A stretch of DNA of 63,539 bases, the filler included, from Octopus bimaculoides (Eukaryota): assembly GCF_001194135.2 (NCBI RefSeq). It is 4 parts of 4 records of this genome, joined end to end, with 100 filler letters (N's around TTAATTAATTAA, not from the genome) between each part and the next. Parts side by side here need not be neighbours in the genome. Positions count along the whole stretch, not along the records: positions 46,174 to 61,652 come from NC_068995.1; 3 more parts are not named here. One strand, 5' to 3'. A model generated the notes under the pieces. It searched no databases and was not told the DNA's origin. It was given only the letters and a program-made list of their open reading frames with translations. The translations under genes were made by a program, and so were the position numbers. This document shows, in pieces, positions 1 through 63,539 of this stretch. The first letter of the stretch is position 1, and the number at the start of each line of letters is the position of its first letter.

Positions 1-155
1 GTTTCTACAGCTGGATGCCCTTCCTAACGCTAACCGCTCCGAGAGTGTAGTGGGTGCTTTTACGTGCCACCGGCACAAGGGCCAGTCCGGCAGTACTGGC
101 AACGGCCATGCTCAAATGGTGTTTTTTTATGTGCCATCTGCACAGGAGTCAGCCA
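1..155 (-). mobile_element. RTE-LINE-derived 3' tail / SINE-like fragment (truncated by window edge)
   Basis: Shares the GCTGGATGCCCTTCCTAACGC-AACC-GAGTGT-GGGTGCTTTTACGTG motif with copies at about 1.9, 24.1, 46.5 and 47.8 kb; the 47.8-kb copy runs directly into an RTE ORF C-terminus. Confidence 0.7.
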
Positions 156-714
156 TATATCAGAAAAAAAAAAACACACTCTAAACCAGTGTTTCCCAAC
201 CTTTTGCGAAACACTACTCTAAAGAATAGAGCATTAATGTATATTTAACTGCACATAAATATATATATATATATACCCCTGCTAACACCATCCACCAACT
301 TCTGAGGCTCTGGTAGCTCCAAGTTCTGATATTCTGTACAATGTTAGTCGTCCTGACAAATCCTTCTTTTCAGTGAGAGAAGGGGGGAGGGGGGAGACTG
401 GAACCAACTAAAAGCTGAGTCAAAGATCTGCTGAGTCATGATAAAGACTAATTCTTAAGCTGTGGAGAAGTGGTGGTGGTGGTGGTGGGGAGGTCACTGG
501 AACAATGTCTGCAGACTTCAAGGTTGTCTTAACAACATATTTTCAAAAGATTAATTAACTGTGAGATTTTTTTGTTTGACCCCTGATCGTGGAGTCAAAG
601 GTCAGTCCATGCTTGAGGTTGCTGGCCTTAATGCCTTTGATTCGGTCAACAGTGCAGAATGAGGTGCAAGGGGGAGAGGGGTGATGTGGTGTCCTCTATG
701 GCCGACCAGTGACA

Positions 715-806
715 CATAACCTCTCAATTAGAGTTGAACTTGAAAGCCTTGTGAGTGGATTTGGTCGGCGGAAACTGAAAGAAGCCCATCGTATACATGT
801 ATGCAT

Positions 807-840
<34 letters not shown>

Positions 841-1085
841 GTGTGTGTGTGTATTTGTGTGTGTGTTTATGAGTGTCTTTGTGTCAGTGTTTATCACTCA
901 CCACTGTTTGACAACCGGTGTAGGTGTGTTTACATCCCTGCAAATTAGCAGAATAAATACAAGGGTTTAAAGAAAAAACAAAATGTGCCGAGGGGGTGGG
1001 GGTCGATTCATTCGACTAAAATCCTTCAAGGTGATGCCCCAGCATGGCCACAGTCTACTGACTGACACAAGTGAAAGAGTAAAAA
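715..1085 (+). mobile_element. Bipartite SINE (family B tail + CA/TG microsatellite + family C tail)
   Basis: GCCTTGTGAGTGGATTTGG..CGGAAACTGAAAGAAGCCC matches the tRNA-headed SINE at 61177. After the microsatellite, TTGACAACCG..GGTCGAT..CGACTAAA..CCAGCATGGCC matches copies at 15.4, 39.4 and 43.9 kb. Confidence 0.7.
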
Positions 1086-1399
1086 GAGAGTAACGGATGG
1101 GATGCTGAAAAATTCCTGGCTTTAAGGGCATCACGAAAGGCTTGGTTGGAGGTCCAACCTTCTGAGTTCTTTAACAGGGCTTACAAAAACTGAAGGACCC
1201 CTGCAATAAGTGAGGGAATCTGAGAAGGGGATATGTTCAATAAAACCATAATTAACTGACCCTCCTCTATTTTCAAGAACTTTCCAGCAGCCCCTTGTAT
1301 ATACAGGTGGCCCTTTTTTTATTGGAGAAGGGTGAAGCACTGGGTTAATCCTGAACAAACTGATTTGATTGTTACATTGAATAGGTTGTGATACAAAAG

Positions 1400-2260
1400 A
1401 AAACGTTTCTACACTGTCTTTTAATTAATTACACTAATGGAGTACACTAACGAAGACATTTTACCAACTTACAATAAATAATACATGTAAGGCAATCCAG
1501 TAAGAACTCTAGCAACTTGTAATTATTCCATTAATTACACTAATAGCACAATTAGTAAGAACATTTTAATAACTTCTAATTAATCATATAAGGCAAGTAA
1601 TGAGGAGATTTTAGCAATGCCTAATTAATTACACCAATAAGGTAATTAGTGAGGCATTGTAGAAAGTCGCTGTTGACAAATTGTAGGACATTCTAAATAA
1701 CTATTTTTCATTAAGAGAATTAGTGAGGAGATTGTAGCAACTTCTAATTAACTGGTTATACCATTAAGGCAATCAGTTAAGACATTCCAAGTAATTAACG
1801 CCCTGTTAATTAATCATACAATTATAACAATCATTAAAGACATTCTATCATCATTAGCATCGCCATCATCATCATCACACATTTGTTTTCCATGATGGCA
1901 TGGGTTGGACAGCCTGACAGGAGCTGGTAAACCAGACAGCCACACCAGAATCCAGCTGTCAGGTTTGGCAGAGTTTCTACTGCAGGATGCCCTCCCTAAT
2001 TTCAACTTTACAAAGTGCATTAGGTGATTCTGACATGGCACCAGTACCACAGATTTATACAGGGGTACAAGCACAGGTGCTCTATATGTGGTACCCTCAT
2101 AGGTGCTTTATATGTGGTACCATCATAGGTGCTTTTACATGGTGCCAGCAACTAATTAGTTATAGCAATAAGGCAATTAGTGAAGACATTGAAAGGCAAT
2201 TACCAATTAATTATGCCACTGAGACAAGTTGTTAAGGACACTTCTTAAGACAACCACCAA
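1400..2260. repeat. Degenerate AT-rich minisatellite (about 45-50 bp unit), interrupted by an RTE-tail insertion
   Basis: Recurring TAATTAATTACAC-AATAAGGCAATTAGTGA-GACATT-TAGCAAC motif at 1400-1815 and again at 2150-2260. Confidence 0.6.
1864..2048 (-). mobile_element. RTE-derived 3' tail element with (GAT)n tail
   Basis: CATCATCATCA..TTTTCCATG-TGGCATGGGTTGGACAG...GGATGCCC; multi-copy in the window. Confidence 0.7.
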
Positions 2261-2389
2261 CTTCCCATTTAGTCATTATCAACAGAATTGGTTAAAGTGC
2301 CACCACCATCATTTTGCACTCAATTCTTTATTCAGATCTTCAGTTCTACAATTGATCTGCATATTCCAGCACAACTGTTGCTGCTGATG

Positions 2390-2422
2390 CTAGTAGTAGT
2401 AGTAGTAGTAGTAGTAGTAGAC

Positions 2423-2465
<43 letters not shown>

Positions 2466-2500
2466 ACGTGGTAGTAGTAGTAGTAGTAGTGGTGGTGGTG

Positions 2501-2531
<31 letters not shown>

Positions 2532-2599
2532 AGTTGGTGTGACAAAGAATTAAACACCACCATGNNNNNNNNNNAGTAGTAGTAGTAGTGGTGGTGGTG

Positions 2600-2628
<29 letters not shown>
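2390..2628. repeat. Compound (GTA)n/(GTG)n microsatellite spanning a 10-N gap
   Basis: Directly visible; source of the poly-Val/Thr/Tyr/His pseudo-ORFs. Confidence 0.95.
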
Positions 2629-2630
<2 letters not shown>

Positions 2631-2868
2631 AGTTGGTGTGACAAAGAATTAAACACCACCATGAAAATAATCCATTACTGGACACAGTGTGTGTGTGTGT
2701 GTGTGTGTGGTGCAGATTTATATGGATATGCATGTGTGCATGTATGTACAGACTTCATGATTCCAGCCATGTTTGTTCTGAACCATGCAAGGACAAAAGA
2801 AAACGAGAGGAGGCATGATAATGATAATGAACAGAGAGCAAAACAGAGTCAGACACAAATAGATATTG

Positions 2869-2913
<45 letters not shown>

Positions 2914-4500
2914 GCCTCAACATACAGTTGTAAATCAAACTATGTGTATATGTGATTGCGTAAGCATGTGTCACACGTGGGTGCATGCGTGTGTGTGTGT
3001 ATTAATCATCATTATGCACACACATGTAGATATGAAATTGGAAAAGTCTTCAGACTTGCTGGAGACAAAGGCCAGCCTCTCTAATGTTGGCCTGACAATA
3101 AGATGCACCCAGTCCACTGTGAGAACTGAATGAAAGCCAGACGGGTACAATATAGAGTAGAGAAGACTATTCTGTTTTGCTGAGAACATAGTGACCTCTC
3201 TGGTGTTGGTGCTTTGATAAATCGACTTAATTCAATCTCTGAATAGGGTGGATGATGGAGTTAGGGCATCGAGCCATAGAAACCAGGACAAAAATGGTAT
3301 GGAGGATGGGGACATGCAGCACAACCTATCAGCAGGAGAACTGGTCACTGTGGGTAAAAACTGGGTTGATCTGTGATGATCCAGCCGATGCATGCTAGCA
3401 CAGAAAGGCAGATAGCAGTTGATGAGGATGATAATGTGGCGGGGGGAGTGATATATACTGCTGTGTGTGTGTGATGTAGCTGTCTATGTATATTATTTGT
3501 CCTTTATTCTTTAACTGCCTTCAGTCATCTCACTGTGGCCATGCTGGGGCACTGCCTTTGGGAGTTGTTAACCAAATATATCTACACAACTACACTGGCA
3601 CTTATTGATCACAGAAGGAAGAAAAGCAATATGGTTGGCGCCATAAGGATCCAGCTACCTATGTGTGTGCCTGTATGTATATATATGTGTGTGTATGTAT
3701 AGGTATATATGTACATATGTGTGAGTGTATGTATGTTGCCAGGTTCAGCATCTACTATTGTACTGTATGTATGTATGCATGTGTTCTAGATCTAACAGCC
3801 ACTGTTCGACCGTATTACATACTCCTCCTCCTCCTCCTCACTGCCACTTTGTGACTATAACACACACACGCACACACATTGACACTACCTTACATAGACA
3901 ATTTTTAGATAATTTATTTATCTGCATACACACACACACACACACAAATTCAAAACCATCACTGTCATTTAATATCTGTTCTCCATGCTGGCATCAGCCG
4001 GATGATTCGAAAGGAAGTGGCAAGGCCAGAGAGCTACACCAGACCCCGTTTGTAAAATAAAAAGCTAAATAATGTCTTACTTGGAGAAGAAGAAAAAAAA
4101 AGGCAGGGTTAGCAACAGGAAGAGCATCCAGCTGTAAATTTCAGGCCTTAAACATGTCCCCATTGAACCCATGTCAGCATGGGGGTGGGGGGTGGATGCT
4201 AAACATGGAATCTATCTATCTATACACAGACACACACATACACAAACAAACACATACGTCACCGACATCATCATCACCCATCATGTGTTTTTAGCATTTT
4301 TTCTGAAAAATAACTTCCTCTTCCTGTTCTTCCACCCAGCTCCCCTCCCCCACCATCACCACTTCCCCGTCTCCAGCACCACCACCCCACCATGCTGAAC
4401 TGTAAGAAAGACTACATATCTAAAGCATAACTTTTCAGTACATATTTTTCGGTACATGACCCAACCCTACATATGTTTGTGCCTGAATATGTAACTAACC

Positions 4501-4532
<32 letters not shown>

Positions 4533-4597
4533 TAATTAGTCATAAGATAAATGGTAAAGAGTTATTAAGCATAAATTATTTATTTGTTTATATAAGA

Positions 4598-5086
4598 CAG
4601 GGGTGGGGAAAATCCTGCCCGCGAGCCCATTTTACTGTGCCCGCAGGCTGATATACTCATATGTACAAAAAATAGTCAATTTTTCAATCTTAAATTTATA
4701 CAATACTCGTATGTCTCTTTGCAACGTAGGTCGTGTTTCCACTATGACTTAGAATAGTTAGACTCGAACAGAAATCGTCTGGCAATTGCCATTTGAATGG
4801 AAATTTTGTTTTCACTATAAACCACTGATTGCTAGGTTTGTACCACCCGCTTGAGACCCAAGGTTACCTCATAAGTAATATAAACGTCGTAAATTCAGTG
4901 GTGGTGTTAATGAAGATGTTATATGTTAATTTAATGTGTTAAACTTATCTTTATTAATGTATATCGAATTATACATCGATATATATGAGATTTACACAGA
5001 TATGAGAGTTAGAACTTGTGATCTACCCGCGGAGTTTTTACTTTGGGAATTTTTGCCTGTTGCACTAAAAAGTTTCCCCACCCCTG
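4598..5086. mobile_element. Non-autonomous hAT (Charlie-like) MITE
   Basis: 14-bp TIRs CAGGGGTGGGGAAA ... TTTCCCCACCCCTG. The 8-bp flanks ATATAAGA (4590-4597) and ATATAAAA (5087-5094) match 7/8, as expected for a hAT TSD. Confidence 0.85.
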
Positions 5087-5094
5087 ATATAAAA

Positions 5095-5824
5095 CATCAA
5101 CAAGAGTGACATAAAGCAGACAAAGGAGAACAGAACCCACCACAGGAGTTGAACCCCAACATCTATAGCTTACTGGATGATCATGCTACAATTTGCACCA
5201 AGTGGACTCTGAACAAAACAGACTGCCAAAAACAAGAACTTATAAATGATTAATTGGATAAGGAATAACAGGATTACGTCCCTTTATGCCACTTGAGGAT
5301 TGGAAATGATTTTGCAGTTATTTCACTGCTGTGATTCTTGTGAGAGATGAAGGGAGGAGGTGGTTCCTTCATTGCTGATCCAGTAAAGCAAGATTAAGGA
5401 GGGTTTCCCTTGACGGTGTTGTGTGAAGTTGAGGTGATACCCATGTTGGAACATTTGCATGAGTATCTGTGCACCTTACTGATGTGATTGGTGGAATATT
5501 TGAGAATCAAACAGCATTAATAGACTGTGATGATGTTAGGGAGAGAGAGAGAGAGAGAGAGACAGAGAGACAGAGAGAGACTGACAAACAGACAGACAGA
5601 AACAAACAAAGGTATCCGGCTGGAGTTACAAGATGCTGTGGACGGTGGTAACTTGAATATTGTTGAGTTTGATTTATAAGTTCTTGTTTTTGGAAGTCTG
5701 TTTTGTTCAGAGTCCACTTGGTACAAACGGTAGCATGACCATGCAGTAAGCTACAGATGTGGGGTTCAACTCCCATGGTGGGGGTCTGTTCTCCTTTGTC
5801 TGCTCTATGACACTCTTATTGATG
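5095..5824. repeat. Inverted repeat with about 153-bp arms (5095-5247 / 5672-5824) carrying a tRNA-like head
   Basis: The arms align in reverse complement with scattered mismatches. The right arm contains a B-box-like GGGGTTCAACTCC. Confidence 0.85.
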
Positions 5825-6359
5825 CGAGTGAGATAACTAGATGACACTGGATAGGATACAGTCACTTCAGAGTTGGAATCACTGTACAACTCTGCTTAAC
5901 AAACACAACAATAGGATATTAGAATATTTGGAAAATGTTACTGTTGTTGTTGTTATTGAAAACACGATGATGGTGGTGGTGGTGGTGGTGATAATGAAAA
6001 TGTTGATGGAGGCGATATCAATATGGATGATGATGATGATGATGGTGATGAGTATAATCATGTTACCAAATAATTATAGATATTTCTTAACCAATAAAAT
6101 ACAATACCAATAAGGTGACTGATGTGTGTGTGTGTATTTACACACACACATACATACATACAATTATATATATATACACATACATATATACATACCACTA
6201 TATATATATATATAGTTGCATGTATGTATACGAACGTGGGTGTGTATAATGTCCATAATTAACATATGCCCATTCATCTCCCCACTGACCTAATTATGTT
6301 TATAGATTTATTTATAAATTAATATCACACACACACACACACACACACACACATCAAAT

Positions 6360-7720
6360 TATGAAAGTACAGCAGGAGTCAATAACACAATTAATTAGGA
6401 AGAAAATTAGCTGCAATGAACCACAGCTGAGGTTTATGCCAGGAAAGGGGACCACTGATGAGTTGTTCTTATAAAAACAAGAAGTGAAGAAGTTTGTTGC
6501 TAAAAATAATTCCCTCAGTCTCACAACTTCAACCTGGAGAAGGCCTGTGACGGGGGACCACATTTCGTAGTCAGCTGGTTGCTAATGAAACTATCGTATT
6601 GCACCTCCAGTTTAATGCAATCTCTAATCTAACGAGACACCTACTTTCTGTACCAACAAATCAGTAATTAATTCTGCCTTCATCTATCTTTTTTTTATTA
6701 ACCTTTAGTTTTGGCTTTGAGGTTTTGGATTGAATTCCTCAAATTATTTACAGAATGTTCGTAAGTAAATACAGTTGATGAGGACGAACGGTTCGTGGGA
6801 GAGTCGCACAAGCCATGCAAAGAGATGGGTGTCGGCAAGGTGAGCAGAGCTCGGCAAGCAATCTAGCATGCAGCCAGGTGTCTACTTGAGCTTGGCTCTC
6901 ATCTCATTCTTCTTCATTATAATTCAGTATAGCATAACAGAGAGGAATTTATGACCAATTGTCCACAGGAACTTCTGGACAATAATGACTAAGATCTGGA
7001 AGCTGAATCATTTGAAAAATTTGTGAAGAAAGTCTGAAAGACGTAGGCAGAATCTAGAATTATGATGTCTGGAAGTAAATAAATCCAGCAGAGATAAAAG
7101 TTTTAGAGGAAAGAAGAGAGAAGTCTGCAACCAACTGGAGAATGGTCATAGTTGAACTGCAAAGAAATAGGTGTTCCCTACCATCTACCCAGAATAACCA
7201 ATGGGTGCACAGGACACATTATGGAGACGCAGATAAGTAGACAGAATTTTTCTTTCAAATGCTTGGAAGGTTCCATCACAGTAATTGCTGGTTTTATTAA
7301 CTTGGTGACCAAATTTAGCAAAAGAGGAAAGTAATCTGAAATCCCAGAAGTCAGATTGAGAAAAAAGAGTAGAAAAAGTCCAAGGAGCCATTAACTTTGT
7401 TGGTAACAAATGGATTCTTAGGCCAAATGAAGGGCAGATTATATGAAGGGCATATGTATGATGTGTAATGTTACCTGGCAGCAGAACACGGCCAGGGAAT
7501 GAGGAGGCCATGAGAAGGTTGGAAAGAATTAAGGTGAGGAAGTTCAGCTGAATATGTAATAATGGTGTGCAATGAGAAGAGAACATAAAATGATCTGTGA
7601 AAACGGGTAGGCAAAAGAAGACGAATTGGCTACAAGAGAGGAGAGGGCAGTGGTGTGGGTGGATTGGTAGATAATGGTTTGGGTAAGGAATTGTGAAGAG
7701 AAAGAAGCAAGGAGAAGGAA
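6360..7720 (+). pseudogene. Degenerate RTE-clade LINE reverse transcriptase fragment
   Basis: Broken frames read FMPGKGTTD..F / FNLEKACD (cf. FVDLEKAFD), then LLVTNGF..KGRLY and RRLER, typical of RTE ORF domains. Many stops and frameshifts. Confidence 0.7.
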
Positions 7721-8302
7721 GAATGAGAAGAAGATATGAGAAGGGATGAAAGTTGATCGGAGATTGGTGAACTTGACAGAGAAAAAAAAAACATGACAAA
7801 AGGATGAGAACAAGTGGTGAGGTGTTTGGGGTGGAGAAGATCCATCGGACCCATATGGAAATACTGGGGAATAACAGACATGTTGGTGGTGATGATGGTA
7901 GTGATGATATCAGCTGCAAACATACATTTTCCTGTTTATTTCTCATGTCTGAATAAAATTGTCAATACACACACACACACACACACACGCACACACACAC
8001 ACTGAAATTGAAGCAAATATAACTAAAATAGAAAAAAAGAAAGACGAGAAAAAAAAACAGATGGAGGGGGTGATAGAAAGAAGGAAGGGAAATCTTTTGC
8101 GCGNNNNNNNNNNAACAGATGGAGGGGGTGATAGAAAGAAGGAAGGGAAATCTTTTGCGCGTGTTTATATATATACACACACACACATATGAGCACGTAT
8201 GTGTGTGTGTGTGTGTGTGTATATATATGTGTGTATGTATGTTATACACACACACGTGTATGCATGTACATAGGTGTTACTGCTGGAATCTAATAAAGAA
8301 GG

Positions 8303-8339
<37 letters not shown>

Positions 8340-9600
8340 TGGGTGTGTACAGTAGCTGTCAATGGAGGTAGAAGGTTTAAGCATGAGAGGGGTGGGTGGG
8401 GTAGTAAGGAAGGCTTCTTTTTTTTCCTTTTTCTTTTTTTGAAAGAGTCTAGCCAGAGTATAGAAGCTGACTTAGCACATCTGGCAGACACACAGACAGA
8501 GTGTGTGTGTTTGTGGAGGTGGGGAGGGGCTGGGGCTGAGACTGAGAGAGAGAGTGAGAGAGAGAGTGGGGAGAGAGAGATTCCAAGGTCAGGTTAGGCT
8601 ATATAATATAACTACNNNNNNNNNNNNNNNNNNNNNNNNNNNNNNNNNNNNNNNNNNNNNNNNNNNNNNNNNNNNNNNNNNNNNNNNNNNNNNNNNNNNN
8701 NNNNNNNNNNNNNNNNNNNNNNNNNNNNNNNNNNNNNNNNNNNNNNNNNNNNNNNNNNNNNNNNNNNNNNNNNNNNNNNNNNNNNNNNNNNNNNNNNNNN
8801 NNNNNNNNNNNNNNNNNNNNNNNNNNNNNNNNNNNNNNNNNNNNNNNNNNNNNNNNNNNNNNNNNNNNNNNNNNNNNNNNNNNNNNNNNNNNNNNNNNNN
8901 NNNNNNNNNNNNNNNNNNNNNNNNNNNNNNNNNNNNNNNNNNNNNNNNNNNNNNNNNNNNNNNNNNNNNNNNNNNNNNNNNNNNNNNNNNNNNNNNNNNN
9001 NNNNNNNNNNNNNNNNNNNNNNNNNNNNNNNNNNNNNNNNNNNNNNNNNNNNNNNNNNNNNNNNNNNNNNNNNNNNNNNNNNNNNNNNNNNNNNNNNNNN
9101 NNNNNNNNNNNNNNNNNNNNNNNNNNNNNNNNNNNNNNNNNNNNNNNNNNNNNNNNNNNNNNNNNNNNNNNNNNNNNNNNNNNNNNNNNNNNNNNNNNNN
9201 NNNNNNNNNNNNNNNNNNNNNNNNNNNNNNNNNNNNNNNNNNNNNNNNNNNNNNNNNNNNNNNNNNNNNNNNNNNNNNNNNNNNNNNNNNNNNNNNNNNN
9301 NNNNNNNNNNNNNNNNNNNNNNNNNNNNNNNNNNNNNNNNNNNNNNNNNNNNNNNNNNNNNNNNNNNNNNNNNNNNNNNNNNNNNNNNNNNNNNNNNNNN
9401 NNNNNNNNNNNNNNNNNNNNNNNNNNNNNNNNNNNNNNNNNNNNNNNNNNNNNNNNNNNNNNNNNNNNNNNNNNNNNNNNNNNNNNNNNNNNNNNNNNNN
9501 NNNNNNNNNNNNNNNNNNNNNNNNNNNNNNNNNNNNNNNNNNNNNNNNNNNNNNNNNNNNNNNNNNNNNNNNNNNNNNNNNNNNNNNNNNNNNNNNNNNN

Positions 9601-9740
9601 AACTGGTATTTATGTTATTGACCCCCGAAAGGAATGGAAAGCAACGTCGACCCAGATGGAGTTTGAAATCAGAACGTAGAGACGGACGAAATGCTGCCAA
9701 GCTTTTGTGCTTGGTGTGTGCTAATGATTCTACCAGCTCA
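9601..9740 (-). mobile_element. tRNA-derived SINE family A fragment
   Basis: Reverse complement of the GGCAGAATCGTTAGCAC..TTCTGAGTTCAAA..GGGGTCGATAA..AAGTACCAGT family; abuts a gap. Confidence 0.65.
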
Positions 9741-9742
9741 CC

Positions 9743-9822
<80 letters not shown>

Positions 9823-9846
9823 AAGAAGAAGAAGAAGAAGAAGAAA
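9743..9846. repeat. Compound (AAT)n-(AAG)n microsatellite
   Basis: Directly visible. Confidence 0.95.
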
Positions 9847-10250
9847 AGCAGCACCAGCTCTTTTGTTTGGCTTGACCAACAAATGTTAGCTACTTATATC
9901 GCTGGTCACTTAAACTACTATCCGCTGGTCAAGCGATGAGATGATAGCCAGTTACATCATTGATCATTTTTATTTATTCAATACGTCTACTGAATAAATA
10001 CAGGAATATTTCAAAATCTTCCATCGCCTTGCAAAGTTGTCCTTAAGTTGGATACAAAGATTGCCTTTTGGTACAAACACTGCTTCCATTGCTAATAATT
10101 ACTTTTCCTGATCCCTTCTTTCACGCTAAAGACCCAAACCACCCAGAAAGCAGCAGCAGCAGCAGCAGCAGCTGTTCTCCTCTCCTCAAGTCCACAACAC
10201 ATCTAAATCTTTCATCTCTCTTCACAAAAACTGGTCTCAGTCAGGTGAAA

Positions 10251-10270
10251 CCCTAACCCTAACCCTAACC
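10251..10270 (-). repeat. Short interstitial telomere-like (TTAGGG)3 tract
   Basis: CCCTAACCCTAACCCTAACC on the + strand. Confidence 0.6.
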
Positions 10271-10812
10271 AGTATTTTTGATGTTAAAATCTTGTTGACC
10301 TTATTCTCATTCAACTACATCGAGGTCTTATAGTTTGTTAGTGCTAGCCATCTATTTTAATCATTTCACCATCTACAACTGGTACATTCTGAAATACCTA
10401 ACATTTTTGCCAGCTGACTTTGGCAATTCCAAATAGTGGCTAGCTGGGAATTCCTGGTTGGCATTTCCACGCCCACTGGTATGTTGGTGAATAATTCCTT
10501 GACGGATACAACACATCATGTCCTCCTCTTCTCTCTACGCTAATAGGAACAGTTCTTAATTCCCTAGGAAATAATTAGACCGAAACTGTAAAATAGCAGA
10601 GTAAATGGATGGAAAATGCCAGAAATAGTTCCACTGGATTCTCATATGAAATCACACCAGGGGTGATCTCGTTAACAACACATTTCATCTCATAACGATG
10701 AGAAGAAAGGGCCAGCAACACACAGCATTAACAGGGTCTTGGTAGTAATATATACCAGTAATATTATAGGCTCTGTACATTCATGACCGAAGGGGGTCTT
10801 TATCCGTTACCC

Positions 10813-10843
<31 letters not shown>

Positions 10844-10846
10844 TGT

Positions 10847-10932
10847 CATCATCATCATTTAACGTCCGTTTTCCATGCTGGCATGGGTTAGACGGTTCGA
10901 CTGGGGTCTGGGAAGCCAGGAGGCTGCACCAT
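10847..10932 (-). mobile_element. RTE-derived 3' tail fragment
   Basis: CATCATCATCATTTAACGTCCGTTTTCCATGCTGGCATGGGTTAGACGG, same family as 1864, 46360 and 47645. Confidence 0.75.
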
Positions 10933-12149
10933 AATATATAGCAGTAATATATTAGGGTTTGTATAAGATATAGCAACAATGTTAATCGGTCTCTATAGTA
11001 ACACACAGTACTAATAGGATTTATATCATACATAGCAGTAATATAAGAGGGTGTATGTAATAAATAACAGTAATGTGCTTGAGTGTATAGAATGATATAC
11101 AGCAGTCATATATATTACGGTGTATGTATAATGAAAAGTATATAATCCAAGCTCTGATGAAGTAGTCAACTGTCTACTGCACCCGCCTCCTACACTAATG
11201 TTATGACACTTATAACTATTTACAGCTCTATCAAACCCTCCCACATCATCCGACCTCTGATAAACCAGTCAACAGTGTTAACAAATTACGTTATCAGCCG
11301 TTTACATTAAACTGGCTGGCGTTGAGCAGTAAAAATCAGTGACACTTTCAATATCACAACCAGAGAACAGAATATGTATTTTATTATCAACAACATCAAC
11401 AACAATTTCTTTATTACTGCCACCAGGAAGTTCTCTACCACAAGATGGAGTTACAAAATATTTTGTGATAAACAAAGCAAAAAATTATGTATAAACGAGG
11501 GGAAGGGTAACAGCATCAACACTAGTGAGATGTATTGAAAATTTCCATCATAAATATTATTATTATTTATTTTTGAAATTATGCAAAATAATTAAATAAC
11601 ACACACATACGTGTAAGACCATGTATGTATGTATTTGTTGTGTATATGTGTCTCTACATCTGTGTATATATATCAAAATATAAACAGATACGATTGAAAG
11701 AAAACATACAGCTTCCCGAGTGAGATCACCTCAAGGCTCATCCCTCCCTCATTCCCCCACCCCCACACCCAAATCCAATAATCTTTATCTCTCTCAGCCA
11801 TTTTGCTTCACCAAGCAACTGAAAATTCCTCATTCCAAAAGTGTCTGCAAACCATTTGAATCCCAGAACGAGCAATGAAAGACCTGTTACCCTTTACATC
11901 AATCTCTCAAACGTAATGCTAATTTATTCGCATTGTTTTGAATTAATCGTTCATTATCTCCTAACTTTGAGAAGTCAATGATGTGAATATTTAGTGTTAA
12001 GATGACATTGTGGGGTTGGTGTGAGAGGCCAGATCTGGTCAGTCATGGCATAAAATGGGTAGAACATTTGGCCGGATACGGTTGGTTTAAATGATAAAAG
12101 GTTAAGTGAGTAAATTTTGACATAATATATGGATGTATAGCCACCAAAG

Positions 12150-12572
12150 AGGTATATATCACATGGCTCAGTGGTTAGGGCATCAGGCTCACAATCACGA
12201 GATAGTGAGTTCAATTCCTGGCCCAGGCTGTGACACTTTATTTCACGTTACTCTAGTTCACACAATTGTAGAAATGGGTTGCGACATCACTGGTGCCAAG
12301 CTATATTGGACATCACCTTTCCATTGGGCAGCATCAGTGGCATCAGGAGGGGGAGGCAGGTATTCATGGGCAGAACCCTTAGCACACCAAACAAAGTGCT
12401 GAGAGATATTTCATCTGTTTTTACATTCTGAGTTCAAATTTCACCAGGGTCTGTATTGCCTTTATTCATTTTCAGGTCGATAAAAGAAGTACCAGTTGAA
12501 CACTGGGGTCAATATAATCGACTTGCCCCCACCCACAAATCCAAATACATCAGGCTTTGTGCCTATAACAGA

Positions 12573-12614
<42 letters not shown>

Positions 12615-13275
12615 GATATAAGGCAGGGAGTTGGCAGAATTGTTAGCATGCCGAGCGAAATGCTTAGTGGTATTGCATCCGTCCTTATGTTCTGAGTTCA
12701 AATTCTGCAGAGGTCAACTTAGCCTTTCATCCTTTCAGGGTCGATAAATTAAGTACCAGTTGTGTACTGGTGTCTATGTAATCAACTGGCCTCCACTCCC
12801 AAAAATTTTGGGCCTGGTGCCCAGAGGAGAAAAGATTATTATCGTTGATGTAAAGAAAGCAACAAAGCTGGCAGAAATCGTAAGCACACCAGACAAATTC
12901 GTCCATCTGCATTCTGAGTTCAAATCCTGCCGAGATCGATTTTGCCTTTTATCTTTTCAGGGTCACTGAACCAAGTACCAGTCAAGTAATGGGGCTGATG
13001 TAATTGACATGACCCCTTCCCTGAAAAAACTGCTGGTCTTGTGCCCTAATTTGAAACCATAATTATAAGGCAACAAACTGGCAGAACTATTAGTGCGTTG
13101 AACAAAATGCTTAGCAAACATCTCTTCCAGCTCTTTGCGTTCAGAGTTCAAATACCACTGAAGTCAACATTGCCTTTCATCCTTTTGGGGGTCAATAGAA
13201 TAAGTACCAGGGGAGCACTGGGGAGGTCAATGTAATCAACTTAACCCCTCTCACCAAAACTGTTGGCCCGGCTTC
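12150..13275 (+). mobile_element. Head-to-tail cluster of at least 5 tRNA-derived SINE copies or fragments
   Basis: tRNA-like head at 12163 (ATGGCTCAGTGGTTAGGG..GAGTTCAATTCC). Repeated family A bodies near 12415, 12622, 12865 and 13072 share TTCTGAGTTCAAAT..GCCTTTCATCCTTT-GGGGTCGATAA..AAGTACCAG. Confidence 0.8.
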
Positions 13276-26889: not shown

Positions 26890-27479
26890 TCTGTCTATCT
26901 CTTTCTCTCTCTCTCTCTCTGTAAATATATATCAAGATCATTCCCGTACTATATAGGCTCATAGAATCGGTTTCCCGCTTCAGGAATCGAAAAAGTAATT
27001 TTACCATCGTGAGTCAAATACCGTAGGCACTAAGCCACGCGCTTACACACACACACACACACACACNNNNNNNNNNNNNNNNNNNNNNNNNNNNNNNNNN
27101 NNNNNNNNNNNNNNNNNNNNNNNNNNNNNNNNNNNNNNNNNNNNNNNNNNNNNNNNNNNNNNNNNNNNNNNNNNNNNNNNNNNNNNNNNNNNNNNNNNNN
27201 NNNNNNNNNNNNNNNNNNNNNNNNNNNNNNNNNNNNNNNNNNNNNNNNNNNNNNNNNNNNNNNNNNNNNNNNNNNNNNNNNNNNNNNNNNNNNNNNNNNN
27301 NNNNNNNNNNNNNNNNNNNNNNNNNNNNNNNNNNNNNNNNNNNNNNNNNNNNNNNNNNNNNNNNNNNNNNNNNNNNNNNNNNNNNNNNNNNNNNNNNNNN
27401 NNNNNNNNNNNNNNNNNNNNNNNCACATATAGGGTACATATATATACATATAGAATTCACAAGAAAACAAAACACGATG

Positions 27480-27720
27480 ACAGGCGGTGTAGACAACAAA
27501 CAGATGTATTAGTTTAACGTTCGGAAAGTGAAAAAGTCTTTAACGTTTCGAGCCTACGCTCTTCCACAGAAAGGAATACAGAGAGAAACAAGGAGAGAAA
27601 ATAAAGGTTGTGTAGTGGCTAGCGATCTATCCATGGCAAATGCCGGACAGAAGGGTCACACAGAAGAGCTAGGAAGAAGGGGCGATAATAAAGTAGTGGT
27701 AATCCCAAAACGAAGGTGCG
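27480..27720 (-). mobile_element. Probable Penelope-like element terminal repeat (pLTR) fragment
   Basis: Contains the GAAGAGCGTAGGCTCGAAACGTT signature typical of PLE terminal repeats; otherwise non-coding. Confidence 0.45.
27538..27573 (-). ncRNA. Minimal hammerhead-ribozyme-like motif (Penelope type)
   Basis: Minus strand reads CUUU-CUGUGGAA-GAGC(GUAG)GCUC-GAAAC-GUU-AAAG: 4-bp stem I, 4-bp stem II and a palindromic AACGUU helix III. The core deviates from CUGANGA at position 6. Confidence 0.5.
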
Positions 27721-28801
27721 CATGCGTATGTATAAGATATTAGGTATGTGTGCATGGAAGAGGGCTGGGAAGTGGTCAGTGCTAGTGTGTTAGTGGTGAT
27801 GTGATATTATGTGATGTGTTGTGTTGTATGATAGTGTATGGTGTAGTGGTGTGTGGTGTGGTGCTATTGAGAGTTGGGGGGAGGCCAAAGGGGGGAAAGC
27901 AATGGTGGTGTGTGAGTTAGGATGAGGGTGGGGGTAGAGGTAGAATATGTGGGTAGGCAGAGGGTGGGAGTAGAGTTGTGGTATGTGGAAGGGGATGTGA
28001 GGTATGAGGTGGGCTGGATAGGAAGGATAAGGAAGGTGGGTTGGAATGTGTAGGGGTGTGGTGGGGTTACAATGGAGGGGTGACGATGAAGGTGAAGGAG
28101 AAGGTGGGTAGGAGTAAAGAGAAGAGAAAAAGAGAAGTAGGAGTGGGGCAAAGGAACGAAGAGAGAAGATTAATCCCTATTCACAGTGCAAACGGGGGTC
28201 CGGATGGCCCCTGTNNNNNNNNNNNNNNNNNNNNNNNNNNNNNNNNNNNNNNNNNNNNNNNNNNNNNNNNNNNNNNNNNNNNNNNNNNNNNNNNNNNNNN
28301 NNNNNNNNNNNNNNNNNNNNNNNNNNNNNNNNNNNNNNNNNNNNNNNNNNNNNNNNNNNNNNNNNNNNNNNNNNNNNNNNNNNNNNNNNNNNNNNNNNNN
28401 NNNNNNNNNNNNNNNNNNNNNNNNNNNNNNNNNNNNNNNNNNNNNNNNNNNNNNNNNNNNNNNNNNNNNNNNNNNNNNNNNNNNNNNNNNNNNNNNNNNN
28501 NNNNNNNNNNNNNNNNNNNNNNNNNNNNNNNNNNNNNNNNNNNNNNNNNNNNNNNNNNNNNNNNNNNNNNNNNNNNNNNNNNNNNNNNNNNNNNNNNNNN
28601 NNNNNNNNNNNNNNNNNNNNNNNNNNNNNNNNNNNNNNNNNNNNTGGTAGGTGAGGGGAGCGGGAAGCGGGAGACGGTGGGGCGGGTTCGGGGCGAGAGC
28701 AGATGCACGGTCCACGGAATGTGATATATATATATATATATTTCAAAAGGATGTGTTATAATTCTATTCTACAATCCAACATACCTCCATCATCAGCTTA
28801 C

Positions 28802-30000
28802 CACGGACACCACCACGGCCTCGACAACCGGGCAGCACCACCCAATCCGGCAGCGTCAACAGCACCAAAACATGTGCCGTTTGAGAAATAACAAACCAGA
28901 GAGACCACAACCTTCAAACACATTTACCCTCTGTACAACCGTATCGGTAAATAAATTCAATAAGTAAATTACAACCAGCTCCTAAATACGTAACTAAACA
29001 GCGACAAATCTATTGTCATACAAAAATTATGATGCCTACCGTCTTCCGTAGTATAATATAAAAGTGAAAGCTTAATAACCACATTCTTTCAATCAATCAA
29101 TATATAGGCACGATTAAACACTAACTTTAATAAAACTACAACAAAGAAGCATATAAACTAATGTACGTTGCATCGGTATTAATAGTAAATTGCAATAACT
29201 AAATTATATGCTAAATCGCGACTAATCTTAAAGTCCATACAAACAATAATCCCATCAGTCTTCCATAGCTACCACTATAATGAAAGTTAAAACTCTATAT
29301 GAATCTCTACAAAACAAAACAAACACGATTGAAATTAATTTAACTAATAATAATTATGAGTGAAATACATTATTTCATCATTCAAAAGTTAATAATCAAA
29401 CACTACATAGTCATTAATATATCACCACTACAAGCTATAGTATTAAATTACCAGTAACTAATAGACGCATTAGATTTCATTAAATAAGAAGTAATAAAAG
29501 TACTTGCAAGTAACTATTACTATAAAACCTTGCTATATTTAAAGCCATCTAAAACTGCCCAAAAGATAATAAAACTACAAGTAACAACACTTACATGCTT
29601 AATCAGACACGCGGTTCCAAAAACCAAGAATTTAAAGGACCAACTAAATATTTATTACGTAGTGCGCAATTACCACTTCCTCAATTGTCTCAAACAACAT
29701 TGGCGACGTAGTAAGCAAATAACTCGAATGGTAAACCTTCCAAATCCTACAAAAATTTGCTAAGTTGAAGACCAAATATTATCCGATATTTATTTAAAAC
29801 CTTAATTTTCCCACCCAAACACCGATCAAAAGTCCCAACCAATTTACCAGACCTGTACCTCTGTTTCAGTAAATGTCCCAACAGTTTATTCTTTCCAAAA
29901 ATCCACCAGCGCTGTATCTAACAATTTGCCCTGCAAAAACACCATAACCAACTAAAGAAGGAATTCAACCACCGAACCACACACACACACATATATGTAT
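28802..30000 (-). other. Candidate non-coding 5' exons of FNDC3
   Basis: Minus-strand donors CAT|GTAAGT (exon end 29595) and GTG|GTAAGC (exon end 28802) in microsatellite-poor DNA with strong G/T skew on the minus strand; unverified. Confidence 0.3.
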
Positions 30001-30014
30001 TTAAAGAGAGAGAG

Positions 30015-30100
30015 AGGTGCACACGCACGTTTAATTTGTAAGCCAATGAAAGTGGACTCAGCACTCGCGATAAGTTTTAACTGACGCGTGCGCAGGCATA
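30015..30100. promoter_or_regulatory. Candidate CpG-containing promoter (probably FNDC3)
   Basis: Cluster of AGCCAATGA (CCAAT box), ACTCGCGATA (CGCG-type element), TGACGC and GCGTGCGCA (NRF1-like) in otherwise CpG-depleted DNA. Confidence 0.45.
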
Positions 30101-30284
30101 TGTGAATGAGTGTGTAGAAATGATAGCAATGCCATTATTAGTGTAGCCGTACCAACATCAAGTTAGCTAGACCAAAATATATTTAGAACACGTTTCCACT
30201 TAGACTTCTAGGTGTGTTCTCGTGATGGGATTGCTGCAATTACTATTGTTTTCTTCAATGTTTGTGCTTGTACATATACCTTTC

Positions 30285-30346
<62 letters not shown>

Positions 30347-30536
30347 TACGTCTCGTTCTTATTTGCGTTTCTATCGGTATAGACGCAGGTTGATGCGCAT
30401 ACCTCTGTACGTATACATCTTGTATGCACGTATTTGGACTTTTTCATTTGTTTTCCAAGGTTTTCAAAGTATTTTGAAATCAAACACTCTTGGTTATATA
30501 GCTCATTGTATATGTGTGTGTTTGTGTTTGTATGTG

Positions 30537-30592
<56 letters not shown>

Positions 30593-30732
30593 CATATGAG
30601 ATATGTGTGTACTCCACGCAAGCATATACATACAATTATACGTATATTTACATACAAATTCGCATAGAAACACAAGTGCATACGTTCGTGTCTTTGTGTA
30701 TATACATGCACATAAACATATAAATATAAATT

Positions 30733-30791
<59 letters not shown>

Positions 30792-31171
30792 GTATACATA
30801 CATACATATGTATGTATGTATATATACATGTATATATATATATATGTGTGTGTGTGTGCATACATAAAATGTATGGGGGTTTTAGTCCACAGGAGATCTA
30901 AACGATTAGGTGCGCTAGGTAAGTGCTGTAACGGATTACTAGGGTTGTGTGTCTTGTGTGTCTGTGCTTTTGTATATGTGTGCGTCTCACGTTATCTCAG
31001 AACAAAACTAGAACATCAACACGTTGCCAGGGAACAGACATGCAAATGAGAGAAACCAGTATCAGTTCTTCATAAGCATCATTAATAAGTAACTATTATT
31101 AACATTTTTTTCTTTCTCCCTCTTCTCTGTCTGTCTGTCTGTCTCTTTCTCCCTCTTCTCTCTTTCTTTCT

Positions 31172-31182
31172 TTCTCTCTCTC

Positions 31183-31265
<83 letters not shown>
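31172..31265. repeat. (CT)n microsatellite
   Basis: Directly visible; source of the poly-ER pseudo-ORFs. Confidence 0.95.
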
Positions 31266-31272
<7 letters not shown>

Positions 31273-31733
31273 ACGGTTCTTAATGTTGACGTAGCTGCTT
31301 GCCGAAGTTCTGCTAAATTTGATCTCACTTATCAGGAAATGTGTAAGTACGACTGCATTACTCGATTTGTCTTTCATTTTTAGTCAACTAAGAGTAAACT
31401 GCGATATGATGAATATTTGGTTTTTCCTTGTAACGAATGGAGCAATTACATTGACCCGTCTTTAATAAATTCGCATAGAAACACGCGGCTCATATTTCTC
31501 CAGTTGGTGTTATTTACATTCTAATTGTAATTCGTGGAAATGCTTAGAACTTAACAAATTGAGTGTGGGCAATCACTTGCGCCACAGTTATGGCTGTGCG
31601 GTTAAGAATTTCACGTGACACCAATGGTTTCAAACCCTCTGCAATGCGAGGCACCTTCTACTATAACCCATGCCATCCAATTATTTACGATAAATTTGGT
31701 AGACAGAAATATTCTGAAGCCCGTCCTACATGT

Positions 31734-31769
<36 letters not shown>

Positions 31770-31777
31770 GTCTGTGT

Positions 31778-31815
<38 letters not shown>

Positions 31816-31990
31816 TTCCTGACCACTTGATTAGCAGTGTTGGTTTGTTTAAACCGAAAAAGTGCCGTATAATAAAGTACCAGATTTACAATAAGTAGTG
31901 GGGTCGATTTGTTCGACTAATGTTTCACTTGGGTATGGACGCAATCAAATGGCTGAAATGAGTAAATGAGTGTATATATATATATATATA

Positions 31991-32550
31991 CAGGGTTATT
32001 CAAAATGAATGAACCGATTTCATTACGCAATACTTGAATGAGGAAAAGCAATAAAAAATTCCAGCTAAGTCACAAGTATTTATTCACAATCAACTTTTAT
32101 TTCCTGTCTTACAAGTGTTCAATGTGGCCACCACCTGCAGCAAGGGCAACATCAATATGATAGGGGAATTCAGAATACCTCCCAGATGCGTATCAGCATA
32201 TCACGATCCACTCAGCTGATCGCTGTTGTTATTCGATGCTTAAGGTCATCGAGGTTAGTGGGTAGCGGTGGAACATAAACGCGATCTTTTACATATCCCC
32301 CCCCCAAAAAAAAATCACACACGGTGAAGTCTGGAGATCTCGCAGGCCAGGCAGGTACGCGTCAGGGAGGAATTCTCCTATCGCACTGATGTTGCCCGTG
32401 CTGCAGGTGGTGGCAACACTGAACACTTGTAAGACAGGAAATAAAATTTGATTGTGAGTAAATTCTTGTGACTTAGCTGGAGGTTTCTATTGCTTTTCCT
32501 TATTAAAATATTGCGTAATGAAAGCGGTTCATTCCTTTTAAATAACCCTG
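31991..32550 (-). mobile_element. Non-autonomous Tc1/mariner element with about 190-bp inverted ends and a transposase C-terminal remnant
   Basis: CAGGGTTATT...AATAACCCTG ends in TA context. The minus strand reads WPARSPDFTVCDFF/GYVKDRVYVPPLPTNLDDLKHRITTAI, ending GGGHIEHL*. Confidence 0.9.
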
Positions 32551-32719
32551 TATATATATATATATATATATATAATATGATGCTTCTTTCTTTCTCTCTC
32601 TCTCTCTCTCTCTGTATATATATATATATATATACGCCCACAAAAGAGTATTCGATATTGCTTTAGCAACGGCATAAAACCACAAGAGGAGGTATTACCT
32701 TAATGATATTGTACGGTGG

Positions 32720-32990
32720 GAGCAGTTATAATAATAAGCATTATGTCTTCTAAAGAAATTTGATGTTATTGATATTTATTTGTATTTTTCGTGTTTAAGA
32801 GCTTCATTGTCTCCTGTCTTCATTAAATATTTTGTAGTTGCCACCGGTTCTTGGACTGTAAACCGATATCATTCGGAATGTGTAGTTATTTAACAATCAC
32901 CATTGCCAGAAAGATTGCTCATCATTTTAACGCAATAATCATCCTCAATTCCAAACCAAACATTCCCTTGCGTAATACTTCGAATTTGTA
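32720..32990 (-). pseudogene. Possible LINE AP-endonuclease relic
   Basis: Broken frames include TFRMISVYSPRT and EDIMLIII, resembling APE motifs; very degenerate. Confidence 0.3.
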
Positions 32991-34087
32991 GGCTGTTCTT
33001 CTCTTCATCATGGGATATTTTGGTTTTCATATATTTGAGGTCTTGTTTTATAGTCTTGGGTTAAATGCAATAACCACGTGCACATACACACACATTGCCA
33101 AACGAGTTCATAGCCCAGAAAGGACGTTGTTATACAGCAAGAGATTCAACCTCTACCTCCATCAGCTATTCTATCTTTCTGCTATCTCTTTTCTTCTAGC
33201 CTTTTCCTGAGTTTTCCCGATCCCTCCTTTGTGATCGTCCTATACTCCTGTCGCATATTGCTTAAGAATATGTAGCGTGTGTCTCTTCTTACATAGCCAC
33301 AGCTCATCATTATCCACCTTCTGATAATTCATATGGGTTTCGTATTTCGAAGTCTTCCCATATATAACGTAAAAAAGTACACTGTGGAAGAATCATTTTA
33401 GTCCTTTAAGAAACACAAACGAAATTCTTAAATTTTTTTCTATTAATAGCAAACGTTTATATGCTGATCCCCTACCTTTGTTGGAGATTAGTTACTAGCT
33501 GGTTTTTATAAGCCTTTGTAGTTTTCTTTCCTTCATGTTCGAGAAACAAGTTTCTGTTCAGTGGCATCTTGTAAGTTATTATTTTTTTTAATTCCAGGCT
33601 CATGGCTCACTCGTCAAAAGTGAAGGATTTACATGTGCTCAATCTGATGGGTCTACCTGATTCTTACCCACATTGGTTATTAGTCTCTTGGCGGGGACTT
33701 TGCTTAAATCTCTTAGCTATTTCACAATTGACAGCTACAAACATGACGCCATAAAATTTTGCTAACGTTAACATATCACGTACTAACGTATTAAATTCAC
33801 TCACACACAGACGAACAACTTTCCAAAACATAAAAAAATAATTGATAAATTAAGGTGGCATACTAAATGGTGTAGGTAATTAATAGATTTGTAATGACGA
33901 GTAATGATTAACCGATCTCTGATAAATCTTCAATGAAAGCTGAAACTAGTCTAACCAATCTCTTTTTGTGGCCAAGAGGATAGTTTGTGGTTTAGTCAGA
34001 GTGTCTATTTTTTGACAGCTAGGCTAAATATGTAACTAGAATCACACATTCGTAATTTATACAAACGAACGAACACACGCAGCCACG

Positions 34088-34148
<61 letters not shown>

Positions 34149-34441
34149 NNNNNNNNNNNNNNNNNNNNNNNNNNNNNNNNNNNNNNNNNNNNNNNNNNNN
34201 NNNNNNNNNNNNNNNNNNNNNNNNNNNNNNNNNNNNNNNNNNNNNNNNNNNNNNNNNNNNNNNNNNNNNNNNNNNNNNNNNNNNNNNNNNNNNNNNNNNN
34301 NNNNNNNNNNNNNNNNNNNNNNNNNNNNNNNNNNNNNNNNNNNNNNNNNNNNNNNNNNNNNNNNNNNNNNNNNNNNNNNNNNNNNNNNNNNNNNNNNNNN
34401 NNNNNNNNNNNNNNNNNNNNNNNNNNNNNNNNNNNNNNNNN

Positions 34442-34491
<50 letters not shown>

Positions 34492-34699
34492 GTGTGCATA
34501 TACACTTATACATATATACACTCTCAATTATTTCTTTATTGTCTAAAATTTCCACGCATACATACAAACGATCAATTCGTAATTTTTCTAAAATTTTCTT
34601 CTGCATTGAGGCGGTAAGCAAAAACCTAGCGGTGGTTGTTAGCGACACTACCTGCTGTTTGCTTCAGTCTTTGGACTGCGGCTATCCTGGGGCACCACT

Positions 34700-34840
34700 T
34701 TGAAGAGATTAGTCGAGCAAATCAACTTATTTTTTAACTGTGATACTTTGGCCAAAGCATTGAGTTATAAGGGTATAAGCAAACCAACACCGGTTGTCAG
34801 GTGGTGAGAGACAAACACATTCACATACGCATGCACGCAC

Positions 34841-34877
<37 letters not shown>

Positions 34878-35460
34878 GATCCGCACACATGCGAGCACAC
34901 ATACTTACAGGCATGCACAGACATAAATGCATATATACATATATATATATATAATATTATTAGGGACAAAATCCAAAATTACAGGTAAAAAACTCAATTA
35001 AAATCAATTTATAAAAAATTAAAATTAAATTGAGCCTTATAGATAAAGTATATATAAAATATATATACTTTACTTTACATTATACTCATTTATTGTGCTT
35101 TTAATGATTAATTTTTCTATATGTNNNNNNNNNNNNNNNNNNNNNNNNNNNNNNNNNNNNNNNNNNNNNNNNNNNNNNNNNNNNNNNNNNNNNNNNNNNN
35201 NNNNNNNNNNNNNNNNNNNNNNNNNNNNNNNNNNNNNNNNNNNNNNNNNNNNNNNNNNNNNNNNNNNNNNNNNNNNNNNNNNNNNNNNCCTGCTATATAC
35301 ATATATATACACACACAAAGTATACAACGGGCTTTCACTCAGTTTCCGTCAACCAAATTTACACACAAGGCTTTGGTCGGCCATGGATTATAATAGAAAA
35401 TTGTTACCCAAGGTGCCACGCTGCAGGATGAACCAGAAACCACGTATTTGCAACACTTTG
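34700..35460 (-). mobile_element. Bipartite SINE (B + microsatellite + C), interrupted by an AT-rich repeat and a gap
   Basis: C segment at 34700-34810 and B segment at 35325-35460, both in reverse orientation. Confidence 0.6.
34957..35070. repeat. AT-rich interspersed repeat, copy 1 (copy 2 at 49383-49490)
   Basis: ATTAGGGA-AAAATCCAAAATTACAGGTAAAAACTCAATTAAAATCAATTTATAAAA is nearly identical at both sites. Confidence 0.8.
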
Positions 35461-36815
35461 CCTCTTAACTACACAGTCATACGTTACGCCTGATGAGCAG
35501 TTCATTGCACAAGAAATTTGTATTATCAAAACGAAAAGGAACTAAGAGACAATAATTCAGAAGAACCAGTGTCATGAATTTGGATTTCAAAGAGGAGGGT
35601 TGGGTACTGAATGTGATGCACGATAAATTTCTTTCACGGATAGGAAAGTTAAGTGAATTGTGAAATTTATTGACAACACGATCAGTTAGGAGCATTTTAG
35701 AAATTAAAACGTGAGAGATTCAGCACACACACACACACGTATACCTATCCCTAGACTATATAATTTCAGTTCATGCTACTGGTTCCTTTGGTTATTTTCT
35801 CTTTGATCCTTATCATTTTAATTATGCAAATGACCTTTACCCAAGAATTTTTACAATTCTCTTTGTATACGTGAAATATTTGTATGTCTTTTTGAAGCCG
35901 ACAAATGACATTGCTGTGCTGATGACACCTATTAGGGTAGAAACAACTTTTCATTATATCGCCATTTATCCTCGAGCATAAAGGAATATTCTTTGGGATG
36001 TGAGGAATTATCTCCTCTTGTCATTAAGCGTTGCTAGCAAACATCGCTACGATTTTGTTTATCTTCTTCATCTGCATTGGAATTTCAGAAAAGAAGAAAA
36101 TCTTTGTGTGAAAGATTGAGTAAGATCTCCATCCAAATTCGAAATTGATATTCAACTGACCCCTTTAAGTTACGATACATGAAGCGCCAAAGTAGCTACT
36201 ATCATGTTATGAATTCCCAAAATAATGCGCGTGAGAGAGAGAGAGAGGGGGGAGAGAGAGAGAGGGGGGAGAGAGAGAGAGTGTGTGTGTGTGTGTCTCT
36301 CTCTCTCTGTGTGCGTGCGTTTATTGTAACGCACCACAGAGCGTATGATTTCAATTAAATTAATAAAAGAATGTATGTTTAGATTGGCTCTAAATATTTT
36401 TTCCCGTTCATTTATTGCCAAATCTAAAATCTACACGACAAAACTATATATTCCAAATATTGATCGCTATATAGACAGTGTGACTATTGTTGTTATTGTT
36501 ATGGTTTATTCCCACACCGTCTCTAACCGAACAAGATCTACAATCGAATGTTCCCCACCCTTGACCATTTCGTCTTTGTTCTTTTTTTTTTATATCAAGA
36601 TCTAAATGTTATTCAATGTATCTTTCGTATTTGTGTAAACAGCAGATTGTGGCCTGAAACAAATTTGACTTCGCTTTAGCTGCGAATGTCCACTCTGTTC
36701 TGACAGCTACCACGAGATTCCGAACACGTAGTTCTTAATTGTGATATTTCTGTTGTCAGGTTTTATGTTCTTTTTATGAACTCTGAATCTTCAACGTTGT
36801 CATTATGCAAGGTAA

Positions 36816-36831
36816 AATGATAATAATGATG

Positions 36832-36902
<71 letters not shown>
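36816..36902. repeat. (AAT)n microsatellite abutting the R4/Dong element
   Basis: Directly visible. Confidence 0.95.
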
Positions 36903-36903
<1 letters not shown>

Positions 36904-37764
36904 GAGGAAAGGGACTGATAAGTGTGGAAGACTGCATGTGTATCGAACGCGAGAGCTTAATGAAATACCTACCTCAAAGTAAGGAAACCTTACTGGGGAC
37001 AGTTAGGGACGATGGACTATTGAAAGAAGAAAAAATGGTGGGAGGAAGAAATACAAAAAGGACATGAAGAAGATTTACGCAGGAAGGGATGGAACAATCA
37101 ATTGCAAGTAGCCACAACAGAAGTTGCTAGTAAAATTTGTTGGGATTGGCTGAACAAATGAACCCTAAAAAAGGGGCCGACTGCACAATACTGGCAGCGC
37201 AAGACTAGGCTCTGGCCACAGACTGAAGGGTCAACCTGAGGAATGAGAAAGTGTCTCCGCTGAACCACATCTGCAATAGGGTGGATAAAACCATTGCCCA
37301 TATCACGAACGAATGCAATAGACTTGCCCCAAACCACAAGTTGTGTTGACACGACCAGGTAACGAAAATGCTACATTGGAAACTGTCCGAAAAGTGAGGT
37401 CTAGAGAGAGGCAAGACGTGATATGAGCACAAACCGCAGACTCGGAGACTAGCAAATTTCTCTGGGATTTCCCAATCTAAGCTGATCAGGTTCTAGAGAA
37501 TAACAGACCGGACCGGAACGAGTGGTGGTGGACAAGGTGCGGCATATATGCTATATAGTTGACGCCGCATGCCCCTTTGACACACGAATAGTCAAGAAAT
37601 AAGGCGTAAAGATAGATAGATACAACCTTCTTGGGTACGAAATAGCCCGGCTATATTAAATGAAGAAGGTGAAGATAGTGCCAATTATTGTTGGGTCCAT
37701 GGGAATAGTATCAGAAGGCATCAAGAGGAATATAAAAGAAATTGGAATAGAGTGCACAGTAGAA
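36903..37764 (+). mobile_element. 5'-truncated degenerate R4/Dong-clade non-LTR retrotransposon (restriction-like endonuclease region)
   Basis: Broken frames read GGKGLISVEDC..ERESL..YL, TILAAQD*ALAT, HD.V.K.LHWKL, WDF, NRPD, VVVDK, D.ACPFD.RI and IVPIIVG, i.e. the post-RT, CCHC and PD-(D/E)xK segments. Confidence 0.75.
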
Positions 37765-37784
37765 CATTACCGCTCATAACCTCC

Positions 37785-37815
<31 letters not shown>

Positions 37816-37816
37816 C

Positions 37817-37925
37817 GACGGGCTTCTTTCAGTTTCCGTCTACCAAATTCACTCACAAAGATTTGATGGGCCCGAGGCAATAATAGAAGACACTTGCCTA
37901 AGGTGCCACGCAGTGAGACCGAACC
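37817..37925 (-). mobile_element. SINE family B, partly duplicated in inverted orientation at 37932-37984
   Basis: Reverse complement of the 61177 SINE; 53-bp arms with 2 mismatches. Confidence 0.8.
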
Positions 37926-39389
37926 TGGACCCAAGTGTCTTCTATTCTTGCCTCGGGCCCATCAAATCCTTGTGAGTGAATTTGNNNNNNNNNNNNNNNN
38001 NNNNNNNNNNNNNNNNNNNNNNNNNNNNNNNNNNNNNNNNNNNNNNNNNNNNNNNNNNNNNNNNNNNNNNNNNNNNNNNNNNNNNNNNNNNNNNNNNNNN
38101 NNNNNNNNNNNNNNNNNNNNNNNNNNNNNNNNNNNNNNNNNNNNNNNNNNNNNNNNNNNNNNNNNNNNNNNNNNNNNNNNNNNNNNNNNNNNNNNNNNNN
38201 NNNNNNNNNNNNNNNNNNNNNNNNNNNNNNNNNNNNNNNNNNNNNNNNNNNNNNNNNNNNNNNNNNNNNNNNNNNNNNNNNNNNNNNNNNNNNNNNNNNN
38301 NNNNNNNNNNNNNNNNNNNNNNNNNNNNNNNNNNNNNNNNNNNNNNNNNNNNNNNNNNNNNNNNNNNNNNNNNNNNNNNNNNNNNNNNNNNNNNNNNNNN
38401 NNNNNNNNNNNNNNNNNNNNNNNNNNNNNNNNNNNNNNNNNNNNNNNNNNNNNNNNNNNNNNNNNNNNNNNNNNNNNNNNNNNNNNNNNNNNNNNNNNNN
38501 NNNNNNNNNNNNNNNNNNNNNNNNNNNNNNNNNNNNNNNNNNNNNNNNNNNNNNNNNNNNNNNNNNNNNNNNNNNNNNNNNNNNNNNNNNNNNNNNNNNN
38601 NNNNNNNNNNNNNNNNNNNNNNNNNNNNNNNNNNNNNNNNNNNNNNNNNNNNNNNNNNNNNNNNNNNNNNNNNNNNNNNNNNNNNNNNNNNNNNNNNNNN
38701 NNNNNNNNNNNNNNNNNNNNNNNNNNNNNNTATATATATATATATATATGTATGTATATAGGTTATGAGCGGTAATGGTGTCAGTTAGACCCAGAGGTTT
38801 CAGGCAATGCTGAGTAAGTGCTAAGAATACACCATAGTTAAGCTCCAGGTTTGGTAATTATGTGAATAAGGGTTCCAACGTAGGTCATATATCAGCGTGT
38901 GAATATAAGGATCGTAATGAAATAAAATACCAAGGGTTCTATTTAAAGAGAACCCTTGATTCAATAACACTGTGTATAAACTCTATTTGGAATGACCAAT
39001 TTCAAAGACTGTTGGATTTCACTCATAGGGTATTGGAATCTTAATAATGGATTTATAAATACAATGACCAATCTTTGGAATCTTATATGTATAAAATTTT
39101 GCTTAAACAATGGATTTACAAATACAATATCCCTGCATTCACTCTCTATTTCCTATCTTATCTAAATTCACTATTGCATAACCATCCTCTCACACCGTCT
39201 CCAATGAAGGGATATAATAAATATCCTGAAAACAGCTGCAAGACCTATTTATAAATGTTCTAAAATATGCACAGCCTTGGTTTTTTTTATCTCATTACGA
39301 AAAGTAAATCCTTATATATGTGTGTGTGTGCGTGTGTGTGTGTGTGCGTGTGTGTGTGTGTGTGTGCGTATGTATGTGTGTGTCTGCCT

Positions 39390-39590
39390 TTGTCCCCCAC
39401 CATCGCTTGTCAACAGATGTTGCTGTGTTTAAGTCCCCGTAACTTAGCGGTTCGGCAAAAAAGGACTCTTAGAATAAGTACTATGCTTACAAATAATAAG
39501 TCCTGAGATCGATTTGTACGACTAAAGGCGGTGCTCCAGCATGGCTGCAGTCAAATGACAGAAACAAGTAAAAGAATAAAAGAATATAAG
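39390..39590 (+). mobile_element. SINE family C segment
   Basis: GTCCCCGTAACTTAGCGGTTCGGCAAAA..GACTAAAGGCGGTGCTCCAGCATGG..GAAACAAGTAAAAGAATAAAAGAAT. Confidence 0.75.
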
Positions 39591-42039
39591 AATATAAGAA
39601 AACAACATTAGAAGTGTAAGAACCTTAATTCTTCAGTTTCCACGGACTACTAGAATATCCTCAAAACTCGCCAGAAGACACAAGTAAAAGAATAAAAGAA
39701 TGGAAACATTCTTTCCATATGGAAAACTTATTGTTAATTGGTATTATAATGCATAAAGCAACGGGAAAATTTCACGTCACACGATACAAGTTGCGGTTAT
39801 GATTTTATATATAATTGCTATGCTGTCCTTGGGTGGATGTTATTCGCTGCTTCGTTTTTAATGAGGTAGGATGGAATTTGAAAGTGATTTAGCTACTACT
39901 GACAATAAGTAGAGCAAACAGTTAAAGGCTCCAGAATTGGATTGCAGCCTGAGATTCAACAACCTCTACTTTAAATATAGTCCAAACAATATTTAAATGT
40001 GTCGAAGTACAAAACATGTGTCATATTTCTTTTACCACTCAAAACATTAGGAAAATTAATATAAATATTTATTACAAAAACTTGTAAACTTTTTCTGAAA
40101 AAATTGCGGGTGTGTTTAGGGACTGAAATTCCATTTAAGAAGGTAACAGATAGATTGCGAAGGTGATATCTAAAGCTGAAGATCCTTGAAGATAACTTAT
40201 AACAGCTCGATATCCCTGTTCAGATAAACCAATAAGTAAATATACAATGGACAATGTTCACTGCAGCAACCAGATGACAATTTGATCAAACCATCACAAC
40301 AATCTTGTCTTTAGAAGAATTTGGTTATTTAATTTTGTTGTCTTCATAAACTAGATACTAGCTGAGGGTATGGTGGCAATTACTGGTTTTACGGGTCACC
40401 AGCATATAGAGCAACCATCTCTAAGTTACAATCAAAGCAAATCAGATTCCGGTTACAATGATAGACCAGGGGAAAAAATTACACTGACAAAGAAAAAAAG
40501 ATAAATCAACCTCCGTTCAATTGTTACGTGAACAAAAAGTGTCCATGGAACTGTTATTTCATTCAGATTCAAACAATAGACTAATGTATTTAACCTGTTA
40601 GATATATATCTTATTATTAACCACTCAAGAATAATATTTATCATATTTTCTGCTTTCTATTATTTTCAACAGCGTAAATGAACACGTTTATAATTAGATA
40701 TCCTCCCGCATGCAGTTACAAAACGCCTACATTTGATATTTTTAATGGCATCAGACGAGGATGGGCAGCGACCATAATAATTTTCCTGGACCTTCGAGAC
40801 TGTTTGTTGGGAACGAAAGATTTTCCCTCAGACTAAGGATATAACTCGAATGTTCACAATAGAAAAACAAACTTTCTTACAAATGTATTCATGGGTCTAG
40901 TAATGGTGTTACATCAGATACCAGAAGATTCAGTCTACCACCCTAAAACAGAAACGGTTCGTTCGATGGTTTTGCATGTAGTTAGCGTCTACAAAATTTC
41001 AATCTTAAATACTTAGCCGATCGGAGCTCATGTTAGCCGACGCTCGCTCAAAATGCCAAGTAATGGGACTGAACTTAACGCTACGTAGTTGCGAATTGAA
41101 ATATTTAACCACAAAGACCATGTCTGTATCTTCAACCAAAGTTAAAGCCACTTAAATTTTTTAAGTGGACCATCATGAAAATATTTCATTTTCATAAGTA
41201 GGTAAAATAGTCATTGTATTATTCTTGCAAGGCATGGCTGTGTGGTTAAAAAGCTCGTTTTGTAACCACGTAGTCCATAGTCCAATGGCTGAAATGTCAA
41301 TGATTGAAAGAAGTAAAAGATAAAAGAGAATCGTCATTGTTGTTGTCGACACTTCACATTTTGAGTTCAAGTCCTATGGCGGTTGATTTTACTTCTTACT
41401 ACCCAAAGTGAAGATTGATAAAATAAGTACCATTGATTGGTGTTCTATATTGAATCGATTCAATCGATTAAAACTCCAGTCTCCATCATATACTTATAGC
41501 CTTGTTCATTAAAAATAATCATTAATGTATTTTTGCTATTATATAACTTACGTTATTGTATATCGCAGCACTAAGTGCTTAAGGTAAATACAGAATAGTT
41601 CATAGATTATTATGTAAGTTTTGTTTCCTATGTATTTTTCCTATATATTTTTTTCAGAGGAAGGAAAAATCAATGAGCCTTATCGTGATCATAAATACGG
41701 GTGAGAGAAACTAATCTTCAGACCGGACACTTGACTTCAATGCTTCCAACAAACCGGATTGCAACTAAAGGCACCCAAAACCGCGCTGTGATGTTGTTAC
41801 ACTTGATAACAAATTATGTCCATCACTGAAAGAACTGGATCAAGTCCAACGACGATCCGCCACACAAATTCAATCAAATTTAACTGACAAGTCTTTGGTC
41901 GATTCGAGCTAATAGTTGAAGATACATGCCCCAAATGCTAAGTTTGAACCCCAAAACAAGTATTTGTCAAGCGAACTTTGTAACAACGCTATCATATCCA
42001 CAGTCTTGCTAATATCTTTTAGGGCAAGAAAAAAGAAGG

Positions 42040-42240
42040 TGGTTAACTAGGAGAATCGTTAGCACACTGGACAAAAACTCTTAGCACTATTTCATCTATT
42101 TCTAGGTTCAAATTCCGCCACATCGACTTTGCTTTTCATCCTCTTGGGGTCGATAAATCGATAAAATAAGTACTTGGGTCGAAGTAATCGACTAGCTCCC
42201 TTTCTCGAAATTTCAGACCGTGTTCCTACAGCAGAAAGGA
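42040..42240 (+). mobile_element. SINE family A copy
   Basis: GAATCGTTAGCACACTGGAC..GGTTCAAATTCCGCC..GGGGTCGATAAA..AAGTAC. Confidence 0.7.
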
Positions 42241-42899
42241 ATATTTTATTAAAGTAACGTTATTATTTTGTGAAGAATATACACTGTGACTAAACATTGG
42301 TTTCCTTGTGTTTTGTGCTGATGAAGTTGTGCAATCTCATTAATTAGTGTATCTAATAGATTTATTTATTTATTTGTTGTTTTTTTTTTAATATCCACAG
42401 TTCAACAATTATTTCTGAGTTTCGATATTTTTCATTCTGATACATCCAATTAGTTAAAAGGATTTTTACAAAATTTTATGGAAACGTTTTATCAACAATG
42501 TTTGAAATGAATCACGCCTTCTGTTTGTTTCATTGTTACAATAACCTGACAAAATAGTCTCTTCTTTTATAAAATACTTCTGTCTTTCTTTCAGTAAGTA
42601 TAACTTCAAGGGTTCAAGGGTTCAAGTTTAACTTCAAGGGTACTAAAATGTAGAAGGGACGAAATCCAGTATGAATAATTTTGCGGAAAATGAAGGGAAA
42701 AGTGAAGTATAGCGTCGATAAAGGAGTAGAGAGCGCGGATTTAGAAAAAAACACACTGATCTCCAATGATGAGCTATTGTTTGTTATATATTTTGGTGAC
42801 TTATTCTATATACGTATCTGCGTTGACGATTGCGTACAGGCACACAACAAACACACATACATGGTAATGGGTGCGCTATATGTAGATGTATGAAAGCGA

Positions 42900-43038
42900 G
42901 TGTCCTAGTGGTTAGGGTGTTGCACTCCCTACTCCAACATCGTGGTTTCGATTGCCAGACTGGCTGTGCGTTGTTCTTGAAGAAAGCATTTCATTTCACG
43001 TTGCTCCATTCTACTCAGCTGTAAATGAGTAAACTTGC
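42900..43038 (+). mobile_element. tRNA-headed SINE (different family)
   Basis: CCTAGTGGTTAGGGTGTTGCACTC..GGTTTCGATT (A/B-box-like), followed by TTTCACGTTGCTCCA..ACTCAGCTGTAAATGAGT. Confidence 0.6.
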
Positions 43039-43245
43039 GACGGAGTGGTGTTCTGTACAGGGGGATATAGGCCTGTCCGCTTAGCCGTCGTGGTGGCATC
43101 ATTCGAAAGCTGCCACAATGCGAAGCGTATTGTAACGAGCGGTGTCAGTAATATCCAACATCTGATAGTCTGGTTGAAAACCGTATATATAAATGTGTGT
43201 GCATGTCTGTGTGTATGTGTTTGTGTGCATTTGTGTGTGTGTGTG

Positions 43246-43279
<34 letters not shown>

Positions 43280-43650
43280 NNNNNNNNNNNNNNNNNNNNN
43301 NNNNNNNNNNNNNNNNNNNNNNNNNNNNNNNNNNNNNNNNNNNNNNNNNNNNNNNNNNNNNNNNNNNNNNNNNNNNNNNNNNNNNNNNNNNNNNNNNNNN
43401 NNNNNNNNNNNNNNNNNNNNNNNNNNNNNNNNNNNNNNNNNNNNNNNNNNNNNNNNNNNNNNNNNNNNNNNNNNNNNNNNNNNNNNNNNNNNNNNNNNNN
43501 NNNNNNNNNNNNNNNNNNNNNNNNNNNNNNNNNNNNNNNNNNNNNNNNNNNNNNNNNNNNNNNNNNNNNNNNNNNNNNNNNNNNNNNNNNNNNNNNNNNN
43601 NNNNNNNNNNNNNNNNNNNNNNNNNNNNNNNNNNNNNNNNNNNTATATAA

Positions 43651-43771
43651 AAGGTGTCCACAAAGTCTGCGTACATGGGGATTAACACATACTTTAAGAT
43701 ATTATTTCTTATATTTAATTGTTTATGTTATGATTTTATTTACTCTATGTACCCAGATCTTGTGGACACCC

Positions 43772-43773
<2 letters not shown>
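43651..43773. mobile_element. Tc1/mariner-type MITE, second copy
   Basis: Aligns end to end with 14713-14841. Confidence 0.85.
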
Positions 43774-43803
<30 letters not shown>

Positions 43804-43834
43804 CAGATATATGAGTGTGTTTGCGTATCTGTGT

Positions 43835-43985
43835 TTGTTCTCCCAAAGTCGCTTGACAACCGATGCTGGTGTACTTACGTCCCCGTAATCTACCGGTTCG
43901 GTAAAAGAGACCGATAGAAGAAGTACTAGGCTTAGAAAGAATAAGTCCCGGTGTCGATTTTCTCGACTAAAGGCGGTCCTCCAGC
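43835..43985 (+). mobile_element. SINE family C segment
   Basis: Same motif as 39390-39590. Confidence 0.7.
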
Positions 43986-44469
43986 AAGTTTACTCATTTA
44001 CAGCTGAGTAGAATGGAGCAAGAGAGTAAAGAGTACATACATATATATATATTCACACAGATATGAATACACAGATAGACACACAAATATATGCTACACT
44101 GGTTTGTCATGTAACACGATCTGAAATCATTTGATAAAACAGTTCATTGTGGTTTAATCACGGGAGTTATTTAAACATACTCATAACATTAAAATCCGTT
44201 TAGTTTTTCATAATAAACATTTCATATCCTATATATTGTGCAATAAAATTTCATCAATATTGCCGCACATCTACAGTTTTGTCAATGATAAAACGGTGTA
44301 GTATATCAATGTTTTGAATCATTGCTGTATGACGAAATAGGTTAACACTTCATAGTATGGAATGTAGCTACGTAATTACGTAACCTGCTAGATCTAGCCG
44401 TATCTTTATTACTAGTGGCTTTAAATCGTATAAAGTACACGAGATGAAGAATAATAAAAGCTCTTGAAG

Positions 44470-44830
44470 TTTCGTTATGGGAAGCATGTAACCATTTGCA
44501 ACACTATCTTCCGGAAACTGGCCAACCACCAGATCACCTACAAATCAAGTGTCACACAAGCCAGATAGAATTCACGCTCATAAGGAAATGAGACAGTCAG
44601 ATGGCTGTAAATGCACACACTCAACAAAGACAAGTGATTAGCGATGTCAAAGCAAGGAGAAAGATTAAGAAATTCAAGAGAATCCGGAGAAAGAAAGAAT
44701 GGAAGCTGAATCACCCTGAGACCACTTCCTGTAGAACTTTAAAAGACGCCAAATTCAATGATAGCGTACAGGCTGTAGAAGGAACTATAACAGGTGGTCA
44801 CGATAGAAAGTATTACAAAGAAACCAAAAT
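44470..44830 (+). pseudogene. RTE LINE endonuclease C-terminal / linker fragment
   Basis: NTIFRKLANHQITYKS/SQIEFTLIRK..MAVNA..QQRQVISD, resembling the APE NT.F..IDY.L region. Confidence 0.55.
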
Positions 44831-44834
44831 TTAA

Positions 44835-45007
44835 TATAATTCTATAACTGTTACTTGTTTTAGTCATTGGACTGCAGCCATAGTGGAGCAGTTTAATCAA
44901 ACAAATATCTAGAGTGGTAGCTGTTATGTCGATTTTTTTGGCTGAATCACTAAATTGCAGAGACGTAAACAAACCAACGCCTGTTGTCAAGCGGTGTGAG
45001 ACGAACG

Positions 45008-45038
<31 letters not shown>

Positions 45039-45200
45039 ATACACACACACTCACACAAAAACAAACAAACACACACATACACACACCTAATATTTATACT
45101 GCAGGCTTTCACACAGTTTACATCTACCAAATTCACTCACAAGGCATTCGTCAGATCGGGGGCTAAAGTAGAAGTCTCTTGTCCAAGATATCGTGCAGAA
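44835..45200 (-). mobile_element. Bipartite SINE (B + CA microsatellite + C)
   Basis: Both segments are in reverse orientation around a (CA)n tract. Confidence 0.65.
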
Positions 45201-45559
45201 ATAATTTATGCTGCATGCTTTCATTGAACTATCGAATATAGCTGTGTGCACTTAAGTTACGCGCAGTTTTCTTTCGTTTTCATGTTTTCTGTAACATTCA
45301 AAGCGTTTATAACATCTGTAGTTCATTTTACACTAATTTGTCGCAAGTAAAGTGTGAGGCTACTGTAGTGTAAGGGACTACATTAAAGAAAATGTAAGAG
45401 CTTAACAGTTCAAAGGATGATAATTGACAGAAAGCTTAAAAACAGAATATCATAGATGAAAACAAAACGATATTAGTGAGTTCCAGAAAGCAGCAGTTCG
45501 AGGAAAGAATCTATAAGAATAAAAGGAATTATAACTAACCAGAAGCTCAACAAAGAAAC

Positions 45560-45890
45560 GATGCTCTTTCTAAGAGAAGCGAGAAACACATTTAAAGGTT
45601 TTTACAGATTATATTAAACCAGAAAGCTCATCAGAACAAGTGACATCGAAATACTTATGGAAAAGACACAGCGAAAATTCGGATGATGAACCGAATACTC
45701 CTGCACAAAGGTGACTGCAATATTCAAAGCAAGATTGAATGGTGGCTTTGTACAGATACGAAAATACTCTCGGAAATAAGAAACTTCCGAGCAAGGAAAA
45801 GAGATCTCAACCTTCTTGGCAGCCGACATGGACAAGGCAATGGATTGAATGTATTTGAACCAAGAGAGATCTTTGATCAAAGTCAAACCA
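45560..45890 (-). pseudogene. CR1/L2-group LINE ORF2 C-terminal fragment
   Basis: LSWFKYIQSIA..AAKK and LYKATIQSCFEYCSHLCAG (cf. LYK..IRP.LEYCS..W). Confidence 0.7.
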
Positions 45891-46011
45891 ATAAGTCAGA
45901 TAACGTAGCTTTGTTTTGCCAGCTTTGAAAATCACCAGTCAGTCGCCACCCAACTCTACGGCCATCCAAAGCTCATCTTCAAGAAAAACGATGGTTCTCT
46001 TTCTGCGTGTT

Positions 46012-46073
<62 letters not shown>

Positions 46074-46359
46074 NNNNNNNNNNNNNNNNNNNNNNNNNNN
46101 NNNNNNNNNNNNNNNNNTTAATTAATTAANNNNNNNNNNNNNNNNNNNNNNNNNNNNNNNNNNNNNNNNNNNNTTTTTTTTTTTTTTTTTTTTTTTCGTC
46201 TTAAATTACTCGAGACTAATGTAAACATCTGAGTGGTTGGTGGGTTTACTTTCTGCTCTGGTAGTTTGTTGTCATCCGCTATATATTCTGTATCCTCTCC
46301 CCTTGTGCCATGCCAACAGACGTTACTGATTTGCATGCCATTCTCTCCCATATATTATC

Positions 46360-46391
<32 letters not shown>

Positions 46392-46580
46392 GTCATCATC
46401 ATTTAACATATGTTTTCTATGCAGGCATGGCTTTGAAGATTTGACGGGAGCTGCTCACTGAAGAGCTGCACCAACCTCCAATTGTCTGTTCTGACAAAGT
46501 TTCTATGGCTGGATGCCCTTCCTAATGTCAGCCACTTTACAGAGTGTACTGGGTGCTTTTCATGTGGCACTAGCACTGAT
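46360..46580 (-). mobile_element. RTE-derived 3' tail element
   Basis: (CAT)n tail plus GGATGCCCTTCCTAATG motif. Confidence 0.7.
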
Positions 46581-47079
46581 AGGATTACTGAGTACCATGC
46601 AAGGGAAAAAAAAAAGGATAAAAAAAAGACAAAAAAGGGGCAAACTCCATTCAGCTGGTAGTGGGGAGTAGTGGGGGACTTTGTGCTAGTACCAGTAATA
46701 TATCATTAAGAATACAGTTCTCTTGTTTCAGTAGATATTTTCAGCCCTGTTATGACCTCTAGGTCACACTGCTATGATTTGTAGGTCACTCTTCAATAAC
46801 CTATATGTGACCCTTCGATGGCCAGCATACAACCAAACGGCCTTGGTACCCTTCACACACAGATATAGTTAAGTATTTGTTTTGTCACTGTTGATTGAAT
46901 TTCAGTTTGTGTTCAGAGGTTCTATCTCTGGTCATGTCACCTTCATTCTGGGGCAGGTTGTTGTTGAAGGGTTTAGAGTTTAAAACTTTATGATCCCTAT
47001 TTTACTGATAATTGAGAGTTTGTTGAGGAGAAATTTGAGTAAATGAAGTGATTTGTGCCGATTAAGTTTTGGAAGATAT

Positions 47080-47490
47080 CTGACTTAGGAACCAGTTTTG
47101 GGAGATATCTGGTTTAGGAACAGTATAAATTCATTCCTATTTTAAAGTTCTTTCAAGTTTAGGAATAATAGATTCATTGGTTTTCCATTAATCTGTGAGG
47201 TTTAAAAATATTAAATTAATTGTATTCTATGTTTTTTTTTTTGAGGTTTAGGAATGGTAAGTTCATTTCTATTCTATAATTCTTTAAGGTTTAGGAATAG
47301 TAAATTCATTGCTTTTCTATGAATTTATGAAGTTTAAGAATGGTAAATTCATTGTATGCTATAGTTTCTTTGAGTTTTAGAAACGATAAATTCATTTCTA
47401 TTCTGTAATTCTTTGAGGTTTAAGAATAGTAAATTCTATGTTATTCTACAGTTCTGGAGGTTTAAGAATAGTAAGTTCTCTTGGATATAC
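47080..47490. repeat. Degenerate minisatellite, about 41-43 bp unit
   Basis: About 10 recurrences of GAGGTTTA(G/A)GAATAGTAAATTCATT..TATTCT..AATT. Confidence 0.7.
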
Positions 47491-47644
47491 TTAACATCCT
47501 TCTCTTGAAATTTTTTGTTCTCATTCAGAGATTAAAAAAGAAAAAAAAAGGCCCCCTTTTTACTCCCAGTCTGCAGCTATTGTTTAACACTTTAGCATTC
47601 AGATTATCCTGTCAAATGTAATGCTTATTTATTCACATTGTGTT

Positions 47645-48090
47645 CACCATCACCATCACCATCACCATCATCATCTAACGACCATTTTCCATGCTGGCAT
47701 GGGTTGGACAGTTTGACAGGAGCTGACCAGCTGAAGGGCTGTTCAGGCTCCAGTTGTCTGTTTTGTTATAGTTTTTACAGCTAGATGCCCTTCCTAATGC
47801 CAACCACTTTACAGAGTTTAGTGAGTGCTTTTACATAACACCAGCATGGGTGCTTTTTACGTGGTACCAGCACTTATGAAACTGCAAGATGAAGGGTACT
47901 CAGCTGGAAAGAGATGCAGGGGATGAACCTGTATGCAAGGACATGCACGCTTTTACTTGACATGTCTTTTCAAGCTCAGCAAACTGCCAGGAGTCTTGGT
48001 CCCTTATCATCTCCTCTGTGAGTCTTGTCAGTAGATCCTTTCTCACCACTTCATCCCACATTTTCTTGGGTTTACCCCTTCCAAATGTTC
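47645..48090 (-). mobile_element. RTE LINE 3' end (ORF C-terminus plus tail)
   Basis: ORF 47900-48136 contains GTFGRGKPKKMWDEVVRKDL..LTEEMIRDQDSW, the RTE C-terminal motif, followed by the shared tail and a (GAT/GGT)n end. Confidence 0.8.
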
Positions 48091-48602
48091 CCGCTACAAC
48101 TGCATTTTCACAAATAAAACTTAACCTAATTAACACATTTTGTTTTTACACTCATTACCCCCTTTTGACTACCCCATTATTGCTCCACTTTCCTTCAACA
48201 CCCATCTGGACCTTTCTACCATTCCCAGTGGGGCAGTACCACCCACTTTGAGGACCACTGCTTTAAATTAATCATGCGTTATCTTATGGCTATGAGATTT
48301 CGATGATGTGGTTGTCTGTTTTTAGAATAACATTGTAGGGTAAGTGTGAGGGGCCAAATTTGGTCAGTTTCAACATAAAACAGGCAGAATAGTTTGGCCA
48401 GTTTAAATGCCAAAGGGTTAAGAAAGATCTGCAGAGGAAATAAAAGATGTTATTTTCAGGAATTTACCCCAACCAATTTCAAAGATCATGTCTGGTGACA
48501 CGACAAGCACTTACAGTAAATATGTGAGGTCTTTAAGAAATATCAACATCTCTTGTAGTCGCAGGAAGAATGAAATAAGAAATGTCTAGCTTTTGTACTC
48601 AC

Positions 48603-48946
48603 CTCATCAGTGCCACAAGAATTCGGTAAGATCCTTCTTTTCCCATCACTTTGTGAAGACATGTATTTCCTTCAAAGTCCTGTGCATCAATGTTGATGCC
48701 CATACAAGCCATTCCGTATATGACTGTCACAGTTGGCGGGTCCTTAAACAAGTGTGCATTTTCAATCATAAGGTGCAGATAAGATCCTCCTGTGTAGGGG
48801 TCCATGATGTTTAGGTCTGCTCCTGTCATACTCTCAGAATATACGCAGTACTCATTGAGGGTAACAAATACTTCAGTTGGGTTACCTTTCTTAATTGCTT
48901 TATAAAGGTTAGTTTCCATAAATGGTACATCTGTATTTTCTGCCAT
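48603..48946 (-). CDS. First coding exon of an ankyrin-repeat protein (later exons not found)
   Basis: Non-repetitive 114-codon frame with ankyrin motifs (DPYTGGSYLHLMI; GINIDAQDFEGNTCLHKVM..SYRILVALMR), ending at a perfect phase-2 donor AG|GTGAGT (48603/48602). Confidence 0.8.
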
Positions 48947-49319
48947 CTTACCTTATATGTACATCACCAATGTGCAATAATGTAATATATACACACACAC
49001 GCACACCCCACTAACATTCTACAATATATTATATGTACACACACATATATACATGCTTGAAAGGATATGCACTGACAGTGCATTCACTCACGCTTTTGTA
49101 CATTTATATATGTGTGTGCATGCGTGTGTGTGTGTGTTAGGCAAGCAAGCTGAGGCTTCGAAGTCACTGTTAACCTTCTTGTAAAGGTTTAATAAACATG
49201 CATTCTATTTAAAACTATTGAGCAACCCTTCAGTTTAATGTAAAATTGTTTTTATATACAATTTGACTATAAACAAACAATGTATGTATATGTATGTGTG
49301 TGTATAAAATATATATAAA

Positions 49320-49376
<57 letters not shown>

Positions 49377-50155
49377 ATAATAATATTAGGGATAAAATCC
49401 AAAATTACAGGTAAAAACTCAATTAAAATCAATTTATAAAAGATTAAAATTAAATTGAGCTTTATAGATAAAATATATATAAAATATATAGTTTTAGGGA
49501 AAATAACCAAGTTTCAAGAACTCATCGATGAAAATCCACTATCACATATAGAAAAATTAATAATTAATATATATATATATATATATACCTACACAAATGC
49601 ACACACGCACAAGTGTATTTCTTTACATAACTTTATAAAAATACTTCAAGCAAGTCGTGCTTAATGTACAAAGCAGATGATTGAAATCTATTGACTGACT
49701 ATAGCGTTAATATTAAAAAATCTGTGGCTAACCATAATCATCTGGGAACAAACAATCAGACCAAAACGAACAAACAAACAACCAAAAACAAAACAAACAG
49801 AAAAAAAACCTTTTCTCAATTCCTTTTCTTCCTACAATTGTCCCTGTTTCTGGCTATTTCACATTTTCAGAAATTTTCCATCACATAACCCATACCTGTT
49901 TGACTTGGCTTGTGTCGATATTAAATGACAACCTGGTGGTGTAGTCACTACACTCTGCACTAGTGAGTAATACGGGTGTATAATGTCTGACGTCACATCT
50001 CCTTCACCCCACCAACTCCCATGATCACCACCCGCATCTATCATTTTACCCTTCTTCAGTTTTCGCCTCTGTACATGTATGTGTATGTGTGTGTGTGTGT
50101 GAATATATCTATGTGAGTGTCTTTGTCCATATATGTGAATGTGCATGTTCATATA

Positions 50156-50190
<35 letters not shown>

Positions 50191-50427
50191 GTGTGTGTAT
50201 ATGTGAGTGTGGGTGTATGTTTCAAAAGTTACTCAGTCAAGCATGAATGTACATTTGTAACAATAAATAAATAAATAAATAAAAATGAAAGCCTTACTAC
50301 CACTGAAGCACTGCTGTGTATGTTAAACTATTTAATCAAGTGTGAAGTTACTCAGAAAAATATCTGCAAGCTCGGAATATTTGGAATATTGTCCCAAGAA
50401 CTATGTCACTAAGTCATCAGTACAAAC

Positions 50428-50482
<55 letters not shown>

Positions 50483-51163
50483 TAATAATAATAATAATTT
50501 ATTCTTTTATTGGCCACAAGGGCTAATATATACAAACATAAAAGGGCATACAATGACATTAAAAGACAAAAAAAAAAACTAGATGATACAATGGGTTTTG
50601 ATGTTCATGCACACAGTAAATAACTAAAAAATTAAACAAGTAAAACTCCCAATAGGGGGAGGTGCTTAATTCCAAATAACATCAGGTTCTTTAATTTGCA
50701 AGATAAAGTAATTAGTTGAGCATAATAAAAATTCAGAACTGCATTGATACGCCAAAATTGAAAACAATCTGTGTAAAATTAAAGGGGGCTGATTTTGTGA
50801 ATGAAACAAACTAGATCCAGATTATCAACCGAGGATGGTGCCTCTATTTTGAGTATTGAGTTCATTCTTAGAATTGTCAGAGCATCAAAAAAAAAAAAAC
50901 AAAAGGTGCTTTTGAAGTATTCTTTTGACACTTTACATTCTGAGTTTAAAACCTGCTGTCTGCATGTTTATTTTTGAGTATTACTCATATCAGAATAGTA
51001 GGATTGGTAAGGTGACAACTACCACCATGTGACATACATACATACATCTATATATACATATATACACACAAACACACACACACATAAACATATATACATA
51101 TACATATATGTGTGTGTGTTTATATATGTATATACACACACACAGATACATAAATACACACAC

Positions 51164-51232
<69 letters not shown>

Positions 51233-51729
51233 TACATATATATATANNNNNNNNNNACACACACACACACATACATATATATATATAGATCCCCCCATTT
51301 CCAAACCAAAATAAGGGATTTGCAGCATATTAGGAGGTCAGGGTACTTCATTCCACATAAAAAATCTGATTTTCGGGGGTGAAAATCGTGCGTGTTAATC
51401 TGAAAAATTACCCACTTGAATGCGGTCATGCTGGAGTACCTCTTTATGTATATATATATCTTCAAAAGTGAGTTCATATTTATGTTTATACCCTTATTTC
51501 TATACATACATTCCTAAATATGCGTTTGTATATATATATATATATATATAAACACATGTACATATACTGTATATAAATATACACACACAAACAAAGTGTG
51601 TTGAGGAATGTTGCAACACCAATTGTTAGTGTGTAGAATGCAATGTATGCGATGCAGGTTTGATTCCTATTTACAATAATAATAAGAAGAAGAAAGAATA
51701 AGATTGCAGTTTAATATTTCTGGAAATAT

Positions 51730-54700
51730 TTATTTGTCATAATGAAAGAAAGCAAAAGATTGACGTCCAGGAATAATTCCAAAAACCATCAAAGAATTTT
51801 CTGAAACATCAAAACCAAGAACTTCAAAGACTTCATTATCATCATTCCTGAGGAGTAAATATTTTGCATTATCTTCAGATATCAGGATTTCATTATCTTC
51901 TGATATCAGGATTTCATTATCTTCAGATATCAGGATTTCATTATCTTCGGATGTTTCCTCTTCAATATGTCGAGGTATTTCGTAAATATTGTTTCTTATA
52001 TCTGTTATATAAACACATTCACCAATTATGGTTAAATGAGGTCTTGGAATATAATATTCCACAGCATAAAATTTTCTTCCTCCTATTCTTATCCTCCTCA
52101 CCAACAACTTTTCCCTGAACAATTCCACAACACACAAATTATTCCACTTTCCAGACTCCTTCTTCCTCTCCCTCCTCATAACAACAACATCACCAAAAGA
52201 TGTGACTCCCACATCATCCACCACGGAATCTCCCTCCAGTCTTCCATCTCTCCCCATCTCCCCCCTACATACTTCATCTTTACATTTCCCATCTTTGATA
52301 TCAACCACATCCACATGATAAGAGTCAAAGATGTCGGGGTCTTTGCAACAATAGTAATACTTGTTGTTCTTCCATATTCTTCGGTATTTCTCGTCTCTCT
52401 CTACTTGAGTTATGTCTCTAATATAATGACCACCACACACGAGTTGATTGTCGTTGTATTTATAAATCCTGTTGTAGTATTTCTCAGTTCTGATGGTTTT
52501 TAAACGATAGAGATCCCTGTCGAAGATCCTCATTTCTCTCCCAAAGGCAACAATGAAACATTCATCTGTCCACCGACATATGTCCAGTGGTGCTTCTTCT
52601 TGTTTTTCATGTTGAAGTATGTCCACTGTTGTTGTTGTTGTTGTTGTTGTTCTGAGTAATATGACACTTTCTCGAAACATCAACACACTCACATTCTCAT
52701 TTAACTTAATTAGTTTACTGTTCCAGTCCATAATGTCCCACAAATCATAATCAACAGGTTCCTCGAATGCAGGAATGGAAAGAGGGACCATTGCTGTTCT
52801 ATGTGGAAGTCGCCTCACTGATATTTCATCAATTCCTGAATTACTAATCTCCGCTATGTAATTACCACATCTCACCTTTAATCTACCTTTACCAATTATT
52901 TCACCTGATTTACCTCTTCTTCCTCCATCTTCATCTCCTCCTTTGTATTCCAATTTATTAATTAATTCATTACTGAATATTTCCTTGTTTGTCTGAGATG
53001 TAATGGAAGGGAAATGAAGACCAGAATCAAGATTTAATAACGACACAGATTCCAGAATGTTCACTTGGTCCCCATCAATCTTTATGCAATGACATTCAAT
53101 CAATTCAATATGTACACACCAGTAAATACCCCCCACTTTTCTCCATATTACACCATAAGGGATGAGACTTGTCCAAGCTTGAGATTTCTGCAAATCTTTT
53201 CCATTCAGTTGAAATATTTCTTTTCTTTTAGGAACCGTGGCTATTATGTGTGTTTCTTGTGTAAAACACACACCACCAACTAAACTTGCAACATTTCTGT
53301 GACATAGCAACTCCCCGTCTTTATCAAATATTTTAACATTTCCATTATTGGCTTTTTCACACACAACTGTCTTTCCTTCATCAGAAATATCAAAATCTTT
53401 TACTTGAACAGGAAATTCGTCTGTTTGCAAACGAGCAACCGGGAAGCTTTCTCGATTCACCATAAACAACCCTTCAACATACAATTCATTCCTTCTCTTC
53501 CTGGGGATTCCAACAAACCTTGGTCCTTTACACTTTATACTGAAGAAATTTACTTCAGCTTTATAAATTCTTCCATTTAAAAATATTCTGTTGTATTCCC
53601 CATTCTGGGTCAAACACAAAATGTTTTTATATCCAGATGAACCTAAACATTTCTCCCACCCACCATAAATGTACAAAAAACTGTCATCAATTGTCATCTT
53701 GTCACCACTAAAATCAAAATACTCCATGTAGTGTCTAACTGAATGTAAATAATGACCATCACTGTTGAAGAAAATGATGAATCTTTCATTTAAGACAATG
53801 ATGACATCTTCAGCAGTAACTTTAATATCCTTGATGTCATTATGATAATAATTTCCATCTCTGTCTCTCGTTATTAATGGTTCAGGTATGTCTATTTGTT
53901 TTATTTCCTTCACACTCGAATGTATTTCATCAATATCAGCAAAATACAAACTCCATCCATCTCCCCATTTATTACAAACCAGTTGATTGTTTGATAAAGG
54001 AGCCATACAATCATATTTATTTCTTGTTTGGTAAATTACCAACGACAATGGAAATTCCACTTTTAATGTCAACAGCTGGTATTTATTACCAGAATAATCC
54101 CAATTCGTAATGACCAGTGTGTTTGACTGCCATCGATACATTTTAATATAGTGATAAACATTCAATTTGATTGAATCCAAAAGTTGACCATCCAATGTGA
54201 ATATCTTAATCTTTCCATTCTCCTTGTCCCATCCTGCAATCAGATTATTTTCACTAATAACCAAATGATCAATCTCCACTGGTCTTTCGTCTCCCAAATG
54301 TTGAGGGAAAGGAATAGGTCTGGCTTTATCAGAAACTGTCAAATCCTGTAGATATAAAGCCGAAGACAACATTTCACTGACAGAAATGTTTCTAGAAAAT
54401 ACATCTACCAGGTCGATATAATAATTAAATTGATTGTTTGTAACGAGATCATTAACTAACAAATTATGATCATTTATAGCAAACATACGGCTGTTGTCTA
54501 TCAGATAAACAAATGTTTGGTCAATAGATCCACCGTAGAGATTATGGGGATGTTTCACATGGGACATTAAAACACTGGGGACCATCTGACAGTTGCCATG
54601 ACCACCACCACTAATGTACTTGAAGAAAGCTTTTGTTTTGGACTCTGAATCATTGGACATCATCTCAATACTACTAATACTACCATCATAACTACTAATA

Positions 54701-57600
54701 CTACCATCACTGCCATTACTCTGACGACGTGCACTGCCATGACCACCATGACCACCACCACTAATGTGCTTGAAGAAAGCTTCTGTTTCGAACTCTGAAT
54801 CACTGGACACCATCTCAATACTACTAATACTACCATCACTGCCACTACTCTGACGACGTGCACTGCCATGACCACCATGACCACCACCACCTATTCTAGT
54901 GTTGTACTGAAATGCTTTTCCACTAGTAACAAACATTTGGTCAATAGATACACCAGAGAGATTGGGGGGACATTTCACATGGGACATTAAAACACTGGGG
55001 ACCGTCTGACTGCTGCCATGACTACCACCACCTATTCTAGTGTTGTACTGAAATGCTTTTCCCCTAGTAACAATTAATAGCTTTTGTGTTTCCTTTTCTA
55101 TTGATAATGATTTCACAAAAAAAGGGATATTAATTCTATGAATTCTTTCAACTTGTTTATAATTTTTCTTAATGGCTAAAATATCTAAATGTGATGGTTT
55201 ATCGCAATAACAAATAATTTCACCTTCATCCATCTTACACACCCGTACATAAGGCTGCCTTAATGATACACTTCTCACTGTCTTTGATGGGTTTCCAATG
55301 ACCCTTAATTGTTTCTGTAGGGGTAATGTGACACCTATTTGATTAGAATCCCATCGACATATATCTGTAGCTGTAGATGGCAGAGATAATCTCGACACAA
55401 TGTCTCCTTCATTAGAAATGTATAACAAGCAATCATGGTTGATGTCGGACACCACCACCTGCCCATTCTCCAGATTACATATTTCGCCAATGACAAGTTT
55501 TTTGTCATTCTCCTTTTCTTTGAGTCGTATATTTAGATTTCTGATATAAGGGTTTTTCGTGTGCAAACAACAGCCAGACGACTGGTCTTGATACTTGTAA
55601 AGAAGGACCCTGTTGATTTGAGTGTCTGGTACATAAACAGTTCCTTGGAAAACAGCAATGTGAGGATGAACAGGGAAAGGCAGTTCCCACTGCCATTTCA
55701 TTTTTCCATATATATCATAACATATCAGAATAGAGTGTCTCTTGAAGAGGACATAAAAATAAACATTATCAGAGTAGATGTGATGAGGGTAGCCATAGAA
55801 TGGAAGGTATTTTTGAAAAAGTTCTTTACCACATGTGGAATAAAATACCATTTTATTTTCGCTTCCATCTATGACTACAAAATTAATTGGAGTTGCAGCA
55901 ATGGTGACAATATAATGTTCCAGAGAAATTCTTTCTGTAATGTCAACTCTATCTTCGTTGATCAATAGGATATGGACCTCATTTTTGTTTTCAGTGGTGG
56001 TCACAGCTAAACACTTATTTGATACAATATGACATATTTTCCTGTAATCAATTTGGACCTTTATTAAAGGGCCTTTTCTTAGTTCAGGACAGGTGATAAA
56101 CTGAAATCCTTTCATTTCACGATAAAATATCAGGAATCTGTTTGCGTTTATTCTACAACAGAAAGAAGGAAGCTCAAGGAAAACCAAATTATTTTGGCTA
56201 ACTATTTTCTCATTATCAGTGAATAATTTAGCTTTCTTGTTTTCGTAAATTATTAATATAGAAGATGTAGACATAGGTAGAATATTTGTAATGTAACAAT
56301 CCTCAATATAAATATTGTCTTTCAAACTGGGGGTATGTAGCTGGTGGTTGTATGACAGTTTGGGCCAAATGTCTTTATTTATTTGAATGGCATATGGTTT
56401 GCCAAAATAATCTGTCACCAAAATGGCATCTTTACCAACAGAAATAGAGCAGCATTTCCTGCCAATATCCCTCTTTGTCACACCACCTTTAGCTGAAATC
56501 CTGTAAATAATTTGTCCCTGGAGGATATAGAAATAGCTTTGGTACAGAGAGATTTTACTTGGGATGTGCAGAGAATGGGTCTCTACCTCCCATAACTGTT
56601 GGCCATCCATATTATAACAGATTATTCTGTTAATGCTGGAAAATGTAATTAAAAGTATGTTGTGGACTCCTACAGCAATATCTGTAGGTGTTTCTTTGGT
56701 AATGAATTGGTGCTTAATTATATTCTCTTCCCAATCCATTTGGTAAACAATTTTACCAAACATTTCTATACCTATAAGTGTAGAATGTTCCAAGTAACTC
56801 ACCATATGTAACCCCAACTCTATCCTTTTAATCTTGAAAGTTGTGGGGCTGATAATAAGAATGATTTTTTGGAAGGGGAGGGTTGCTAGAACCATGTCTT
56901 CACCGATTCTGGTGAAACTGGTGACAGAAGATGGACAATGAACATCATTTCTGTCACCGTCTCTTGTCACACAACATATTGTCATACAATGGCGGGAATA
57001 TGTTAGTACTCCCTCCTGTATTGCTATAATATTGGATATTGTGCTTTTGTCAAATTCTTCTCCAGATTCCTCAATCTTTGTTTCTCTGGTCACAACTGGG
57101 CAAAGAGGCCGAAATTTTGTGGTTACTTTTGGTGGTTCAGTGGTCTTGTGTTTGTATGGGTTACAGGTGACATAAATGTCAGAGAGTCTTTGTTGAAACC
57201 AATCAAGGTTTTGGTGAACAAAATCATTATTTTGTTTTGTAAATTCCAGAAATCTTTGCATTTTACGTTTGATTTTACGTAAAATACAAGATCCATCTAA
57301 ACCCATGGAGTCCATGTGATTACATTCAACTTTTACATAATCTATAAACATATTGATGTGGTCTGTTTTGATTATTGTTCGGTAACATGTCACAATATGA
57401 AGAAAATTTGGTAACATGGACATTTCCCATTCTTCAGATTTCTTTGTGTCTTTTGTTTCCTGTTCTTCTGTTTTCTTTGTGTTTTGTGTATATAATATTT
57501 GGGGAGGAAATGGTGCAGTTTCCTTATAAATTGATGTTGTATCACAGACTATGACAGGAATGAGACCCAAAATTTTGTTTTCTTCATTAATCTTCTCCAT
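51730..57600 (-). CDS. Uncharacterised 1956-aa single-exon protein with about 6 tandem degenerate NHL-like beta-propellers
   Basis: Uninterrupted 5871-nt frame in AT-rich DNA. ATG in AAAATGG context with an in-frame TAA 18 nt upstream. Recurrent blade motifs include PTDIAVG..LLIT...NRIICYNMDGQQL, ATDICRWDSNQIGVTLP, GKIKIFTLDGQLL, VKIFDKDGELL and PLDICRWTDECFIVAF. No obvious signal peptide or transmembrane segment. Confidence 0.9.
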   Translation of the reverse strand: MEKINEENKILGLIPVIVCDTTSIYKETAPFPPQILYTQNTKKTEEQETKDTKKSEEWEMSMLPNFLHIVTCYRTIIKTDHINMFIDYVKVECNHMDSMGLDGSCILRKIKRKMQRFLEFTKQNNDFVHQNLDWFQQRLSDIYVTCNPYKHKTTEPPKVTTKFRPLCPVVTRETKIEESGEEFDKSTISNIIAIQEGVLTYSRHCMTICCVTRDGDRNDVHCPSSVTSFTRIGEDMVLATLPFQKIILIISPTTFKIKRIELGLHMVSYLEHSTLIGIEMFGKIVYQMDWEENIIKHQFITKETPTDIAVGVHNILLITFSSINRIICYNMDGQQLWEVETHSLHIPSKISLYQSYFYILQGQIIYRISAKGGVTKRDIGRKCCSISVGKDAILVTDYFGKPYAIQINKDIWPKLSYNHQLHTPSLKDNIYIEDCYITNILPMSTSSILIIYENKKAKLFTDNEKIVSQNNLVFLELPSFCCRINANRFLIFYREMKGFQFITCPELRKGPLIKVQIDYRKICHIVSNKCLAVTTTENKNEVHILLINEDRVDITERISLEHYIVTIAATPINFVVIDGSENKMVFYSTCGKELFQKYLPFYGYPHHIYSDNVYFYVLFKRHSILICYDIYGKMKWQWELPFPVHPHIAVFQGTVYVPDTQINRVLLYKYQDQSSGCCLHTKNPYIRNLNIRLKEKENDKKLVIGEICNLENGQVVVSDINHDCLLYISNEGDIVSRLSLPSTATDICRWDSNQIGVTLPLQKQLRVIGNPSKTVRSVSLRQPYVRVCKMDEGEIICYCDKPSHLDILAIKKNYKQVERIHRINIPFFVKSLSIEKETQKLLIVTRGKAFQYNTRIGGGSHGSSQTVPSVLMSHVKCPPNLSGVSIDQMFVTSGKAFQYNTRIGGGGHGGHGSARRQSSGSDGSISSIEMVSSDSEFETEAFFKHISGGGHGGHGSARRQSNGSDGSISSYDGSISSIEMMSNDSESKTKAFFKYISGGGHGNCQMVPSVLMSHVKHPHNLYGGSIDQTFVYLIDNSRMFAINDHNLLVNDLVTNNQFNYYIDLVDVFSRNISVSEMLSSALYLQDLTVSDKARPIPFPQHLGDERPVEIDHLVISENNLIAGWDKENGKIKIFTLDGQLLDSIKLNVYHYIKMYRWQSNTLVITNWDYSGNKYQLLTLKVEFPLSLVIYQTRNKYDCMAPLSNNQLVCNKWGDGWSLYFADIDEIHSSVKEIKQIDIPEPLITRDRDGNYYHNDIKDIKVTAEDVIIVLNERFIIFFNSDGHYLHSVRHYMEYFDFSGDKMTIDDSFLYIYGGWEKCLGSSGYKNILCLTQNGEYNRIFLNGRIYKAEVNFFSIKCKGPRFVGIPRKRRNELYVEGLFMVNRESFPVARLQTDEFPVQVKDFDISDEGKTVVCEKANNGNVKIFDKDGELLCHRNVASLVGGVCFTQETHIIATVPKRKEIFQLNGKDLQKSQAWTSLIPYGVIWRKVGGIYWCVHIELIECHCIKIDGDQVNILESVSLLNLDSGLHFPSITSQTNKEIFSNELINKLEYKGGDEDGGRRGKSGEIIGKGRLKVRCGNYIAEISNSGIDEISVRRLPHRTAMVPLSIPAFEEPVDYDLWDIMDWNSKLIKLNENVSVLMFRESVILLRTTTTTTTTVDILQHEKQEEAPLDICRWTDECFIVAFGREMRIFDRDLYRLKTIRTEKYYNRIYKYNDNQLVCGGHYIRDITQVERDEKYRRIWKNNKYYYCCKDPDIFDSYHVDVVDIKDGKCKDEVCRGEMGRDGRLEGDSVVDDVGVTSFGDVVVMRRERKKESGKWNNLCVVELFREKLLVRRIRIGGRKFYAVEYYIPRPHLTIIGECVYITDIRNNIYEIPRHIEEETSEDNEILISEDNEILISEDNEILISEDNAKYLLLRNDDNEVFEVLGFDVSENSLMVFGIIPGRQSFAFFHYDK
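51867..51948 (-). repeat. Coding 24-bp tandem repeat (EDNEILIS)x3.4
   Basis: CATTATCTTCAGATATCAGGATTT at 51867, 51891 and 51915, plus a partial copy at 51939. Confidence 0.95.
54508..55071 (-). repeat. Coding nested tandem duplications (offsets 150, 129, 141 and 21 bp)
   Basis: The ATGACC/TACCACC anchor recurs at 54598, 54748, 54877 and 55018; the outer copies are offset by 420 bp. Confidence 0.9.
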
Positions 57601-57718
57601 TTTATGAATATAAAATTATTATCTTTTTCTGTTAAATATATTCTTTTCTCTTGATTTTGTTTTCTTCCTTTGGAATACAATTTATCTTGTCACAATTCAC
57701 TAATTTTTTACAGCAAAG
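57601..57718 (-). promoter_or_regulatory. 5' UTR part of the large exon, with splice acceptor
   Basis: TTTTCATTTTATTTCAG|C acceptor (AG at 57720-57719), implying at least one upstream non-coding exon. Confidence 0.65.
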
Positions 57719-57921
57719 CTGAAATAAAATGAAAACTTTATTAGTTTTGTGAAAAGTTTTTGATAAAATAATATTTACTTGATTCATTCAAACAATTTCA
57801 AAGAAAACACACATTTCATTAAATATATTAAACAAATCTTTTATTTGACAGTTAAGTTAAACATTTAAATTATTTTCAATGGTATAATCATTGAAGATAT
57901 AAATACACCATTATCTTTATT

Positions 57922-58135
57922 ATTTTCTATTCTAGGTACAAGGCCCCAAATTTTGGGGGAGGGGGCCCAGTCGATTAGATGGACCCCGGTACGCAACTGG
58001 TACTTAATTTATCGACCCCAAAAGTATGAAAGGCAAAGTCGACCTCAGCAGAATTTGAACTCAGAACGTAAAGACAGACGAAATACCGCTAAGCATTTCG
58101 TCCGGTGTGCTAACGTTTCTGCCAGCTTCCCGACT
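57922..58135 (-). mobile_element. Full-length SINE family A with 18-bp target-site duplication
   Basis: TACACCATTATCTTTATT occurs at 57904-57921 and 58136-58153, flanking a complete copy. Confidence 0.9.
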
Positions 58136-59443
58136 TACACCATTATCTTTATTGACTAAATATAAGTGATGAAGAAAAGTTTTGTAGTAAGACAGAATAT
58201 AAGTATTTTGTTGAGGTTATTTCTACAGATATTCAATGGAAATTATAGCCAGGACTGATTTCCTGCTACAACGTTTCATATTGAAATGTCAGATGGAAAC
58301 CATGAGATCAAAGACAAAAACATCTGTTGTTTGTTCTCATTGTTTACATCTGATGTCTCGATACGAAACGTTTTAGCAAAAAATCAGAGCCAGCTATAAT
58401 CTCTATAGAATTTTTATAGAATAATATGAAAAGAACTGCTAACGAAGTAGAATGTGGTGTTGACTTATAAAACGATTTAATATATTTTGCAGTAATTTAT
58501 GGTTGCATAATGAAATACCATGTTCCTACAAATCAGGAATAATAATTATATGCATTGCAAATGATGTGACAGTCATGGTTGGCTTGGTTTCCACCATATT
58601 TACCTGGATTAAGAGATATCAGTAAAGCTGGAAATGAAACTGTTCTTAACCTGACAAATGCTGTAAATCTCTCGACATTTCAATATAATCCACACAATTA
58701 CCATACACAACATTGATTAACTTGGAAAGCTTATCAAAAGATGGGCTTTCATATAATCACACTGATACACAACATGGTGAGAGGATCGTTATTATTTGTT
58801 CCTGATTGAGATAATAAAGATTGGTTAATGAATAAGCCTAATTAATGAAAGGTAGGTTCATCTAAATTATATTCAATATAAGGGACAATGTTTGGGTAGC
58901 AATGAGAAAGATGTGTTTGTATGAAAAAGGGGTTTGGCAGGTGACTGTTACTCTATTGACCCCAGGAGGAATGAAAAGTAAAAGCAACCTTCTTCAGGAT
59001 GTCAGCTCTTTGAATATACATGGACTAAACAACAACATATTTTTGGAAAAAGCTGGATAAGGCTATGTTGTTGTTATTGCTGTTGTTGTTGACAACAAAG
59101 TTTATAAAGACAAAACCAGATAATTGCAAATATTTCAACTGTAAAATTAAATTGGAATTAATGTTTATGTTTCACTTGTGCCATTCTACTTGGTTTATTT
59201 TGGGGAAGAAAAACCTACAAAAACTCTCATAATAATTTATATTAGACTTTAATCTAATTGTATATGTATTTATATACACATACATACATATATATGAAAG
59301 AATATGTATAATATATACACAAAGATGCACATATATATATTTATACATCCATACGTCCGTATGTATGTATGATCATCATCATTTTACCCCCACTTTCCAT
59401 GTTGATGTTATCATTTTGCCTCACAATTTTGTTAGCTCATCAC

Positions 59444-59499
<56 letters not shown>
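59444..59499. repeat. (AGT)n microsatellite, tail of the adjacent SINE
   Basis: Directly visible. Confidence 0.95.
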
Positions 59500-59650
59500 C
59501 CCTTTCTTACTATAGGAAGAAGGCCTGAAATTTGGCAAGAGGGGACTAGTCGATAACATCGACTCCAGTGCGTAACTGGTACTTATTGAATTGACCCCAA
59601 AAGGATGAAAGGCAGTCGACCTTGGTGGAATTTGAACTCAGAATGTAGCA
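59500..59650 (-). mobile_element. SINE family A fragment
   Basis: AACTGGTACTTATT..GACCCCAAAAGGATGAAAGGC-GTCGACC..GAATTTGAACTCAGAA. Confidence 0.75.
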
Positions 59651-60241
59651 GCAGATAAGTCATAATAATGATAATAATAACAACAACAATAATGATAATA
59701 ATAATAATGGTTTCAAATTTTAGTACAAGGCCAGCAAGTTCAGGGGAGAAGGTAAGTTGGCAAATTTTAAACTCTGAACGTAAAGACAAACAAATAGGAT
59801 TTTGTCTGGCGTGCTAACGATTCTGCCAACTCACCACCCACATACTAATGATAATTATAATTAATTCTGGTTTTATTGGCCACAAGGGCTAATATAAATT
59901 AAAAACATGTAAGGACAAAGACAGGACGAAGGTTACAAAAGGTTTTGTCCGAAAAGAAAACGTTCGTGTAAACAGTGAGGAAAACAGAGAAAGTGGAGTC
60001 ATTAGAATGGTATTTATACTGACACTTTGTGTTCTGGGTTCAAATTCTGGCAAGGTCAACTTTGACTTTTATTATGCAGGGGTCAATAATTTAAATACTA
60101 GTTTGAAGTGATGGTCTTATAGAATAAAATTCTGGACAAGATGCCTTGCAGTATGTATTGTGGTTCTTTGTGATCTGAGTTCCAATCCCATTGTGGCCAT
60201 CCTGGGTTGCAGACTTTAATCTATCACCTAATTTCACACCA

Positions 60242-60350
60242 TCAGCTGGCCCCTGAGCTGCTTTTAGCAGAGGATTTCTCTTTTGTGTGCATCCACATTA
60301 GGCTTCCTGTTTTGAGAATGTCTTTCTCCAACTCACCACTGTTGAAGACC
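60242..60350 (-). other. Candidate exon (14-nt micro-exon, or terminal coding exon VFNSGELEKDILKTGSLMWMHTKEKSSAKSSSGAS*)
   Basis: T-rich acceptor ending TTTTTCCAG| (AG at 60352-60351), internal GTG|GTGAGT donor at 60337/60336, and a 35-codon open frame to a TGA at 60242. Confidence 0.3.
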
Positions 60351-61176
60351 CTGGAAAAAAAACAGGGTCATATACAAGGCCCTTCTCCCTCGACTAAGCT
60401 TTTAAAAAAATAAGTTTACAAAGGACAATCAATTTATCTGCCATAAAATTAATTTACAAATTTTAAATTTCACTTGAGACTTAGAAATCTACTGTAAACT
60501 ACTTAAAATGATGTATCCTTAGATGAACACATCCATCAAACAGTTTTGACATAGTTATAACACAACTATACTTTATATTATATTCTGGAAATGAAATGTT
60601 TTACTTGTGATGTAACACTGTAAAATGTTTAAACAATGTCTAGTCTATAAAATGGTGTGTGAAAATAAAACTATATATAACAATTTTTTTCTGTTTGAAA
60701 TAAGTCTAATGAATGTTTAGCAACGTAAATGTGTTGGTAAATTGTGTGTTAAATAAATAAATATCAGAAGAATATTATTTACCAGAGTCAGTTATTGGGT
60801 CTTGATTTCGGCTTGAAGTCTTTCTATCTCAGAAATATTCTGTGAGTCTGCTTCGCTCGAATAGCAATGAAAATATGGCAACAGTTAAGAGGATACTTAT
60901 AATATATCAGTGAGTAGTAGGCATTGCCTCCTCATGTGTGTATATATAAATATATGTGTGTATACATCTATATGTATGTGTGTGTATATATATATATATA
61001 TATAGATATAGATATATAGATATACACATTTATACATAAATGTCGGTGTGTATATGTGTGTGTGTGTATACATCTATATGAATATATATATATATATGTA
61101 TATATACATATTTATACATAAATGTCTGTGTGTGAATACACACACACACACACACACACACACGTATATATGTATT

Positions 61177-61341
61177 GGCACAGGAGTGGCTGTGTGGTAA
61201 GTAGCTTGCTTTCCAACCATATGTTTCCAAGTTCAGTTCCACTGCATGGCATCTTGGGCAAGTGACTTGTACTAAAGTTTCGGGCCGGCCAAAACTTTGT
61301 GAGTAGATTTGGTAGACGGAAACTGAAAGAAACCCATCATG
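61177..61341 (+). mobile_element. tRNA-derived SINE family B
   Basis: GGCACAGGAGTGGCTGTGTGGTAAGTAGCTTGCT..GTTCAGTTCCACTGC..GGTAGACGGAAACTGAAAGAA. Confidence 0.8.
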
Positions 61342-61789
61342 TGTATATATATATATATATATATTATTTTATTTAAAAGAGTTCCAACTCTGTTTTTTAT
61401 GTTTTTTATTTATATTCTTGTAAAATTTATGTGGGATATAGAATATGGAATATATAATATATAATATAAAAAAAGATGGATGGTACAATGAAATGAAGTA
61501 TTGAATGTCTTATTGAATATATGGAATATGTCTTATTGAATATATGAAATATTGAGTGTTCAATATAAAGGATGAAATATATAAATATATAAAGGCGAAT
61601 ACGTATTTTCTATACCTTGTGGTATTTCATCATGGCCGGTATGACAGACTATNNNNNNNNNNNNNNNNNNNNNNNNNNNNNNNNNNNNNNNNNNNNTTAA
61701 TTAATTAANNNNNNNNNNNNNNNNNNNNNNNNNNNNNNNNNNNNNNNNNNNNGCTACACTGCTTGGCATTCGCGCCGGAAGCTCCAATA

Positions 61790-62452
61790 CGAACAGATGG
61801 TGAACACACAGAACAACCGTTGGCTTGCGGTGTCCCCAAAACATGTACCGAGAGTGATAAAAAATCAAACATCCAGTCAACATCATGGTGTTTGGAGTGA
61901 TCACTAGTGATGGCGACGTTATGCCTCCATTAATCATACTACACGGCCCCAGACTCAATTCGGAGGCCTACATCAAGTGCCTGGAGGAGGTAGTATTGCC
62001 CTTGGTCAAAAGGGTGGCTGCTGGTTACAGGACCCCGCCCCATGCCACATAAGCAAGAGAACCCAGTCATGGCTGTCAGACAATTTCTGCGACCACATCT
62101 GGCCACCTAACTCCCCTCCCCAGACTGCAACCCCCTTGATTATTATGTGCGGGGCGCAGTTGAGCGAGAGACCAACAAAACTCCTTGTAACACTTAAGAT
62201 GAACTGAAGGCAAAGATTATGGCAGCATTCGCCATCTTAAACAAGGAGACCGTCAAGAAGAGTTGTAGGAGATTCCGAAGTCATCTGGAGGCCGTGGTTG
62301 AAGCCAATGGCGATTTTATTGAATAAATTTACTCTTTAGTATTTCAAGATATTCTTATGAAATTTTGGTAAATATATCTATTAAAATGAAATGTCAGTGT
62401 TGTTTTCATTTTTGCATAATTTAGACAACAACAATGTATTCACCGCACCCTG
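61790..62452 (+). mobile_element. Defective Tc1/mariner (maT/DD37D-like) transposon, 3' part
   Basis: Reads QMVNTQNNRWLAVSPK..KIKHPVNIMVFGVITSDGDVMPP...WPPNSP/DCNPLDYYV...EAVVEANGDFIE* (stop 62326), with frameshifts and a deletion near the second Asp. Ends CACCGCACCCTG-TA. Confidence 0.85.
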
Positions 62453-62698
62453 TATGTGTGTACATATATATATATATATATTATCTTCGAAACGTCTAGA
62501 TAGAATAGAGACAGCTGATGAAGGGATATTCCAAGTGGCTTTCCGTTTTCCTATATGTTCGTTCCGTTGTCTGTAGTTTATTGTTCTAACGTCCTGTACC
62601 CTGATATGCATGTATATACACATGTAGATGTAAGTATGTACATATATGTGTGTATACATGTATATATATTCTTTGTATTATATATATATATATATATA

Positions 62699-62802
62699 TT
62701 TGAAGATAAGCAACAAAAATTCAATAGGTTATAGCAGTACGTACGTTTCGTACAAGCTCCATTACTGCTATAACCTATTGAATTGTGTTGCTTATCTTCA
62801 AA
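62699..62802. repeat. Near-perfect 104-nt hairpin (about 40-bp stem, 23-nt loop)
   Basis: TTTGAAGATAAGCAACAAAAATTCAATAGGTTATAGCAGTA pairs with TACTGCTATAACCTATTGAATTGTGTTGCTTATCTTCAAA, with one mismatch and one bulge. Confidence 0.9.
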
Positions 62803-62908
62803 TTTTTATTCACCAAATCTCTTGATTTTGTTTTTGGTTTTTATCCTACCAAATTCTGGTGCCTCAAACATTTTAAGTACCACATTTAATCTTTTGATTA
62901 AATCTATT

Positions 62909-62965
<57 letters not shown>

Positions 62966-63241
62966 AAAACTTACTTGCAAATGGACGCGTAGCGTTCGAT
63001 GTATTATGTATGTATGTGTGTGTGTATGTTACTTTTATTTATTCGATTCATATAGGAAGGTTTGCAAGCAGGGACCAACAGAGAGGAATGGGCGGCTCTC
63101 GCTCTCTCCCTCTCTCTCTCTCTGTACTACTAATGAAGTTATATATTTAGGAACAACAAACTGCCTGATGCATATCTATCTTCCTTCCTTCCTACTCATC
63201 TATTTCCCTACCCGTTTCCCTTCCATCTCTCTGTCTGTCTG

Positions 63242-63292
<51 letters not shown>

Positions 63293-63539
63293 TCCTTCTT
63301 TTTCCTCCCTTCTTTCCTTCCTTCCTTCCTTCCCATTTTCGTTTGTGAGCGAGTGTGCGAATTAATTACCTGGGTATGCTTTTGTAGTCGCCATACAGCA
63401 AGTATACGCTGCGATATCAGCGCACACACACACACAAACACACATACACACTCACACACACATACAAGCATGCACACACGCAAATGTATATTATATATTC
63501 ATATATATGTAACGTTATATGATTATATAATCATATATA

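What the first reader, a model, noticed from the sequence alone, without database searches (positions are those of the whole stretch)
51730..57600. Giant intronless gene encoding a chain of about six NHL-like beta-propellers
Seen: an unbroken 1956-codon frame with a strong start context, an upstream in-frame stop and one acceptor 118 nt before the ATG. The whole CDS therefore lies in one exon in a genome whose neighbouring genes have multi-kb introns. After a roughly 185-aa N-terminal region, the protein falls into about six 230-280-aa blocks built of blade-like motifs (xxDIxxxxxxxxxVT/ P..I.V.D....RI..Y/F...G.LL). Known: NHL six-bladed propellers usually occur once per protein behind RING/B-box/coiled-coil (TRIM-NHL) and bind RNA or protein; molluscs have expanded divergent B-box/NHL families. 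Inference: this is a lineage-specific propeller array lacking RING/B-box, possibly a multivalent intracellular recognition protein (immune sensor or RNA binder), and I know of no described equivalent.
Basis: partly seen in the sequence, partly recalled or inferred. Interest (0 to 1): 0.8.

Follow-up and report, generated by a model that had tools for sequence, protein, structure and literature searches.

The report
Octopod giant six-propeller NHL-derived gene
This is a real but uncharacterised Octopus bimaculoides gene (LOC106878473) whose single coding exon encodes six linked NHL-type beta-propellers; it belongs to a multi-copy family found only in octopods, and two of its propellers evolve under diversifying selection, which suggests a recognition role that has not been tested.

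Summary
The 1956-codon ORF (window 51730-57600, minus strand) is real. It is Octopus bimaculoides LOC106878473, annotated only as "uncharacterized protein". The protein has a variable tail, a conserved helical N-terminal domain, and six mutually homologous modules of about 250-330 aa. Three modules fold in AlphaFold2 as 23-24-strand units, which fits six blades of four strands. Family profiles retrieve TRIM-NHL propellers (Brat, TRIM2/3/71, Thin, Mei-P26) from the whole PDB, with E down to 4e-7 for single modules. There is no RING, B-box, signal peptide or transmembrane segment. An exhaustive HMMER scan of 1.84 billion proteins finds relatives only in Octopus (three species, dozens of copies, many on one chromosome) and Argonauta. 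Ten of the eleven relatives' gene loci fetched also have a single-exon CDS; one O. vulgaris paralogue has intron(s). Overall dN/dS is high (0.4-0.85), yet all eleven ORFs examined are intact. Propellers 4 and 6 show dN/dS above 1 in two independent pairs, while the other modules show about 0.3-0.6. The family is transcribed, but expression of this particular copy is weak and the proposed 5' acceptor is unverified. The function is inferred: an intracellular multivalent recognition or scaffold protein. I rate it a new variant of a known kind, of moderate to high interest.

The parts
51730..57600 (-). Complete single-exon CDS of 1956 codons plus stop. It is Octopus bimaculoides LOC106878473 (XP_014783180.1 is a 5'-truncated model of it that lacks 50 aa).
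57616..57618 (-). In-frame TAA 18 nt upstream of the ATG. The start context is ATAAAATGG.
57719..57720 (-). Candidate 3' splice acceptor AG after a T-rich tract, 118 nt before the ATG. Its use is not shown.
57421..57600 (-). Variable N-terminal tail (aa 1-60). It differs between paralogue types and is basic in the conservative subfamilies.
57151..57420 (-). Conserved N-terminal helical domain (aa ~61-150), predicted as four helices. The motif GLD..FL...L.WF..L..IY..NPY is shared with the Argonauta proteins.
56293..57045 (-). Propeller module 1 (aa 186-436), modelled at low confidence. It carries an NHL-type signature blade at aa 306-344. Its dS is unusually high, which suggests a mosaic or gene-conversion history.
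55531..56292 (-). Propeller module 2 (aa 437-690). It has 23 predicted strands at pLDDT 50-84, which fits about 6 blades.
55021..55530 (-). Propeller module 3, first part (aa 691-860). This is the most conserved stretch of the family and carries an NHL-type blade at aa 699-743.
54541..55020 (-). Disordered Gly/Ser/His-rich insert with internal duplications (aa 861-1020). Its length varies from about 10 to 160 aa among paralogues.
54874..55023 (-). A 150-nt (50-aa) tandem-duplication unit. It is absent from the RefSeq model and skipped in some RNA reads, its ends are non-canonical, and it is present in some DNA runs. It is probably polymorphic.
54325..54540 (-). Module 3, second part, plus a short helical linker (aa 1021-1092).
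53473..54324 (-). Propeller module 4 (aa 1093-1376). It has 24 strands (6 blades of 4) at pLDDT 70-88, is NHL-like (Brat E=5e-6), and is fast-evolving with pN/pS above 1.
52726..53472 (-). Propeller module 5 (aa 1377-1625). It holds the best NHL-type blade, at aa 1395-1440 (TRIM3 E=4e-7), and is conserved. The AF2 model of it is poor.
51733..52725 (-). Propeller module 6 (aa 1626-1956). It has about 24 strands at pLDDT 75-90, is acidic, and is fast-evolving with pN/pS above 1. It contains a Thr8 run and a SEDNEILI repeat insert.
51867..51952 (-). A 24-nt tandem repeat of 3.6 copies encoding SEDNEILI. The equivalent insert is greatly expanded in paralogue P0034.

Best explanation
Window 51730-57600 (minus strand) is a genuine protein-coding gene, O. 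bimaculoides LOC106878473. It belongs to a gene family restricted to incirrate octopods (Octopus and Argonauta).

Shown: the protein has a variable tail, a conserved helical domain of about 90 aa, and six tandem, mutually homologous modules derived from the six-bladed NHL-type beta-propeller. It has no RING, B-box, signal peptide or membrane anchor.

Inferred mechanism: it is an intracellular, multivalent binding platform. Conserved propellers 2, 3 and 5 and the helical domain would form the structural and partner-binding core. Propellers 4 and 6, whose surface residues turn over under diversifying selection, would act as variable ligand-recognition faces, as NHL, WD40 and Kelch propellers use their top-face loops. 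Tandem and dispersed duplication, a mosaic divergence pattern that hints at gene conversion, and dN/dS above 1 in two modules together resemble a birth-and-death recognition repertoire engaged in some evolutionary conflict, with innate immunity or non-self sensing the leading candidate.

Confidence by step: real gene and family membership about 0.95; six NHL-derived propellers about 0.8; recognition or arms-race function about 0.35.
For: Gene and family:
- The ORF exists and is identical to XP_014783180.1 apart from one 50-aa indel.
- The O. vulgaris locus L001 is colinear through both flanks.
- All 11 ORFs examined, of 1674-1956 codons, are intact at dS 0.05-2.5.

Architecture:
- AF2 shows almost only short beta-strands after aa 190. 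Three modules have 23-24 strands at pLDDT 50-90.
- Foldseek hits multi-propeller proteins at E 1e-10 to 1e-15. Among the single-domain-sized matches in the viral library, the highest target TM-score is an NHL-repeat protein (TMt 0.66).
- The six modules are linked by hhalign at 87-96% probability over 130-230 in-register columns.

NHL origin:
- The family profile's top 12 PDB hits are all TRIM-NHL domains.
- Module 4 hits Brat at 5e-6 and module 5 hits TRIM3 at 4e-7. NHL domains are also the top hits for modules 1 and 3.
- Paralogue P0047 scores 18.5 bits on Pfam NHL against a cut-off of 20.

Localisation: no signal peptide or transmembrane segment in any subfamily.

Selection:
- Propellers 4+6 give pN/pS 1.56 (p=0.010) and 2.01 (p=0.004) in two independent pairs. 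Modules 2+3+5 give 0.54 and 0.33. The Nd:Sd contrast has p about 1e-5 in each pair.
- Variable sites in module 4 are enriched in loops, 42% against 24% in strands (p=0.001).

Expansion: 38 clusters at 90% identity in Octopus, many on one O. vulgaris chromosome, with local tandem pairs.
Against: - Pfam NHL does not hit this protein even at E<=10.
- Both AF2 models are of low overall confidence (mean pLDDT 40 and 50). Modules 1, 3 and 5 are poorly modelled, and ring closure was never inspected.
- Foldseek global TM-scores are 0.1-0.3, and its PDB top hits are WD40 or YWTD multi-propeller proteins, not NHL proteins.
- The blade motif also resembles an idealised WD40 blade (2ymu). Module 2 matches other propeller blades, and module 6 matches nothing.
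- dN/dS used the simple Nei-Gojobori method on few copies, with no correction for recombination or multiple tests, so relaxed constraint could explain part of the signal.
- Propellers 4 and 6 are neutral to acidic (pI 6.3 and 5.1).
- There are no tissue, infection-response or binding data.
- Reads matching this copy exactly are few.
Confidence: 0.6

Rival explanations
1. It is a constitutive multi-propeller scaffold or adaptor, like DDB1, IFT-A subunits or EMLs, with a cell-biological role specific to octopods. On this view the high dN/dS reflects relaxed constraint after duplication, not an arms race.
For: The top Foldseek matches are such scaffolds. Two subfamilies have one member per Octopus species within a single 90%-identity cluster, and omega is 0.39 for the pair tested. 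There are no known signalling or effector domains.
Against: pN/pS is significantly above 1, not merely close to 1, in propellers 4+6 in two independent pairs. Dozens of paralogues is unusual for a scaffold. The Foldseek ranking is driven by query length and has TM-scores of 0.1-0.3.
Confidence: 0.22
2. It is an RNA-binding regulator that works like the TRIM-NHL proteins Brat and LIN-41/TRIM71: each propeller reads short RNA motifs, and six propellers give combinatorial mRNA recognition.
For: The closest sequence relatives with solved structures are the RNA-binding NHL domains of Brat, TRIM71, TRIM2/3 and Mei-P26. Modules 2 and 3a are basic, with pI 8.7 and 9.2.
Against: The fast-evolving modules 4 and 6, and also module 5, are acidic or neutral. 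Similarity is limited to the structural blade core, not to known RNA-contact residues, which were not examined. No RING or coiled-coil effector part is present.
Confidence: 0.12
3. This particular copy is a silent or decaying duplicate, a young pseudogene or unexpressed paralogue, even though the family itself is functional.
For: Only 263-470 reads per run match it exactly, and 80-88% of those match only in part. The best RNA runs hold 11-18% of its 31-mers. Most reads carry fixed differences from the window, which is what reads from paralogues would show. Omega against the O. vulgaris counterpart is 0.77.
Against: The frame is intact over 1956 codons with zero stops. The syntenic O. vulgaris counterpart is also intact. 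Modules 1, 2, 3 and 5 are under purifying selection in the same comparison. RNA reads support the RefSeq-like allele across the 150-nt indel. Only about 6% of each of three runs, of unknown tissue, was sampled.
Confidence: 0.05
4. The ORF is the cargo or coding part of a mobile element or an endogenous viral element, which would explain the lack of introns and the many dispersed copies.
For: The CDS is intronless, the copies are dispersed over several chromosomes, and repeats and SINE-like elements lie in the flanks.
Against: Homology between paralogous loci starts inside the CDS and ends about 20 nt after the stop, and there are no shared termini, TIRs or LTRs. No transposase, RT, integrase or capsid domain is found. 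Viral fold hits are generic propellers. An orthologous locus sits in a colinear context in another species. Purifying selection acts on four modules.
Confidence: 0.02

Closest known systems
TRIM-NHL proteins (Brat, LIN-41/TRIM71, TRIM2, TRIM3, TRIM32/Thin, Mei-P26)
   Same: They share the blade signature of the six-bladed NHL propeller. These proteins are the top-ranked natural PDB hits for the family profile and for modules 1, 3, 4 and 5. Both groups are intracellular.
   Different: TRIM-NHL proteins have one propeller behind RING, B-box and coiled-coil domains. This protein has six propellers behind an unrelated helical domain, with no RING or B-box. Most of its blades have diverged beyond Pfam detection.
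LRP/LDLR-type chains of YWTD six-bladed propellers (LRP2, LRP4, LRP5/6, Sevenless)
   Same: Several six-bladed propellers sit in a single polypeptide. These proteins appear among the Foldseek hits for the first half. From my own knowledge, YWTD and NHL repeats belong to the same six-bladed propeller superfamily.
   Different: Those proteins are extracellular, with a signal peptide, EGF spacers between propellers and a membrane anchor. None of these features is present here.
Multi-WD40 scaffolds (DDB1, IFT-A subunits, UTP proteins, EMLs)
   Same: They are intracellular proteins built of two or three fused propellers, and they give the best Foldseek E-values for both halves.
   Different: They have seven-bladed WD40-type propellers and are ancient, conserved and single-copy. 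The modules here have 23-24 strands, which fits six blades, are NHL-like by sequence, and belong to a lineage-restricted, expanded family.
Fast-evolving expanded recognition families (TRIM5/finTRIM B30.2 domains, NLR LRR domains)
   Same: This is an evolutionary analogy only. Both show lineage-specific expansion, clustered paralogues, and dN/dS above 1 confined to the presumed ligand-binding repeat modules.
   Different: There is no sequence or fold relationship. No NACHT, RING, death-fold or other effector domain was detected, and no immune function has been shown.

Membership tests
NHL repeat (Pfam PF01436) | A match to the Pfam NHL model at or above its gathering score | tested here: not met
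   The window protein gives no NHL hit even at E<=10. The best result in the family is P0047, with 18.5 bits against a cut-off of 20 and E=0.002.
NHL repeat (Pfam PF01436) | Significant and specific sequence-profile similarity to solved NHL domains | tested here: met
   The top 12 PDB hits of the family profile are all TRIM-NHL domains (E 4.6e-4 to 0.11). Module 4 hits Brat at 5e-6 and module 5 hits TRIM3 at 4e-7. Modules 1 and 3 have NHL domains as top hits at only 0.016-0.05. Modules 2 and 6 do not hit NHL domains.
NHL repeat (Pfam PF01436) | Six four-stranded blades of about 40-50 aa forming a propeller of about 250-300 aa | tested here: inconclusive
   Modules 2, 4 and 6 have 23-24 predicted strands at moderate to good pLDDT. 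Modules 1, 3 and 5 are of low confidence. Coordinates could not be inspected for ring closure. One fold match to an NHL-repeat protein has TMt 0.66.
TRIM-NHL family | An N-terminal RING, B-box and coiled-coil (tripartite motif) | tested here: not met
   No RING or B-box Pfam hit in the window protein or in nine relatives. The N-terminus has few Cys or His residues. The protein is not a TRIM-NHL member.
WD40 repeat propellers | Pfam WD40-type hits and seven- or eight-bladed geometry | tested here: not met
   Only faint sub-threshold hits to WD40-type propeller models are found. The 2ymu hit is a sum of 12 near-identical blades scoring 8.6-13 bits each. The modules have 24 strands, not 28.
YWTD/LDLR class B propeller arrays | A secretory signal, EGF spacers and a YWTD motif | tested here: not met
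   No signal peptide or transmembrane segment, and no Ldl_recept_b or EGF Pfam hits.
Transposon or viral ORF | Mobile-element enzymes, or conserved termini shared between copies | tested here: not met
   No such domains are found. Homology between paralogous loci is confined to the CDS.
Octopod six-propeller family (unnamed; LOC106878473-like) | Full-length homology with the same order: helical domain followed by six modules, encoded in a single coding exon | tested here: met
   Identity to family members over the full length is 29-82%. The CDS is single-exon in ten of the eleven relatives' loci fetched; one, P0019, has intron(s).

The most novel reading that the evidence does not exclude
Incirrate octopods evolved a private family of intracellular non-self or pathogen sensors (or another conflict-driven recognition system). 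Each member is a single polypeptide of six NHL-derived propellers. Two hypervariable propellers (4 and 6) serve as the diversifying ligand-binding heads, and an N-terminal helical domain serves as the oligomerisation or signalling end. This would be a receptor architecture with no counterpart in other animals.
Probability: 0.25. Interest if true: 0.85.

Novelty: new variant of a known kind. Interest (0 to 1): 0.62.

Why it matters
Cephalopods have no adaptive immunity, and their innate recognition repertoire is poorly known. A taxonomically restricted, expanded family with module-specific diversifying selection is a concrete candidate for such a repertoire, and it can be tested directly by measuring expression after challenge, by pull-downs, and by solving structures. 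Apart from function, a chain of six NHL-type propellers is an architecture I could not find described. It also shows how a lineage-restricted 'orphan' giant gene can be traced back to an old repeat, the NHL blade, by profile methods when Pfam fails.

Tried and rejected
- Self-BLAST of the whole protein returned only the trivial diagonal. Chunked BLAST and hhalign were needed instead.
- A single-sequence Pfam scan and a phmmer search of the PDB found nothing.
Per-module jobs would have been the better choice.
- The third word-indexed homology search added nothing new.
- Transposon or viral cargo was rejected, because homology between paralogous loci is limited to the CDS and no mobile-element domains are present.
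- An internal 150-nt intron was rejected, because the ends are non-canonical, the segment is flanked by direct repeats, and it is present in some DNA runs.
- A retrocopy of an intron-containing parent inside the family was rejected, because the conservative subfamilies and the Argonauta gene also have single-exon coding sequences.
- A WD40 assignment based on the 2ymu hit (E=2e-28) was rejected as an effect of summing repeated blades.
- Literature searches for the locus names, for octopus NHL proteins and for multi-NHL chains found nothing relevant.
- Tissue of expression could not be determined, because run and sample names are coded.
Full report
**Observation.**
The piece contains one long ORF, at 51730-57600 on the minus strand, of 1956 codons starting at ATG. 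At 30-39% GC, about 7% of random codons would be stops, so by my own calculation the chance of such a frame is about 1e-63.

The start context is ATAAAATGG, with A at -3 and G at +4. An in-frame TAA lies 18 nt upstream. A T-rich tract followed by AG at 57719-57720 would start an exon 118 nt before the ATG.

RNA reads do not confirm use of that acceptor. Depth is 1-3x over 57564-57683 and zero over 57684-57875, and there are no junction reads.

**Identity.**
The protein is identical to O. bimaculoides XP_014783180.1 (LOC106878473, 'uncharacterized protein') from residue 331 onward, except for one 50-aa gap. That gap equals a 150-nt 'skip' (54874-55023) seen in a few RNA reads.
- It is bounded by direct repeats and has no GT..AG ends in any register.
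- Exact DNA contigs and reads from some runs cover it, but none from a 2015 run do.

I read it as a polymorphic tandem-duplication unit, not an intron. The CDS is a single exon.

**Family and distribution.**
- Two word-indexed searches of 5.8 billion proteins found 34-38 relatives, all in Octopus bimaculoides, O. vulgaris and O. sinensis, and all scoring above 1600 bits with no weak tail.
- An exhaustive HMMER scan of 1.84 billion representatives, using a profile of the C-terminal half, found only 27 proteins. Every one of the ten I looked up is from Octopus, apart from two proteins of about 1920 aa from Argonauta hians.
- The family includes two conservative subfamilies, LOC106880634 and LOC106882419, each with one member per Octopus species inside a single 90%-identity cluster. 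The expanded clade to which the window gene belongs has many members on O. vulgaris chromosome OX597841.1, at 9.6, 10.3, 21.9 and 22.7 Mb, including a local tandem pair.
- Ten of the eleven relatives' gene loci fetched have a single-exon CDS, including the conservative subfamilies and Argonauta. One O. vulgaris paralogue (P0019) has intron(s). Intronlessness is therefore ancestral to the family.

**Not a mobile element.**
Against O. vulgaris locus L001, homology continues colinearly through both flanks, so L001 is the orthologous locus. Against paralogous loci, homology begins 200-450 nt inside the CDS and ends about 20 nt after the stop, with no shared termini. No transposase, RT or viral domains are found. 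Viral fold hits are generic propellers.

**Architecture.**
Pfam and single-sequence PDB searches are empty.

AlphaFold2 on two overlapping 1200-aa halves gave low overall confidence, with mean pLDDT 39.7 and 49.7. The secondary structure is clear all the same:
- four helices at aa 64-146;
- then almost only 5-8-residue strands;
- a disordered insert at aa ~861-1020.

Three segments are usable:
- aa 437-669: 23 strands, pLDDT 50-84;
- aa 1093-1376: 24 strands, pLDDT 70-88;
- aa 1626-1876, plus the C-terminus: about 24 strands, pLDDT 75-90.

Each of these fits six four-stranded blades.

Foldseek places both halves among multi-propeller proteins (IFT-A, DDB1, UTPs, LRP2) at E 1e-10 to 1e-15, but with TM-scores of only 0.1-0.3. 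In the viral library, the single-domain-sized match with the highest target TM-score is an NHL-repeat protein (TMt 0.66, rmsd 5.5).

Profile-profile comparison of six sub-alignments cut from 11 diverse loci links all modules over 130-230 in-register columns:

| Module pair | hhalign probability |
|---|---|
| M1-M2 | 87% |
| M2-M3 | 90% |
| M2-M4 | 93% |
| M3-M4 | 92% |
| M3-M6 | 96% |
| M4-M5 | 95% |
| M4-M6 | 95% |

**NHL relationship.**
A profile of 14 diverse family members was searched against all 177,635 distinct PDB sequences. Its top 12 hits are TRIM71, Brat, TRIM2, TRIM3 and Thin, all TRIM-NHL propellers, at E 4.6e-4 to 0.11. Three different octopus blades align to the canonical NHL motif.

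Per-module searches gave these results:

| Module | Top PDB hits |
|---|---|
| M4 | Brat 5e-6, Thin 5e-5, TRIM2/3/71 |
| M5 | TRIM3 4e-7, TRIM2, TRIM71, Thin, Brat, Mei-P26 |
| M1 | Brat 0.03 |
| M3 | TRIM2 0.016 |
| M2 | designed 'Bagel' propeller blades and their parent cell-surface protein |
| M6 | nothing |

The nominal top hit of M5 is a repetitive WD40 protein, 2ymu, at E=2e-28. It is the sum of 12 near-identical blades scoring 8.6-13 bits each, whereas TRIM3 reaches about 33 bits through a single matched stretch.

Other evidence points the same way. Paralogue P0047 nearly reaches the Pfam NHL threshold (18.5 against 20 bits). An iterated blade HMM finds one or two recognisable NHL-type blades in each of modules 1-5, and the rest are too diverged.

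Taken together, the array is NHL-derived. It does not pass the Pfam NHL test, and it is not a TRIM-NHL protein, because it has no RING or B-box.

No signal peptide or transmembrane segment exists in any subfamily, and the N-termini are charged or basic. An intracellular location is therefore inferred.

**Selection.**
All 11 ORFs are intact.

| Comparison | omega |
|---|---|
| Distant paralogues | 0.43-0.56 |
| Conservative orthologue pair (dS 0.10) | 0.39 |
| Window gene vs its closest O. vulgaris copies | 0.67-0.77 |
| A recent O. vulgaris paralogue pair | 0.85 |

The excess is concentrated in particular modules. In two phylogenetically independent pairs, propellers 4+6 give pN/pS 1.56 (Fisher p=0.010) and 2.01 (p=0.004). 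Modules 2+3+5 give 0.54 and 0.33. The Nd:Sd contrast has p about 1e-5 in each pair. In propeller 4, variable sites are enriched in predicted loops, 42% against 24% in strands (p=0.001). Propeller 6 shows no such enrichment.

Module 1 has several-fold higher dS than the rest of the gene, which points to a mosaic or gene-conversion history.

Caveats: the method was Nei-Gojobori counting on few copies, with no recombination model and several comparisons.

**Transcription.**
The best RNA runs hold only 11-18% of the locus's 31-mers. At 97% identity, thousands of reads align, but they carry fixed differences and the depth is very uneven, so they come mainly from paralogues. At 100% identity only 263-470 reads per run remain, and most of those match only in part.

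The family is clearly transcribed. This copy is at best weakly expressed in the three runs sampled, whose tissue is unknown.

**Interpretation.**
Shown: a real, lineage-restricted gene encoding a helical domain plus six NHL-derived propeller modules, evolving fast, with two modules under apparent diversifying selection.

Inferred: an intracellular multivalent binding platform whose propellers 4 and 6 are variable recognition faces. The duplication pattern and selection regime resemble immune or other conflict-driven recognition families.

Rivals are a constitutive scaffold under relaxed constraint, a Brat- or LIN-41-like RNA binder (weakened by the acidic or neutral charge of modules 4-6), a silent duplicate, and mobile-element cargo (rejected).

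**Novelty.**
No paper in the searchable library mentions these loci or a chain of NHL propellers. The blade is a known kind. The six-propeller, RING-less, octopod-only architecture is a new variant of it.

Noticed in passing
window 57918-58127 (also about 59488-59655 and 61165-61364): SINE-like interspersed repeats lie upstream of the gene. Many copies at 80-90% identity occur in every paralogous locus fetched, and RNA reads pile up on the 57907-58147 copy. By eye, part of the sequence looks tRNA-like.
   Followed up: partly
window 49340-49567: A 229-bp segment is 94% identical to sequence 5 kb upstream of a paralogue on a different O. bimaculoides chromosome (L002 5057-5279). It is probably a young interspersed repeat.
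   Followed up: no
window 48599-48946 (minus strand): A 115-aa ORF downstream of the gene has weak ankyrin-repeat hits (Ank_4 E=0.012, Ank_5 E=0.011, both below threshold). It may be an exon of a neighbouring gene or a chance ORF.
   Followed up: partly
window 47900-48136 (minus strand): A 78-aa ORF contains '...GRGKPKKMWDEVVRKDLL...', which from memory resembles the C-terminal tail of LINE-type reverse-transcriptase ORFs. It has no Pfam hit.
   Followed up: partly
window 51029-51560, with an N-run at 51247-51256: Long TG/TA-type microsatellites and a 10-N assembly gap lie about 200-700 nt downstream of the stop codon. Chimeric and 'opposite strand' read joints cluster there.
   Followed up: no
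window 56293-57045 (module 1): dS between the window gene and its closest O. vulgaris copies is 0.22-0.44 here, against about 0.05-0.10 in the rest of the gene. This suggests that this segment has a different history, through gene conversion or recombination among paralogues.
   Followed up: partly
L003 1-18460 (O. sinensis CM016888.1): Paralogue P0026 lies inside a gene annotated on the opposite strand, which spans more than 18 kb and has a product listed as 1956 aa. It may be a nested or antisense arrangement, or an annotation artefact.
   Followed up: no
L006 (O. vulgaris OX597841.1, 21.87-21.90 Mb); proteins P0007 and P0013: The gene model of paralogue P0019 spans 12.8 kb, so it has intron(s), unlike the others. 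Another 1788-aa family member lies 5 kb upstream of it. Models P0007 and P0013 are fused to C2H2 zinc-finger and DUF4371 domains, which probably reflects merged neighbouring genes.
   Followed up: no
window 51867-51952 and 52627-52651: The CDS contains coding microsatellites: a 24-nt repeat of 3.6 copies (SEDNEILI) and (TGT)8, which encodes a Thr8 run. The first is greatly expanded in paralogue P0034 (ESEDQ... repeats), so the acidic insert in propeller 6 varies in length.
   Followed up: partly
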